Source: Eubacteriales bacterium
Lineage (GTDB): Bacteria; Bacillota; Clostridia; Christensenellales; CAG-917
Direction: 5' to 3'
Assembly: GCA_035449045.1 (NCBI GenBank)
Contig: DAOTKC010000004.1
Coordinates: 4,414-68,413, forward strand
Length of the DNA stretch: 64,000 nucleotides
Below the pieces are notes generated by a model. It made no database searches and was not told the origin of the DNA. It saw only the letters and a program-made list of their open reading frames with translations. The position numbers and the translations under genes are program-made. Shown here one piece after another: positions 1-64,000 of the stretch; position 1 is the first letter of the stretch; every line of letters starts with the position of its first letter.

Positions 1-517
1 CGAGGTTGGTTATGGTGTCGGCAAGCGCGTTTTGAAGCGATTTGACGCGCTTTATCAGTTCGCCTCCCGCCATTGAATATGCGGCGCGGACGGCGGCGGC
101 CGATTCGGCGTTTATCATGTCGACTATGCCCTCGGCAGCGGCGAGCGATAGCTTGCCCGAAATAAAGGCGCGCTTGGTGAACTCGCCGGGCGCGGCGGCG
201 GCGGCGCCCAGCTCGATGCACCGCTTGACGATGCTCGTTAAAATCCTCGGCCCGCCGTGAGCGTGAAATTCAACGACATCTTCGCCGGTAAAGGAACGGG
301 GCGCTTTGAAATAGACCATATAGCCGAGGTCGGCAAGCTCGTTCGTTCTTGTTTCGCCGAAGAGCATTTGGGCGTGTTTAACCGCCTCGGGCTTAACCCT
401 CTTTCCCTTGACGAAAAAAAGGGCGCCCGCGATTGCAAGCGCCTCGCCACCGGATAAACGCACTATTCCCACACCGCCGCTGCCGTATGGAGTCGATATA
501 GCCACAATGGTCTTCAT
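1..517 (-). CDS. mnmE: tRNA modification GTPase MnmE, N-terminal part (gene runs off the window start)
   Basis: Absent from the ORF track because it is truncated. My minus-strand translation from the ATG at 517 gives MKTIVAISTPYGSGGVGIVRLSGGEALAI..., a typical MnmE N-terminus. It lies downstream of jag, as in the conserved rnpA-yidC-jag-mnmE cluster. Confidence 0.85.
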   Translation of the reverse strand, partial: MKTIVAISTPYGSGGVGIVRLSGGEALAIAGALFFVKGKRVKPEAVKHAQMLFGETRTNELADLGYMVYFKAPRSFTGEDVVEFHAHGGPRILTSIVKRCIELGAAAAAPGEFTKRAFISGKLSLAAAEGIVDMINAESAAAVRAAYSMAGGELIKRVKSLQNALADTITNL

Positions 518-540
518 TTCAATTTTTTGCCAGACTTTGC

Positions 541-1449
541 TTATTTACCGAAGCTTTTAAAGCGAACCGGCGCCTTCTTCTTTTCGGGGGATTCCTTGGG
601 CTGCTCGTCGTAGTTGCCCTTGGGTTGATAGTCGAGATCCTCCTCGAATTCCTTATAGCGGTTTTCGCTTTCGTATTTATTTTCGTATCGGTTTTCGTAG
701 CTTCTGCCGTAGCCGCCGCGGTTGTAGCTTCCTTGGCGGTTGTCGCCTTGGCGGTTGTCGCCTTGGCGGTTGTCACGGTTGTAGCGGGGCTTGTCGCCGT
801 AGCCGCGTCTGTTTTGATAGCCGTAGCCGCCGCCCTCGCCCGTTCTCGCCTGACGCTTGGGATAGATGACGACGCGGCGGTTGGGTTCCTCGCCTTCGCT
901 CTCCGTTGTGGCATAGGGGCTGTCGGCAAGCGCGGTGTGAATAACTCTTCTCTCGAAGGGGTTCATCGGCTCGAGGCGGATTTTGCGTCCCGTCCGAACT
1001 GCCTTTCTCGCCAGCTTGTCGGCGAGCGAAGTCAGCGTTTCTTCGCGCTTGGCGCGGTAGTTTTCGGCGTTGATGACTACTTTTTTAAATTTTTCGCTGT
1101 TTTGGTTGGCGACTAAAAGCGAGAGATACTGAATGGCGTCGAGCGTCTCACCGCGATATCCTATCGCGCTGCGGCTGCCCTCGCCGCTTATTTCGAGCTG
1201 AACCTCGTCCTCGGTTTCGGCGCCCGCGACCTCGCAGTCGATGCGCATTTTTTCAAAGAGCGTCTTTACAAATGATACCGCGCGCGCGGCGTGTGTTTCT
1301 TTGACCGTAAGCCTGACCGCCGCCTTGGAAAACAGTCCGCCCTTGGATAAAACTTCGATTTCCACTTGTTCTTTTGTTGTTCCGAGTTCCTTTAATCCTT
1401 GGTTTACGGCTTCCTCGACGGAAGCCGCCTTTACTTCGATGCTGTCCAT
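541..1449 (-). CDS. jag: Jag/KhpB RNA-binding protein (Jag_N, KH, R3H) with an about 100-aa Arg/Gly/Tyr/Asn-rich C-terminal tail
   Basis: 302-aa ORF. It has an MDSIEVKAASVEEAVNQGLKELG N-terminus and an R3H-like LEPMNPFERRVIHTAL segment. It sits between yidC and mnmE. Confidence 0.9.
   Translation of the reverse strand: MDSIEVKAASVEEAVNQGLKELGTTKEQVEIEVLSKGGLFSKAAVRLTVKETHAARAVSFVKTLFEKMRIDCEVAGAETEDEVQLEISGEGSRSAIGYRGETLDAIQYLSLLVANQNSEKFKKVVINAENYRAKREETLTSLADKLARKAVRTGRKIRLEPMNPFERRVIHTALADSPYATTESEGEEPNRRVVIYPKRQARTGEGGGYGYQNRRGYGDKPRYNRDNRQGDNRQGDNRQGSYNRGGYGRSYENRYENKYESENRYKEFEEDLDYQPKGNYDEQPKESPEKKKAPVRFKSFGK
731..775 (-). repeat. 3 x 15-bp perfect tandem repeat inside jag (encodes GDNRQ x3)
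   Basis: CCTTGGCGGTTGTCG at 731, 746 and 761. The last copy ends in A. Confidence 0.95.
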
Positions 1450-1605
1450 TTATCCTCCCGAGCCCCGGCAAAACGCCGCGGGCCTATTAAAAATCCATTG
1501 CCCAAATTTTTTATCTGTGTTTTGCCAACCTAATACTTCTTTATATGGTCGGGTGCGTTCAAAGACCTTTTCGGTGTTGGGTATTTTTAACAAACCAAAT
1601 ATTTG

Positions 1606-2874
1606 TTATTTGAAGGTGGTGGCGAGCCGTCTTTCTTCTTCTTTTTTGTCCAAAACCTTGGCGACGGCGTTATACACCAGCTGGAACAGCACGCTGTATA
1701 GCGAGCTTGTGAAGAGATAGATGGTGAACGCCGAGCTGTATAAAACGGCGAAGACGCCGAAAATGACGGGCATCAAATACTGCATCATCTTCATGTTGGC
1801 GTTCATGGCGCCGCCCGCCGCGGGATTGGCGGGGTCGACGGGCATTTCGGGTTGTTGTCCTTGAGTCAACTTTTGAGTTAAGAAAGAAAGCGCGATGGAA
1901 AGAAGGGGCAGAAGCAGCCAGCCGTTCCACTTGCCGTTCTTAGCCCAGCCGCTGGTGCCGATGAGCCCGCCCATGACCTTCTCGTAGTCCTCGCGGACGA
2001 CTCCCTGCACGCCGAGCTTGCCCATGCCGGTGCCGCTGAATGTTTCGTATTTGGGAATGCTTTCATTCCATGCGTCGGCGATGAAAACGTTTTTAATCCA
2101 CAGCCACCCCTCGGGCTCATAAGCCGCGGCAACCGCCGCTTGGCCTCTCGCCACGACTTCGGGCTTATCCGCCGCCGCCCTGCCCGCCTGCTGGGCGATG
2201 ATGATGTTGTCGGAGGCGGCTATCGCTTCCTGACGCATACCCTCGGCGTATTCGTCGGTTGCGCCGGCGTCCTTGGCGGCGTTATAGGCCGTGTCGCCGA
2301 TTTCGTCGAGCTTGGCCTGATATGCCGCATCGTATTCGGGTTTGACTTCGGCGTCGTAGACTGTCTTTAATTCGGCATAGCGGTTGGCGTTTTGGAAGTT
2401 GACCATCTTATTGAAGCCGGTGAAGATTAAAATAAAAATAGCCATGGTGAGGATGGTCGGAAGACATGCCCCCAGCATGGAATATTTTTCTTCTTTATAA
2501 AGCAAAAGCTGACGCCTCGAGAATTCTTCGCGGTTGTGGCCGTATTGCTTTTGGAGCTTTTCGAGTTTGGGCTTCATCCGCTCCATCGCCTTGGCGTTTT
2601 TGCGCATGACGTTTTTCTGCCAGAAATCCAAGGGGAGAAGCGCCGTCTTCAAAATCACGGTGAATACAACGACTGTCCAGCCGAAGTTGCCGATGCTCTT
2701 ATTTAAAATGTCCAAAAATTTGGCAATGGGATTGTCGGGCTCGGTGACGGTGCCGTCGGCGTTGACCTGCGCTTGGTTATTGCATGCCGCGAAGACGAAG
2801 AGCGAGAGAATGATAAGGAGCGCCACGGCGTATATTTTGAGCTTTTTTCTTCTTATGTCCGCTAAATAATCCAC
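1606..2874 (-). CDS. yidC: membrane protein insertase YidC/SpoIIIJ family, long form (422 aa), with a lipoprotein-type signal
   Basis: Signal/lipobox LSLFVFAAC; several hydrophobic segments; C-terminal basic tail KKEEERRLATTFK. Position is after rnpA-yidD. Confidence 0.9.
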   Translation of the reverse strand: MDYLADIRRKKLKIYAVALLIILSLFVFAACNNQAQVNADGTVTEPDNPIAKFLDILNKSIGNFGWTVVVFTVILKTALLPLDFWQKNVMRKNAKAMERMKPKLEKLQKQYGHNREEFSRRQLLLYKEEKYSMLGACLPTILTMAIFILIFTGFNKMVNFQNANRYAELKTVYDAEVKPEYDAAYQAKLDEIGDTAYNAAKDAGATDEYAEGMRQEAIAASDNIIIAQQAGRAAADKPEVVARGQAAVAAAYEPEGWLWIKNVFIADAWNESIPKYETFSGTGMGKLGVQGVVREDYEKVMGGLIGTSGWAKNGKWNGWLLLPLLSIALSFLTQKLTQGQQPEMPVDPANPAAGGAMNANMKMMQYLMPVIFGVFAVLYSSAFTIYLFTSSLYSVLFQLVYNAVAKVLDKKEEERRLATTFK

Positions 2875-3104
2875 TTCAATTTACCTCTATAATTTTCGGG
2901 AACCGGGTCGAACCCGCCCTCTTTCCACGGCAGGCACCTAAGAAGGCGCGCAGCCCCCAGCGCGCAGCCCTTTAAAAAGCCGTGTTTTTCAATCGCCTGC
3001 AGCATGTAAATTGAACAGCCGGGCGTGTAGATGCATCTGCTTTTAAGCGACGGCGAGATGAGCCGCTTGTAAAACTTGACTAAGATTATTCCCAAACGCC
3101 GCAT
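2862..3104 (-). CDS. yidD: membrane protein insertion efficiency factor YidD
   Basis: Contains ISPSLKSRCIYTPGCSIYMLQAIEKHGFLKGCALGAARLLRCLPW..GGFDPVP. I place the start at the internal ATG at 3104 (MRRLGIILVKFY), 2 nt after the rnpA stop. The ORF track extends it to 3167. Confidence 0.85.
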   Translation of the reverse strand: MRRLGIILVKFYKRLISPSLKSRCIYTPGCSIYMLQAIEKHGFLKGCALGAARLLRCLPWKEGGFDPVPENYRGKLKWII

Positions 3105-3106
3105 AA

Positions 3107-3451
3107 CTAATCCGTCAGTTTGCCCGCTTTTTCGAGCACGCGGAGCATGGCCGCCCGAACTTCGCAAAATCCGAGTCCGACTATGGTGTCCCGCGGAATA
3201 AAGACATAGCTGAAGCTTTTATCGACCTTGGGCAGGATGTCGCGGAAGCTTTCGCGAAGCAACCGCTTGACACGATTTCTTACCACGCTTTTACCGATTT
3301 TGGTGCTGACCGAAAACCCCGCCTTCATAGCGCGCGTCTTGGCGTAAACAACGGTGAGCTCGGCGGTGTGCGCCGCCTGTCCGCGCTTGTAAATAAACTT
3401 AAAGCCGGCGTCGGAACGAAGCCGGTAATCGGGCGCGGGGGACGCCGTCAT
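3107..3451 (-). CDS. rnpA: ribonuclease P protein component
   Basis: [24 protein letters not shown]...VSTKIGKSVVRNRVKRLLRESFR. The start ATG at 3451 overlaps the rpmH stop by 1 nt (TGATG). The upstream part of the 167-aa track ORF is the rpmH region read in another frame. Confidence 0.85.
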   Translation of the reverse strand: MTASPAPDYRLRSDAGFKFIYKRGQAAHTAELTVVYAKTRAMKAGFSVSTKIGKSVVRNRVKRLLRESFRDILPKVDKSFSYVFIPRDTIVGLGFCEVRAAMLRVLEKAGKLTD

Positions 3452-3585
3452 CAGGCGCTCAACCTCTTTCTGCCTCTGTTTCTGCGGGAAGCCAAAACCC
3501 TTCTGCCGCCGGTAGACTTCATTCTCTTGCGGAAGCCGTGAACTTTGCTTCTCTGTCTTTTCTTGGGTTGATAAGTCCTTTTCAT
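3451..3585 (-). CDS. rpmH: 50S ribosomal protein L34
   Basis: Below the ORF-track size cut-off. My translation is [44 protein letters not shown], preceded by AAGAGGT 8 nt upstream of the ATG. Confidence 0.95.
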
Positions 3586-3775
3586 ATATCCATACCTCTT
3601 GAATAATCAATTAAATTTGCTTTCGTCGCCTTGCGGAGCGTGCCGACAGCCTTAAAAGTATATCTAAATAGCTTTTTTATGTCAAACGTTTTTGATATTT
3701 GGGGCTTCCGGCCCCTCGGGCTTTCTCTTTGCTTCTCTTCCCTTAACGCTTATGAGAAAATTTCGAGCTGAAAAA

Positions 3776-5452
3776 TTACATTCTGTCAGGCGCTTCGATG
3801 CCGAGAAGTTTTAGCCCCGCACTCAAAATCTCCGCCGTGACATAAGTCAGAAGCAGGCGCGAGTCACGCTCGGTCTCGGGCGCGTCGGCTATTCTGTGAT
3901 TGAGATAAAAGCGGTTGAAGCGCTGCGCCAAACCTATCAAATAGCGTGAAAGTATCGACGGCTCGTATTTTTCGGCGGCGGCCTTGACGGCGTCGGGAAA
4001 AGCGAGCGCGGCCTTGACGGTCTCGAACGCCTCGTCGCTCAATATCCCCGAAAAATCCTTGGGCTCCTTTCGCTCCGCCTTTTTCAGCACGCTTCGCGCA
4101 CGGGCGTGAGTATATTGAAGGTAGGGTGCGGTCTCGCCGTCGAAGTTTAAAAACTTGTCGAAGGAAAACACGATATCCTTAATCCGATTGTTGTAGAGCG
4201 CGCAAAACACCACGGCGCCGACGCCGATGCTGGTTGAAATTTCCTCTTTGTTGTCGAGCTCGGGCGACTTTTCTTCGATAATTTCGCGGGCTTTTTTGAT
4301 TGATTCGGCGAACACGTCTTTAAGAAGAACAACGTTGCCCTTTCTCGTTGACATCGCGCCCTCGGCCAAAGAAACCATGCCGAATGCGACGTGCTCGAGG
4401 TCGGCAGCCCACGGCTTTCCCATCAGCTCCAAAACCTTGAAAAATTGTTTGAAGTGGAGATTTTGCTGATACGCAACGACATAGAGGCATTTGTAAAAAT
4501 CGTAGGTATTCTTTCTGTAAATGGCGGCGGCAAGGTCGCGCGTGGCGTAGAGCGTGGCGCCGTCCGCTTTTTTGAGCATGCAGGGCGGCATGCCGAATTC
4601 GTCCAGCCGGACGACTAAGGCGCCCTCGCTCTCCTCGGCCAAACCTTTGGCCTCAAGCTCGTTTAAGACCGGCCCCATCTTATCGGAATAAAAACTTTCG
4701 CCGGCGTAGCTGTCAAACTCGATGCCGAGCAGACGGTAAATTTTGGAAACCTCGGCGAGCGTCAGCTCCTTGAACCAGTTGAAAAGCTCGACGCATTCTT
4801 GCTCGCCCTGCTCGATTGCCTTAAAGTAGCGGCGCGCCTCTTCGTCTAACTCGGGATTTTTTTCGGCCTCGGCGTGAAAACGAACATAGAGCTTGTTGAG
4901 GGCGTCGACGCCGCCCGCCTCTATTTCCTTTTTATCGCCCCAGCGGCGGTATGCCGAAATGAGCTTGCCGAACTGAGTGCCCCAGTCGCCCAAATGGTTG
5001 ATGCCAACGGCGTTATAGCCCAAAAACCTGAAAATGCGGTAGAGCGCGGCGCCGATTACCGTCGTAGACAGATGGCCGATGTGGAAGGGCTTGGCGATGT
5101 TGACGGAGGAATAGTCGATGCAGACGGTCTTTCCCTTGCCGATGTCGGAGGAGCCGAAGCCTTCTTTGGCCGCGGTCAAAAGTTCCCGCGCAATATATTC
5201 TTTATCGAGAAAAAAATTCAAATATCCGTTTACGCTCTCCGCCCTTGATATAAAATCGGCGGCGGGCAGGCGGCTAAGCAACATGTCCGAAATAGCCTTG
5301 GGCGGCATTCTGAGCGCTTTGGAAAAACGGAAACAAGGCAGCGAATAGTCGCCCATCGCGGCGTCTTTGGGAATTTCGATAAACCCCTCTATCTCTTCTT
5401 TTTCAATTCCTTCGATTTCGATAAGCGCTGCAAGCTTTTTTTGATAGTCCAT
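3776..5452 (-). CDS. argS: arginine--tRNA ligase
   Basis: Class I motif PFHIGH; the protein ends in ...GIEAPDRM as ArgRS proteins usually do. The start is set at the ATG at 5452 (MDYQKKL). The track ORF begins at a TTG at 5488. Neither start has a clear SD. Confidence 0.93.
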   Translation of the reverse strand: MDYQKKLAALIEIEGIEKEEIEGFIEIPKDAAMGDYSLPCFRFSKALRMPPKAISDMLLSRLPAADFISRAESVNGYLNFFLDKEYIARELLTAAKEGFGSSDIGKGKTVCIDYSSVNIAKPFHIGHLSTTVIGAALYRIFRFLGYNAVGINHLGDWGTQFGKLISAYRRWGDKKEIEAGGVDALNKLYVRFHAEAEKNPELDEEARRYFKAIEQGEQECVELFNWFKELTLAEVSKIYRLLGIEFDSYAGESFYSDKMGPVLNELEAKGLAEESEGALVVRLDEFGMPPCMLKKADGATLYATRDLAAAIYRKNTYDFYKCLYVVAYQQNLHFKQFFKVLELMGKPWAADLEHVAFGMVSLAEGAMSTRKGNVVLLKDVFAESIKKAREIIEEKSPELDNKEEISTSIGVGAVVFCALYNNRIKDIVFSFDKFLNFDGETAPYLQYTHARARSVLKKAERKEPKDFSGILSDEAFETVKAALAFPDAVKAAAEKYEPSILSRYLIGLAQRFNRFYLNHRIADAPETERDSRLLLTYVTAEILSAGLKLLGIEAPDRM

Positions 5453-5493
5453 ATTTGCTATATTATCACAAAGCGGTCCGGATATCAAGCGGA

Positions 5494-6267
5494 CTAAACC
5501 TTAGAAGCTTGAATAATAAGTATGGCGAGGGAAAGAAAGAAGGTGTAGGCGGCGAAGGCCCAAAGCGGCTTTTTGCGAATAATTCTCAGCATGAATTTTA
5601 TAGCTAATAAACCCGATATGAAAGCGGCGGCGACGCCGAGCGCGGAAGGCAAAAATGCGGGCGCGGAGACCGCGCCGCCCGAGGCAAGCTCGAAGGCTGC
5701 CGAGGCCAAAATTATCGGCACCGAAAGAAGAAAAGAAAACTCAAGCGCCTTCTCGCGCTCGACGCCCGAAAGCGTCAGCGCGGCGAGAGTAAGCCCGCTT
5801 CGGGACGCCCCCGGCAGCACGGCTATTCCCTGAAACACGCCCGTGAACAGGCTGTTTTTGGTGTTTAAAGTGCCGATTCTGTCATCAAGTCCGCTTTTCT
5901 TTTTAAATAGCTCGATGGCGGAAAGCGCTACCGCGGTCATCATAAAGCCGAGAGGAAGATAGCTTCCAAGAAGCGCTCCTTCAAAAAAATATTTGAAGAC
6001 GAGCGCCAGCGCCGCGGTGGGAACCGATGCCAAAACATACCATCTGAACTCGCTTTTTATGGGGTGGCGGATAAGCTCCCAAAGCTTTTTTCGGTAGATT
6101 ATTACGACTGCGGCAAGACTGCCCGCATGAAGCAACACATTGTAAAAAAGCGAGGGCTCGCCCAGCCCCGCTTTTTCCAAAAGCAACAGATGCCCCGAGG
6201 ACGAAATAGGGAGAAACTCGGTCACCCCCTGCGCTATTCCCAATAAAACCGCTTTCAAAATTTCCAT
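5494..6267 (-). CDS. uppP: undecaprenyl-diphosphate phosphatase (BacA/UppP)
   Basis: MEILKAVLLGIAQGVTEFLPISSSGHLLLL and PGASRSG motifs; polytopic membrane protein. Confidence 0.9.
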   Translation of the reverse strand: MEILKAVLLGIAQGVTEFLPISSSGHLLLLEKAGLGEPSLFYNVLLHAGSLAAVVIIYRKKLWELIRHPIKSEFRWYVLASVPTAALALVFKYFFEGALLGSYLPLGFMMTAVALSAIELFKKKSGLDDRIGTLNTKNSLFTGVFQGIAVLPGASRSGLTLAALTLSGVEREKALEFSFLLSVPIILASAAFELASGGAVSAPAFLPSALGVAAAFISGLLAIKFMLRIIRKKPLWAFAAYTFFLSLAILIIQASKV

Positions 6268-6319
6268 TTTGCTCTTTACTTATCTCCCCCGCCGGGCTTA
6301 TAATATAACCAGCCCGCAA

Positions 6320-6356
6320 GCTAATTATATTCAAACAAATAATAAATATAATTAGC
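6320..6356. repeat. 11-bp perfect inverted repeat GCTAATTATAT-N15-ATATAATTAGC in the uppP/ychF divergent spacer
   Basis: The arms are at 6320-6330 and 6346-6356. Confidence 0.85.
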
Positions 6357-6452
6357 GCGCGAGGTTGTTGGCTTACCGCAAAGATTTCGCGGATTGTGCT
6401 GAGGAGCCTGGCGGCGGCTAACTACCGACACCCAAGCTAACGCAGGAGATAT

Positions 6453-7541
6453 ATGAAACTGGGAGTAATAGGATTGCCCAACGTCGGCAAAAGCACCCTC
6501 TTCAACGCGATAACCAAGGCGGGCGCGATGTGCGCCAACTATCCCTTTTGCACTATTGAGCCCAACGTCGGCGTTGTCGCCGTGCCCGACAAGCGTCTTG
6601 ACAAGCTTGCCGCTCTCTATAACAGCAAAAAAATCACGCCGACTTCCCTTGAGTTTGTCGATATAGCGGGCTTGGTCCGCGGCGCGTCCAAAGGCGAGGG
6701 GCTGGGCAACAAGTTTTTGTCGCACATCCGCGAGGTCGACGCGCTTGTGCATGTCGTCCGTTGCTTTGAGGACGAGAACATAGCGCACGTCGAGGGGAGC
6801 GTCGAGCCAGTCCGCGACATCGAAACGGTGGCGCTGGAGCTTATTTTGGCCGATATCGAATCGCTTGAGCGGAGAATAGCGAGAGTAAAGAACGCCGCCA
6901 AGGGCGGCGACAAAAAATATCTCGCCGAAGCCGAGTTTTTGGAGCGGATAGCGGCGCATCTCGAAAAGGGGCTGCCGACAAGGACGATGGCGCTCTCCGC
7001 CGATGAAAAGGAAGAATTAAAGCAGCTTTTTTTGCTGTCCGCCAAGCCCGTAATATACGCCGCAAACATAAAGGAGAGCGAAATCGGCAAGCCTTCGCCG
7101 CTCGTCGACGCCGTCGCTAAGTTTGCGCGCGAGGAAGGCAGCGAAACCGTCGTCATCTCCGCCAAAATCGAGGAGGAGCTCGCCGCGCTTTCGGAAGATG
7201 AGCGCGAGATGTTCATGGCCGAGCTAGGGATAACGGAAAGCGGGCTCGACAAGCTCGTCACCGCCTGCTATTCGCTTTTAGGGCTTATCAGCTTTTTGAC
7301 GGCGGGCGAAAAGGAAACCCGCGCCTGGACCATCGAAAAGGGCACCAAAGCGCCTCAGGCGGCGGGCAAAATCCACTCCGACTTCGAGCGCGGCTTTATC
7401 AGAGCCGAGATAGTCGACTGCGAAACACTGCTTCAATGCGGCTCCTTCAACGCCGCCAAGGAGCAGGGCAAGGTCAGAAGCGAGGGCAAGGATTACGTCA
7501 TTCAGGATAACGACGTCGTGCTCTTCCGCTTCAACGTCTAG
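6453..7541 (+). CDS. ychF: redox-regulated/ribosome-binding ATPase YchF
   Basis: MKLGVIGLPNVGKSTLFNAIT P-loop; C-terminal TGS-like ...HSDFERGFIRAEI; GGAG SD. Confidence 0.95.
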   Translation: MKLGVIGLPNVGKSTLFNAITKAGAMCANYPFCTIEPNVGVVAVPDKRLDKLAALYNSKKITPTSLEFVDIAGLVRGASKGEGLGNKFLSHIREVDALVHVVRCFEDENIAHVEGSVEPVRDIETVALELILADIESLERRIARVKNAAKGGDKKYLAEAEFLERIAAHLEKGLPTRTMALSADEKEELKQLFLLSAKPVIYAANIKESEIGKPSPLVDAVAKFAREEGSETVVISAKIEEELAALSEDEREMFMAELGITESGLDKLVTACYSLLGLISFLTAGEKETRAWTIEKGTKAPQAAGKIHSDFERGFIRAEIVDCETLLQCGSFNAAKEQGKVRSEGKDYVIQDNDVVLFRFNV

Positions 7542-7696
7542 CGTTTTGATTTAACCGAAAATTGTTTTTGTGAATAAACTTATAAAAAATTTTCAGATGT
7601 TTTAACACGCAAACGCGGCTCGAGAGCCAATCCAAGCGCGGCGGAAAGGAAGGAGTTCTTAAGTTAGCAAGCTAAAAATCGGTCAGGCTAAAATTT

Positions 7697-7905
7697 GTCA
7701 AGTTAAGTTAAGAAAGATGTGAACAAGAAGTTAATAGGAGTTTTTCAGTCGTCAAGTTAAGAAAGATGTGAACAAAAAGTTAATAAAAGTTTTTCAGTCG
7801 TCAAGCTAAAAAGATGTGAACAAAAAGTAATAAGAGTTTTTCAGTCGTCAAGCTAAAAAAAGTTAATAGGAGTTTTTCAGTCGTCAAGCTAAAAGGGAGG
7901 TAATT
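7697..7905 (+). repeat. tandem array of about 4.5 units (54, 49, 47, 36 and 23 bp) running into the SD/ATG of the GRE gene
   Basis: Units start with GTCAAG at 7697, 7751, 7800, 7847 and 7883. The unit core is GTCAAG(C/T)TAA(G)AAAGATGTGAACAAAAAGTTAATAGGAGTTTTTCAGTC. Confidence 0.9.
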
Positions 7906-10386
7906 ATGAGATATATAAAACAGCCCAAAAACCTGTCGCCGCGGGTGGAGTGGCTCAGAAACTATTTCTTTGAGGGTGTGGAGCGGGAATGGAACAACGA
8001 ATACCGCGTCTTCACGACCGGCACGCCTTGGGACGAGATGTATAACGAAGTGACTTATTACATTGTTCCCGAGACTTTCGCCTTTATGGGCGCATTTCAG
8101 AAATGCTTGCCGCAGGGCGCGAAAAAAATCGACGTCCCCGCCGACTTTTTCAAAAAGGACTTAGTCGAGCGCCGCGCCTGTTTCGTCAAAGAGGCGATGG
8201 TCAACCATGTGCCGAGGCATATTTTGCGGGGCGACCTTATCGCGGGCGCGGTTTTCAATCTCTTCACCTCGCACTGCCTGACAAAGGCGGAATATAAAGA
8301 GCGCGCCAAGCTCGTCTACGGCAAAAACGGGACGCGCGCGGCGGTCATAAAGTTTCATGACACCGGCTTCGGCAACGCCGGCGCCACTTCGGGGCATCTT
8401 ATTCCCGACTATGAAAGCGTGCTAAAATACGGCTTTGAGCACATCCTGCAAAGAGTCGAGGAGGCTTACTCCAAGCTGACGGAGGAAGAAAAGGCGTCGG
8501 AAAAGGGCGCCGAGCTCCGCGCCATGAAGACCGCGGCAGAGATGCCCATCGAACTGGCCGAAAAATACTCCGCGCTCTGCTCCTCGCTCGCCCAAAAAGA
8601 GAGCGACGCGCGCCGCAAAGAAGAACTTTTAAAAATGGCGGAAAACCTCAAAGTAGTGCCGCGCTACCCTGCCCGCGACTTTTGGCAGGCGATTCAGTCG
8701 CTTTGGCTCACCCACATGCTCGTCATGTCGGACGAAAACTACCCCGGTCCGGGCGTATCCTTCGGGCGGCTCGACCAATACCTCTACCCCTACTATAATA
8801 AGTCGCGCGAGGAAGGTATGAGCGAGGAGTTCATGAAAGAAATACTCGGTTGCTTCTGGGTGCATTGCAACACCGCCTACGACGCCCAAATCCGCGTCGG
8901 CGCCAATCAGGGAATAACGGCGGGCTTCGGCCAGCTGTTCATGATAAGCGGCGTAGGGCCCGACGGGGGCGACCTCACCAACGATTTAAGCTATCTTCTC
9001 CTCGACGTCATCGACGATATGAGCCCGATACTCGAGCCCAAGCCCAACGTGCGGCTCCACAAAAACTCGCCCGACAAGCTTTTAGATAAAGTCGTCGACA
9101 TGATTGCGTCCAGCCAAGGGGCGCCCTTCCTCATAAACTTCGACGAGCGTTCGATGGCGGGGCTTCTCCGCGAGGCCGAGATTGCCGGCATAGCCGACAA
9201 AATCAACCTTGAAAACGTCTGGAACTATGCCGCGGTGGGCTGCCTCGAAAACACCATGGTGGGCAACGACCGTTCGGGCACCGTCGACATCAACTTAAAT
9301 CTTTTGAAAGCGGTCGAGCTTGCGCTCGGCGGCAATCTTAAAACTTACGCCGACGCGCTCTGGAACAAGCCCTATAAGAGCGTTGAGCGTGGCGCGAGCA
9401 CCGGCGACCCCGAAAAATTTAGGACTTTTGAGGAATTTTATAAGGCCTATCTCAAGCAGACCGAGTTCATCGTAAAGCATATTTACGAGCTTTATGACCG
9501 CACCGACGCCGTTCGCGCCAAGTTCCATCCCACGCCCTATCTTTCGCTGTTGGTCAAAGGCTGCATAGAAAGCGCCACCGACATAACGCGGGGCGGCGCC
9601 GAGATAAAATTCGCCACCGTGGAGGGTGTCACCTTCGCGACGACCGTCGACAGCCTGCTTGCAATAAAATATCTCGTTTTCGACAAAAAGCTCTGCACTA
9701 TGAAGGAGCTTATCGAAGCGCTTAAGGCGAATTGGGATGGCTATGACAAGCTCGCCGCCGCCGCCAAATACCGCGCGCCTAAATTCGGCCGCGACGACGA
9801 CGAGGCCGACAAGCTCGCCCGCGACGTCATGGAATTTTGGGCGGCGGAAACTTGGAAATACAAGACTACGGCGACAGGCGTTCAGCTCCGCCCCGGCATG
9901 CTGAGCTGGAACTACTGGGTGGGCGACTCCCATATTCTGCCCGCCTCGCCCGACGGCAGAAAATGCGGACAATTTTTATCCAACGCCATCTGCCCCAGCA
10001 ACGGCGCCGACATAAACGGCCCGACCGCCAACTTAAACTCGGTGGGCAAGGCGCTGGGCGGCAAGGCCGAAAAGGGCGACTACCTCGACTATCTAAACTG
10101 CCTTCCCAACGGCGCCAGCCACACGCTGACGCTGTCGCCCGCGCTGCTTCGCGACGGCTCGCACAAAGAAAAGCTGAAGGCATTTTTGAGGGGCGCAATT
10201 GAAAACGGCGGCACCGCGCTTCAGCTCAACGTGCTTGACGTCGACACCTTGATTGACGCCCAGAAGCACCCCGAGGAATACCGCCACCTACTGGTGCGCG
10301 TCACCGGCTACAACGCCTATTTTACCTCAATCGGGCGCGAGCTCCAAAACGAGATTATCGCGAGAGAATCGCACAACAGGTTTTAA
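7906..10386 (+). CDS. glycyl radical enzyme (PFL-like fold, eliminase-like Cys-x-Glu loop), substrate unknown
   Basis: 826 aa. C-terminal glycine-radical motif LLVRVTGYNAYF (Gly codon at 10306-10308). Cys loop AAVGCLENT (TGC at 9241-9243). GRE-typical ARDFWQAIQSLW..GRLDQYLYPYY. GGGAGG SD. Confidence 0.9.
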   Translation: MRYIKQPKNLSPRVEWLRNYFFEGVEREWNNEYRVFTTGTPWDEMYNEVTYYIVPETFAFMGAFQKCLPQGAKKIDVPADFFKKDLVERRACFVKEAMVNHVPRHILRGDLIAGAVFNLFTSHCLTKAEYKERAKLVYGKNGTRAAVIKFHDTGFGNAGATSGHLIPDYESVLKYGFEHILQRVEEAYSKLTEEEKASEKGAELRAMKTAAEMPIELAEKYSALCSSLAQKESDARRKEELLKMAENLKVVPRYPARDFWQAIQSLWLTHMLVMSDENYPGPGVSFGRLDQYLYPYYNKSREEGMSEEFMKEILGCFWVHCNTAYDAQIRVGANQGITAGFGQLFMISGVGPDGGDLTNDLSYLLLDVIDDMSPILEPKPNVRLHKNSPDKLLDKVVDMIASSQGAPFLINFDERSMAGLLREAEIAGIADKINLENVWNYAAVGCLENTMVGNDRSGTVDINLNLLKAVELALGGNLKTYADALWNKPYKSVERGASTGDPEKFRTFEEFYKAYLKQTEFIVKHIYELYDRTDAVRAKFHPTPYLSLLVKGCIESATDITRGGAEIKFATVEGVTFATTVDSLLAIKYLVFDKKLCTMKELIEALKANWDGYDKLAAAAKYRAPKFGRDDDEADKLARDVMEFWAAETWKYKTTATGVQLRPGMLSWNYWVGDSHILPASPDGRKCGQFLSNAICPSNGADINGPTANLNSVGKALGGKAEKGDYLDYLNCLPNGASHTLTLSPALLRDGSHKEKLKAFLRGAIENGGTALQLNVLDVDTLIDAQKHPEEYRHLLVRVTGYNAYFTSIGRELQNEIIARESHNRF

Positions 10387-10441
10387 CAACTCATAACGAA
10401 AGCCTATAAAACCGCTCAACTTATTGTCATTAGCTAAAAAA

Positions 10442-11359
10442 ATGGAAGCAAAGATATTGGATATTCAACGGCTGTCGACCGAGGACGGGCCGGGCATACG
10501 CACCACGGTGTTCTTCAAGGGTTGCAACCTTGCCTGCAAGTGGTGCCACAACCCCGAGAGCATAAGCTCGCGCTTCGAGCGCTACTGGGCGGAGGAAAAG
10601 TGCATTTTCTGTAAAACCTGCCTTGAAGCCTGCGCCGCGGGCGCACTTTCGTTTTCCGAAAACGGCTTGATTTTTGATCTTGAAAAATGCTTAAACTGCG
10701 GCCGCTGCGGCGAGGCCTGCCCCACTCTCGCGATTGAAACAAAAGGGCGTTTAATCACCGAAACCGAACTTTATCGTGAATTATTGAAAGATAAAGCCTA
10801 TTTTGGCGCGAACGGCGGCGTTACGCTGTCGGGCGGCGAGCCCATGCTTCAAAGCGATTTTTTGCTTTTGCTTTTAAAGCTCTTGAAAGCTTCGGGAGTT
10901 CATACCGCGCTTGATACAGCCGGCCTTTACGGCGAAGAAAGGCTTGCGCCGGTTCTGCCGTATTTGGACCTTGTGCTGTTTGACTTAAAGTTTATCGATG
11001 CCGCCGAGCACAAGAAATGGGCGGCCGCCGACAATGCACAGATATTGAAAAACGCGCGGATGCTGGGCGCGCTCGACTATCCCAAAGTCTGGGTTCGAAC
11101 GCCGCTCATCCCCGGCGCTACCGCGACGCCCGAGAACATTGCGGCCATCGGCGCCTTTATAAAAGAAAGCATGCCCAATCTTGAAAGATGGGAACTGCCT
11201 GCCTTCAACAACTTGTCGCGGCGGAAATATACCTTGCTCGGGCGGGAATGGGAATTTAAATCGACCGAGCTCATGAAAAGGAAGGAGCTTGACGCGCTCG
11301 CAGGTGTCGCCAAAGCGTATTTTCCCGCCGCCGTCTGGACGGGCAGGGCTACGGATTAA
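10442..11359 (+). CDS. glycyl-radical enzyme activating protein (radical SAM with two ferredoxin-type cluster motifs)
   Basis: CNLACKWCHNPE (CX3CX2C), CIFCKTCLEAC and CLNCGRCGEACP. Directly downstream of the GRE. The track ORF starts at a TTG at 10424; the ATG at 10442 is the more likely start. Confidence 0.9.
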   Translation: MEAKILDIQRLSTEDGPGIRTTVFFKGCNLACKWCHNPESISSRFERYWAEEKCIFCKTCLEACAAGALSFSENGLIFDLEKCLNCGRCGEACPTLAIETKGRLITETELYRELLKDKAYFGANGGVTLSGGEPMLQSDFLLLLLKLLKASGVHTALDTAGLYGEERLAPVLPYLDLVLFDLKFIDAAEHKKWAAADNAQILKNARMLGALDYPKVWVRTPLIPGATATPENIAAIGAFIKESMPNLERWELPAFNNLSRRKYTLLGREWEFKSTELMKRKELDALAGVAKAYFPAAVWTGRATD

Positions 11360-11457
11360 TTAATTCAGCTTATTTACCGCGCTGTTTCGGCTGCAAGTTG
11401 CGGGCCGGCTGCGCTACCTTATGAAAATTAAAAATTTAGGCGAAAAGGGAGATATTT

Positions 11458-12303
11458 ATGAACACCAAATTCAACGAAGAGGCCAAGGAAAAATTTGCCG
11501 TCACCGGAAAAATAGGGCTTATCGCCACGGTGGACCCGAGCGGCATGCCGCACATCACCTTTATCAACACCATCGACACAAAGGACGACGATATTCTAAC
11601 TTTCGGCGAATTTATCCACGGGCTTTCCAAGCAATATATGAAAAGCTACAAAAAAATCGGCTTTTTCGTCATGAATATGGAAAAAGAGTGGTGGACGGGC
11701 ACCGCCGAATATCTTCGCACCGAGGTGACGGGCGAGGAATTCGACAAATACAACAACCAAAAGCTCTTTCGTTACAACACTTATTTCGGAATAGGCAAGG
11801 TCCACTACTTCGCGCTCAAGGATATTTCGGACAAGACCGCGCTTTCAATGGGCGCAGTGGCCGGCTCCGCTATTTACGCAAAAATCGCCAAAAACTTCGC
11901 CAAAAAATCTCCCGCGGGCGACGTAAAAATCAAGGGGCTTACTAAAAAACTCTCTTCCAAGCTCGGCGACCTCCGCTTTATCGCCTACATCGACGGCGAG
12001 GGCTATCCAAGAATACTGCCCGTCATTCAAGCCGCGCTGAAGGACGACCGCGGCCGCCTCGTCATCCCGCTCTCCCCCTATGCCGAGAAGCTTGAAAACC
12101 TTGACTCGGGCGTCAAAACCGCCGTTTTCCTTGCCGACCTTTCACTCTCGACCGCTCTGCTCGAGGGCTCATTCGGCGGAATTAAAACATTTTTAGGCAA
12201 AAAATACGCCATTTTCGACACCGAGCGGGTCTATAACTCGCTGGTGCCCGTGCCCGGCTATATCTACCCCTTCGACGACACTAAATATAAAGAACAAGAT
12301 TAA
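11458..12303 (+). CDS. hypothetical protein, possibly a tandem split-barrel (PNPOx-like FMN-binding) fold
   Basis: 281-aa ORF with an AAGGGAG SD. GKIGLIATVDPSGMPHITFIN resembles the PNPOx-family N-terminal strand. A second half (DLRFIAYIDGEGYPRILPV) looks like an internal duplication. The fold assignment is tentative. Confidence 0.45.
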   Translation: MNTKFNEEAKEKFAVTGKIGLIATVDPSGMPHITFINTIDTKDDDILTFGEFIHGLSKQYMKSYKKIGFFVMNMEKEWWTGTAEYLRTEVTGEEFDKYNNQKLFRYNTYFGIGKVHYFALKDISDKTALSMGAVAGSAIYAKIAKNFAKKSPAGDVKIKGLTKKLSSKLGDLRFIAYIDGEGYPRILPVIQAALKDDRGRLVIPLSPYAEKLENLDSGVKTAVFLADLSLSTALLEGSFGGIKTFLGKKYAIFDTERVYNSLVPVPGYIYPFDDTKYKEQD

Positions 12304-12390
12304 GCCTTTATATAGCCAGGATAATATTTAGACATTCATTTCAAAAAAATGTAAAAAACGAAAAAGCGTTTTGCGCTCATCTGCACAAGT

Positions 12391-12424
12391 TAAAAAAATC
12401 CGCGGGTTTCCGCGGATTTTCGTT
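12391..12424. terminator. bidirectional rho-independent terminator between the convergent hypothetical gene and dnaN
   Basis: AAAAAAATCCGCGG-GTTT-CCGCGGATTTTCGTTT. Confidence 0.8.
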
Positions 12425-12442
12425 TATTTTGAGTTTTTTAAC

Positions 12443-13543
12443 TTACATAACGATACGGATAGGAAGGATGAGGTAGAGCTCGGGCAAATCGGAGGCCGGC
12501 CTCATGATGCCCGCCGCCGTCGACGTCGTGAACGACATTTTAACCGAGGCGTCGGTGATGGCGCGGAGGCTCTCCATGATGTATTTGGAATTGAAGCCGA
12601 TAGCGAGGTCCTTGCCCTCCGTTTTGATGGGAATATCCTCGACGATGTCGCCGGCCTCGCCTTCCGCCTTTATGTTCAGGTTGTTTTCGGCTATCTCGAA
12701 GCGCACGACGTTCTTTTTATCATTTTTATTGAACTGCGACGCGCGGTTGACGGCGTCCTCGAAATCCTTTTTGTCGGAAATAAACTCGGTTGTGAACTCG
12801 GTCGGAATAATTTTTTTATAATTGATGAAGTCGCCCTCGATGAGCCTTGTCACGATGACGGTGTGGAAGAGGTCTATTTTTAAATAATTCTTTTCGACGG
12901 CCACCTCAAGCTCGTTGTCGTCGTCGTCGATAAGCCTGGCTATCTCGCTGAGGCTTCTTGCCGGCACTATAATGGTCTTTCCTTCGCCCGTGTAATTGAC
13001 GGCGGCGGATGCAAGCGCCAAACGGTAGCCGTTTGATGCGACGGCGCTGACGTTTCCATCCGTCAAATCCAGACAAACGCCCTTGAGTATAGGGCGGCTG
13101 TCTTCCTGCGCGGCGTTAAAAATCACTTTGTTTATTATGTTTTTAAAATCCTTCTTTTGAATTTTAAAGCTCGTTTCCTCTTTTACTTCTTTGAAGGTGG
13201 GGTATTCGTAGACGTTCATTGCCGCGAAATTGGCAACGCCGCCGTAAATAAACTTGACGCGCTCGCGGTTGGTGGCGTCTATTTCGATTGTGACGGCGGG
13301 AAGCCCGCGCGCAAAATCGGCAAGGCTTCTGCCGTTAATCAATGCCTCTCCTTCGATTTTGACGTCGGCGTTAATCTTTTTTTCAATGGCGAGCTCGAGG
13401 TCGGTCGAGGACAGTATCAAAACGTCGCCCTCCGCTTTAAGTTTTATCCCTTCTAGTATCGGGTTTAATTTTTTGAGCGGCATCGCCTTGGTAACTTTAG
13501 ATACCGCATCCGCAAAATCAGTGGAATCACAAAACAGTTTCAT
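12443..13543 (-). CDS. dnaN: DNA polymerase III subunit beta (sliding clamp)
   Basis: 366 aa, MKLFCDSTDFADAVSKVTKAMP...; ends LILPIRIVM; downstream of dnaA. Confidence 0.95.
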   Translation of the reverse strand: MKLFCDSTDFADAVSKVTKAMPLKKLNPILEGIKLKAEGDVLILSSTDLELAIEKKINADVKIEGEALINGRSLADFARGLPAVTIEIDATNRERVKFIYGGVANFAAMNVYEYPTFKEVKEETSFKIQKKDFKNIINKVIFNAAQEDSRPILKGVCLDLTDGNVSAVASNGYRLALASAAVNYTGEGKTIIVPARSLSEIARLIDDDDNELEVAVEKNYLKIDLFHTVIVTRLIEGDFINYKKIIPTEFTTEFISDKKDFEDAVNRASQFNKNDKKNVVRFEIAENNLNIKAEGEAGDIVEDIPIKTEGKDLAIGFNSKYIMESLRAITDASVKMSFTTSTAAGIMRPASDLPELYLILPIRIVM

Positions 13544-13968
13544 TTTTGCCTCTTTTCATTTTCATATAGTATTTTTAATAATAATAATAACAATAAGCGC
13601 TGTGGATTTGTTTACATCCCATCCATTCCCTTATATTTCAACACATTAACCCCAAAAAACAATGTTGACAAGCCGTGCATAACCTTTTCCCTTATTCCAC
13701 ATTTCCCCATTTTCGCCCTTTCCGCTCAAAAAATCCCCTCGCCTTCCCTCTCAATAAGCCCTAAATTCTCCAAATCCCACCTCACAAACATCTCAAATTA
13801 AAAAGATAAAGTTTAGCAAGAGGCACTCGGTTTTTAAATCTAAATTAAAATAGAATTAAAACACGGGATGCCGGGCTAGGCTCGTCGAAAAAGGGGCAGG
13901 CGCGTATTATAATACGTAACTGCCTCACGACGAAGACAGAAACAACGCCCCGCGCTCATATCTGAATT
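13544..13968 (-). other. candidate oriC segment (dnaA-dnaN spacer)
   Basis: 425-bp ORF-free spacer containing a DnaA box, GC cluster, DnaA-trio array and AT-rich stretch next to dnaN. A second box-like site, TATTCCACA, lies at 13693-13701. Confidence 0.65.
13576..13609 (-). promoter_or_regulatory. DnaA box (AAATCCACA) + GCGC + seven DnaA-trios (TTA TTG TTA TTA TTA TTA TTA)
   Basis: Read directly on the minus strand at 13609->13576. The order and spacing match the published basal unwinding system architecture. Confidence 0.65.
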
Positions 13969-15357
13969 CTACCTATGTAATAACATGTCTTTGATGTCTT
14001 GCAACTGTATCCGAAGTTTAGGGTTAGTTTTCAGCCCCTCCGCAATCTTATCCCTAGCGTGTATGACGGTGGTGTGGTCGCGGCCGCCGAAATAGCCGCC
14101 GATGGTGACGAGCGGGAGGGACAGCATCTCGGTTATGAGATAAATAGCTATCATTCTCGGTTCGACAATCTCTTTATTCTTCTTTTTGCCCGTTATGTCG
14201 GCGGTGGAGATGTTGAAATATTTGCAGGTGAAAAAGATGATGTCGTTGGCGTCTATGGTATCTCTCGGCACGTCGATGATGTCTTTTAAAGCCTCTCTTG
14301 CTGCGGCCACCGTGCTGACGGGATGGCCCGACAGCGAGGAGTAGAAGATGACTTTATTTAAAAGCCCTTCCATATCGCGGACGTTGGATTCGGCGTTTTC
14401 GGCGATGAAGTGGGCGACTTCGGGAGTCAGGAAGAAACCCTCCTGCTTGGCCTTTTCTTCCAAAATAGCGATTCTGGTCTCGAGATCGGGCGGCTGGATA
14501 TCGACGGTCAAGCCCCAAGTGAAACGGGTTCTGAGACGCTCGGAAAGATGGGCGATATCCTTGGGCGGACGGTCGGAGGAGAAAATAATTTGCTTGTTCA
14601 TGTGGTGGAGGTCGTTGAAAATGTGGAAGATGGCCTCCTGAACGCCGTCCTTTCCCGCCGTGTATTGAATGTCGTCGAGCATAAGGACGTCGACAAGGCG
14701 GTATTTTTCGCGGAACTTTCTATTAAGCTCTGAGTTGTTACTCTGCCGGATGACATCAAGGTATTCGTTTAAAAATGAGTTGGTCGAAACGTAGAGCACC
14801 TTGATTTGCGGCTTATTTTTTTGTATGTAGTTGCCGATGGCGTGCATCATGTGCGTCTTGCCGAGGCCGACGCCGCCGTAAATAAACAGCGGGTTAAATT
14901 TAGTGCCGGGACAGTCGGCAACCGCCTTGGCCGCCGCCGCCGCGAACTCGTTGGAGCTGCCCACAATGAAGTTGTCGAAGGTGTATTTTTTGTTGAAGGA
15001 AAAAAGCGTGTCGCGGGGGTCGGCCGCGGCATCTTTTATGATAAAGCCGGTGTCGGGCAGCGCCTCGTCCTGACGGTTTAAGTATTCTTCCTTTTCGTCC
15101 TCTCTTATGATTTCGACGCCGGCGACGGAGACGCCCGCCGTCGACTTGGCCGATTCGATGACCTCTTCGGCGATGGTGTCTTTATAGCGCGCCTCGATGG
15201 TCTTTTTGGAAACGTCGGAAGGCGCCGCCAAAACCAGCGTGTTCTTGACAAAACACACCGGCTCCAGCCGCTGCACCCAAACCTCGAAGCCGATTGCGTG
15301 AATCTTGGCCGATAGGCGGCTTAGCGCTTCTTTCCACAGGGAATCCAAGTTGACCAT
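13969..15357 (-). CDS. dnaA: chromosomal replication initiator protein DnaA
   Basis: Walker A GGVGLGKTHMMHAIGN; C-terminal DNA-binding GGRDHTTVIHARDKI. The start is set at the ATG at 15357 (MVNLDSLW). The track ORF begins two codons earlier, at a GTG at 15363. Confidence 0.96.
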   Translation of the reverse strand: MVNLDSLWKEALSRLSAKIHAIGFEVWVQRLEPVCFVKNTLVLAAPSDVSKKTIEARYKDTIAEEVIESAKSTAGVSVAGVEIIREDEKEEYLNRQDEALPDTGFIIKDAAADPRDTLFSFNKKYTFDNFIVGSSNEFAAAAAKAVADCPGTKFNPLFIYGGVGLGKTHMMHAIGNYIQKNKPQIKVLYVSTNSFLNEYLDVIRQSNNSELNRKFREKYRLVDVLMLDDIQYTAGKDGVQEAIFHIFNDLHHMNKQIIFSSDRPPKDIAHLSERLRTRFTWGLTVDIQPPDLETRIAILEEKAKQEGFFLTPEVAHFIAENAESNVRDMEGLLNKVIFYSSLSGHPVSTVAAAREALKDIIDVPRDTIDANDIIFFTCKYFNISTADITGKKKNKEIVEPRMIAIYLITEMLSLPLVTIGGYFGGRDHTTVIHARDKIAEGLKTNPKLRIQLQDIKDMLLHR

Positions 15358-15363
15358 ATGCAC

Positions 15364-15392
15364 ATTATAATATTTTTCCGCTTGAAATTCAA
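15364..15392 (-). promoter_or_regulatory. predicted dnaA promoter: TTGAAT-17-TATAAT, with the -10 ending 6 nt before the ATG at 15357
   Basis: The reverse complement of 15387-15392 is TTGAAT. The reverse complement of 15364-15369 is TATAAT. Confidence 0.5.
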
Positions 15393-15409
15393 GTGTTTTA
15401 GGATATAAT
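15382..15409 (+). promoter_or_regulatory. predicted recF promoter: TTGAAA-16-TATAAT, with the -10 ending 6 nt before the ATG at 15416
   Basis: TTGAAA at 15382-15387 and TATAAT at 15404-15409. No SD precedes the recF ATG. Confidence 0.5.
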
Positions 15410-15415
15410 AAAATA

Positions 15416-16492
15416 ATGGACGCAACCCTCCTAAAGCTTAAAAACTTCCGAAACTACCTAGAAAAAGCGGTGGAGTTTTCGAGCGGATTAAACGTTATCG
15501 AGGGTAAGAACGCGACGGGTAAAACCAACCTTTTGGAGGCGGTCTATCTTTCGGCGTTCGGCCGTTCGCCCCGTGCGGTCAAAGACAAGGAAATGATTAA
15601 CCACGGCGCTTCTCAAGCGCAAGTCCGTCTTAATTTAGAAAAAAAGTTCCGCTCCCACAAAATCGAAGTTTTTTTATTAGATAACAACAAAAAAAGCGTG
15701 CTGATTGACGGCATTCCCGCCGCCCGCTCCAACGAGCTGCTCGGCATGCTCTCCGTCGTCTATTTTTCGCCCGACGAGCTAAAGCTCATAAAAAACTCGC
15801 CCGAGGAACGCCGCCGCTTTATGGACGTCAGCCTCTGCCAGCAGAAAAAGGCCTACTTTTTCGCGCTTTCGGGCTACAATCGCCTTCTAAAACAGCGGAA
15901 CGCACTGCTTAAAGAAAGCAACTCAAAGGCAATCGCCGACACGCTGGATATCTGGGACGCCGAGATGGCAAAGACGGGCGCCGAGATAATTTTTGAGCGC
16001 GCCGCCTTTTTAAAGGGATTGGAGGCCGATGCCCGCCGCGCTCACTACGCGATAAGCGGCGGCGGCGAGGAGCTATCCCTTTTATACGAAACCGAAACTT
16101 CGGGACAAACCAAAGAGGAGCTTAGGGCGGGTATTTTGGAAGCGCTCAAGGCCGGCCGAGAGCGTGATTTGAATCTTAAATATACCGGCGCCGGCCCCCA
16201 TCGCGACGATATTAAAATTGCGCTCGACGGCCGCGACGCCAGAAAATTCGCGTCCCAAGGCCAAATCCGCACCTCGACGCTGGCGCTTAAGGTTGCCGAA
16301 ACCGCGCTCATTAAAGCGGAAACGGGCGAAAGTCCGGTGCTTCTTTTGGACGACGTGCTGTCGGAGCTCGACGAGTCCCGCCAAGCCGCCCTTTTGAATT
16401 TCGTTTCGGGGACACAGGTCATAGTGAGCTGCACCGAGTTCAAGCTTTCTGCGGTAAAGCCCGATAATATAATTAGAACAACGCCCGTTTAG
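15416..16492 (+). CDS. recF: DNA replication and repair protein RecF
   Basis: LKLKNFRNY...GKNATGKTNLLEAVY Walker A; LLLDDVLSELD Walker B/signature. Confidence 0.95.
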   Translation: MDATLLKLKNFRNYLEKAVEFSSGLNVIEGKNATGKTNLLEAVYLSAFGRSPRAVKDKEMINHGASQAQVRLNLEKKFRSHKIEVFLLDNNKKSVLIDGIPAARSNELLGMLSVVYFSPDELKLIKNSPEERRRFMDVSLCQQKKAYFFALSGYNRLLKQRNALLKESNSKAIADTLDIWDAEMAKTGAEIIFERAAFLKGLEADARRAHYAISGGGEELSLLYETETSGQTKEELRAGILEALKAGRERDLNLKYTGAGPHRDDIKIALDGRDARKFASQGQIRTSTLALKVAETALIKAETGESPVLLLDDVLSELDESRQAALLNFVSGTQVIVSCTEFKLSAVKPDNIIRTTPV

Positions 16493-16554
16493 CAAATAGT
16501 TTATAATTATTCGGCACGACTCCGACGGTTATGCTAAAAAATCTTATAATAGAT

Positions 16555-16585
16555 AAAAAATCCGCTTCTTGCGGATTTTTTTTTG
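16555..16585 (+). terminator. recF terminator
   Basis: AAAATCCGC-TTCTT-GCGGATTTTTTTTT. Confidence 0.8.
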
Positions 16586-16598
16586 CATTTGTCATAAG

Positions 16599-16627
16599 TT
16601 GCCAATATGTTTATTATATGATATAAT
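16599..16627 (+). promoter_or_regulatory. predicted gyrB promoter: TTGCCA-17-(TGa)TATAAT
   Basis: TTGCCA at 16599-16604, TATAAT at 16622-16627, with an extended -10 TG at 16619-16620. This implies an about 270-nt leader. Confidence 0.5.
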
Positions 16628-16768
16628 ACTCTATAATTATATTATCTTAAATATGTGCGCGTGCATACGCGCGGGCAATTTTTTAGCTACGCAGCGGCAG
16701 ACAAGGATTAACCCGCGCAATATAACGGCATAAATGATACTAACGAACAGTTAAACGAAGAGCCTTAA

Positions 16769-16895
16769 CCAAGCTAAAAACCAAGCTAAAAACCAAGCTA
16801 AAAAATCAAGCTAAAAAATCAAGCTAAAAAATCAAGCTAAAAAATCAAGCTAAAAAACCAAGCTAAAAACCGAGGTAAAAAGCCGAGGTTAAGGA
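16769..16895 (+). repeat. tandem 12/13-bp array: eight CCAAGCTAAAAA / TCAAGCTAAAAAA units plus two degenerate CCGAGGT units, ending in the gyrB SD
   Basis: AAGCTAAAAA starts at 16771, 16783, 16795, 16808, 16821, 16834, 16847 and 16860. These are followed by CCGAGGTAAAAAG and CCGAGGTTAAGGAG. Confidence 0.95.
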
Positions 16896-16901
16896 GCATA
16901 A

Positions 16902-18827
<1,926 letters not shown>

Positions 18828-18835
18828 GAGATATT

Positions 18836-21379
18836 ATGTCCAAAAATCAAGACAAAGACAGAGAATATATCGAGCATCTATCTAAATCCAACATCGTCAA
18901 GGTCAAAGTCGATGACGAGATGAAAAAATCCTTCATCGCCTACGCCATGGCGGTCAACGTTTCGCGCGCCATTCCCGATGTGCGCGACGGCCTTAAGCCC
19001 GTTCACAGAAGGATTCTCTATTCCATGAGCGAGCTCAATCTGACCTCGGACAAGCCTTACCGCAAATGCGCGCTCATAGTGGGCGACGTGCTCGGCAAAT
19101 ACCACCCCCACGGCGACTCCTCCGTCTATGAAGCCCTCGTCAGGATGGCGCAGGACTTTTCGATACGCTGCCCCCTCGTCGACGGGCACGGCAACTTCGG
19201 CTCGGTGGACGGCGACCCGGCCGCGGCATACCGCTATACCGAGGCTAAGCTCAGTAAAATCGCCTCCGAGATGATAAGGGACATCGAAAAAAACACCGTC
19301 GATTTTTATCCCAACTTCGACAACACCAAGGACCAGCCCTCGGTGCTGCCCGCGCGCTTCCCCAACCTTTTGGTCAACGGCTCCGACGGCATAGCAGTCG
19401 GCATGGCGACGTCGATACCGCCTCACAACTTGGGCGAGGTGATTGACGGCACCGTCGCGCTCATCGACAACCCCGACATCGAAATAGCCGACCTCATGGA
19501 ATACATTCCCGCGCCCGACTATCCCACCGCCGCCGTCGTCCTCGGGCGGGCGGCCATCCGCCAAGCTTACATGACCGGCCGCGGGGGCGCAGTTATCCGC
19601 GCCCGCGCCGAAATCGAGGAAAGCCCAAACGGCAGAAGCCGGATTGTCGTCACAGAACTTCCCTACCAAGTCAACAAAGCCAAGCTCATTGAAACGATAG
19701 CCGACCAGGTCAAGGATAAGCGCCTCGAGGGAATTTCCGACATCAGCGAGGAATCCGACCGCTCGGGCATGCGGATTGTCATTGAAATAAAGCGCGATGC
19801 CAATCCCAACGTCGTCCTCAACACCCTCTACAAGCAGACCAACATGCAGATAACCAACAGCATTATTTTGCTTGCCTTGGTGGACGGCGTGCCCCGCATC
19901 TTAAATTTGAAGCAGATGCTTCAATACTATATCGAGCATCAGGAGCAGGTCGTCATCCGCCGCACCCGCTTCGACCTCGACAAAGCGCAGGAGCGTGAGC
20001 ACATCATTCACGGCCTTGTTATCGCGCTCGACAACATCGACGCCGTCATTGAAACGATTAAGGCCTCGCCCGACCGCGCCGCCGCCATGACAAACCTGAT
20101 GGAGGGCTTCGCGCTCTCCGAAAAGCAGGCCGCGGCCGTCCTCGATATGCGCTTGCAGCGGCTTACCGGCCTCGAAGTGGGCAAACTTAAAGAGGAGCTC
20201 GTCGAGCTCGAAGGGCAAATCGAGTATTTCAAGGGCATTTTAGCCTCGCCCGAAAAGGTGCGCGATATAATAAAGACCGAACTTCTCGAAATCAAGGAAA
20301 AATACGGCACGCCTCGCCGCTCCGAGCTTTCCTACGACTACACCGAGCTCAACATAGCCGATTTAATTGAGCGGCAGGACATCGTGGTGTCGCTGACTCA
20401 CCTCGGATATATCAAGCGCATGCCCGTTTCGGAATACCGCAGCCAGAACCGCGGCGGCACCGGCATGCAGGCCCACAAGCCCAAGGAAGACGACTTCGTC
20501 GAAAGCATGTTCATCACCAATACCCACAAATATATTCTCTTTTTCACCAACTTGGGCAAGGTCTACCGCATGATGGGCTACGAGATTCCCGAAGCGGCGA
20601 GAACGGCGAGAGGGCGCGCCATCGTAAATCTTCTTCAGCTTGCCGAAAACGAGAAAGTGACGGCCATGCTCCGCCATCAGGAAAATCAGACGGGCTACCT
20701 CATGCTTGCCACCAAAAACGGCAAAATTAAAAAGACCGACCTTAAAGAGTTCGAGAGCATTAGGACCAACGGCAAAATCGCCATCGTGCTCGCACCCGAC
20801 GACGAGCTGGTTGCGGCGGCGGTGACGGCGGGCGACGAGGAGATTATTCTGGCATCCAGCTCGGGCAAATGCATCCGCTTTAAAGAGGAAGACGTCCGCG
20901 ATATGGGCCGCGTCGCACAGGGCGTCAAGAGCATTAAATTGAAAGAGGGCGAAAGCGTCGTCGATATGGCGGTCATCAAGGAGGATTGCGAAATTTTGAC
21001 CGTCACCCAAAACGGCTTCGGCAAACGCACCGACCAAAACGAATACCGCGTTCAGGGCCGCGCCGGCATGGGTATTCTCGCCGGACGCTTCAGCGAGGAG
21101 ACGGGCGGGCTGGTCTGCCTTAAGGTGATTCCGCCCGACACCGACATCATGCTGATTGCCGATAACGGCGTCATGATCCGCATCAAGGCGCGCGATATCA
21201 GCAAAATCGGCCGCGCCACCAAGGGCGTCATCATAATGCGCCTTAAAAACGACAGCAAGGTTATCTGCGTCGCGCTGACTCCCGCCGAAGAAGAGGACGA
21301 AAACGCCGAAAACGGCGAGGCAGTCGAAACGGCTGCGGAGGAAACGGCGAGCGAAGAATCGGCTGCGCCGAACGAATAA
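18836..21379 (+). CDS. gyrA: DNA gyrase subunit A, with an acidic C-terminal tail
   Basis: [46 protein letters not shown]; GyrA-box/beta-pinwheel C-terminus; tail [24 protein letters not shown]. Confidence 0.97.
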
Positions 21380-21454
21380 CGAAAAACTTTGGATAGCGGC
21401 GCGGTGCGCCCGAACGAAAAATTAATAATTAGTAATAATAATGAATAACTTCGG
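21361..21454. repeat. dispersed intergenic repeat family, locus D (A-rich orientation), overlapping the gyrA stop codon
   Basis: GGCTGCGCCGAACGAATAACGAAAAACTTTGGATAGCGGCGCGGTGCGCCCGAACGAAAAATTAATAATTAGTAATAATAATGAATAAC aligns with loci A and C. Confidence 0.75.
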
Positions 21455-21459
21455 AAAGA

Positions 21460-21491
21460 AAAAATTCCGCGAAAACAGCGGAATTTTTTTA
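21460..21491 (+). terminator. gyrA terminator
   Basis: AATTCCGC-GAAAACA-GCGGAATTTTTTT. Confidence 0.8.
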
Positions 21492-21528
21492 TTGAAAACC
21501 GAAGGTAAAATTTTTAAGCAATGACGAG

Positions 21529-22800
21529 TTATAGATAATTGTTGAGGCTTTCGAGGTCTTTTTCGATGAAGTCGAACAGCTTATTCACCGTCGCTTCGTC
21601 GCGCGCCGTGCCCGATATTGCAACGCAGAGCGTGACGACGCCGCGATAAGTCGAGAGTGAAAGCTGGAAATATGGGGGATATTTGACCGAGCCCGTCAGC
21701 CAAAGGCTTTTTGCCGGCTTTTCAAAAACGGCGGCCGTCTCGTCGAAGACGCCGATGTTGGACATCGCGACGAGCGGATTGTTGAACACCTTGCGCATGA
21801 CGAGCTTGGCAAGCCCGTAAGGGAGAAGCGAATAGCCGAGCTGAAGCAGAAAGAGTCCGTTTAGGCCGGGATATTTCGACTTACTTATTATCATTTCGTC
21901 GTGCACCTTGCGGACTGCCGCCATGATGTCTTCGGCGGGGCTGCCTTCGGCGCGGCAGACCATCTTGGAGACAAAATTTGTGAGCCCCTTGGTCTTTTTC
22001 TCGGGAAGATAGCGGCGAAGATCTATGATACAGTCGATTTCAAGCGGCGCGGAAGAGCCCTCGGTGAGCCTCGCCATGGCGCGAGCGTATGCGGCCAAAA
22101 TGACGTCGTTCACCGTAAAGCCGTATTTTTTGGAAAAGGCCTTGAGGGCGGTAAATCGTCCGTTATCTATTGCTCTTGTCAAAATCATGGGCGAGCCGTA
22201 GACGGCCTTTTCAAAGGGGAAGCCGCGCTTCTCGGCGTTCTTTTTGCCGTAATCGACCATGGCGGCCGACTTGATTTTGTCGCTCAGCGAAAAGCCGTCA
22301 TAGAGCTCGGAAAATTTTCTCGAGCCGCTCGTAAAGGAATCCTTATAATTAGGATTATACTTTAAGTTGGTGTAGCACCTTGAAAGCAACGCCAGCCACT
22401 CCTTGAAGGCGGCGCCGTCGAACAGCATGTGGTTGATTAAAAAACAGACGGTGTCGCTCTCCTCTCCTCTGAATATGGCGATTTTAACTTGCGGGCCTTT
22501 CTTTTCGGCGATTTTGGAGGTTAAAAATCTCTCTTTGTCGGAAAGCTCGGCGCCCTCTATGACTTGAACGGCGTCCTCGGGCGCAAGGTCGGTTTCCACC
22601 CACTTGCTCCTAAAAAGCCCCGCCCGAAAACGAGTTAAAAAGAGCGGGAAAACCTCCGTAGCGGCGGCGAAAGCGCGCTTAAAAAGCTCTATATCAAGTT
22701 TGCCGTCGGTCTCCAGGACGGCGTGCATCATATGGTCGTTGTAATCGCCGAAAAATTTGTGAATGGTGTCCCAAAGCTCGGCTTTATAAGTTTTTTTCAT
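21529..22800 (-). CDS. stand-alone condensation-domain-like acyltransferase (HxxxDG family)
   Basis: 423 aa. It has an INHMLFDGAAF motif (HxxxDG) about 120 aa from the N-terminus, as in NRPS C-domains and PapA5-type acyltransferases. No adjacent carrier or adenylation genes. Confidence 0.55.
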   Translation of the reverse strand: MKKTYKAELWDTIHKFFGDYNDHMMHAVLETDGKLDIELFKRAFAAATEVFPLFLTRFRAGLFRSKWVETDLAPEDAVQVIEGAELSDKERFLTSKIAEKKGPQVKIAIFRGEESDTVCFLINHMLFDGAAFKEWLALLSRCYTNLKYNPNYKDSFTSGSRKFSELYDGFSLSDKIKSAAMVDYGKKNAEKRGFPFEKAVYGSPMILTRAIDNGRFTALKAFSKKYGFTVNDVILAAYARAMARLTEGSSAPLEIDCIIDLRRYLPEKKTKGLTNFVSKMVCRAEGSPAEDIMAAVRKVHDEMIISKSKYPGLNGLFLLQLGYSLLPYGLAKLVMRKVFNNPLVAMSNIGVFDETAAVFEKPAKSLWLTGSVKYPPYFQLSLSTYRGVVTLCVAISGTARDEATVNKLFDFIEKDLESLNNYL

Positions 22801-23061
22801 ATCGGCTCCTTGTATATAATGTGTTTATATATCAATACTGTCATTATATTATTGCTGTTTATGTTCTGTCAAGCCGTAAAAGCCCTTTTTTAAGAAAATT
22901 TTCGTCTTTTATATGTCTTTCGAATTAAAAACCAAATAAAAAATCTGTTTTTTTGCAGGTAAAATAAACTTAACTTAGACAAGTGTCGATAAAATATTGT
23001 TTTTTTTAGTGCCTCGTGGTAATATGATTATGCTTTTAAAACAATTTTAAGGCGGAGAGAT

Positions 23062-24747
23062 ATGGAGAAATCAAACGTTCAATGGTGGAAAGAGGCCTGC
23101 TTTTATCAGATTTGGCCGAGAAGCTTCAAAGACGGCAACAATGACGGCATCGGCGACCTTAAGGGAATTTTGGAAAAGCTTCCCTATATCAAGGAGTTGG
23201 GCTGCGACGCCATTTGGTTTTCGCCGCTCTACGTTTCGCCGCAAAGCGACTACGGTTACGACATAGCCGACTACCGCGACATCGCGCCCGAATACGGCAC
23301 TCTCGACGATTTCAAGGCGGTTTTGGACGCTGCGCACGCACTCGGAATCAAGGTCATAATGGACCTCGTCATTAACCACACATCCAACAAGCACCGCTGG
23401 TTTTTGGAAAGCAGAAAAGGCGGCGACGACAACCCTTATAAGGATTATTATATTTGGCGCCCCGGCAAGGGAAAAGACGGCAAGAAAAAGCCCAACAATT
23501 GGACGGCGACCTTCCCCGGCGAGGCGTGGGAATTCGACGAAGTTCGCGGCGAATATTACCTCCACCTTTTCGCTGTCGAGCAGCCCGACCTCAACATGGA
23601 CAACCCCAAGGTCCGAGAAGAGGTCAAGGACATCATGCGCTTTTGGCTGGATATGGGTGTCGACGGCTTCCGCGAGGACGTCATCACTTTCATAAGCAAG
23701 CGTGAAGGCCTGCCCAACGGCTTTCCCATTCCCGCCGCGCGCGGCATCGAGCACTACGCAAACGGCCCGCACCTTCACGAATACCTGAAAGAATTTAAGG
23801 AAGTTTGGGCAAGCTACGGCGCCATGACGGTGGGTGAGGCGCCCATGATGACGCCCAAACGCGCTCTCAAGTTCATATCCGAAGGCGAAAATCAGGAGCT
23901 CAACATGATGTTCGGCTTCCAGCACATGGAGGCGGATTGTTTCTTGTTCAGCTGGCTGAGGCGCCCCTTCAACCTCAGAAAATTAAAGAGGGTTCTCAAT
24001 AATTGGCAGACCAAGCTCTACGGCAAGGCGTGGAACACATTGTTTATCGAAAACCATGACCAGCCGCGCATCGTTTCGCGCTACGGCTGCGACCACGAGG
24101 CCTACCGCGCGCTGAGCGCCAAGGCGCTTGCCACCATGTATCTCTTGCTTTCGGGTACTCCCTTCATCTATCAAGGGCAGGAAATCGGCATGACCAACAT
24201 CGGCGGCGAAAAGCTCTCCGACTACGCCGACGTCAACACCTTCGCCTGCTATCGGCTTTTTAGAAAGCTGGGCTTCTCCCACGAGAACGTCATGGCAAAG
24301 GCCGCCTACGCCGCCCGCGACAACGCCAGAACGCCGGTGCAATGGAGCGCAGGTAAATACGCCGGATTTTCTAAATCCGAACCGTGGTTCCGCGTTAACC
24401 CCAACCATAAAAAAGTTAACGTCGAAGACGCCTTAAACAACGAAAACAGCATTTTAAACTACTATAAAGAGCTGATAAAGTTCCGAAAAGGAAATAAAAC
24501 GGTGCTTTACGGCGACTTTATCCTCCACAACAAATTCAGTAAAAAGCTGTTCGTCTACGAAAGAAACTACCTCGGTGAAAAGCTTTTGGTCGCCATAAAC
24601 TTCACTACATGCGACGTCCCCTTTGTTGCCCCAAAGGGCATTGACTTAAACGGGGGCAAGCTTATTATCAGCAACTATCCTCACGCCGAAAATGAGCCCG
24701 CGCCCGTAAGCCTGCGCCCCTACGAAGCCGTTGTCTTTAAGTTCTAA
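23062..24747 (+). CDS. GH13 alpha-glucosidase / oligo-1,6-glucosidase family
   Basis: WWKEACFYQIWPRSFKDGNNDGIGDLKG, DLVINHTS, GVDGFREDV, FIENHDQPR conserved regions. Confidence 0.9.
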   Translation: MEKSNVQWWKEACFYQIWPRSFKDGNNDGIGDLKGILEKLPYIKELGCDAIWFSPLYVSPQSDYGYDIADYRDIAPEYGTLDDFKAVLDAAHALGIKVIMDLVINHTSNKHRWFLESRKGGDDNPYKDYYIWRPGKGKDGKKKPNNWTATFPGEAWEFDEVRGEYYLHLFAVEQPDLNMDNPKVREEVKDIMRFWLDMGVDGFREDVITFISKREGLPNGFPIPAARGIEHYANGPHLHEYLKEFKEVWASYGAMTVGEAPMMTPKRALKFISEGENQELNMMFGFQHMEADCFLFSWLRRPFNLRKLKRVLNNWQTKLYGKAWNTLFIENHDQPRIVSRYGCDHEAYRALSAKALATMYLLLSGTPFIYQGQEIGMTNIGGEKLSDYADVNTFACYRLFRKLGFSHENVMAKAAYAARDNARTPVQWSAGKYAGFSKSEPWFRVNPNHKKVNVEDALNNENSILNYYKELIKFRKGNKTVLYGDFILHNKFSKKLFVYERNYLGEKLLVAINFTTCDVPFVAPKGIDLNGGKLIISNYPHAENEPAPVSLRPYEAVVFKF

Positions 24748-24825
24748 TTGCTTATTAACGCCTTTCGCAAAAATTTATAGCTCATACCTAATCGGGCAAC
24801 AAAAAACCAACCGCAAAACTAAGCA

Positions 24826-24860
24826 CAAAAAAAATCCCGCACCGTTGCGGGATTTTTTGT
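24826..24860. terminator. bidirectional terminator between the convergent GH13 genes
   Basis: AAAAAAAATCCCGC-ACCGTT-GCGGGATTTTTT. Confidence 0.8.
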
Positions 24861-24894
24861 CATTTTTTAAAGAGTTTCAGCAATAAAACATTGA

Positions 24895-26580
24895 TTATTC
24901 TTTATAGCTATATTCGTAAACGAACGTTTCGTAGGGCTTTAAAAACCTGTCGGAGATTTTTTCGGAATCGTCCAAATCATAATTCGACATGACGAGTTTG
25001 AAGCCGGAGGCCTTCTTCTTCAGCTCCTCAGGCAAGGCGAAAGCGGTCGGCTTGTCTCTAAAGCTTGCCGCAACTAAGTAGCCTTTTCCTTGATATTCGC
25101 GGGTGTAGACGAATATATCATCGCTCTTAGGGTAGAACTCGTTATAGCTTCCGCATTTTATTATCTCGTTGCCGAGCCTGAAACGGTTGAGCTTTTTATA
25201 GAAGTTCAAGACCGAGTCGGCGTCTTTTTGAGCCTCCTCTACGTTTATCTCCTTATAGTTCGGGTTCACCATCATCCACGGCTCGACGTCGGAAAAACCG
25301 GCGTATTTACCTGCGCTCCATTGCATCGGCGTTCTGGCGTGGTCGCGGGCGCGCTTCTGAAGCGCCCATCTGACGACGGGAAGCAGCGGCGGGAACAGTT
25401 TTTTGACGAAGTCGTAGACGTTAATCGAAACGATATCCTTGTAATCCTCGCGCTTAAAGTCGGCGATATTGGTCATGCCTATTTCCTGACCCTGATAGAT
25501 ATAGGGCGTGCCCTTTTGAAAGTTCATGACTACCGCCAGCATCTTGGCGACCTGCTTTCGGTGTTCAAGCTTGCCGTAGCGCGGAATGACGCGCGAATAG
25601 TCGTGGTTTTCCAAAAACAGCGAGTTCCAGCAGTTGTCGGGAATGCGCTGCCAGCTCGAAAGAATCTTTTTAAAGCGCGACAGCTTGAATTTCCGCGGCA
25701 CCACGTGGAGGAAAGCGTCGGCCTCCTGGTGCTCGAAGGTGAAGATGGCGTCGAGCTCCTCGCGGTCTTCGGCGACCATGCTCTCGGCGTCCTTAACGGT
25801 GATGCCCTGTCCCTCGCCCACCGTCATGATGTCGTATTTCGACCAGCTGTTTTTATTTAATTCATGGATATATTCGTGATAGTGCGGCCCGATTACGAAT
25901 TTTTCGTCGCCGCAGGTGATGGGGTTGAACTTGCCATCGGGGAGCCCTTCCGTTTTGGATATGTAAATTATGACGTCGCAGCGGAAGCCGTCGACGCCGA
26001 GGTCGAGCCAGTAGTTGCAGATGTCGGCGACCTCCTGCCGCACCTTGGGGTTGTCCCAGTTCAAATCGGGCTGTTTTTTGCTGAATAAGTGGAGATACCA
26101 CTCGCCCGTTGTCTCGTCGTATTCCCACGCCGGCCCCGAAAAGCGCGAAGTCCAGTTGTTGGGCGGCTTTTTACCGTCCTTGCCTCTGCCGGGACGCCAA
26201 ATGTAGTAGTCGCGGTAGGGGTTGTCCTTGCTTTTTTTGGACTCCTGAAACCAAAAATGCTCGTCCGAGGTGTGGTTGACGACCAAGTCCATAATCAGGC
26301 GGATGCCGCGCTTGTGCATGCCGTCAATCATCTCCTTCCAGTCGTCCAGCGTGCCGAATTCCTCCATTATGTCGCGGTAGTCGGAGATGTCGTAGCCGTT
26401 GTCGTCGTTGGGGGATTTATAACACGGCGAAAGCCAAACCGCCGTTACGCCGAGATCCTTTAAGTAGTCGAGCTTTTCGATGATGCCGCGGATATCGCCG
26501 ACGCCGTCACCGTTGCTGTCGCGAAAGCTTCTCGGGTAAATCTGATAAAAAATGCTGTCCTTATACCATCTGGTCTTCAT
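24895..26580 (-). CDS. GH13 alpha-glucosidase / oligo-1,6-glucosidase family (paralog)
   Basis: WYKDSIFYQIYPRSFRDSNGDGVGDIRG, DLVVNHTS, GVDGFRCDV, FLENHD. Start is set at the ATG at 26580 (MKTRWYK), behind GGAGGAG. The track ORF starts 10 codons earlier. Confidence 0.9.
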   Translation of the reverse strand: MKTRWYKDSIFYQIYPRSFRDSNGDGVGDIRGIIEKLDYLKDLGVTAVWLSPCYKSPNDDNGYDISDYRDIMEEFGTLDDWKEMIDGMHKRGIRLIMDLVVNHTSDEHFWFQESKKSKDNPYRDYYIWRPGRGKDGKKPPNNWTSRFSGPAWEYDETTGEWYLHLFSKKQPDLNWDNPKVRQEVADICNYWLDLGVDGFRCDVIIYISKTEGLPDGKFNPITCGDEKFVIGPHYHEYIHELNKNSWSKYDIMTVGEGQGITVKDAESMVAEDREELDAIFTFEHQEADAFLHVVPRKFKLSRFKKILSSWQRIPDNCWNSLFLENHDYSRVIPRYGKLEHRKQVAKMLAVVMNFQKGTPYIYQGQEIGMTNIADFKREDYKDIVSINVYDFVKKLFPPLLPVVRWALQKRARDHARTPMQWSAGKYAGFSDVEPWMMVNPNYKEINVEEAQKDADSVLNFYKKLNRFRLGNEIIKCGSYNEFYPKSDDIFVYTREYQGKGYLVAASFRDKPTAFALPEELKKKASGFKLVMSNYDLDDSEKISDRFLKPYETFVYEYSYKE

Positions 26581-26642
26581 AACTCCTCCCAAACGTTGTT
26601 CTTCTTTCAATTATAAGCCATATCCCGCCGTCTGTCAAAGCG

Positions 26643-26799
26643 CTGCGGATAGCGGCTTACGCCGAACGATAAACGCTCAACGAAAAACGAAAAACTGCGG
26701 ATAGCGGTTTACGCCGAACGGCTTACGCCGAACGGCTTACGCCGAACGATAAACGCTCAACAAAAAACGAAAACCTGCGGATAGCGGCGCAAGCGCCAA
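26643..26799. repeat. dispersed intergenic repeat family, locus A (A-rich orientation; 2.5 tandem units with an internal 3x GGCTTACGCCGAAC)
   Basis: CTGCGGATAGCGGCTTACGCCGAACGATAAACGCTCAACGAAAAACGAAAAA is repeated. Confidence 0.9.
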
Positions 26800-27047
26800 A
26801 TAAAACTAAAATTGCGCGTGGGCAGTAACACCGCCCTGTGCCATTTATAACCCGAAATTGAAGAGGCCGCCTAATAATAAGAACATCGGGCGGCCTCTTC
26901 AAAATATGATAAGGGGGAAAATTATGAGCTGATATAATCAATCTTTAATTACAAGCAAATTTTAACATTAGCCAAAATGTTTGTCAAGAAGTTTTGTTAA
27001 AAAAGTTGCAAAAAATTTTGTTATAGTTTAAAAAAGCCGCATTTTCC

Positions 27048-28322
27048 TTAAATTTCGCGCAATACATCGGTGAGTTTTGTCAAAATACGAGCCGCAATTT
27101 CGGGGTCACCCTCAACCATAATTCGGATTACGGGCTCTGTTCCGCTGGCTCTGACTAAAACGCAGCCGGCGTCGCCCATGAGCTTCTTTGCTCGCTCGAC
27201 CTCCTTCAATAAATAAGTGTTGGACATCGCGGCGTATTTATCGCGGACGGCAACGTTTTTCTCGGTGACGGGATAGGGTTTATAGTCGGGAAGGTCGGTG
27301 ATAAGCCGCGTCTTTAAAAACCACGCCGCCGACATGATGCCGTCGCAGGTCGCAACGTAGTCGCCGATTATGAGGTGTCCGCTCCTCTCGCCGCCGAGAG
27401 CGGCGTTCAGGCGTTTCATATCGGCGAGCACGTATTTGTCGCCGACGTCGGCGCGGTGGAGCTTGACGCCCCGACGGGATAAAAAGCATTCGAGGGCGGA
27501 GTTGGTCATCGAGGTGCCGACGACTATGTTATTTTTGAGAAGCCCGCGCGAGAGAAGATAGTCGGAAATGTAATATAGAAAATGGTCGCCGTCGAGAAGC
27601 TTGCCGTCATAAATCCCTATCACGCGGTCGCCGTCGCCGTCGAAGGCGAAGCCGACGCCGTCAGTCATCTTTGTCGATAAAAACTCGGGGTGCGTCGAGC
27701 CCGAATAGACGTTGACCAAATCGCCGTCGTAAGAGTTGCAAAGTGCGGTGACGGAGGCGCCCAAGGCGGAAAAGATGTCCGCCGCGAAACCCGCGGTAGC
27801 GCCGAAACAGCAGTCAAGCGTTATTGATATGCCCGAAAACGAGGCGTTGACCGCCTCTTTAACATAGTCGCAATAAATCGCCTTGGCGTCTTGAAGGTCA
27901 ACAAGCTTAGCGGCGCCTAAGCCTTTCGCGGGGTTTTCCATCTGCTCGTTGAAGCGCTCCTCCAGCGAGGCGGGCGGCTTTTCGCCTTCGGCAACCAGCG
28001 TTTTTAAGCCGTTGTCGGTGGGCGGGTTGTGGGACGCCGTCACCATGACGCCGTAGTCCGCCTCGAATTTTTTGACTAAAAAGGCGAGCACGGGTGTGGG
28101 GATTATCCCCGCCGAAATAATCTCGAGGTCAAATTCGCTCAAGCCCTCGATTAGCTCGGCGTAAATCTCCTCCGAGGTGTTTCTGGTGTCCCTCGCTACG
28201 ACGATGCGCTTCGGCTTATATCCGCCCAAAACGCGGGCGAGCCTGAGCGCGGTGTGTTCAAAGAGCAGCAGACGCCCTTCGGCGCGGATTCCATCGGTTC
28301 CAAATAAACAAGATTTATCCAT
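27048..28322 (-). CDS. alpha-D-phosphohexomutase family protein (GlmM-like phosphoglucosamine mutase)
   Basis: FGTDGIRAEG, phosphoserine loop TASHNPPTDNGLK, metal loop FDGDGDR, GGERSGH. Confidence 0.8.
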   Translation of the reverse strand: MDKSCLFGTDGIRAEGRLLLFEHTALRLARVLGGYKPKRIVVARDTRNTSEEIYAELIEGLSEFDLEIISAGIIPTPVLAFLVKKFEADYGVMVTASHNPPTDNGLKTLVAEGEKPPASLEERFNEQMENPAKGLGAAKLVDLQDAKAIYCDYVKEAVNASFSGISITLDCCFGATAGFAADIFSALGASVTALCNSYDGDLVNVYSGSTHPEFLSTKMTDGVGFAFDGDGDRVIGIYDGKLLDGDHFLYYISDYLLSRGLLKNNIVVGTSMTNSALECFLSRRGVKLHRADVGDKYVLADMKRLNAALGGERSGHLIIGDYVATCDGIMSAAWFLKTRLITDLPDYKPYPVTEKNVAVRDKYAAMSNTYLLKEVERAKKLMGDAGCVLVRASGTEPVIRIMVEGDPEIAARILTKLTDVLREI

Positions 28323-28412
28323 GATGGAATATTATATTCAAAATATTTTCCGCGAGTGACTTGCTCCAAAATCGCCAAAAAAATTTTTTTCTCAAATAAA
28401 GCGGTAAAGCAA

Positions 28413-28553
28413 CCACATTATTCATTATTCGTTAATCATATTCATTCCGCGAAAGCCGCAATCCGCAGTTTTTCGTTTTTCGTTGAGCGTTTTTCGTTCG
28501 GTGAAAGCCGCTATCCACAGTTTTTCGTTTTTCGTTGAGCGTTTATCGTTCGG
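28413..28553. repeat. dispersed intergenic repeat family, locus B (T-rich orientation; 2 units, the first with the AT-rich module)
   Basis: ...GCCGCAATCCGCAGTTTTTCGTTTTTCGTTGAGCGTTTTTCGTTCGG / ...GCCGCTATCCACAGTTTTTCGTTTTTCGTTGAGCGTTTATCGTTCGG. Confidence 0.9.
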
Positions 28554-28685
28554 GCTTCCTCATTGAATGCGCGCGCCATTCAATGGGCAGCCCGTTGCGC
28601 GGTTTATAAATTTTTGTGACTATTTTTGTCAAGACTATTACATTTGCGTTGGATTTTTGCTATTATTTTTATTAGGAGAGGGAAT

Positions 28686-29009
28686 ATGAGCAATGTAAAG
28701 CACCCTAAGGGCAAGCTCAGGCTGATGGCCGCCGAGGCAAAAAAGCGCGTCACGGAAAACAACTACAAAGCGGTGCAAAAAGATAGTGTGATGTCCGAGT
28801 TGCCCTTGATGGAACGCGAGCTTTACCGAAAAATTCTCGATATTTTGGCGCGGGAATCCGAGCTCATTAACCCGATAGGCGAGCTTATAAACCGCGAAGC
28901 GTTTGAAAAAATGACGCCCGCCGAGAGGCAGCGGGAGCTCTTTCGGCTCTCCGAACTCTATTTGAAAATTAAGGCGAAACTTGCCAAGGTGAAATCCAAA
29001 AGCGAATAG
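28686..29009 (+). CDS. hypothetical small helical, Lys/Glu-rich protein (107 aa)
   Basis: ATG at 28686 behind AGGAGAGGG. No family recognised. Confidence 0.55.
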   Translation: MSNVKHPKGKLRLMAAEAKKRVTENNYKAVQKDSVMSELPLMERELYRKILDILARESELINPIGELINREAFEKMTPAERQRELFRLSELYLKIKAKLAKVKSKSE

Positions 29010-29050
29010 CTTTTTAGCCTTCAATCCCGATATCAAAATAAGTGAAAACA

Positions 29051-29082
29051 AAAAAATCCGACAGAGCTCTGTCGGATTTTTT
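29051..29082. terminator. bidirectional terminator (perfect palindrome) between the hypothetical gene and trxB
   Basis: AAAAAATCCGACAGAG-CTCTGTCGGATTTTTT. Confidence 0.85.
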
Positions 29083-29101
29083 AACTAAAAGCCCCCAAAG
29101 G

Positions 29102-30016
29102 CTAATTTTTCATTTGGTTAACGTAGTGGACGGCCGAGGTCGCGGCAATGGCGCCGTCGGCGGCGGCGGTGATTACCTGTCTAAGCGGCTTTACCACGAT
29201 ATCGCCCGCCGCAAAAACGCCCGCAATTTGGGTTTTCATTTCGGCGTCCGCCGCAATGTAGCCGCCTTCGCCCAAAATCGAGGAGGGAAGACCCGACGTC
29301 GACGGCACCCGCCCCACCGCCACAAAGATGCCGTCCAGTTCCATTTCGGAAAGATGTGAGGTCTTTAAATTTTTCAGTTCGGCGCGGTTTAGTTTGTTTT
29401 CGCCGAACAGCGCGGTGACGACGCTGTCCCAAATCGGCTTGACGCCCGCCGACTTCAGCCTATCCGCCAAAATTTGCGAGGCGCGAAGGGCGTCACGGCG
29501 GTGAATTATATAGACTTTTTTGGCGAATCGGGTAAGATACAGCGCATCTTCCGCCGCGGTATTTCCGCCGCCCACCACCGCCACCGTCTTGCCTTTGAAG
29601 AAAGCGCCGTCGCAGGTAGCGCAATATGATACGCCTTTGCCCGTGAATTCGGCCTCGCCCGGCACGTCCAAAAGCCTGGGGTTGGCGCCCATGGCTAAAA
29701 TGACCGCCCGCGCCGTGATTTCGCCGCCGAACTCGGTGTAAATAATCTTTTTTTCGCCGTCGAGCGAAAAGTTTAATATGTTATCAAACATAAACTCGGC
29801 GCCGAACTCCTCTGCCTGCTCCTTCATGGTCTCGGCCAGCGAAGCGCCGGCAATCCGTTTGACGCCGGGATAGTTTTCAATGTCCGAAGTGAGCGCGGCC
29901 TGACCGCCCGGCCCGTATTTTTCGATAATCAGCGTCCTAAGACCGCCTCTCGCGGCGTAAATCGCCGCCGAAAGTCCGGCGGGCCCGCCTCCCGCAATCA
30001 CTATATCGTAAACCAT
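29102..30016 (-). CDS. trxB: thioredoxin-disulfide reductase
   Basis: [23 protein letters not shown] motif, redox [24 protein letters not shown] motif. ATG at 30016 behind AGAGGTG. Confidence 0.9.
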
Positions 30017-30055
30017 GTTCACCTCTACCTTGGTAGTTTTATTATTTTACCCGAC

Positions 30056-30213
30056 GCCAAAAAAATTTGTTTTTTGCTTTTTTCCCGAAAATATAAAAAT
30101 CCCGCTCGTTTGCTTTTTAAATTTTATAAACCTTGCCAAAAAAATTTGTTTTTTGCTTTTTTCCCGAAAATATAAAAACCCCGCTCGTTTGTTTTTTAAA
30201 TTTTATAAACCTT
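30056..30213. repeat. 2 x 79-bp tandem duplication (2 mismatches) filling the dut-trxB spacer
   Basis: The copies span 30056-30134 and 30135-30213. Copy 2 ends at the base before the dut stop codon. Confidence 0.95.
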
Positions 30214-30714
30214 TCACACCTCGGTGCTTCCGAAGCCGCCCCTTCTGGGCGCTTTGGCATCATCGCTTTCGGTTATTCCGAAGGGTAAAAACACTCCTTG
30301 AGCGAATCCCTTACCTGCGGCAAGAGAGAGCGTTTTTCCCTCGCGTGAGTTGTTGCCGATTTTAATCATAATATGGCCTTCGTTGTCGGCAAAAAAATAA
30401 TCGGTGTCAACTATCCCCACCGTGTTGTCAAGCTGCAGCCGGAAGTTAAAGCCCAGCCCGCTTTTGGGGAAGATGAAAAGCGCGAAGCCGTCATTGATTT
30501 TGGCGCAGACGCCCGTCGGCACAATGACCGAGTCACCCGCTTTAAGCTCTAAATGAAAGGGCAGAAAAAAATCGTAGCCCGCCGAGCCGCGCGTGGCGCG
30601 CTTGGGCAAAACAATTTTCTGATAGGCCGCCTTTGCGTCAGAAAAGCCCGCCGCCTCGGCGTCCGAGATAAAACGGCTTTCGCTTACTTTATAAAATTCG
30701 CCCGCTGTTTTCAT
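30214..30714 (-). CDS. dut: dUTP diphosphatase (trimeric dUTPase, YncF-like)
   Basis: SAGYDFFLP, GIVDTDY, C-terminal RRGGFGSTEV motif V. Confidence 0.8.
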   Translation of the reverse strand: MKTAGEFYKVSESRFISDAEAAGFSDAKAAYQKIVLPKRATRGSAGYDFFLPFHLELKAGDSVIVPTGVCAKINDGFALFIFPKSGLGFNFRLQLDNTVGIVDTDYFFADNEGHIMIKIGNNSREGKTLSLAAGKGFAQGVFLPFGITESDDAKAPRRGGFGSTEV

Positions 30715-30841
30715 ATACTCCCAAAGTTTACCAAAAATTTACTTAAAAGTCAATTTAGACCCTCAATATAATTTTTAGATTGCAGGGCGTTTCCGTCCTC
30801 AAACAATTGCCTTATAACGGTAAAAAATATATAATAGCCGT

Positions 30842-31849
30842 GTGGAAAAACGCGAGGTCTTAGTCGGCGAAAGCCTCAATCCTTACTTAAATCTTGCGGT
30901 GGAGAGCGCCCTTTTAGACGCCGTCCTTCCCTCTGAAATCATACTTTATCTCTGGCAAAACGAAAGAACCGTCGTTATAGGCAAAAATCAGGACCCTTAT
31001 TTTGAGCTCGATGTCAACCTTCTCAGCGCCGAGGAGGGCTATCTCGCCCGCCGCCGCACCGGCGGAGGCGCCGTCTATCACGACCAAGGAAACTTGAATT
31101 TTTCATTTATAGCGGGCAAGGATTGCTACGACTTGGATGCGCAGTTTAAGTTGATTTGCGCCGCGGTTTGCGCGTTTGGGATAGAGGCGAGCCCGACGGG
31201 CAGAAACGACATCGCGGCGGACGGCAGAAAATTTTCGGGCAACGCATTTTTACACCTTAAACACGCCTCCCTTCATCACGGCACGCTCCTCATTAATACG
31301 GACGCTGTAAAACTTGCGCGCTATCTGACGGTCGACGCCGCCAAGCTAAAAAAACGCGGCGTCGAATCGGTCAAAAGCAGAATAGTCAACCTTGCCGAGC
31401 TCAACGCCGAAATCACGCCGAACAATATTGCCGAGGAACTCATAAAAGTGTTTTCGGGCGCGGAAAAAGTTAAAAAACTTAGTTTTCAAGAAATCGCCGC
31501 TCGCCCCGAAACCCAAGAGTGGCGCCGAAAGTTTGAAAGCAAAAAATGGCTTTTCGGCAGATTCGGCGAGATGAAAAAAATCGCGAGCGAAACATATTCT
31601 TGGGGTTTGGCCGGCCTTTATTCCGACGGAAAAACGGTAGCCTTCGCGACCGACGGCCTGTTTCCGAGAGCGGTGGATTTTGCCGAAAAAGCGATTTTAT
31701 CGTTAAAAAGCACCGAAAAAACCATCGATTTGGAAGAAATCATAAAAATAACGTCCGGCACGGAAGGGCTTTTTGAAAGCGAAAAGACCTGCGCGCTTGA
31801 GCTCATTGAACTATTCGTTAAGGCGCGAAAGGAGATTGAAAGTGTTTGA
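30842..31849 (+). CDS. lplA: lipoate--protein ligase
   Basis: RRRTGGGAVYHDQGNLNFSFI, GRKFSGNAF, HHGTLL. GTG start. Confidence 0.85.
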   Translation: MEKREVLVGESLNPYLNLAVESALLDAVLPSEIILYLWQNERTVVIGKNQDPYFELDVNLLSAEEGYLARRRTGGGAVYHDQGNLNFSFIAGKDCYDLDAQFKLICAAVCAFGIEASPTGRNDIAADGRKFSGNAFLHLKHASLHHGTLLINTDAVKLARYLTVDAAKLKKRGVESVKSRIVNLAELNAEITPNNIAEELIKVFSGAEKVKKLSFQEIAARPETQEWRRKFESKKWLFGRFGEMKKIASETYSWGLAGLYSDGKTVAFATDGLFPRAVDFAEKAILSLKSTEKTIDLEEIIKITSGTEGLFESEKTCALELIELFVKARKEIESV

Positions 31850-33188
31850 TATTACGTTTATCGGCGGCGGGCCTGCGGGAACGGCGGGCGCTATAAAGGC
31901 GGCGGCAGAAGGGCAAAAGGTCGCCGTCGTGGAGAGAGGCGAGCTCGGCGGAACCTGCTTAAACCGCGGCTGCATTCCCACCAAAGCGCTTTTGAAATCG
32001 GCCGATATATTTGCCGACGCCAAGGCGGCGGGATTTCTTAGCTCCGAAATTTTTTTCGAGCAAGCGGCATATCAAAAAAAGGACGCGCTCATTCTTAAAC
32101 TTCGCGAAGGGCTTTCGGCAAGGCTTTCAAAAAACAAAATAATTTGCCGGACCGGCGAAGCCTCTTTTATCGACAAAAACACTTTAAAGATAGCTTTATC
32201 TGACGGAAAAATCGAAACCATAGAGTCAAACAATTTCGTAATCGCGACGGGCTCGCGGCCGGCGAAGCTTCCCATTTCGGGCATAGAGCACGCCCTGACC
32301 TCCGACGAAGTGCTCAAAACCCCCGTTGATGCCGACAAAATTTTAATTATCGGCGGCGGCGTAATCGGCGCCGAGTTCGCAAGCTATTTCAACGCCGGCG
32401 GCAAAAAAGTGACGATTGCCGAAGCGGAAGCAAATATTTTGAACACCTTCGACCGCGAGGTGTCGCAGCGCATGGCGCTGATTTTCAAAAAGCGCGGCAT
32501 CACCGTGCTGACGGCGGCCAAGGTGAGAAAAATAGAGAAAATCGAAGCTAATCGGCTTTCGGTCGAAATCGAAACCGCGGGCGGCATTATTTCCGAAGTT
32601 TTCGGCGCCGTCGTCGTCAGCGTGGGGCGCGTCGCCGAAGTAAAGAGCTTAAACCTTCAAAGCGCCGGCTTTAGTTCCGATACCGCGCTTAAGGCCGATA
32701 TCTGCGGCCGCACCGAGGTTGAAAATGTCTACGCCGTGGGCGATGCCGCGGCGGCCGTCAAGCTTGCCCATTTTGCCGAGGCGCAAGCGGTGAACGCGGT
32801 TTGCGACATTTTGGATATTCCCCCCGCATACGACCTCGCCTTTATTCCTTCCTGCGTCTACACCTCGCCCGAAATCGCATCGGTGGGACGCACTAATTTT
32901 GCGGCGGGTGAGGCGATAATAGCAAAGAGCATTTTAGGCGGAAACGGCCGCGCTCAAATCCAAGACGCCGCCGAAGGGTTTGTAAAACTTGCTTTCGAGC
33001 CCGCGAGCTTGAAGCTTTTGGGCGCGACAATCATGGCGCCATTTGCATCCGAACTCATCTACGGCCTTGCCGCGGCGGCGGTAAACGGACTTACGGCAAA
33101 GGAGCTCGCAAAAACGGTCTATCCCCACCCCTCGGTGTCGGAAGCCGTCCGCGAAGCCGCCCAAGCGGCGCTTGAAAAGAGCGTTTAA
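31842..33188 (+). CDS. lpdA: dihydrolipoyl dehydrogenase (E3 / L-protein)
   Basis: FDITFIGGGPAGTAGAIKAA, redox centre GGTCLNRGCIPTK, C-terminal HPHPSVSE. GTG at 31842 behind GGAG, overlapping the lplA stop by 8 nt. The track ORF starts at 31773. Confidence 0.85.
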   Translation: MFDITFIGGGPAGTAGAIKAAAEGQKVAVVERGELGGTCLNRGCIPTKALLKSADIFADAKAAGFLSSEIFFEQAAYQKKDALILKLREGLSARLSKNKIICRTGEASFIDKNTLKIALSDGKIETIESNNFVIATGSRPAKLPISGIEHALTSDEVLKTPVDADKILIIGGGVIGAEFASYFNAGGKKVTIAEAEANILNTFDREVSQRMALIFKKRGITVLTAAKVRKIEKIEANRLSVEIETAGGIISEVFGAVVVSVGRVAEVKSLNLQSAGFSSDTALKADICGRTEVENVYAVGDAAAAVKLAHFAEAQAVNAVCDILDIPPAYDLAFIPSCVYTSPEIASVGRTNFAAGEAIIAKSILGGNGRAQIQDAAEGFVKLAFEPASLKLLGATIMAPFASELIYGLAAAAVNGLTAKELAKTVYPHPSVSEAVREAAQAALEKSV

Positions 33189-33354
33189 ACCATTTGCCGA
33201 AGAAAAAGCTAAAACGCAAAACGCTGAAACAGATAAGCGAGCTCGCCCGATAAAATAGCAAAATTAAAAAAACAAGACAAAAACACAGCATTTCATATTA
33301 AAATAGATAGTAAGTTTACCTTAATAAACAACCAAAAGGATAAGGGAAAAAAAT

Positions 33355-34431
33355 ATGGCGCTAAAAACTCCGCTCTACGAAACGCACGAAAAGCTCGGCG
33401 GAAAAATAGTCGAGTTCGGCGGCTATCTTTTGCCGGTCAACTATCAAAAGGGCATCATTTTCGAGCATAACGCCGTTCGATGCGGCGTCGGGCTGTTTGA
33501 CGTTTCGCACATGGGCGAGATTTTGATTTCAGGCAAAGAGGCGGCGGCCGCGCTGAGGCGGCTGGTCACCAACAAGGTGTCAACGATTAAGGTGGGTCAA
33601 TGCCGCTATACGCTTATGTGCTACCCCGACGGCGGCATAGTCGACGACCTTCTCATCTATAAATTCTCCGACGAGGAATATTTTTTAATCGTCAACGCCG
33701 CCAACAAGGATAAGGACTTCGCGTGGATAACCGAAAACATCTCGGGGGACGCCGTAGCCACCGATTTATCGGATAAAATCGGGCAGATTGCCGTCCAAGG
33801 TCCGCTTGCCGAAAAAGTAATGGCAAAGACCGCCGATATGACGCTTATCCCTAAAAAACGCTATTATTTTGCGCGTGACGTCGTGGTCTTCGGCAAAAAA
33901 TGCCTTGTCTCCACGACAGGCTATACCGGCGAAGACGGGTATGAAATCTACTGCGATGCCGCCGATACCGCCGAAATCTACGAGAAACTGATGGAAGCGG
34001 GCAGCGAGATAGGAATCGAACCCTGCGGGCTTGGTGCGCGCGATACCCTCCGCTTCGAGAGCTCGATGCCGCTCTACGGCCACGAGCTTTCTGCCGAGAT
34101 AAAGGCAAACGAAGTGGGACTCGATATGTTCATAAAGTCCGACGAGGAATTTATCGGGCGCGAGGCGATTTTAAACAATCCGCCGGCATATTGCCGCCGC
34201 GGGCTTAAGCTTGTCGACCGCGGAATCGCTAGAGAGCACGCCGACGTTTACGGCGAAGACGGTCAAAAAATAGGTTTTACGACCTCGGGAATGCCCTGCC
34301 CCACCGTGGGCGGCGCCTACGCCATGGCGAGAATCAAGGCGGACTACGCGTTCGACCGCGTGTTTATCGACGTTCGGGGAAAGATGCTGGCCGCCGAGTT
34401 CGTTCCCATGCCGTTTTATAAGAAAGCGTAA
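33355..34431 (+). CDS. gcvT: aminomethyltransferase (glycine cleavage T protein)
   Basis: LKTPLYETHEKLGGKIVEFGGYLLPVNY..., FDVSHMGE, TGYTGEDGYEI. Confidence 0.95.
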   Translation: MALKTPLYETHEKLGGKIVEFGGYLLPVNYQKGIIFEHNAVRCGVGLFDVSHMGEILISGKEAAAALRRLVTNKVSTIKVGQCRYTLMCYPDGGIVDDLLIYKFSDEEYFLIVNAANKDKDFAWITENISGDAVATDLSDKIGQIAVQGPLAEKVMAKTADMTLIPKKRYYFARDVVVFGKKCLVSTTGYTGEDGYEIYCDAADTAEIYEKLMEAGSEIGIEPCGLGARDTLRFESSMPLYGHELSAEIKANEVGLDMFIKSDEEFIGREAILNNPPAYCRRGLKLVDRGIAREHADVYGEDGQKIGFTTSGMPCPTVGGAYAMARIKADYAFDRVFIDVRGKMLAAEFVPMPFYKKA

Positions 34432-34516
34432 GTTGTGGCAAACCTAGCTATTAACTATCAATAACAAGGCTAAAAAGCGGGCAACCGCCAAGATAAGGAA
34501 ACTCCAGGAGGAAAAA

Positions 34517-34873
34517 ATGGAAAAATTCTATCAAAAGACCCACGAGTGGGCAAGCTTTGAAAAAACCGTCGCCACCATCGGCATTTCGGCATACGCCGTC
34601 AAAGAGCTGGGCGACATCGTCTTCGTATCCCTTCCCGAGGTCGGCGACACCGTCAAGGTCGGCACGCCCTTCGCCGAGGTCGAATCCGTCAAGGCGGTTT
34701 CCGAAATATACAGTCCCGTCGAAGGCGTTATCGCCGAAGTCAACGACGAGCTTATCGACAATCCCGCCGCCGTCAACGCCGCGGCAGGCGAGGCTTGGTT
34801 TATCAAGGTCGACTACACCAAAATCGGCGCGCTCGTTAGCGAGGCCGAATACGACGCCATGGAAAAGGAATAA
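34517..34873 (+). CDS. gcvH: glycine cleavage system H protein
   Basis: Lipoyl-lysine motif AEVESVKAVSEIYSPVEG. 118 aa. Confidence 0.95.
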   Translation: MEKFYQKTHEWASFEKTVATIGISAYAVKELGDIVFVSLPEVGDTVKVGTPFAEVESVKAVSEIYSPVEGVIAEVNDELIDNPAAVNAAAGEAWFIKVDYTKIGALVSEAEYDAMEKE

Positions 34874-34876
34874 ACT

Positions 34877-36193
34877 ATGCGTTACACACCTCACACCAAA
34901 GAGGACGTCGAGGCGATGCTCAAAGAAATCGGCGCGCCCTCGATAAAGAGACTTTACGCCGATATCCCCAAGGATTTGCGCGCAAAAAAGCTTAAGCTTG
35001 CCGACGGCATCGCCGAGGCGGACGCCGAGCGCGAGCTTGTCCGACTGTCCCAAAAGAACAAACGCTTTGATATCGTTCTTCGCGGCGCCGGCGCCTACGA
35101 CCACTATATCCCGCCCGTCGTAAAAGCCCTCACGTCGCGCTCGGAGTTCGTCACCGCCTACACGCCCTACCAGGCCGAGCTTTCTCAAGGCATACTCCAG
35201 TCGATATTCGAATATCAAACCATAATCTGCCGGCTTACCGCGATGGACGCGTCCAACGCCTCTCACTACGACGGCGGCACGGCGGCGGCCGAAGCGGCGC
35301 TGATGACGCGTGAAAAGTCAAAAAACAAGCTTTTGGTCGCGCCCAACGTCAAGCCGCAGGTCTTAGAGGTTTTAAGGACGTATCTTACCGATATGGAGAT
35401 AGTTGCCGCCCCCGAAAAAGCCGGCAAGCTCGATATCGAGGCCGCGAAAGCGGTTTTAAGCGAGGATTACGCCGCTCTCTACATCGAACAGCCCAACTAT
35501 TTCGGGCTTATCGAGGACATAGAAAAAGCCGCGGATTTGGCTCACGCGGCGGGCGCCAAGCTGATTGCGGGCGTCTATCCCATTACGGCGGGGCTGCTTA
35601 AGCGCGCGGGCGACTGCGGCGCCGACATCGCCGTCGGCGAGGGACAGCCTTTGGGCATGCCGCTCTCCTTCGGCGGGCCCTATCTCGGTTTTATGGCGGC
35701 CAAAAAGCCGCTCATCAGAAAGCTTCCCGGAAGAATTGTCGGCGAAACCGTCGACCGCGAGGGAAAACGCGCATTTGTTTTGACGCTTCAGGCGCGCGAA
35801 CAGCATATCCGCCGCGAAAAGGCGTCCTCCAACATCTGCTCCAATCAGGCGCATTGCGCGCTGACCGCCGCAACTTACGTCTCGGCGCTGGGCGCGGAAG
35901 GACTGAAGGCGGTAGCGCAAAGGTCGGTCACAAACGCCCACTATTTAAAAGACCGTTTGTCCGAAATAGGCTTTAAAGCGGTTTACGGCGGCGAGTTTTT
36001 CAACGAGTTTTTGACGGAGTCCGACTATGATTCGCAAGCGGTGTCCGACGCCTTAAAGCGGCGCGGCATTTTAGGCGGCCTGCCCGTCACGCCCTCAAAA
36101 ATTTTGTGGTGCGCCACCGAAAAACTCACCAAGGCCGACATCGACAAAGCGGTATCGGTCATCAAATCCGCCATATCCAAAAAAGCTCTGTGA
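34877..36193 (+). CDS. gcvPA: glycine dehydrogenase (decarboxylating) subunit 1
   Basis: YTPYQAELSQGILQSIFEYQT; 438 aa; between gcvH and gcvPB. Confidence 0.95.
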   Translation: MRYTPHTKEDVEAMLKEIGAPSIKRLYADIPKDLRAKKLKLADGIAEADAERELVRLSQKNKRFDIVLRGAGAYDHYIPPVVKALTSRSEFVTAYTPYQAELSQGILQSIFEYQTIICRLTAMDASNASHYDGGTAAAEAALMTREKSKNKLLVAPNVKPQVLEVLRTYLTDMEIVAAPEKAGKLDIEAAKAVLSEDYAALYIEQPNYFGLIEDIEKAADLAHAAGAKLIAGVYPITAGLLKRAGDCGADIAVGEGQPLGMPLSFGGPYLGFMAAKKPLIRKLPGRIVGETVDREGKRAFVLTLQAREQHIRREKASSNICSNQAHCALTAATYVSALGAEGLKAVAQRSVTNAHYLKDRLSEIGFKAVYGGEFFNEFLTESDYDSQAVSDALKRRGILGGLPVTPSKILWCATEKLTKADIDKAVSVIKSAISKKAL

Positions 36194-36238
36194 ATCAATC
36201 CGCAACATAAGCGAACCTTTGGAAAAAATAGGTAAAAA

Positions 36239-37669
36239 ATGGAAACGATATTTGAAAAAAGCGTAAAAGGACGGCGCACCGATTATATCGGAGCCTCCGC
36301 ACTTGCCGAGTATAAGCTCGACGATAAATTTTTGAGCGAGTCTACGCCCGAGCTTCCCGAAATGGCCGAGGTCGATTTAGTCCGCCACTACACCGAGCTC
36401 TCCAGGCGCGCCTTCGGAGTCGACAACGGGTTTTATCCCTTGGGAAGCTGCACCATGAAATACAACCCCAAGCTCGGCGAGGCGGCGGCGGCACTGCCCG
36501 GCTTTACCGCAGTCCATCCGCTTCAGGACGTTGAAGACGTTCAGGGCGCGGCCGAGCTTATGTATCGCTTAGGAAAAAGCCTTGGCGAAATCACCGGCAT
36601 GGACGCCTTTGCGCTTACGCCCGCGGCGGGCGCGCACGGCGAGCTGACCGGCCTTAAGATAATCAAGGCCTATCACGAGTCGCGCGGCGACTTTGACCGC
36701 GTCAAAATCCTCTGCCCCGACTCGGCGCACGGCACCAATCCCGCAAGCGCCGCGCTTGCCGGCCTTTCGGTCGTCAACATTCCCTCTTACTCGGACGGCG
36801 GCGTCGACCTTGCGGCGCTTGAGGCCGCTGCCGCGGAAGGCGGTATTGCCGGTCTTATGCTCACCAACCCCAACACGCTCGGCATGTTCGAGAAAAACAT
36901 TAAAAAAATCGAGGAAATTGTGCACGGCGCGGGCGGCCTGCTCTACTACGACGGCGCAAACTTAAATGCTATTATGGGCGTGGCGCGTCCCGGCGATATG
37001 GGCTTTGACGTCGTCCACCTCAACCTTCACAAGACCTTTGCGACGCCTCACGGCGGCGGCGGGCCGGGCTCCGGTCCGGTGGGCTGCAAGGCCGCATTAG
37101 CCGAGTTTCTGCCCTCGCCCGTGGTTATAAAGGAAGGCGGAAAATACCGCTTTGCCGCGCCAAAGAAAACTATCGGCAGAATGAAGTGCTTTTTCGGCAA
37201 TTTCCTCGTCATGGTCAAGGCCTATTCCTATATTCTTTCGCTGGGCGGCGACGGCTTGAAGCAGGCGTCCGAGCTCGCCGTGCTCAACGCGAACTACCTA
37301 AAATCCAAGCTTTCCGAAATCGACTATCTGCCGAAAAGATATTGCATGCACGAGTTCGTGGCGAGCCTAGAGAGCTTCAAGGCCAAAACGGGAGTGTCGG
37401 CGCTTGACGTTGCCAAAGCCATGATTGATATCGGCATCCATCCGCCCACCATGTATTTCCCCCTCATCGTAAAGGAAGCGCTCATGTTCGAGCCGACGGA
37501 AACGGAATCCAAAGAGACGCTGAGCGCCGCCGCGGGCAAAATCCTGTCCATTCTCCGCGAGGCCGAGACAGACTCCGAAAAGTTCCACCACGTTCCCTTG
37601 AGCGCGCCGATTTCCCGCCCCGACGAAGTCCGCGCCGCCCGCACACCCATCCTCAAAGCGGACGATTAA
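36239..37669 (+). CDS. gcvPB: glycine dehydrogenase (decarboxylating) subunit 2
   Basis: PLGSCTMKYNP, PLP-lysine region HLNLHKTFATPHGGGGPG. Confidence 0.95.
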   Translation: METIFEKSVKGRRTDYIGASALAEYKLDDKFLSESTPELPEMAEVDLVRHYTELSRRAFGVDNGFYPLGSCTMKYNPKLGEAAAALPGFTAVHPLQDVEDVQGAAELMYRLGKSLGEITGMDAFALTPAAGAHGELTGLKIIKAYHESRGDFDRVKILCPDSAHGTNPASAALAGLSVVNIPSYSDGGVDLAALEAAAAEGGIAGLMLTNPNTLGMFEKNIKKIEEIVHGAGGLLYYDGANLNAIMGVARPGDMGFDVVHLNLHKTFATPHGGGGPGSGPVGCKAALAEFLPSPVVIKEGGKYRFAAPKKTIGRMKCFFGNFLVMVKAYSYILSLGGDGLKQASELAVLNANYLKSKLSEIDYLPKRYCMHEFVASLESFKAKTGVSALDVAKAMIDIGIHPPTMYFPLIVKEALMFEPTETESKETLSAAAGKILSILREAETDSEKFHHVPLSAPISRPDEVRAARTPILKADD

Positions 37670-37718
37670 GCCGATTTCGGGCAAAAGCTAACTCGACCCC
37701 GTCCAAATATCATATTTT

Positions 37719-37750
37719 AGCCGCCGCTTCGGGCGGCTTATATTTTTATA
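37719..37750 (+). terminator. gcvPB terminator
   Basis: AGCCGCC-GCTTCG-GGCGGCT followed by TATATTTTT. Confidence 0.7.
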
Positions 37751-37837
37751 AAGAAAATATAACTTTATAAATCCAATCAAAAACGCCTAAAACATAATGT
37801 TTACATAATAGTAAAATACATATAAATACATTTGGGC

Positions 37838-37866
37838 GTGACAAATGTCGAATTTAGACGTATAAT
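37838..37866 (+). promoter_or_regulatory. predicted promoter of the chromate transporter gene: GTGACA-17-TATAAT
   Basis: GTGACA at 37838-37843; TATAAT at 37861-37866. Confidence 0.4.
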
Positions 37867-37885
37867 AAATACATTAGGGTTTTCT

Positions 37886-38731
37886 ATGGACGAGGCGTTG
37901 AAAAAATCCAAGCTCAAACTGCTCTGGCGGCTTTTTTACGAAACGGCCCTGATTTCGGCGTTGACTTTGGGCGGCGGCTATGTCATCATTTCCCTCATTA
38001 AGAAAAAATTTGTCGAAAAACTCAAATGGATTGGCGAAGACGAGATGCTCGATATTCTGGCGGTCGCGCAATCGGCGCCCGGCGCTATGGCAATCAACTG
38101 CTCCATTCTTGTCGGCTATCGCTTGGCGGGAATTTGGGGCGCGCTGACGGCGGTATTCGCAACCGCGCTTCCGCCCTTCGTCATTATTGTCGCGGTATCG
38201 CTGATATACAGGCTGGTCCGCGACAGCAAGGTGATGGACGCTTTAATGCTGGGCATTCAGGCCGGAATAGCCGCCGTCATAGTGAGCGTAGTCATAGATA
38301 TGTCGGCAGCAATTCTCAAAAAGAAAAGCTATATTTCGCTTGCAGTCATGCTTATTTCGTTTGCAATTATCGTTGCATTCAAGGTTCACGTCGGCTTCAT
38401 CATCTTAGGCTGTGTCGCCCTCGGCATTATCATTACTCTGATAAAATCAAAAAAGCCGAAAAACGCAGAAAAAGCTCAGAACGCACAAGCTGCCGACGGC
38501 GAAGAAGCGCCCGATTTAAAGGGAGAAACCGCCGAAAACGCCGAAATCGGCGCCAAAACCGCTGAAATTTCAGAGAACATCGAAAATCCGGCTTGCGAAA
38601 ATCTTCAAAAAGCCGACTCGGAAAATGCGGATAAAATCAACGAGAGCGAAGCGGCTTGCCAAAATCAAGCCTGTTCGGATTGCGCTATTGACTTAAAAAC
38701 TTCTGAAACCGAAGATAGCGACGAAAACTAA
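37886..38731 (+). CDS. chromate transporter (ChrA family) half-protein 1 with an about 95-aa acidic C-terminal tail
   Basis: LTLGGGYVIISLIKKKFVEKLKWIGEDEMLDILAVAQSAPGAMAIN. Start is uncertain: ATG at 37886, while the track ORF starts at 37832. Confidence 0.8.
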   Translation: MDEALKKSKLKLLWRLFYETALISALTLGGGYVIISLIKKKFVEKLKWIGEDEMLDILAVAQSAPGAMAINCSILVGYRLAGIWGALTAVFATALPPFVIIVAVSLIYRLVRDSKVMDALMLGIQAGIAAVIVSVVIDMSAAILKKKSYISLAVMLISFAIIVAFKVHVGFIILGCVALGIIITLIKSKKPKNAEKAQNAQAADGEEAPDLKGETAENAEIGAKTAEISENIENPACENLQKADSENADKINESEAACQNQACSDCAIDLKTSETEDSDEN

Positions 38732-39160
38732 AAAACTCCGAGTGACGGCTCGGGAACAAAATGACTTTGAGAAGAACTATATATGCCCCGGCGCAAAGCG
38801 CAACGCCTTAGGCCGATGTAAAGCAGTAGAAAACTTAAAATATCAACAAAAAGCGCGCTAGCACGAAAATACAGAAGTTCGCAAAAGTTACGAATTAGCG
38901 CAAAAAAGACCAAGCATTTAAAAACCGCAAACGGAGCTGCAAAACTCCCATAAGGCGCAAAGCAAACGGATTATGCCGGCTATTAAGCAAGCCTCTAGGT
39001 TTATAGTTGCTTCGTAAATAGCCGAAACCTTGCAATCCGGATTGCCGCGCGCGGTGCGGAAAGCATAAGACGCTATCGAATAGCGGTATTAAAAAATAAG
39101 TATTATATTAACAAAATAGGTCTTTTCTAAAAAAGCAGAAAACGGACTTAGCGGCAAAAA

Positions 39161-39739
39161 ATGATATATCTAAAATTGTTTTGGGCGTTTTTCCAAATAG
39201 GAATCATGAGCTTCGGAGGCGGGCTGTCTTCGCTACTGCTTGTGCAGCAGCAGACGGTCGACATCTATGGCTGGCTCACTCTTTCGGAATACGCCGACAT
39301 TGTGACGATAGCCGAAATGACGCCCGGCCCAATCGGGCTCAACGCCGCGACTTTCTCGGGCATGCAAATAGGCGGAATTTTAGGGGCTATCATTTCAACT
39401 TTCGCCTACATTTTGCCCGCATTTGTAATTGTCTTGCTTCTAGCCTTTCTGTTCTATCGCTATAAAAACTTAAAAGGCGTCCGCATCGTAGTCGACACCA
39501 TGAAGCCTGCCGTGGTAGCATTTGTCGCTGCGGCCGGTCTTTCAATTCTGCTCTTGGCGTTTTTCGGCACCAACAACTTAAAAGCGCTAAGCTTTAAAAA
39601 CTTCAACTATGCTTCGGTCGGGCTGTTTGTCGCGGGGCTAATAGCGCTTCGGCTGTTCAAAAAGGTCAATCCCGTTTTCATAATTTTAGGCGCCGGCCTC
39701 GTCGGCCTTGCCGTCTATCAATTTGTCCCCCTGCCGTAA
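39161..39739 (+). CDS. chromate transporter (ChrA family) half-protein 2
   Basis: FQIGIMSFGGGLSSLLLVQQQTVDIYGWLTLSEYADIVTIAEMTPGPIGLN. Confidence 0.8.
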   Translation: MIYLKLFWAFFQIGIMSFGGGLSSLLLVQQQTVDIYGWLTLSEYADIVTIAEMTPGPIGLNAATFSGMQIGGILGAIISTFAYILPAFVIVLLLAFLFYRYKNLKGVRIVVDTMKPAVVAFVAAAGLSILLLAFFGTNNLKALSFKNFNYASVGLFVAGLIALRLFKKVNPVFIILGAGLVGLAVYQFVPLP

Positions 39740-40200
39740 ATTCCCTTTTTAAGCTTTCCTTGCAGTTTAAATCGGACGCCACATATTTGCCGCTCGTTAA
39801 GCGGCCTGTTCTCAAATGCACGAAGCATAAATAGACTCGCGTAAGCGTTCGCGTCCGCAAAAGCAGACTCCTTAACAGCAGCATACCCTTGAAACTCGCA
39901 TTAGCGTTCCGCGCCGAGGAGCCGAACCACGCCGCGCGCTATATATCGAGCGGAATAATTGTGACGACGCGCCGAGTTTACCTTGCGAGCAAAATCACCG
40001 TTAAACGAACAATTGACACGCACTCGGCTAATCTATACCCTCATTCTAAAAACCGGAATGCTCAATACCTATTTTTTAATTCACTAAGCCCGCTACAAAT
40101 CATTCAACCGCGAGCCACGGGAACTCCGTCGCGAACCCGGATTCACAACACAAACAAAAATCGCGGTAATTTTCGACATATTTTCGCAAATTACTTGCCG

Positions 40201-40216
40201 TGTTTCACGTGGAACA
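40201..40216. promoter_or_regulatory. parS-like site TGTTTCACGTGGAACA
   Basis: 15/16 match to the Firmicutes parS consensus TGTTNCACGTGAAACA. Confidence 0.7.
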
Positions 40217-40911
40217 ATTTGTAGAAAAACGCCCATATTATCGTGACTTTCTGGCGCTTTTAGGATAAAAACAGTGCATTTTTTGTTTTATGGGTCGCAG
40301 CGCGTCGGACCGTGGCTAAAAACGCCGCGCGTCGCCGCAAAAAGCCCGAGCTCGCATAAAAAAGCCGCCTGCTTTCCCGAATGCGTGAGGGTTCGCCGAG
40401 GATAAGCTCGCCCGAGGTCGTCTTTGCGGCAAAACGCCAAAAACACTCATATCCACACAAAAGCCCCGTTCGATGATAAAAGGGCGGCCTTTCCGCCTAA
40501 TCGAGTCCGGCAACCACCCCTTTTGCTCCGAGCGGATTTAGCGCTCCGGATTACTCTTAAATAGGGCTTTTGCCTGCCCGCCTTGCGCCATGACGACCTT
40601 ACTTAACTAATTTCGTCCCGAAAGGACGATTTAATGCACTCTTGTGGTTGCAGTAGCGAACAAATTACGCCTCTTTGCCCCCTAAATGGCTAAAATGATT
40701 ATAATTGCAGTTAAATAGGCCGCGATTGCGTTTATTTGCCTTGTGTGCAGGGCGATACAGGCCCATTTTCTCGTGCAATCCGGTCTTCTTCCAATGCCTC
40801 GCCAAAGGTAAATTAAGACGCGCTAACCTTCCGGCGTCCCAGGTCTCTTGCGCGCGTGTAATAAACCTCGAAAGCGGCTTGAAAATCTCTATTTTTTGTA
40901 GAATATTTATA

Positions 40912-40927
40912 TGTTCCACGTGGAACT
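40912..40927. promoter_or_regulatory. parS-like site TGTTCCACGTGGAACT (perfect 14-bp palindrome GTTCCACGTGGAAC)
   Basis: 14/16 match to the parS consensus. Its right half-site is the same as that of the 40201 site. Confidence 0.65.
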
Positions 40928-40942
40928 ATTTTGGGGACAAAT

Positions 40943-40958
40943 TGTTTCACGCGAAACA
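40943..40958. promoter_or_regulatory. parS-like site TGTTTCACGCGAAACA
   Basis: 15/16 match to the parS consensus. It lies 15 bp after the previous site. Confidence 0.65.
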
Positions 40959-41266
40959 TCGCAAATTTTATTTTTCGCGCTTTTTAGGACAAAATAGGGA
41001 CAAGCCGCACAAAAGTAGGTTAAACATAGGAAAAACACTTGAAAATCCGCTACCATTTTAGGGAGTTATGGGAAGTGGAAATGTGGAAAAATAAAAAATT
41101 TCTTTCTTCGTGTTTTTTCACAGCAAAAAATATAGAGCTTTCTTCGTGTAATTTAAGAGCATGTTTTTTTAATGAATTTTAAGCTTATTCATGAATATAA
41201 AAATGGCCGTTTGGACATGCTTATTTTAAGATATTTTTGGAGGCATTTTTTTTGAAAGGAAAGCAT

Positions 41267-41419
41267 ATGATGACTGTTTGCGCTGGTTGCGGAAGCCCAA
41301 TTGATCCTGAAAGCGCCTCAAAATGTCCTATGTGCGGCAATGCGTATTGCCCTACCTGCACGAGTTCGGCTAATAAAATATGCAGTCATTGCTCGTCGGA
41401 AACCAAGTTTTTGCATTGA
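41267..41419 (+). CDS. small Cys-rich protein (50 aa), putative double zinc ribbon
   Basis: MMTVCAGCGSPIDPESASKCPMCGNAYCPTCTSSANKICSHCSS has four CxxC pairs. AAAGGAAAG SD. A strong terminator follows. Confidence 0.5.
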   Translation: MMTVCAGCGSPIDPESASKCPMCGNAYCPTCTSSANKICSHCSSETKFLH

Positions 41420-41473
41420 CTGCGATTTAATCGGCGCATTTCTTCAGCGGAATTTTTAACTTTCTTATAGCGA

Positions 41474-41501
41474 AAAACGCGCTTCTGCGGCGCGTTTTTT
41501 T
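41474..41501 (+). terminator. terminator after the zinc-ribbon gene
   Basis: AACGCGC-TTCTGCG-GCGCGTTTTTTT. Confidence 0.8.
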
Positions 41502-41656
41502 AGTCTTTGTTCCACGATATTTTTTACCTTATATTATACTTTGTATAATATAAAATGCGAAATTTATCTTTGGGCGGTCTGCGGCGTTTGCTGCCTGCTC
41601 GCGAAACAGCCACTTATTTTCTCCCCACCAGATGTTTTCATCTGACGGGGACCTCG

Positions 41657-41840
41657 ATAAAGTTCGTGCGGGCTTATTTCGGGGTTCCCATTGAATGCCA
41701 GTCATCAATGGGGTAATTTCGAGCCTACATTCCCATCCCATATCTTAATTTCGCTGATTTGGAATTATGTTAACAAAACCCCTATCATTAAATTGCTCGG
41801 CGTTCCGCTTATAAAGCTCGTGCGGGCTTATTTCGGGGTT
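41657..41840. repeat. pair of 30-bp direct repeats (ATAAAG(T/C)TCGTGCGGGCTTATTTCGGGGTT) spaced 154 bp apart
   Basis: Copies at 41657-41686 and 41811-41840, with 1 mismatch. Confidence 0.9.
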
Positions 41841-41850
41841 TGACAAGGAT

Positions 41851-43233
41851 TTAATGGGGGTAAGTTAGGGTTAAGGTTGCAGAGAGGGAGTAATGGTATT
41901 CTTTGCAGGCGGTGACCTTAACGGTGTAGGTTTGACCCGAAACGACGAAGAATGAAATGTCAAAAGAGTTGTCGGTAAGGTCGGTTGCGATTATGATGCC
42001 GTTTAAAGATACCGAGTAGACGGCGCCCACTATTTCGTCCCAGCTTAAAAACGCGCCGTCCACGGCAAGCGAAAATGTTTGGGTGATGTCAAGATAGGTG
42101 CAATAGGTCATTTCCGCCGAATTCTCGGACTCGCGGCTTTCCAAAACGTGTTTAAGCGATATGCGGTGCTCGCCCGCCGCACTTAGGAGTTCGCCCGGGA
42201 TTTTAAATTTGAAAGAGCCGTCGTCTTGAGAAATAAGAGCATCGCGCTCGATGGCATAATCTTCGCCGTCAATAATCAGAGAAATTTCGGCATAAGAAGC
42301 GGACTCGAAGAAATACACGTAAACGCCGTCGTCGCCGATAAACAGCCCGAGGGGAAGGGGCGGCGGCAGGGGACGGTCATAAAAAATTGTCACGATGTTT
42401 GATGTGATGCTGTATTTGGCGCCCGAAGGCAAAAGCCCGCAAACGACCAAATAGACTTGGTGTTCGCCGTCGCAATCCGCATAATCCGCGATATCGAAGC
42501 CCGACGCCGCGCCTAGGTAGGCTTGGCCGTCTAAATAGAGTGTAAGGCCTAAAGCTCCCTCAGGAGTTTGCCAAATAACGCGCGTGCCCGAGGCTTGAAC
42601 AACAACTTCGGGCGGCTCTTCGGTCACGCCCTCCGCCTCGAAGTATGCCGCAATTTCGGTATTTTTAACGATAATAAAGGTATATTCGGCGTTTTCAGAA
42701 ACTTGCGCGCCGCTCATTGTCCAATGCGAAAAGCGGTAACCAAGATCGGGAACGGCGGTAAGCGTTATCTCGGCGGCGAGCAAGGCGCCGCTCGCCAAAA
42801 GCTCGATTTCACCGCAAAACTCGGCGCCGTCAAAAAGTATTTTGCCGCCGTCCGGCACCGCTATCGTGACGGTATACTTAATGTCGTCGGCCTCTTCGCT
42901 CTTTGTTGCGGCTATGACTATATCGGCGGCGTCGCCGAATACGTCGTATTTCGGGATATCGTAGCCTTCTTTACCGAAAGTAAGCGTTGACGGGCAGGGG
43001 ATGCCGTTGAGCAAGAAATGCCCGTCCAGGTCGGTTGCAGCGGCAAAACTGCCGTCGACAAAAACCGAAACGCCCGAAAGGCCTTCGTCTTCACAGCTCA
43101 CTCTGCCCGATACCGTTACCGTCTTATCAAGAAAGTCCTCACCGCCGTCCTCCGCTTGGCAGGACGCCGCCGCCAAAATGAAAACCGCCAAAACCAGCGC
43201 GGCAAGCATTAATTTTAGGACGAGCTTTTTCAT
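41851..43233 (-). CDS. surface lipoprotein with a CarboxypepD_reg-like domain, a GYxFxxW-type repeat and FN3-like domains
   Basis: MKKLVLKLMLAALVLAVFILAAASC lipobox. VSGRVSCEDEGLSGVSVFVDG...DGHFLLNGIP. LTAVPDLGYRFSHWTMSG. The start ATG at 43233 overlaps the upstream stop (ATGA). Confidence 0.7.
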   Translation of the reverse strand: MKKLVLKLMLAALVLAVFILAAASCQAEDGGEDFLDKTVTVSGRVSCEDEGLSGVSVFVDGSFAAATDLDGHFLLNGIPCPSTLTFGKEGYDIPKYDVFGDAADIVIAATKSEEADDIKYTVTIAVPDGGKILFDGAEFCGEIELLASGALLAAEITLTAVPDLGYRFSHWTMSGAQVSENAEYTFIIVKNTEIAAYFEAEGVTEEPPEVVVQASGTRVIWQTPEGALGLTLYLDGQAYLGAASGFDIADYADCDGEHQVYLVVCGLLPSGAKYSITSNIVTIFYDRPLPPPLPLGLFIGDDGVYVYFFESASYAEISLIIDGEDYAIERDALISQDDGSFKFKIPGELLSAAGEHRISLKHVLESRESENSAEMTYCTYLDITQTFSLAVDGAFLSWDEIVGAVYSVSLNGIIIATDLTDNSFDISFFVVSGQTYTVKVTACKEYHYSLSATLTLTYPH

Positions 43234-44339
43234 AGCCGCCCCCTCTGCCTTCGCGCCACACATAAAGCCGATAAAACGGCGGCCGCCGCTACCGGAAGAA
43301 AGAGAAATAAAAGCGCACAGCTGACGTCGCGGCCGCCTGTTTGCTTGCCGGCGTCAAATTGCGATGACGCATCCGCGCCTAAACCGGCTGAAAAATTTGG
43401 GCTGTCAAGGTTTTTCAAGCCAATATTGCCGCTTGCGGTATGTTCGGAATTTAAAAGCGTTGAGGCGTCAAAACCATCGGGAATTAAAAGCTCGGCGGGA
43501 GCGGAATCGGCAAAAATGCCATTGAAATTTTTCGCGATGACCAAAATTTTTTGCGACGAAAAAGCGGATTCGGAAAGGTTTACATAGTGATTTTCGGTCG
43601 TGAGGTTGAAGCTTTCGACGGAATTCTGCCAAGAAACCGCATAACCGTCGGCGTTAGCGACCGCCGACCAGCTCAAGTATACCGCTCCCGAAACAAGACA
43701 AAGATTGAGGTTTTTGGGAGCATCCAAGCTCGGAAGAAAATCGAAAAATAGAAGCGCTTCTTCGGAATCCTCATAATATTTGGAGCCGCCGAGCGCTTTT
43801 ACGGAAATTTTATAGCGGGCGCGCTCCGAAAAGCTTAGCCTTAAGGACGGCTCGGCCGCAAAAAATTTGACCGTCCCGAGCGCCGAACTTTCGACGGACA
43901 CCGATATTTCATAGCCCGCCGCCTCCGCTTGATTGTTCCAAACTAAAAAACCGTCCGAAAGCCTGAGATTTTCGGGCATGGCAAGCTTTTTTACAAAATC
44001 GTAGTTTATCGAAAGATAGGGCGAAAAATCGGCCTCACCGCTTTCTTTTGCCAAAACCGAAATGACGTAAGTTTTAGGAACCTGTAAAAGCGCGGTTATC
44101 GCCACTCTGCACGACGCGCACGCCTCAATCATAACGCCGTCTACCGAAAGCTTATAAACCGCGATAGACGATTTGGGCGTCCAGACGGCATAATATTTAT
44201 CATCCTCGACTTGAATACTAAGAACGGGTGATTCCGCTTTTGCGATATTCCGAGCGTCCGTGAAAAATATTGAAAAAACCAAAATTACGGCAACTGAAAA
44301 AAGGGCGATACTCAATAAAATTTTGCGTCCCCTGGCCAT
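43230..44339 (-). CDS. cell-surface protein with three FN3-like repeats and a C-terminal hydrophobic anchor with a basic tail
   Basis: N-terminal signal/anchor ILLSIALFSVAVILVFSIFF. Repeats show the pattern P.NL.L..G.L.W...A.A.GY.(I/V)S. The C-terminus is ...DAGKQTGGRDVSCALLFLFLPVAAAAVLSALCVARRQRGRL. Confidence 0.65.
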   Translation of the reverse strand: MARGRKILLSIALFSVAVILVFSIFFTDARNIAKAESPVLSIQVEDDKYYAVWTPKSSIAVYKLSVDGVMIEACASCRVAITALLQVPKTYVISVLAKESGEADFSPYLSINYDFVKKLAMPENLRLSDGFLVWNNQAEAAGYEISVSVESSALGTVKFFAAEPSLRLSFSERARYKISVKALGGSKYYEDSEEALLFFDFLPSLDAPKNLNLCLVSGAVYLSWSAVANADGYAVSWQNSVESFNLTTENHYVNLSESAFSSQKILVIAKNFNGIFADSAPAELLIPDGFDASTLLNSEHTASGNIGLKNLDSPNFSAGLGADASSQFDAGKQTGGRDVSCALLFLFLPVAAAAVLSALCVARRQRGRL

Positions 44340-44385
44340 AATTTCTCCTAAGTAAAAAGATAAAAAACCCTAACAGTCAAATTTA

Positions 44386-44414
44386 TTATATCGCCGGTAA
44401 AGCACAAACGCAAC
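44386..44414 (-). promoter_or_regulatory. predicted promoter of the surface-protein operon: TTGCGT-17-TATAAT
   Basis: The reverse complement of 44409-44414 is TTGCGT. The reverse complement of 44386-44391 is TATAAT. Confidence 0.4.
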
Positions 44415-44455
44415 CAAAATTAAAACCCGCGCCATTCCCGAAAGCGTGGGCGCTC

Positions 44456-44492
44456 AAACAAAAACCCCGCTTTATACCAAGCGGGGTTTTTT
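44456..44492 (-). terminator. terminator after the M28-like gene (also works on the + strand)
   Basis: AAAAACCCCGC-TTTATACCAA-GCGGGGTTTTTT. Confidence 0.75.
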
Positions 44493-44641
44493 AACTTTGC
44501 TTTCTAGCTCGTTTTTTTTCGGCTCTCGATCGCGCTAAAAAGTAATTTGCGTTTTTGCACTAAATTTGCATTTTGCGTTCCAGACATGATATAAAGTCTT
44601 TCGACTCAGTCTAACTTGGCAATTACGCATATTTCTTGATT

Positions 44642-46066
44642 TCAAAACTTAAAGCCGAAGGCCGAGCCGTCGCTCTTGCCGAGTTCGGCGCGCGATTTTT
44701 TATCGAGTGTTTCGATGACGCGCTTGAAGGTTTCGATTTGCTCGGAAAAGAGGGTGTAATTGGTCTTTTCGATATAGCCCGAGGGCGCGTTGTTGCATAG
44801 ATAGTCGGGACCGGGGCAGAGCGCGATTGAGGGAATTCCCACCTTCCAGATGGGCTGGCCCTCGCCGAAGTGAACCATATTCTTGGGACGGAGCACGAGC
44901 GTCTTGGTCTGCGTCCTATCCTTTATGGCGTCGAGGTAGATTTCCGCCATCTTTTGGTTGGAGGTATAGACGAGCTCGGGATCGATTTCGGAGACCTGAA
45001 CAAATTGCTTTTTATCGGGAGTATCGCGCCACTCGGTGCAGCCGAGGTGCTCTAAAGCCACGCCCGCCGTCGCGAGAGCGCCGCCGTTTTTGCCGTTCCA
45101 AAGCTCGGGATGGCGCCGCAGGAACTTGCCGGTCGCCTGAAACAGTCCGCTGCCGAACTGGTGAAGCTGGAAGTGGCCGGTGATGAAAGAAAATACCAAG
45201 GTATGCTCGCGCTCCTCAACGGGTTTGGCGGCGAAATAGCGGGCGAGCGAAAGCAGGGCAATCGGCGCGTTCTCCTCAAATGCGTTGGAGCCATCGGTGT
45301 GGGTGTTTATGATTATCGTTTTCTTTGGGTCTTTACCCGGCAGCACGGCGTAAACGGTCTCGGTGTCGGCGTTCTCATAAACCGAGGCATCGAGCGTCAA
45401 TGTCGCCTCCTCGCGCCGCTTGGCCGCCTCGATGATTTTTGCGCCCTCCTCTTCGTCGACCCAAAGCGCGGGTATGCCGGCGTAGCGCTTAATGAAGGGG
45501 AGATATTGGTTTCTTGCGTTGTCGCGGCTGATTCCGCGCATGACGCATACGACGCCCTTGGCGCCCATAAACCGCGCCAGCCCGATATTGGGCGATATGA
45601 CGAAGGTGGCGACGACCGGACTTCCCTGCTTTTTGGGCGGTTCGAAATCGGCGGGGAAGCCCGCGCGCTTTTTAAAGACAAGCCCTATACCGGCCTCGAA
45701 AACGGGCATGGACACCACCGCTATTTTATTTCTTACGCCTAAAAATGCCGAAAGCCCGCGCTTGCCCGAATATTTGAGCTTGGCCGTGACACCCTCGGGC
45801 GGCGTGCAACCGCTGTAAGGATAATAGCTCGCGCTTTCGGCCTCTGTATTTTTGCCGCCGTCCGAAAAAGATAGCGCCCAGCGTCCGGGCTCCCAGCGTT
45901 TAAAGTGCAGCGTATCGGTCTTGGGCTCGAGCCCGATGGCGGTGAGCTCGCGCTTTATAGACTCTATAAATTCCTTATGCGCCGCGCTGCCCGTCAGCCT
46001 AGGCCCCATCTGCACCATTTTTTGATGATTTTTCTTGATTTCTTCAATATCGAAAAGCCCGCTCAT
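44642..46066 (-). CDS. putative Zn-exopeptidase-like protein (M28/PA-domain-like), function uncertain
   Basis: 474-aa ORF. IINTHTDGSNAFEENAPIA resembles metallopeptidase metal-ligand segments. The assignment is weak. Confidence 0.4.
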   Translation of the reverse strand: MSGLFDIEEIKKNHQKMVQMGPRLTGSAAHKEFIESIKRELTAIGLEPKTDTLHFKRWEPGRWALSFSDGGKNTEAESASYYPYSGCTPPEGVTAKLKYSGKRGLSAFLGVRNKIAVVSMPVFEAGIGLVFKKRAGFPADFEPPKKQGSPVVATFVISPNIGLARFMGAKGVVCVMRGISRDNARNQYLPFIKRYAGIPALWVDEEEGAKIIEAAKRREEATLTLDASVYENADTETVYAVLPGKDPKKTIIINTHTDGSNAFEENAPIALLSLARYFAAKPVEEREHTLVFSFITGHFQLHQFGSGLFQATGKFLRRHPELWNGKNGGALATAGVALEHLGCTEWRDTPDKKQFVQVSEIDPELVYTSNQKMAEIYLDAIKDRTQTKTLVLRPKNMVHFGEGQPIWKVGIPSIALCPGPDYLCNNAPSGYIEKTNYTLFSEQIETFKRVIETLDKKSRAELGKSDGSAFGFKF

Positions 46067-46201
46067 AAATCTCTCCTTACTTTTTTGCGATTAAACCGTT
46101 GCTAAAGAGGCAATAATTCATTTTAACATATGAGTTTTAAAAAATCGACAAAACATTGCATTTTTTGTAAAAATATGGTAAAGTTATCAGGCTGGGAATA
46201 T

Positions 46202-47107
46202 ATGAACAATATTATACTTTCTTTAATACTTAGTTTGGCCGCAGGCACACTCGGAATGGGGGCGGGCGGCATAATAGGCGGAGTGTTCGGCCGCAAGGGC
46301 GGGCGCAATATTTCGCTTGTCTTGACTTTCGCCGCCGGCATCATGGCCGGCGTAGTGTTCTTCGAGCTTGTTCCCGAGGCCGTCGAGCTGTCGGAAACTC
46401 CGCTTTTCGATTATTCGGGTGTGGTGTTCGCGCTGATTGCGCTTATCGCGGGCGTCTTCGGCATTCTTCTAATAGATAAAATCGTCGATAGCATTTTGAG
46501 CAAGACGCGCGGCCGCGGGCATATCCATATTCACGCCGAGCATGATGACCACGACCACTCTGGCCACGAGGAGACTTGCGACTGCGGGCATTCTCACGGC
46601 GAAACCGCCGAGGCGCCCTTGGGCGGGGAAGCGGGCGAATGCAGCGAGTGCGGGCGAATGAACTCACTTATGCGGACGGGAATTTTGATGCTTCTCGCGC
46701 TCACTCTCCACAACATTCCCGAGGGCATGGCAATCGGCTCTTCGGGCGTGGTTAGCGCATTTACCGCCATTCTTCTTGCCGTCGTCGCCGCCGTTCACAA
46801 CGTGCCGGCAGGCATGGCGGTTTCCGCCGCGCTCACGGGCGGCGGCATGAAGCGCTGGGCGGCCGCGCTGCTTGCGGCGGCCGCGGGCGCGACTACGGCG
46901 CTGGGCGCCGTTATAGGCGCCTACATCGGCGCGGTGTCGGAGATAGCCTCGGGCATTTCCATCGGCGTTGCCGCGGGCGGGCTGCTCTTCGTCATCTTCG
47001 TTGAAATTATCCCGGGCGCGGTCAAGGAAAACGGCGGAAAATTTCCCGCCATCCCTTTGCTTTCCGGCCTTATCGCCTCGGCCGCAATCGTCTTTTTTGT
47101 CCATTGA
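46202..47107 (+). CDS. ZIP family metal (zinc) transporter with a His-rich loop
   Basis: LHNIPEGMAIGSS and VHNVPAGMAVSAAL motifs. Loop GRGHIHIHAEHDDHDHSGHEETCDCGHSHGE. Start is set at the ATG at 46202 (MNNIILSL). Confidence 0.85.
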   Translation: MNNIILSLILSLAAGTLGMGAGGIIGGVFGRKGGRNISLVLTFAAGIMAGVVFFELVPEAVELSETPLFDYSGVVFALIALIAGVFGILLIDKIVDSILSKTRGRGHIHIHAEHDDHDHSGHEETCDCGHSHGETAEAPLGGEAGECSECGRMNSLMRTGILMLLALTLHNIPEGMAIGSSGVVSAFTAILLAVVAAVHNVPAGMAVSAALTGGGMKRWAAALLAAAAGATTALGAVIGAYIGAVSEIASGISIGVAAGGLLFVIFVEIIPGAVKENGGKFPAIPLLSGLIASAAIVFFVH

Positions 47108-47185
47108 TTCTTAAAATCTGTCTTGATTTTTACATTCGTTTACTTTATAATACTAAATTATAAGTATTGTATTTGGGAGGAAATT

Positions 47186-48223
47186 ATGTCTAATCAGCAT
47201 CAGGTGACTGTTAAGCAAAAGCTGTTTAAGGACGGTCTTATCGCCGAGCCCGGCTATGCCAAGAATATGGTTTGGGAATATAGCCGCGACGACATCAAGG
47301 CAAAGCCGATAAGAATCAAGGAGTGGGACTACTACATCATCACAAATAAAGAATTCGCGCTTGCCCTGACGCTTGCCGACAACGGCTTTATCGGCGCCAT
47401 CAGCGCCTCCGTAATCGACTATAAACAACCATTCGAAATTACCAAGACCAAGGTCAACTTATTCCCGATGGGGCGCATGATGTTTCCCTCGACACCCGAG
47501 TCGGGCGACGTCATGTGGCGCAACGACATGACGTGGATGGAGTTTAGAAACGACGGCAAGACGCGCCGCCTTATCGGCGAATATATCGGCTTCGGCAAAA
47601 ATAAAGAGGACCTCCGCTTCGATGTCACGCTGACGGAATTCCCCGAGGAATATATGGTGATAGCGACGCCATTTAAAAAGCCCTATCACTTCTATTTCAA
47701 CGCCAAAATCAACTGCATGCGCGCCGAAGGGAGTTTTAAGATGGGCGACCGCCTCTTTAAGTTCGACCCCGCCGATTCGCTGGGCACGCTGGACTGGGGC
47801 AGAGGCGTCTGGACTTACGACAACACCTGGTATTGGGGCAGCGCCCAAACAAGGCTTCCCTCGGGCGACACCTTCGGCTTCAATATCGGCTACGGCTTCG
47901 GCGACACCTCGCAGGCGACCGAAAATATGCTCTTCTTCAACGGCAAGTCGCATAAGCTCGACGAAGTGGTTTTCAATATACCGCAAAAAGACGGCCGCGA
48001 CGACTTCATGTCGCCGTGGACTTTCAGCTCCAACGACGGCAGGTTTGAGACCAGTTTCTATCCCATTGTCGACCGCTACGCGCCCGTCAATCTGGGCGTA
48101 ATTGCCATGATACCGCATCAGGTCTTCGGCAAGATGAGCGGCAAAGCGGTCCTTGACGACGGACGGGTCATCGAGTTTTCCGACCTTATCTGCTTCGCCG
48201 AAAAAGTCCACAACAGATGGTGA
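47186..48223 (+). CDS. DUF2804-like protein
   Basis: ATG behind GGGAGG. KPIRIKEWDYYIITN and overall length match my memory of DUF2804 proteins. Confidence 0.55.
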   Translation: MSNQHQVTVKQKLFKDGLIAEPGYAKNMVWEYSRDDIKAKPIRIKEWDYYIITNKEFALALTLADNGFIGAISASVIDYKQPFEITKTKVNLFPMGRMMFPSTPESGDVMWRNDMTWMEFRNDGKTRRLIGEYIGFGKNKEDLRFDVTLTEFPEEYMVIATPFKKPYHFYFNAKINCMRAEGSFKMGDRLFKFDPADSLGTLDWGRGVWTYDNTWYWGSAQTRLPSGDTFGFNIGYGFGDTSQATENMLFFNGKSHKLDEVVFNIPQKDGRDDFMSPWTFSSNDGRFETSFYPIVDRYAPVNLGVIAMIPHQVFGKMSGKAVLDDGRVIEFSDLICFAEKVHNRW

Positions 48224-48420
48224 AATGAATTCATAATCGACAAAATAAGGGTTTATCTTGTCGAAAAAGCCGCTTAAAGCTCTTATTTGGCAATAAAAAG
48301 GCGAAAGGCAAGTAAAAACAATAGAATTTTGTCAGCAAATCAAACGAAAAGCAGTTAGAAAAAAAAGCAAAATTAAAAAAGCAAATAAAAAAGGGCAAGT
48401 TAAGAAACCCGGAGGTTTTT

Positions 48421-49143
48421 ATGGAATATATCCCCTATATTATTACCGCTCTCGGCGCGGCGGCAGCCGTGCTTTTTATCATCGTGCGCATTAAGCGCGG
48501 CGGCGTTTTGGGCGTCATAACCAAGACGCTGGCGAGCCTGTTCTTTATTGCGGTCGCCGTAGTCGCCACGCTTACTGCTAAGGACTCGGGCGAGGCGTAT
48601 TTCGGCGCTTTCATAATCTTCGGGCTGGTGTTCGGGTTGGTCGGCGACATCGTGCTTGACCTTAAAATCGTCTATCCCGCCGACAACGACGCCTGGACCT
48701 ACACCGGCATGTCATCCTTCGCCGTCGGCCACGTCATGTATCTTTTGGCGTTTCTGCCCCTCGCGGTCAAGCTTCCCAATTTGTGGATGATTTTTGTCTT
48801 TCCCGTCCTCGCGGGTCTTTTGTTCGACGGTGCCGCCGTGCTCGGCGCGCCCAAGATGGGTTTAGATTACGGCAAGTTCAAAATCCCCTCGCTGATTTAC
48901 GCCTTCGAGCTCACCTTTTTAATGAGCTTCGCCTTCGCGCTTTCGATAGCCGACAATTTCGTTTCCAAAAAGTTTATCCTTCTGTTCGTCGGCGCGTTGC
49001 TGTTCTTGATTTCCGACCTCATTTTGTCGCAGCAATACTTTTCCAAAGACGCAAGCAAGCTTAAAAATCCCGTGCTCGTCGCCGCCAACCATGTGGCTTA
49101 CTACGCGGCGCAGTTTTTAATCGCGCTGACGGTGGCGGTTTAA
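48421..49143 (+). CDS. YhhN/lysoplasmalogenase-like membrane protein
   Basis: About 8 TM segments. GLVGDIVLD and FAVGHVMYL resemble YhhN motifs. Confidence 0.5.
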   Translation: MEYIPYIITALGAAAAVLFIIVRIKRGGVLGVITKTLASLFFIAVAVVATLTAKDSGEAYFGAFIIFGLVFGLVGDIVLDLKIVYPADNDAWTYTGMSSFAVGHVMYLLAFLPLAVKLPNLWMIFVFPVLAGLLFDGAAVLGAPKMGLDYGKFKIPSLIYAFELTFLMSFAFALSIADNFVSKKFILLFVGALLFLISDLILSQQYFSKDASKLKNPVLVAANHVAYYAAQFLIALTVAV

Positions 49144-49192
49144 GGCGTTAAGTTAAAGGGCTTTTACAAAAGCGCGGGGCGAGCATAAACTT

Positions 49193-50284
49193 ATGAAAAT
49201 TATCGTCATCCCCGACAGCTTCAAGGGCACGATTAAAGCGTCCGAGGCGGCGGCAATCATTGCCGCCGAGGCGGCGCGCGTCTATCCCTTTGCCGAGATT
49301 TCGGAATATCCCATCGCCGACGGCGGTGAGGGCACGCTCGACTGCTTTTTCAAGATTTTGGGCGGGCGATATATCGAAAAAGAGGTGACGGGCCCCAATT
49401 TCAAAAAGATAACGGCTCGCTATCTTGAGGCCGGCGAAACCGCCGTCGTCGAGCTTGCCGAAGCGGCGGGGCTTCCTCTTGCCAACCCCAGAGACCCTCT
49501 CAACACCACCACTTACGGCGTCGGCGAGCTTATCGGCGCCGCGCTTTCGTCGGGCGCAAAGCGCGTGATTCTGGGCATGGGCGGCAGCGCAACCAACGAC
49601 ATGGGCGCGGGTATGGCGGCGGCGCTCGGCGTCGTCTTCAAAGATAAAGACGGCCGCCCCTTTATTCCCACGGGCGGCACGCTCTCCAAGATTGCCAAAA
49701 TTGAATCCCTTAAAAATCTGAACATAATGGCGCTCTGCGACGTAAAAAACCCGCTCACGGGCGAAAACGGCGCGGCATTCGTCTATGCGCCCCAAAAGGG
49801 AGCCGATAAAAGAGCCGTTTTAACGCTTGACGACGGCCTTAAGCACGCAAACGACATTTTGAAAAATTACGGCATCGACGTTTCGGATGTAGAGGGCGCG
49901 GGCGCGGCGGGCGGCACGGGCGGCGGCGTTCTCGCCTTTTTGGGCGGCGAGCTTAAGCGCGGCATCGACACAGTTTTGGAGCTTATCGGCTTTGGGAAAA
50001 AAGCGCGGACGGCCGATTTAATTGTAACGGGCGAGGGCTCGCTGGACCGCCAAAGCTTTTACGGCAAGGTCATCGACGGCATCATTAGCCGGAGCGGCGG
50101 CACGACGGTGGTTGCCATCGTGGGCATTTCCAAAATCCAAAACCACAGGGATTTCGGCTTGGCCGCCGTCGTCGAGACAAACTATCTGCACCGCCCCTTC
50201 GAGGAAATTAAGCCCACCGCCAAAGAGGACCTTAAAGCGGCCGCCGCAAAATTCTTTGAAAACCTGCCCGAATATCTGAACTGA
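49193..50284 (+). CDS. glxK: glycerate kinase
   Basis: MKIIVIPDSFKGTIKASEAA...PIADGGEGT...VTGEGSLDRQS. Confidence 0.9.
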   Translation: MKIIVIPDSFKGTIKASEAAAIIAAEAARVYPFAEISEYPIADGGEGTLDCFFKILGGRYIEKEVTGPNFKKITARYLEAGETAVVELAEAAGLPLANPRDPLNTTTYGVGELIGAALSSGAKRVILGMGGSATNDMGAGMAAALGVVFKDKDGRPFIPTGGTLSKIAKIESLKNLNIMALCDVKNPLTGENGAAFVYAPQKGADKRAVLTLDDGLKHANDILKNYGIDVSDVEGAGAAGGTGGGVLAFLGGELKRGIDTVLELIGFGKKARTADLIVTGEGSLDRQSFYGKVIDGIISRSGGTTVVAIVGISKIQNHRDFGLAAVVETNYLHRPFEEIKPTAKEDLKAAAAKFFENLPEYLN

Positions 50285-50307
50285 TTTTTTGCCTTCGCGC
50301 ATAAAAC

Positions 50308-50333
50308 AAAAAAGCCCTCCTCGGGCTTTTTTC
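50308..50333 (+). terminator. glxK terminator
   Basis: AAAAAAGCCC-TCCTC-GGGCTTTTTT. Confidence 0.75.
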
Positions 50334-50532
50334 ATCCACAGTTATTCATTATTCATTATTAATTATTAATTCGGCGTAAGCCGTCATCCACCGTTTTTCG
50401 TTTTTCGTTGAGCGTTTTTCTTTCGGCGCAACGCGCCGCGTCCACCATTATTCATTATTCATTATTAATTATTAATTCGGCGTAAGCCGCCATCCACCGT
50501 TTTTCGTTTTTCGTTGAGCGTTTTTCATTCGG
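50333..50532. repeat. dispersed intergenic repeat family, locus C (T-rich orientation; 2 full units of about 106 bp)
   Basis: TCCAC(A/C)(G/A)TTATTCATTATTCATTATTAATTATTAATTCGGCGTAAGCCG(T/C)CATCCACCGTTTTTCGTTTTTCGTTGAGCGTTTTTC(T/A)TTCGG occurs twice. Confidence 0.9.
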
Positions 50533-50534
50533 AG

Positions 50535-51971
50535 TTACTCCGCTAGCGCAGCGAGCGCCGAGTTCAAACGCCGCAGGCTTTCATCTTTTCCCAAAATATC
50601 GAGCATTTCAAAAGCACCTCCCGGCGTGCTCTCGCGGTTGGTCACAGCTATTCGGAGCGGCCAAAGGAGCTGGCCTTTCTTTAGGGGCGAGGCCTCGGCA
50701 AACGCCATGACGGCGTCGTGCAGCGACTGCTGAGTCCATTCCGAAATTCCGCTAAGCAGCGGAATCAGCGCTTTCAGCGCCTCTTTTGCCGTGGCTCTGT
50801 CGGCCTTTTGCTTTTTATTTTCGTAAAGCGCGGCGTCCACGCCGTCGTAGCTATCTAAAAACGCCCACAGCGCCCCGATTTCGGAGAGAATTTCCACTCT
50901 CGGCTGAGTCAGCGGTGCGAGCTTTGTTATAGCGTATTTTTTAGCCGTCTCGGCGAAGTAAGGCTTGGAAACCTCCAAAAAATCCTCGGGCGAAAGCTCC
51001 TTTACATATTGCGCGTTGAGCCATTTCAGCTTAGCCTCGTCGAAGATGGCGGGGGAGTTGTTGAGTCCGTCCACCGAAAAGCGGGCGATAAGTTCGTCAA
51101 GCGTAAATTTTTCGCGGTTTTCCTTGGGGCTCCAGCCTAAAAGCGCGATATAGTTGACGATTGCCTCGGCTAGATAGCCCTTATGAATAAAATCTTCAAA
51201 GTTGGCGTCGCCGTAGCGCTTGGAGAGCTTTCGCGCCGCATCCTTCATTATGACGGGAAGGTGGATATAGGCGGGACGCTGCCAGCCGAAGCTGTCATAA
51301 ATCAAGTTATATTTGGGCGTGCTGGAAAGGTATTCGCTGCCGCGTATGACGTGCGTTATCGCCATCAGGTGGTCGTCGACGACGTTGGCGAAGTTGTAGG
51401 TCGGCATGCCGTCGCTCTTTAAAAGAATGTTGTCCTCGAGGTCGGCGCAGTCTAACTCAATCTCGCCGAAAACCAAATCGGTGTAGCCGGTCTTGCCGTG
51501 TTCGGGAATGTTTTGGCGGATGACGTAGCTTTCGCCGGCGGCGAGCTTTGCTTCAATCTCGCTCTTTGTCAGTTTAAGGCAGTGCTTGTCGTATTTTTTG
51601 ACGCCCTTGTCGTCGGCCAGCTCCTCCAAACGCTCCTTGGAGCAGAAGCAGTAATAAGCGCCGCCCAGCTCAACCAGCTTTTTGGCGTATTTTGTATAGA
51701 TTTCCTTTCGTTCGCTTTGGATATAGGGCCCAAAGTCGCCGCCGACATCCGGTCCTTCGTCGTGCGTGAGGCCGGCTTTTTTGAGCGTCGAGAAGATAAC
51801 GTCTACCGCGCCCTCGATAAAGCGCTCGCGGTCGGTATCCTCTATTCTCAAAATGAACTTGCCGTTATTTGCGCGCGCGAACAAAAACGCGTAGAGCGCG
51901 GTGCGGAGGTTGCCTATGTGCATGAAGCCCGTCGGGCTGGGAGCGAATCTTGTTCTTACTGTGTCCATCAT
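50535..51971 (-). CDS. gltX: glutamate--tRNA ligase
   Basis: VRTRFAPSPTGFMHIGNLRTALY (HIGH) and KLSKR (KMSKS). Confidence 0.95.
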   Translation of the reverse strand: MMDTVRTRFAPSPTGFMHIGNLRTALYAFLFARANNGKFILRIEDTDRERFIEGAVDVIFSTLKKAGLTHDEGPDVGGDFGPYIQSERKEIYTKYAKKLVELGGAYYCFCSKERLEELADDKGVKKYDKHCLKLTKSEIEAKLAAGESYVIRQNIPEHGKTGYTDLVFGEIELDCADLEDNILLKSDGMPTYNFANVVDDHLMAITHVIRGSEYLSSTPKYNLIYDSFGWQRPAYIHLPVIMKDAARKLSKRYGDANFEDFIHKGYLAEAIVNYIALLGWSPKENREKFTLDELIARFSVDGLNNSPAIFDEAKLKWLNAQYVKELSPEDFLEVSKPYFAETAKKYAITKLAPLTQPRVEILSEIGALWAFLDSYDGVDAALYENKKQKADRATAKEALKALIPLLSGISEWTQQSLHDAVMAFAEASPLKKGQLLWPLRIAVTNRESTPGGAFEMLDILGKDESLRRLNSALAALAE

Positions 51972-52114
51972 GTCCTTACGTTTAGAAAATATTTTTTTTA
52001 GTCGGTAAGCGTCGCCGAATTATGATTTTGTAGGTCTACCAACCGTCATAGCTAATTATATCAAATCACGGCGATTTTTTAGCTTGGGATTTTTTGATTT
52101 TTTCTGATTTTTGC

Positions 52115-52870
52115 TTAATCGTTCTTTTTTTCTTGCGTAAATATCGTGGCGCGGTGTTTGATTTTGGCGCCGTCTAAAAATCTGTTGCAGTTCTCATCCC
52201 AAAATGCCGTCATCCCCGCGTTTCTGAAAGAGAAGCACTCTTCGCCCGCGAAAATTATGTGGTCGTAGAGCGCGATGTTCAAAAGCTTAAGCAACACCGC
52301 AATCATGCCGGTAAGGTCGATGTCGGCGTCGGAGGGCGTGGCATTGCCGCGGGGATGGTTGTGGGCGATGACGACGCTTGACGCTTTGGCGCGAAGAGCG
52401 GCGTTGACTACGACCTTGGCCGAAACCGCCACCGATTTATTGTCGCCCTTTGCAATAAGCTGGGTGTTTATAAGGTTGTCGTGGACGTCCAAAGAGATTA
52501 AATAGACGGCTTCCTCCGCCAAGCCGTAGAACAGCCGCTTTATGTAATTGGACATCGCCGAATATCCAGTAAGCCGCACCTTGGCATCAAGAAGCGACTT
52601 TTGATATGCTCTCCCTATCGAGGGCATGAGCGTCAGAAACAGCGCGGCGTTTTTAGTCATGCCCTTTACGGCAAACAAATCGTCGTAGGCGGCGTTCAAG
52701 ACGTTGGCCAACGAGCCGAAGGCCTCAATCAAGGCGTGCGCTATTGAGTTAGTGTCCTTTCTCGGGATAAAAGCATACAGAATGTATTCGAGGATTTCGT
52801 GAGGTTGCAAACTGTCCAAACCGGAGGATATAATTCTCTCACGCATCCTGTTTCGATGGTCCTCGTGCAT
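52115..52870 (-). CDS. radC: RadC-family JAB-domain protein
   Basis: HEILEYILYAFIPRKDTNSIAHALIEAFGSL, JAMM motif VIAHNHPRGNATPSDADI. ATG at 52870 behind AGGAG. The track ORF's N-terminal extension overlaps the divergent gene. Confidence 0.85.
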   Translation of the reverse strand: MHEDHRNRMRERIISSGLDSLQPHEILEYILYAFIPRKDTNSIAHALIEAFGSLANVLNAAYDDLFAVKGMTKNAALFLTLMPSIGRAYQKSLLDAKVRLTGYSAMSNYIKRLFYGLAEEAVYLISLDVHDNLINTQLIAKGDNKSVAVSAKVVVNAALRAKASSVVIAHNHPRGNATPSDADIDLTGMIAVLLKLLNIALYDHIIFAGEECFSFRNAGMTAFWDENCNRFLDGAKIKHRATIFTQEKKND

Positions 52871-52976
52871 ATTACTCCTAAACAGTTCACTTTTCGGCGT
52901 TAAAACAGTATAATAGACTTTACAATAATGATAGCATAAGGCTTTGTCAAAATAAAGCAAAAAATAAAGGTAGGGT

Positions 52977-54212
52977 ATGAATTTGTTTGACGAACTTGTA
53001 AATAACACATTGAAGCTTATCGCCTTCCCGTCCGTCAAGGGCGAGGCCGAGGAAGGCGCGCCGTTCGGCCGTGAAAACCGCGGGGCTCTCGATTTCACGC
53101 TGGCGCTCGCAAAAAAGCTGGGCTTTAAAATCAAGGATTTGGACGGCTACGCCGGCTATGCCGAGATAGGCGAGGGCGAGCTTTTCGCCGTTCTTGGCCA
53201 CCTCGACGTCGTGCCTTTCGGCGAGGGCTGGACCAAAAGCCCGCTCGGCGAAATCGACGGCGGATATATCTACGGCCGCGGCATAATGGACAACAAAGGC
53301 CCCACGCTATCGGCGCTCTATGCCGCGAAAAGACTACTCGACGAGGGCTACACGCCCGTTCGGCGCTTAAGGTTCATCTTCGGCTGCGACGAGGAGAGCG
53401 GCGGCTGGGGCTGCATGAAACGCTACGCCGCGACGGAAGAGATGCCCGTGCTCGGCTTTTCGCCCGACTCCGATTTTCCCGTAATATTTGCCGAAAAGGG
53501 GATAGTGAATTATAAAATTAGCCTTCCCATATCCAAAAACATCAAAATAACCGCCGGCCTTCGCCCCAACGTCGTCCCCAACGCCTGCGAGGCCGAGGTG
53601 AACGGGCTCAAACTTTCGACGAAGGGCACCTCCGCCCATGCCGCCCATCCCGAGCTCGGTGACAACGCGGTTATAAAAATGCTCAGGATTCTTTCGGGCG
53701 AGCACCCCTCGATTAAATTAATTTATGAAAATCTTTCCGATTACTACGGCGAAAACTGCGGTCTCGCCATGTCCGACGAGCCGAGCGGAAAGCTTACCGT
53801 AAACTTAGGAATGATAGGCTGTGAAGAAGAAAAAATTTGGGTCGTCGTCGATATCCGCTATCCCGTCACCAAGACCGAGGACGAGGTTTTGAAGCGGCTA
53901 GCAGACGCCTTCCCCGACGCCGAAATAGAAAAGACGCACTTCCATCTTCCGCTCTATGTCGAAAAGAGCCATCCCTTGGTGCAAAGCCTGCTCGCATCCT
54001 ACACGAAAGTTACCGGCGACGCCGCCGAGCCCATTGCCATCGGCGGCGGCACTTACGCCCGCGCCATTCCGGCAGGCGTCGCATTCGGCCCTCAGTTCCC
54101 CGACGTCACCTCGACCATCCATTCTCCCGACGAGCGCGTAAGCATGGCGGATTTCAGAAAGATGTTTGAAATTTACTACGAGGCGCTCAAGGAGCTTTGC
54201 TTTAAAAAATAG
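52977..54212 (+). CDS. M20 family dipeptidase (PepV/Sapep-like)
   Basis: LGHLDVVPFGEGWTKSPLGEIDGGYIYGRGIMDNKGP, GCDEESGG. Confidence 0.8.
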   Translation: MNLFDELVNNTLKLIAFPSVKGEAEEGAPFGRENRGALDFTLALAKKLGFKIKDLDGYAGYAEIGEGELFAVLGHLDVVPFGEGWTKSPLGEIDGGYIYGRGIMDNKGPTLSALYAAKRLLDEGYTPVRRLRFIFGCDEESGGWGCMKRYAATEEMPVLGFSPDSDFPVIFAEKGIVNYKISLPISKNIKITAGLRPNVVPNACEAEVNGLKLSTKGTSAHAAHPELGDNAVIKMLRILSGEHPSIKLIYENLSDYYGENCGLAMSDEPSGKLTVNLGMIGCEEEKIWVVVDIRYPVTKTEDEVLKRLADAFPDAEIEKTHFHLPLYVEKSHPLVQSLLASYTKVTGDAAEPIAIGGGTYARAIPAGVAFGPQFPDVTSTIHSPDERVSMADFRKMFEIYYEALKELCFKK

Positions 54213-54223
54213 CCGAAGCGCCT

Positions 54224-55768
54224 TTATTGCGTCAGGAAGGGAAACTCCGGTTCTACTGCTTTTCCGTGGGGCCGCCGCTCGCCCACTATCGGCGCGGCGG
54301 CTCCCAGCACTACGTAGCCCTTTATAAAAGCATTGAAAATCGGCGCGGCGGCGCCGCGGCAGCGCGAATCAAAACATTTCATTAAATCGGCGCTCGTCGC
54401 CGTTTTGAATTTATTGTCGCGGTAAAAGTCGGAAAGCGCGTTCAAAAACTGCTTTTCGCCCACGATTTCATAGACGCTTTGAAACATGAGCGCACTTTTC
54501 ATGTAGCAAATCATGATATATTCGCCCTCGGAGATAAACTCGCCGAGCGGACGCTTCATATCGCTTTTGGCGGGCGCCAGCGCCGCCATATAGACGTTGT
54601 AGCTCGAGAGCGCGGCGTCCATCATGCGCTCGTAGGTTTGAGCGGCGCCGCTTCGTTTAAAGTAGAGCGCGACGGAGAAGTCGGAGAGGCCTTCGTCGAG
54701 CCAGGCCTCGGCAATTTGGTTGGTGCCGACGCCGATATACCACCACTGGTGCGCCACCTCGTGAACCAGCGTCTGAGTCTGCGCTTCGCCCGAAAGCGAA
54801 TCGGCGATATAAGCCATCGAGCCGTATTCCATGCCGCCCGCGTAAAGCTCGGTTTCGGCGAAGGTGAAAGAGTCGAAAGGGTATTCTCCGAAAGCCTCCG
54901 AAAACGCCGAAATTGCCGAAACAGCGGTTTTAAGTGTCGTTTTGTGCGCTTCATCATCGAGATAGAAGTAATTTACGTCAATTCCGTTTATTCTGTCGCT
55001 CGCCGACTTAAAGTTTTTTGAAAGCACGACGGCGACGTCGCGGTGCGATTTCGCTTCGATTTCCAGCGTGCGGAGACCGTTTTCAAAATAGCCCGAAGCC
55101 TCGCGGCCGGAGTGCGCCGCTTGGTATTCCTCGGGGAAGGTGAGAGTTAAGTAATAGTCGGCGCATTCCGAGAAAAACGGGTCGCCGAAAGAATAATAAG
55201 GCTCGCAAACAAAGCGGCCGCTCTCAAACACCGCGGCTATCGGGTAAAAGTTGCCGAGGTTGACAGTCGTTTTGGTTATGCCCATTCGCGCCGCGCATTC
55301 GGGGAGCGTAACCGTGTATTCCATATTGATGTAGACCTCGGCGTTGTTTTTCAAAAGAGAGGGAAGCGTCACGGTGAGAGTGTTTTGGTCGGCTCCTCCG
55401 ATTTTATAGTCGGCCGCCTTGCTCCCGACCGAAACCGAAGAAAACTCCACGCCGCCGTAGCTTTCGCCGTTATAGTAGCTCGCCTTTTTATATTTTGGCG
55501 AAACGGCGGGGTAGGCGGCGTCCTTTCTGAAGGCGTTTTGGGGAAGGTTGAAGCAGACCTCGGACAGGTGCCCGCCCGTTCGGTTTATGTAGACGACCTC
55601 CTGGCTGCATTTGAGCGTCTTTGCCTCCGGGTCGAACACCGCGGCAATGTCGTAGACCGTCCGGGCGTCGGCGCCGATGTCGAATGATTTTTTAGAGCAA
55701 GCCGAAAGAAGGACGACTACAACCAAGAAAAGCATGACAAGCGTCAAAATTATTTTTGTTTTTTTCAT
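54224..55768 (-). CDS. M1-family zinc metallopeptidase lipoprotein
   Basis: Lipobox VVVLLSAC. HEVAHQWWY...WLDEGLS (HExxH-x18-E). Confidence 0.8.
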   Translation of the reverse strand: MKKTKIILTLVMLFLVVVVLLSACSKKSFDIGADARTVYDIAAVFDPEAKTLKCSQEVVYINRTGGHLSEVCFNLPQNAFRKDAAYPAVSPKYKKASYYNGESYGGVEFSSVSVGSKAADYKIGGADQNTLTVTLPSLLKNNAEVYINMEYTVTLPECAARMGITKTTVNLGNFYPIAAVFESGRFVCEPYYSFGDPFFSECADYYLTLTFPEEYQAAHSGREASGYFENGLRTLEIEAKSHRDVAVVLSKNFKSASDRINGIDVNYFYLDDEAHKTTLKTAVSAISAFSEAFGEYPFDSFTFAETELYAGGMEYGSMAYIADSLSGEAQTQTLVHEVAHQWWYIGVGTNQIAEAWLDEGLSDFSVALYFKRSGAAQTYERMMDAALSSYNVYMAALAPAKSDMKRPLGEFISEGEYIMICYMKSALMFQSVYEIVGEKQFLNALSDFYRDNKFKTATSADLMKCFDSRCRGAAAPIFNAFIKGYVVLGAAAPIVGERRPHGKAVEPEFPFLTQ

Positions 55769-55879
55769 ATATTAACCTCGCAAAAAAACCATAATTATAA
55801 TGAATACTATGTGATAGCGCGCGCGAATATAACGCATTTGGGCGGTTTGGCGCGCCTTCAGGCTTAAACCGAGGTTAAA

Positions 55880-56677
55880 ATGAAAAAAACGGTCTTAATA
55901 GTGGGCGGCTCGTCGGGAATAGGTCGCGCGACGGCGCGGGAGTATCTCAGGCGCGGAGATTTCGTCTACAACGCCTCGCGCTCGCCCTGCCTCGATACGG
56001 GCGTGGTCAATTTCGAGGTCAATGTCGCCTATCCCGATACGCTGGCGGAGGCGGTCGCTCAAATTTTAAAAGAGCGCGGCAAAATTGACGTCTTCGTTTA
56101 TTCGGCGGGATACTCGGCGATGGCGCCGCTTGAATTTTCCGAGGAGTCCGACTCGAGGTATCTTTTCGAGGTCAACTATTGGGGCTTTGTTGCCGCGGTA
56201 AAAACGGTGCTTCCTATAATGAAGCAGCAGGGCGGCGGCAGAATAGTGGCGGTGTCCTCGCTGGGCGGAGTCCTCCCGATTCCCTTTGAGCACGCCTATT
56301 CGGCGTCCAAGGCGGCGCTCAACGCCTTTGTCCGCGACCTAAATTTAGAGCTTCGCCCCTTCAATATAAGAGTAACCGGCGTCATGCCCGGCGGCACCAA
56401 AACGCCCTTCACCAAAAAGCGCAAGACGATTCCGCCCGAAGAGAGCGGCTACTACGGCGAAAGCTACGCCCGCGCCGTCAAAAAGCTTGCCAGAGTCGAG
56501 CAGGGCGGCATGAACGCCGCGAGGGTGGGGCGAGCAATCGCCAAAAAGGCGGCCCGCCGCCGCCCGCCCATTATATTCGCGCCCGGCCTCCGCAACAAAC
56601 TTGCCTCCGCCGCCTCCCGACTTCTCCCCTACAAACTGCAATCTGCCTTCATCCGCACTAAATTCGGCCTCAAATAA
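55880..56677 (+). CDS. SDR family oxidoreductase
   Basis: KTVLIVGGSSGIGRATA, YSASKAAL. Confidence 0.85.
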   Translation: MKKTVLIVGGSSGIGRATAREYLRRGDFVYNASRSPCLDTGVVNFEVNVAYPDTLAEAVAQILKERGKIDVFVYSAGYSAMAPLEFSEESDSRYLFEVNYWGFVAAVKTVLPIMKQQGGGRIVAVSSLGGVLPIPFEHAYSASKAALNAFVRDLNLELRPFNIRVTGVMPGGTKTPFTKKRKTIPPEESGYYGESYARAVKKLARVEQGGMNAARVGRAIAKKAARRRPPIIFAPGLRNKLASAASRLLPYKLQSAFIRTKFGLK

Positions 56678-56694
56678 TCAATAACCCCAAAACA

Positions 56695-56725
56695 CAAAAA
56701 AACCGTAGGTGACTACGGTTTTTTA
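56695..56725. terminator. bidirectional terminator between the SDR gene and the glutamate synthase operon
   Basis: AAAAAAACCGTAG-GTGA-CTACGGTTTTTT. Confidence 0.8.
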
Positions 56726-56844
56726 TGCTTCATCCCGATTCGCGGTTAGAAATTTTCAGAATGTTTGATTTATAAAAGGGAATAAGTTTAATAAGAAAAA
56801 AAATCTACAAGCCGAGATTAAGATTTGAGGTTTAGCCAAAAAAA

Positions 56845-57573
56845 TCAGTTCAGCACGTAGAGCTGTTTGTAGGGGTTTCTTGCGTTGGGGCGCAAAACAA
56901 AGAAATGGGAAGAAAGAATTTCCTCGGGTTTGAGATTAAACAAAGCAAAGTATTCGGATAAGAGAGATTCAAGGTAAAAAATATCATCTTTGCCTGCATC
57001 AAAAACCGATACTTGCTTGGGAAGATTGGGAGGGAGGACGTCGGTTCTTAAATAGATTACACCGCCGTGCATACCCGTTCCGGTGAAGTTGCCCGCCACC
57101 GTTCCGTCTATGCCCAGTCCCAAAACCACTATCGTTCCGCCCGCCAGATATTCACCCAAAAACGAGCCTGTCTTACCTCCGATTACGATTAAAGGTTTCT
57201 TGTCGGCGTATTCTTTGATATGAACGCCCGTTCTGTATCCGCTGTTTTCTTTAACGTAGATTTTTCCGCCGCGCATCGAATAGCCCAAAGCGTCTCCGAC
57301 GGAGCCGTGTATGATAATATTGCCCTCGTTCATGGTATCTCCGACGGCGTCCTGAGCATTTCCTTTAACGGATATCTTTCCACCGTCAAGGTAAGCCCCC
57401 AAGGCGTTGCCGGGAGTCCCCGAGATTTCGACGTCGATATCCTTCATTCCGCTTCCGATAAACCTTTGTCCCAGGATTCCCGTTAAGGCAACGTTTGAAG
57501 TTCTCGGAACTCTTAAAAGAGAGTTAATCTCTTTTGAAGAAAGGGAAGAGCAATTGATAATTTGTTTTTCCAT
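56845..57573 (-). CDS. glutamate synthase GXGXG-domain protein (GltB C-terminal-domain homolog)
   Basis: Repetitive beta-helix pattern G..G..LG..M.GG.I.V.G.AGD. ATG at 57573 behind AAGGAAA. Last gene of the three-gene set. Confidence 0.8.
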   Translation of the reverse strand: MEKQIINCSSLSSKEINSLLRVPRTSNVALTGILGQRFIGSGMKDIDVEISGTPGNALGAYLDGGKISVKGNAQDAVGDTMNEGNIIIHGSVGDALGYSMRGGKIYVKENSGYRTGVHIKEYADKKPLIVIGGKTGSFLGEYLAGGTIVVLGLGIDGTVAGNFTGTGMHGGVIYLRTDVLPPNLPKQVSVFDAGKDDIFYLESLLSEYFALFNLKPEEILSSHFFVLRPNARNPYKQLYVLN

Positions 57574-57599
57574 AGTATTTCCTTTTGACAATCGGTCGG

Positions 57600-59105
57600 C
57601 TATTCTCCCGCATGCATAATTCCCAAAATTTCAAGCTCTTTTTCCGTCATTCCTATGCCGCGCAGCATCAACCTGTTTCCTTTCAGCGCTTCAACCGAGT
57701 TTATTCCCATTCCGCCCATCATTTCCTGAAGTTCTCGCTTCCATGCGGTAATCAGATTGACCAGCCTTTCTTTTGCGGTCTCGGCATGCAATCTTGAAAC
57801 GAGTTTGTCATTTTGGGTGGCTATTCCCCAGTTGCATTTGCCGCTGTGGCAGCTTCTGCAAAGATGGCATCCCATCGCGAGAAGAGCCGCCGTGCCAATA
57901 TATACCGCATCCGCTCCGAGAGCTATTGCTTTTACTAAGTCGGCGCTGTTTCTGACGGAGCCGGCGACCACTAAAGACACCCGATTGCGGATTCCTTCCT
58001 CTCTCAGTCTCATGTCGACGGAGGACAGCGCCGGTTCAATGGGTATTCCCACGTTATCTCTTATTCTGGTAGGCGCCGCGCCCGTTCCGCCGCGGTATCC
58101 GTCGATTGCGATGATATCGGCACCCGAACGGGCTATTCCGCTGGCGATAGCCGCCACGTTATGAACAGCGGCAACCTTAACTATGACGGGTTTTTTGTAA
58201 TCCACCGCTTCTTTGATGGAAAACACCAGTTGGCGCAAATCTTCTATCGAGTATATATCGTGATGAGGAGCGGGCGAAATAGCGTCGGTGCCTTCGGGAA
58301 TCATTCTGGTCTCCGAAATGGCCGCTTTAACCTTCTCGCCGGGCAAGTGCCCTCCGATTCCGGGCTTGGCTCCCTGCCCGATTTTTATTTCTATTGCCGC
58401 CGCGTTGGAAAAATACTCCGTCTGAACTCCGAAGCGGCCGGACGCCACTTGAACTATGGTGTTTTTCCCATATTCATAAAAGTCTTTATAAAGCCCGCCT
58501 TCTCCGGTATTGTAGTAAATGCCGAGCTCTTTAGAGGCTTTAGCGAGGGCTTCGTGAGCATTATAGGAAATAGACCCGTAACTCATGGCGGAGAACATAA
58601 CGGGTATTTTCAAAGGAAGATAAACCGGAGTGTTGATTATAAGAGAACCATTCGGGTTTCGTTCGATTTTATCCGGCTTACCCCCGAGGAATACCCTTGT
58701 TTCCATGGGCTCTCTGAGCGGGTCTATCGAAGGGTTGGTTACTTGGGAGGCGTTTAGCAATATGCGGTCGAAATAGGTAGGATATTCTTCGGGGTTTCCC
58801 ATGCTCGAGAGAAGAACGCCGCCGCTTCCCGCTTGAAGATACAATTCCTTGATTGTCTTTTGAGACCAGTTAAAATTGTCCCTGAAGCAGTCGTCGCTCC
58901 TTACAATCTTTAGGGCGCGTTCGGGACAGGTGGCTACGCATCTGTGGCAATTAACGCACTGCGATTCGTCCGACAATATTCTGCTTCTACTATCGTTAAA
59001 GCGATGGACTCCGTTGCTACACTGCGCGACACAAACCCCGCAGACGGTGCAGCGAGTGTCGTTTCTGACTATTTCAAAACTTGGATAAATGAAATTAACC
59101 GGCAT
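57600..59105 (-). CDS. glutamate synthase FMN-binding domain protein with an N-terminal 2x[4Fe-4S] ferredoxin module
   Basis: CTVCGVCVAQC and CVNCHRCVATCP. GQGAKPGIGGHLPG, SPAPHHDIYSIEDL, C-terminal cluster CHLCRSCHSGKC. Confidence 0.85.
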   Translation of the reverse strand: MPVNFIYPSFEIVRNDTRCTVCGVCVAQCSNGVHRFNDSRSRILSDESQCVNCHRCVATCPERALKIVRSDDCFRDNFNWSQKTIKELYLQAGSGGVLLSSMGNPEEYPTYFDRILLNASQVTNPSIDPLREPMETRVFLGGKPDKIERNPNGSLIINTPVYLPLKIPVMFSAMSYGSISYNAHEALAKASKELGIYYNTGEGGLYKDFYEYGKNTIVQVASGRFGVQTEYFSNAAAIEIKIGQGAKPGIGGHLPGEKVKAAISETRMIPEGTDAISPAPHHDIYSIEDLRQLVFSIKEAVDYKKPVIVKVAAVHNVAAIASGIARSGADIIAIDGYRGGTGAAPTRIRDNVGIPIEPALSSVDMRLREEGIRNRVSLVVAGSVRNSADLVKAIALGADAVYIGTAALLAMGCHLCRSCHSGKCNWGIATQNDKLVSRLHAETAKERLVNLITAWKRELQEMMGGMGINSVEALKGNRLMLRGIGMTEKELEILGIMHAGE

Positions 59106-59163
59106 TTTTTTCTTTAGTTTCCCTTATTGTATCTGTTTGGTTATATCTATTGAGGTTAATGAC

Positions 59164-60258
59164 CTAGAGGGCGTCGGCATTATTAACCCTTATTACCACC
59201 GCTTCTCCTCCCATGGGAGAATATACCGAGTCTAAAGCGGGTTCAACCATTCTGACCGCCGCTTCTTCTGAGGAAATATAAACTCTGTCGCCCTTTTCCG
59301 CGACTATCATAGAGCGAAGCTTAAGGCGGTCGTTGAGCGCCATAACCCCTCCCGTAAACCCTACGATTATCGAGAAAGGTCCGGTAATCAATTCGCTGGG
59401 GAAAGTCTGCCTTAAATACGTCGCAACCTTTCTTCTGTCCTTGGGCATCGCTTCGATTGTTTTCCAGAAGGGCGCCGCGAATATGCCGGCAATTTCCGAC
59501 ATATCCAGCCCGACTTTTCTGTTTAAGTAGTCCACCATGTAGGTGATTACTTCGGTATCGGTCTTAAGAGTGCATTTATATCCCTGCATTTCCATCGACT
59601 GTCTGTTGGTGTCGTAACTGGATATTTCTCCGTTGTGAACGGTGGTGTAGTCCAAGAGCGCAAAAGGATGAGCTCCGCCCCACCATCCCGGGCTGTTGGT
59701 CGGATATCTTCCGTGTCCGGTAAAACAATATCCCTCGTATTCGTCGAGCAAATAAAAACGGCCTACGTCCTCGGGATATCCCACTGCCTTAAACACGCCC
59801 ATATTTTTGCCGGACGAAAAAATCTGAGCGCCGGCAACTTCGGAGTTGGTTTTCAGCACGAATCTTGCCACGAACTCCCTTTCGTCTGACTGGCTGTCCG
59901 CTAGTCTAGTCGGGAGAGGATATACGAAGTATCGCCAAATAAGAGGCTCGTTGGTTATCTCGGGAATTTTTTTCGTCGGGATTTTGGAAAGGTTGATGAT
60001 GTCAAAAGACTCTTCGAGCAGCTTTTCGAAAACATATTTTGCATCCCTCGAGTCATAAAAAACGTGGAGGGCATAGTAGTCTTTATACTCGGGGTATATT
60101 CCGTAGCCCGCAAAGCCGCCGCCGAGGCCGTTGCTCCGGTCTCTCATGACGGAAAGGATTTTGACTATCTCGCCGCCGTTAATCTTGCCTCCGGATTTGG
60201 AGATTATGCCGGCTACCGCGCAGCCGGCCAGTATTCTTATTTCACCTTCTTTCTTCAT
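59164..60258 (-). CDS. class II glutamine amidotransferase domain protein (GltB N-terminal-domain homolog)
   Basis: MKKEGEIRILAG-CAVAGIIS: the nucleophile Cys follows a 12-residue presumptive propeptide. HGRYPTNS, HNGEISSY. Confidence 0.8.
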   Translation of the reverse strand: MKKEGEIRILAGCAVAGIISKSGGKINGGEIVKILSVMRDRSNGLGGGFAGYGIYPEYKDYYALHVFYDSRDAKYVFEKLLEESFDIINLSKIPTKKIPEITNEPLIWRYFVYPLPTRLADSQSDEREFVARFVLKTNSEVAGAQIFSSGKNMGVFKAVGYPEDVGRFYLLDEYEGYCFTGHGRYPTNSPGWWGGAHPFALLDYTTVHNGEISSYDTNRQSMEMQGYKCTLKTDTEVITYMVDYLNRKVGLDMSEIAGIFAAPFWKTIEAMPKDRRKVATYLRQTFPSELITGPFSIIVGFTGGVMALNDRLKLRSMIVAEKGDRVYISSEEAAVRMVEPALDSVYSPMGGEAVVIRVNNADAL

Positions 60259-60512
60259 ATTGCTCCCAAAAACAAAAAGAACGCCATCGGAAAAAACCGA
60301 TAGCGCCTTTGCTATTTACAAAATAATACAAGGGAAAGAAAACCGTGTCAACAATTTTTTATCTAAGACGAAAAGACAAGGCTATTAACTCGAGGTAATA
60401 GCAGAGGTCGTGTCAAGGCTGCTCGCAGATTGGCGACGAGTTATATGCAATAGCAACGCATAATCGAAAACTTGTGCCAAATTATGCAATGCGGAAAACC
60501 TTTGATAAAAAT

Positions 60513-60541
60513 TTGATTTATATCGGGCGTTAGGCTATAAT
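60513..60541 (+). promoter_or_regulatory. predicted proS promoter: TTGATT-17-TATAAT
   Basis: TTGATT at 60513-60518; TATAAT at 60536-60541. The leader is short and there is no room for a T-box. Confidence 0.55.
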
Positions 60542-60571
60542 ATTAGGCAATATTGATTGCGAGGTTTTACT

Positions 60572-62296
60572 ATGCTGCTTTCCAAGCTGGTGGGCGAACG
60601 GATAAAAGAGACTCCCTCCGACGTAAAAATAAAGAGCCACGCGCTGCTTCTTCGTGCGGGATTTATTAAACCCGTTGCCAACGGCATTTTCTCGCTGACC
60701 ATGCCCGGCCAGCTTATGGTGCAAAATATTGAAGCCATAATCCGCGACGAAATGAACAAAATCGACGGTCAAGAGGTCAAGTTTCCCGTCGTCATGCCGC
60801 GCGAGCTTTGGGAAAGTTCGGGGCGCTACAACACCATCGGAAGCGAGATGGCGCGCTTCAAAGACAGAAACGGCAAGGACATGCTTTTGGGAATGACGCA
60901 CGAGGAGGCCGCCGTTCACCTCGTCAAAAACACCGTGTCGAGCTATAATCAGCTCCCATTCATGATTTATCAAATTCAAACCAAGTTCCGCGACGAGCCG
61001 CGTTGCCGCGGCGGGCTTATCCGCGTCCGCGAATTCACGATGAAGGACGCCTACTCCTTCCACATGACGCGCGAATGTTTGGAAAAATACTATGACAAAT
61101 GCCACACCGCCTACGAAAATATATTCAGGCGGATAGGCTTGAAGCGCTTCATTTCCGTCAAGTCCGACAGCGGCATGATGGGCGGCAGTATAGCGCACGA
61201 GTTCATGCTTTTATCGAAAGCGGGCGAGGATACTATCGCCATCTGCGAAAAGTGCGGCTACCGTGCCAACCTCGAAGTCGCGACCGCCGTCCGTCCGTCC
61301 GTCGATTTCGGCGCCGGCGTCGAAACCGCCCAAGAGGTCTTTACCGGCGACGCCAAGGAGATTGCCGAGGTGGCAGAGTATCTCGGTGTGCCCGCTTATC
61401 GCACGATAAAGGCGGTAGTATTCGCGGCAAAAGGCGAAAAAGGTATTATTTTAGCCTTCATAAGAGGCGACCTCGAGATAAACGAGGCCAAACTCAGAAA
61501 GGCGTCGGGCAAAAACATCATCCCATGGGACGGCGGCGGCGAAGAGGGGCTTTTTGCGGGCAACATCGGGCCGATGGGTTTAAGCGGCAATATCGAGGTT
61601 TATTTCGACGAATCCTTGCGCGGCGCTTTCAACATGGTGGCGGGCGCCAACCGCGCGGACTATCATATTAAGGGCGTCAAAGTCGGCCGTGACTTTGCGC
61701 CCAAGACCTTCGTGGAAATCGCCAAAGTGCGGGAGGGCGACTTTTGTCCGGTCTGCGGCGCGCCGCTCACGCTTGAAAACGGCATAGAAATCGGCAATAT
61801 CTTCCAGCTCGGCACAAAATACACAGAGGCAATGGATATGACGGTCTTGAACGAAAAAGGCGCCGCCGTCCATCCCATAATGGGTTGCTACGGCATCGGG
61901 GTGGGACGCGCCGTCGCCGCCGTAGCCGAAGAGAGCAACGACGATTTCGGCATGATTCTGCCCATGACCGTCGCACCCTTCAAGGTGCATATCACCGCGC
62001 TCAGAATAGACGATGCGGCCGTGGAAAAAGCGGCGTTTGCCCTCTGCGAAAACCTCAAGGCGGCGGGTGTCAGCGTCATTTTAGACGACAGAACGAACGT
62101 ATCGAACGGCGTCAAATTCGCCGACGCCGACCTTATGGGAATGCCCATTCGCGTCGTGGTAAGCCCGCGTTCAGTGGCCGCCGGCGAGATTGAAATCGTG
62201 ATGCGTAAAAACAAGAATACGACAAAATGCGAGCTTAATAGTGCCGTTTCGACGATAAAAACAATTATTTCGGACGAAATGCAAGCGCTTTCATAA
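60572..62296 (+). CDS. proS: proline--tRNA ligase (bacterial type with editing domain)
   Basis: HALLLRAGFIKPVANGIFSLTMPG, FRDEPRCRGGLIRVREFTMKDAYSF. ATG at 60572 behind GAGG. Confidence 0.95.
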   Translation: MLLSKLVGERIKETPSDVKIKSHALLLRAGFIKPVANGIFSLTMPGQLMVQNIEAIIRDEMNKIDGQEVKFPVVMPRELWESSGRYNTIGSEMARFKDRNGKDMLLGMTHEEAAVHLVKNTVSSYNQLPFMIYQIQTKFRDEPRCRGGLIRVREFTMKDAYSFHMTRECLEKYYDKCHTAYENIFRRIGLKRFISVKSDSGMMGGSIAHEFMLLSKAGEDTIAICEKCGYRANLEVATAVRPSVDFGAGVETAQEVFTGDAKEIAEVAEYLGVPAYRTIKAVVFAAKGEKGIILAFIRGDLEINEAKLRKASGKNIIPWDGGGEEGLFAGNIGPMGLSGNIEVYFDESLRGAFNMVAGANRADYHIKGVKVGRDFAPKTFVEIAKVREGDFCPVCGAPLTLENGIEIGNIFQLGTKYTEAMDMTVLNEKGAAVHPIMGCYGIGVGRAVAAVAEESNDDFGMILPMTVAPFKVHITALRIDDAAVEKAAFALCENLKAAGVSVILDDRTNVSNGVKFADADLMGMPIRVVVSPRSVAAGEIEIVMRKNKNTTKCELNSAVSTIKTIISDEMQALS

Positions 62297-62358
62297 TGGT
62301 AAACATAGGAAATTCATGAGACGAAATACTATACGCTGACTTCCGTTCCGATAAATAC

Positions 62359-62961
62359 GTGAGGCTTAGGGAGTCGCTTGTCGCCGAGTATAGGTCGGGC
62401 AAGGTCTATCCGCCCGCCGACATGATTTACCGTGCCTTGAAGCTGACGCCCTACGAAGAGGTCAAGGCCGTCATTTTGGGGCAGGATCCCTACCACGGTG
62501 CGGGGCAGGCGCACGGGCTTTGCTTTTCGGTGCCCGAAGGCATAGAATGCCCGCCCTCGCTCATCAACATTTTCAAAGAGCTGGAATCCGACCTGAAAAT
62601 CAGCGCGCCGCGCTCGGGCAACCTCGAGAAATGGGCGAAGGAAGGAGTGCTGCTTTTGAACGCCTCGCTGACGGTGCGCGCCGGCCAGCCTATGTCCCAC
62701 GCCAAGCTGGGCTGGGAGGCTTTGACCGACGCCATAATTTCTAAATTAAATTTAAGGAAGCAGCCGCTCGTCTTCATTCTTTGGGGTGCTTTCGCGAGAA
62801 GCAAAAAGATGCTCATCACCCTTCCCCATCATTTGATTTTGGAATCGGCGCATCCCTCGCCGCTCTCGGCGCACAACGGCTTTTTCGGCTCTCGGCCTTT
62901 TTCCAAGACCAACGATTTTCTCATTAAGAACAATATATTCCCCATTGACTGGCGCTTGTAG
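62359..62961 (+). CDS. ung: uracil-DNA glycosylase (family 1), short N-terminus, GTG start
   Basis: VILGQDPYHGAGQAHGLCFSV, HPSPLSA. An in-frame stop at 62317-62319 limits the ORF upstream. Confidence 0.88.
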   Translation: MRLRESLVAEYRSGKVYPPADMIYRALKLTPYEEVKAVILGQDPYHGAGQAHGLCFSVPEGIECPPSLINIFKELESDLKISAPRSGNLEKWAKEGVLLLNASLTVRAGQPMSHAKLGWEALTDAIISKLNLRKQPLVFILWGAFARSKKMLITLPHHLILESAHPSPLSAHNGFFGSRPFSKTNDFLIKNNIFPIDWRL

Positions 62962-63087
62962 TTATATGCCGCAAGAAGATATTTAGCCGCGCAATGAAAC
63001 TCCCTCCGCATTTTGTCTAGTGCTTTATATTGTCAGTAACCTTTTTCAAATAATGCGTTAAAAGATTGAATAAAAAGCAGTCGAATA

Positions 63088-63138
63088 ATGTTTCACAAAT
63101 GTTTCACAAGGCAAAAAATGTTTCACGAAATGTTTCAC
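63088..63138 (+). repeat. four direct copies of ATGTTTCAC (parS left half-site)
   Basis: Copies at 63088, 63099, 63118 and 63130. The last is part of the palindrome ATGTTTCACAAACAT. Confidence 0.8.
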
Positions 63139-63162
63139 AAACATTATCTATCATGTTATAAT
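63134..63162 (+). promoter_or_regulatory. predicted parB-like promoter: TTCACA-17-(TGt)TATAAT
   Basis: TTCACA at 63134-63139 lies inside half-site repeat 4. TATAAT at 63157-63162 has an extended -10 TG. Confidence 0.5.
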
Positions 63163-63191
63163 CATTCTAGCAAGTTTCTAAGGAGGAAAAT

Positions 63192-64000
63192 ATGTCGGAT
63201 TTTTTTGAGGATAACGCGGGAGGGAGCATTGTAAATTTAGCGATTGACCTCATCGATGCCAACCCCGAACAGGCAAGAAAAAATTTCGACGATGAAAAAC
63301 TCTCCGAACTTGCCTCTTCCATCAAGAGCGTGGGCGTGTTGAATCCGATTTTGGTCTACCGCGAGGGCGACAGGTTCACCATCATCGCGGGCGAGCGAAG
63401 ATACCGCGCCTGCAAAAAGCTGGGGCTGACTGCCATTCCCGCCATAATCCACGAGGCCGACGAGCGTGAGTCGAGCAAAAAGTCGCTCATCGAAAACCTG
63501 CAGCGCGAGGATTTAAATCCCATCGAGGCAGCCGAGGCAATCTCCGACCTTATAGAGAAAAATAAGATGACGCAGGACGAGGTCGCGAGAGAAATAGGCA
63601 AGGCGCGCTCCACCGTCACCAACCTTTTAAGGCTTTTGATGCTTCCCGTCGAGGTCATCGACATGGTCAGAAACCGCGAGCTTTCGGCCGGCCACGCCAG
63701 ATGCTTGGTCGTCATCGACGACAAGGACGTTTTAATCTCCTTCGCCAAAATGGCGGTGTCGGGCAAGCTTTCCGTCCACGACCTAGAAACACGGGTTAAG
63801 CTCTACTTCACGAGGAAACAGATTCCGCAGGGCCCTCGCGCCGGCAAGCCCGCCCAAAGCCGCGAGCTCAAAGAGCTCGTCAGCGATATGAAGCGCATCT
63901 TCGCCACCAAAGTGAAAGTGGTCGGCAACGATAAAAAGGGCAGAATTTACATAGACTATTTTTCCGCCGACGACCTTCAGCGGATTTACGAGCTTATGCA
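63192..64000 (+). CDS. ParB/Spo0J/Noc family protein (partial, runs off the window end)
   Basis: Not in the ORF track. My translation is MSDFFEDNAGGSIVNLAIDLIDANPEQARKNFDDEKLSELASSIKSVGVLNPILVYREGDRFTIIAGERRYRACKKLGL...IENLQREDLNPIEAAEA...HTH...SAGHARCL. AGGAGG SD. Confidence 0.85.
   Translation, partial: MSDFFEDNAGGSIVNLAIDLIDANPEQARKNFDDEKLSELASSIKSVGVLNPILVYREGDRFTIIAGERRYRACKKLGLTAIPAIIHEADERESSKKSLIENLQREDLNPIEAAEAISDLIEKNKMTQDEVAREIGKARSTVTNLLRLLMLPVEVIDMVRNRELSAGHARCLVVIDDKDVLISFAKMAVSGKLSVHDLETRVKLYFTRKQIPQGPRAGKPAQSRELKELVSDMKRIFATKVKVVGNDKKGRIYIDYFSADDLQRIYELM

Follow-up and report, generated by a model that had tools for sequence, protein, structure and literature searches.

The window, a stretch of 64,000 nucleotides, represents the chromosomal origin region, with the gene series gidA-trmE-jag-yidC-rnpA, dnaN, dnaA, recF, gyrB, gyrA ... 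parB-gidB; GC skew gave no usable signal for the position of the origin or the direction of replication, and the tRNA scan of the window found no tRNA. Four loci, designated A to D (Table 1), harbor repeats that form one short non-coding family, apparently undescribed and of a known general kind. Locus A is located between gltX and the bidirectional terminator of glxK, locus B occupies the 779-nt spacer between trxB and glmM (genes that are 20 nt apart in the nearest relatives), locus C is flanked by a terminator and by the perfect TTGACA-17-TATAAT promoter of an amylase gene, and locus D, which encloses the gyrA stop codon, precedes a bidirectional terminator. An earlier note on this DNA had reported a repeat family at four loci; all of these loci and the strings quoted for them, hairpins and DnaA-like words included, were recovered as real substrings at the positions given there. 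The existence of the family is well above chance: a 34-nt T-rich core (GTTTTTCGTTTTTCGTTGAGCGTTTTTCGTTCGG) has six matches in the window at ≤3 mismatches, against none in 100 dinucleotide shuffles, and locus D was recognized as a shortened copy (nhmmer, E=5e-4). A repeat finder likewise grouped the loci as one direct family (D2) and a series of inverted pairs (I3-I16).

Table 1. Repeat loci of the window, their units (box, tract and hairpin) and adjoining signals
Feature	Position	Strand	Parts and remarks
Locus A	50332-50542	+
Bidirectional intrinsic terminator	50308..50332	.	AAAAAAGCCC-TCCTC-GGGCTTTTTT; directly adjoins first box of A
Locus A unit 1	50332..50383	+	box TCATCCACAG 50332-50341; AT tract 30 nt 50342-50371; hairpin CGGC-GTAA-GCCG 50372-50383
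Locus A unit 2	50384..50438	+	box TCATCCACCG; T tract TTTTTCGTTTTTCGTTGAGCGTTTTTCTTT 50394-50423; hairpin CGGCGC-AAC-GCGCCG 50424-50438
Locus A unit 3	50439..50489	+	box CGTCCACCA; AT tract 50448-50477; hairpin CGGC-GTAA-GCCG 50478-50489
Locus A unit 4	50490..50542	+	box CCATCCACCG; T tract 50500-50529; hairpin CGGAG-TTA-CTCCG 50530-50542
gltX stop codon	50535-50537	-	loop of the unit 4 hairpin of A
Locus B	28410-28594	+
Locus B unit 1, degenerate	28410..28458	+	box-like CAACCACA; degenerate AT tract 28418-28446; imperfect hairpin CCGCGAAAGCCG
Locus B unit 2	28459..28510	+	box CAATCCGCAG; canonical T tract 28469-28498; hairpin CGGT-GAAA-GCCG
Locus B unit 3	28511..28594	+	box CTATCCACAG; T tract 28521-28550; long hairpin CGGGCT...AGCCCG 28551-28594
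Locus C	26643-26811	-
Locus C leader	26786..26811	-	degenerate tract TTTTAGTTTTATTT 26798-26811; hairpin GGCGC-TT-GCGCC 26786-26797
Locus C unit 1	26705..26784	-	box CTATCCGCAG 26775-26784; T tract 26745-26774; three tandem 14-nt hairpin copies
Locus C unit 1 hairpin copies	26733-26744, 26719-26730, 26705-26716	-
Locus C unit 2	26643..26704	-	box CTATCCGCAG 26695-26704; T tract 26665-26694; hairpin CGGC-GTAA-GCCG 26653-26664; terminal box CTATCCGCAG 26643-26652
Amylase promoter	26638-26610		directly after unit 2 of C
Locus D	21360-21458	-
Locus D unit 1	21397..21458	-	box-like CTTTCCGAAG 21449-21458; AT tract 36 nt 21413-21448; hairpin CGGGCGC-ACC-GCGCCG 21397-21412
Locus D unit 2, short	21360..21396	-	box CTATCCAAAG 21387-21396; two-heptad tract TTTTTCGTTATTCGTT 21371-21386; hairpin CGGC-GCA-GCCG 21360-21370; overlaps last gyrA codons
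gyrA stop codon	21377-21379		within unit 2 of D
Bidirectional terminator	21459..21489	.	AAAAAATTCCGC-GAAAACA-GCGGAATTTTTT; adjoins D; common to gyrA and convergent condensation-domain gene
Core GTTTTTCGTTTTTCGTTGAGCGTTTTTCGTTCGG matches	A 50393, 50499; B 28468, 28520; C 26662, 26742	A and B +, C -

Exact string search of the modules revealed that a unit, read on its T-rich strand, is composed, in order, of a box with the consensus C(T/C)ATCC(A/G)C(A/C)G, a tract of about 30 nt, and a GC hairpin that opens with CGG and closes with CCG. The tract consists of four heptads followed by TT and measures exactly 30 nt in eight of the eleven window tracts, and boxes follow one another at 52, 54 and 52 nt in locus A and at 52 nt in loci B and C. 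Two tract flavours occur in the window, a T flavour (TTTTTCG TTTTTCG TTGAGCG TTTTTCG TT) and an AT flavour (TTATTCA TTATTCA TTATTAA TTATTAA TT, present at locus C only as a 14-nt remnant), while a third, intermediate flavour, TTATTCG, was detected on a related contig. Both window flavours fill the same 30-nt slot, with the box on one side and the hairpin on the other, as seen by string search and in the direct family D2; the AT-rich module, which had been taken for an accessory, is therefore an equivalent of the T-rich tract, and locus A, previously counted as two units, comprises four when its AT tracts are included. Tandem repeats finder (TRF) reported a period-7 array of 4.1-4.6 copies for each tract, and all period-7 arrays with at least four copies in the 64-kb window lie inside the family loci. 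The higher-order period is 106 nt at A and 52 nt at B; a 14-nt period in C corresponds to the hairpin triplet. The heptad arrays are thus held near four copies, alternating with box and hairpin in a 52-nt register. Element ends carry no terminal inverted repeats, the flanking terminators being the only inverted repeats there. No Rfam model matched the window at gathering score, nor the interval 26550-28750 at E<=1; BLAST against phages, plasmids and viral contigs gave no match, in a search whose low-complexity filter may mask the tracts, and a literature search with the heptad strings retrieved only unrelated primer sequences.

The hairpins were compared over 34 slots from the window and related contigs, each checked as a substring, which together contain 27 distinct hairpin sequences with 13 distinct 5' arms (among them CGGC, CGGCGC, CGGCGCG, CGGAG, CGGGCT, AGGCT, AGCCG, GCAAGC, GGCTCC and CGAGCTTAA). 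The palindromes measure 11-20 nt, with one of 44 nt. Since MAFFT misaligned stems of unequal length, pairing was scored by counting end-anchored pairs and by shuffling partners. Among the 27 distinct hairpins, Watson-Crick pairing holds for 96% of the outer five pairs, compared with 63% for shuffled partners (0 of 5000 shuffles as high), a statistic somewhat inflated by the setting of hairpin boundaries by eye, and an end-anchored stem of at least 4 bp is present in 23 of them, against 1.2% of composition-matched shuffles. Pairing is kept despite sequence change, with compensatory changes, just as the earlier note had proposed; in strain L034, the G.T pair in the hairpin of locus B unit 2 is replaced by a C-G pair. 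Hairpins with 4-bp stems have loops of the form G...A on the T-rich strand (GTAA, GAAA, GAA, GCA, GCAA and GATA). The same G..A pattern characterizes GNRA loops of RNA as well as d(GCGAAGC) and d(GCGAAAGC), DNA minihairpins of great stability. These loops hint that the T-rich strand is the folding strand, and they may share descent. Folding of the whole of locus A gave nothing beyond short hairpins; its A-rich strand, which forms short hairpins only, folds no better than shuffled sequences (z=+0.37), and its T-rich strand shows more structure than shuffles do (z=-2.85).

The position of the elements relative to genes follows a rule. In 12 of 13 loci (binomial p=0.003), the gene whose 3' end adjoins the element has the A-rich strand of that element as its sense strand, with locus C as the sole exception, and at most of these loci the stop codon is found within the element or no more than 20 nt from it. 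The typical placement is from a stop codon to the next start codon or to a bidirectional terminator; at convergent-gene junctions the element is placed between the stop codon and the shared terminator, and at A, D, a further locus E (see below) and locus L018 it separates the stop codon from the only terminator. Loci B and C form an inverted pair around glmM (76 nt, 89% complementary). On its A-rich strand the AT flavour offers stop codons in all three frames, a possible reason why gyrA, like two genes of related contigs, ends inside an AT tract. Spacers and the final few codons of genes are the only places where the elements are tolerated. The assertion that all copies are intergenic is not strictly correct, since locus D encloses the gyrA stop codon and, in locus A, the gltX stop codon is a hairpin loop.

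Copies were also detected beyond the window. About 1 kb past its end, between gidB and a PNP gene, lies locus E (~64.8-65.0 kb in window coordinates; L061 2490-2700), which begins with a terminator, ATCCACAG and an AT tract in almost the same form as locus A; the layout of terminator, box and AT tract thus recurs at A and E, and at D with a different terminator stem. A metagenome scan with a 20-nt core recovered seven other loci, spread over at least six contigs from sister samples beyond those of the window, and a partial copy on an eighth contig, all retaining the grammar of box, tract and hairpin with heptads added or missing. One of them, prfB-[two units]-tsaD, comes from the same samples as the window contigs and is 99.99% identical between assemblies, and on the grounds of this identity and co-occurrence it is assigned to the genome of the window; the other extra contigs are tied to that genome by sample co-occurrence and repeat identity, not by a closed genome. 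The family is found on at least seven further contigs and is not restricted to the origin region. No match outside the window has more than one core, an indication that short-read assemblies lose loci with several cores. In NCBI, the GlmM protein of the window bears the name "Christensenellales bacterium". The contigs of the window recur in many anaerobic-digester metagenomes and in the MAG GCA_035384665.1. A genome-contig scan with a 23-nt core gave no match among 185,579 species representatives, which indicates that the species is missing from that set, and the family is absent from the nearest available relatives (GlmM 43-47% identical, trxB and glmM adjacent). A second genome scan revealed a related family on five contigs of the termite-gut Bacillota MAG WQYM01, in which the box (A/G)TCCGCCG is followed by (TTTTTCG)2-4, sometimes with a hairpin, at a box spacing of 32 bp. 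Other spacers of this MAG contain the heptads TTATCTK, TATTCRC, TTTGTAA, ATTGTGR and TTGTGCG, which often form inverted arrays separated by 30-110 nt.

Across samples the population is 99.8-99.9% identical, yet the elements differ. At locus A, one sample carries a single 106-nt double unit where the window has two; at locus C, the 14-nt hairpin is present twice rather than three times in three samples; and locus D is invariant in 10 samples. In one strain, a hairpin of locus B is changed from CGGTGAAAGCCG to CGGCAAAAGCCG and a box variant is swapped between two B units; six of the eight substitutions over 4.4 kb in that strain are located in element B. Heptad number also differs between loci, some tracts having one heptad more and others one fewer. 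Replication slippage or unequal recombination adds and removes whole units, individual heptads and individual hairpins, and sequence is exchanged between copies. Seven short-read glmM contigs end inside T-rich cores, on both sides, as expected of a multi-copy repeat; the family explains the breaks of assemblies and MAGs of this digester lineage at these spacers, and its counts of units, hairpins and heptads are ready VNTR markers for strain tracking in a 99.9%-identical population.

In comparison with known systems, the family resembles the REP/BIME elements of enterobacteria, which are likewise short, non-coding, high-copy and extragenic, combine a GC palindrome with other short motifs in a mosaic, vary in unit number from locus to locus, and occur at gene 3' ends and between cistrons in non-random orientation. 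The initial description of a dispersed, essentially intergenic repeat of REP/BIME kind was right in spirit, the elements being extragenic, multi-copy and mosaic. However, there is no sequence similarity to REP/BIME, the palindrome is here only 4-7 bp long and variable, the conserved parts are the box and the heptad tract, and the units, unlike the alternating inverted PUs of REP/BIME, are repeated directly in tandem. BOX elements of Streptococcus pneumoniae (boxA-boxB(n)-boxC) and STAR elements of Staphylococcus aureus are, like the present family, intergenic modules of Firmicutes in which the number of internal modules varies between loci and strains. In STAR, a short GC-rich motif recurs every ~40-50 bp in AT-rich spacing, much as the hairpin and box do here. 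The sequences are nevertheless unrelated to both; BOX modules are 45-59 nt long and fold into one long stem-loop, and neither BOX nor STAR has a tract of heptad sub-repeats. The family described here, a case from the Clostridia, enlarges the small group of mosaic interspersed repeats.

Intergenic tandem heptamers are also shared with heptanucleotide simple-sequence repeats (SSRs), namely the cyanobacterial STRR, the LSSR of Mrazek et al. and the TAACTGA repeats of Beggiatoaceae. The small dispersed repeats (SDR) of Nostoc are reportedly hairpins with compensatory changes, embedded in heptamer arrays. The present loci resemble STRR in their head-to-tail 7-nt units, their intergenic location, and the gain and loss of heptads between loci, but they are not a plain homogeneous array; compared with the heptamer SSRs and the Nostoc SDR, they belong to another phylum and have other heptads, with a length near four heptads and a box and hairpin at a 52-nt register. 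Two phenomena usually kept apart, heptanucleotide simple-sequence repeats and hairpin-type extragenic repeats, are thereby linked. As related in PMC4679880, Mrazek et al. (2007) found intergenic heptamers of 2-7 copies to be the commonest class of long SSR in bacteria and ascribed them to polymerase slippage; the heptad tracts of the window agree with this prevalence.

We regard the family as probably a lineage-specific mosaic interspersed repeat of an uncultured Christensenellales bacterium, neither a gene nor a known RNA nor an origin device, and attach to this reading a probability of roughly 0.55. Spread to new spacers would proceed via a copy mechanism, driven by a trans-acting enzyme or by recombination; because the analysis revealed neither an empty site nor a target-site duplication nor an enzyme associated with the family, and the element flanks are without a duplicated target, mobility is something that we infer rather than observe. 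Selection may maintain the hairpin, or else single-strand template switching that corrects palindromes. Effects on the host, such as 3'-end hairpins acting as exonuclease barriers or the provision of added stop codons, would be secondary, as is the situation of REP/BIME and BOX elements.

A rather unlikely alternative, though the likeliest among the rivals, is an RNA-level cis element of 3' UTRs and intercistronic spacers, in which the A-rich strand would be transcribed and would set differential mRNA stability within operons; the A/U tract would serve as an endonuclease entry site (e.g. for RNase Y) or, in its 7-nt register, as a site for OB-fold proteins such as cold-shock protein or S1, and the GC hairpins would guard the ends. 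The orientation rule described above fits such a role, as do the start of the element at or inside the stop codon, the placement of A, D, E and L018 ahead of the only terminator, and the separation of the hairpins by unstructured tracts. REP/BIME elements, moreover, stabilise upstream mRNA. Proteins S1, Csp and CsrA have been proposed as binders of intergenic TAACTGA heptamer repeats (PMC4679880). Against it, tract sequence is conserved neither between flavours nor between the loci of the termite-gut MAG, the GNRA-like G..A loops are on the T-rich and not on the sense strand, and locus C has the opposite orientation in a spacer that runs from terminator to promoter. The orientation rule, together with the placement from stop codon to terminator, leads to a testable hypothesis of a 3'-UTR role.

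It is doubtful, too, that the family represents a non-autonomous transposable element (MITE or REPIN), moved by a transposase or RAYT whose gene lies in another part of the genome. MITEs and REPINs are similarly small, dispersed and non-coding with hairpin potential, near-identical cores are here dispersed at unrelated loci, B and C form an inverted pair around glmM, and hairpins are the substrate of Y1 enzymes (IS200/IS605, RAYT; PMC3116915). The elements differ from MITEs and REPINs in that terminal inverted repeats, target-site duplications and doublets are lacking, the units being direct tandem repeats. They have no conserved palindrome of 20-40 nt with a 5' GTAG, none of the 13 different 5' arms contains GTAG, and the hairpin sequence, the part that a RAYT would recognize, is the least conserved. 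Among the genes with Pfam hits on the contigs covering the window, which also carry several ORFs without a Pfam hit, no transposase, integrase, reverse transcriptase or RAYT (Y1 transposase) was found; nor was any match to a known IS or MITE end, the finding that would have spoken against the initial interpretation of the repeats.

Quite improbable, in our estimation, is a barrier to read-through or antisense transcription, in which the hairpin and U-rich tract, read in the T-rich direction, would add to the adjacent bidirectional terminator and shield the neighbour gene from transcripts of the convergent gene or from antisense transcripts. At A, E, D and L016, the T-rich element does begin at the T-run of the terminator and point away from it (at L018 it begins a short T-rich stretch after the T-run), the T-rich strand folds better than shuffles, and one unit scores as terminator-like. 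On the other hand, a 10-nt box intervenes between hairpin and U tract, so that the terminator rule applies to only one of ~11 units, loci inside operons are not preceded by a terminator, and where a terminator exists it is a separate and canonical one.

A similarly low likelihood is assigned to the notion that box and heptad array constitute a clade-wide system of uncultured Bacillota, in which the word RTCC... would nucleate or anchor arrays of about four heptads; their sequence would be free, but their length and register, and in the termite-gut MAG also their inverted pairing, would be maintained. Such a system would imply a dedicated partner, either a protein that binds single strands in a 7-nt register or an enzyme of templated heptads, and would organise mRNA 3' ends and intercistronic processing genome-wide.

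The least probable reading is a DNA-level protein-binding array with boxes about five helical turns apart, one version of which, titration of DnaA by weak boxes near the origin, had been put forward in the earlier note; it recalls the DnaA-box clusters that Bacillus subtilis carries outside oriC. Those clusters are intergenic and origin-proximal with TTATCCACA-like words, as here, and the spacings of 52-54 bp and, in the termite-gut MAG, 32 bp are near whole helical turns; five loci are within about 50 kb of dnaA, and ATCCACAG is present once in the dnaA-dnaN spacer. However, no perfect TTATCCACA exists in the window, and only two of its 19 sites at one mismatch (7 expected) are element boxes. 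Across the eleven element boxes the mismatches number 1, 2, 4, 3, 3, 3, 1, 2, 2, 2 and 2, so that nine boxes, five of them with G for A at position 7, have 2-4 and only two at most one, and at related loci the box decays to CCRCMG. The B. subtilis clusters contain many packed boxes with <=1 mismatch, whereas here one mostly poor box occurs per 52 bp, and the family is not origin-confined, being present elsewhere in the same genome at least once. Judged by the boxes themselves, weak binding of DnaA is possible, with nothing in its support, and the attractive titration idea is removed as unsupported.

Several further assignments were considered and set aside. A CRISPR array does not apply, as the 30-nt 'spacers' are two recurring low-complexity flavours and no cas gene is found among the called genes; an intrinsic terminator (GC hairpin with a T run within 0-2 nt) fits the flanking terminators and a single unit of locus C only. 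By eye, no consensus match was seen to integron attC or to Spo0A, Fur/PerR, LexA or CtsR operators, and an ECF-type promoter (GGAAC-N17-CGT) in the core of the termite-gut MAG is speculative and has no counterpart in the elements of the window. Some features speak against the mosaic-repeat reading preferred here and might be signs of a selected function, namely the near-constant 30-nt tract, the 52-nt spacing (five helical turns), the strong orientation bias and the exact abutment of terminators at A, D and E; the invariance of locus D in 10 samples likewise counts against that reading.

The family of intergenic repeats that combine a box, a heptad tract and a GC hairpin has a fifth locus just beyond the window (contig L061, 2490-2700, corresponding to ~64.8-65.0 kb in window coordinates), situated between gidB and a PNP_UDP_1 gene. 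The terminator, box and AT tract (the AT-rich flavour of the heptad tract) of this locus match those with which locus A, the copy at 50332-50542, starts almost exactly. At locus D, on the minus strand at 21360-21458, the repeat element provides the stop codon of gyrA together with the six codons before it; the acidic C-terminal tail of GyrA (21285-21368) is coded by short repeats of 9/15 nt such as GAAAACGCC.

Locus B lies in a trxB-glmM spacer of 779 nt (28323-29101), and in the nearest relatives these two genes are adjacent, with a gap of ~20 nt; this spacer also contains an antisense ORF of 107 aa, for which no Pfam match was found. Between trxB and the dUTPase gene, a 79-nt AT-rich unit is present in two tandem copies that are 97% identical (30056-30213). 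Two convergent alpha-amylase paralogues, located at 23062-24747 (+) and 24895-26610 (-), are ~75% identical in DNA across long stretches (inverted repeats I1, I2 and I6).

Downstream of glmM, the minus strand at 26860-26987 carries a candidate small RNA gene with a predicted promoter, a 27-nt block and a following hairpin. Relatives with a GlmM of just 43% identity have the block, AGCTCATAATTTTCCCCCTTATCATAT, unchanged, and their hairpin after it differs in sequence. The candidate has no Rfam match.

Coordinates of the antisense ORF and of the elements of the candidate small RNA gene
Feature	Window position	Strand	Remark
107-aa ORF, antisense, trxB-glmM spacer	28687-29009	+	gene call in JGI data
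Promoter, small-RNA candidate	26987-26959	-	TTGACA-17-TAAAAT
27-nt block, small-RNA candidate	26930-26904	-	AGCTCATAATTTTCCCCCTTATCATAT
Hairpin, small-RNA candidate	26900-26860	-	3' of 27-nt block

The origin region (13544-15415) has an unusual layout, in which minus-strand dnaA-dnaN diverge from recF-gyrB-gyrA across a gap of only 52 nt. No canonical DnaA box cluster was found in the dnaA-dnaN spacer or elsewhere in the window, and GC skew is flat. Immediately upstream of gyrB lie ~9 copies of a 13-nt tandem repeat, AACCAAGCTAAAA (16767-16881), which has CAAGCTAAAAA in common with the 49/36-nt repeats (7705-7894) immediately upstream of a pyruvate-formate-lyase-like gene. Just upstream of the ParB gene, ATGTTTCAC occurs in 4-5 copies with an 11-12-nt register (63087-63141), and its sequence resembles a parS half site.

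Many spacers of the termite-gut MAG WQYM01 (Bacillota bacterium Emb289P3bin92, contigs L054-L058) harbor arrays of about four heptads, each spacer having its own heptad (or octamer), and in several of them a conserved core, GGATAAGTnnTGAAAGGTTC, adjoins the box. The arrays are often inverted, 30-110 nt apart, and would then form stems of ~28 bp. MAG DAINAU01 (GC 39%) contains ~150-nt tandem repeats (contig L052, 1-700) with TTCCGCAG-TTTTTCGTTTTTCG and hairpins, in which the TTTCA loop is conserved and the stems covary (CAAACC/GGTTTG, CGACCC/GGGTCG).
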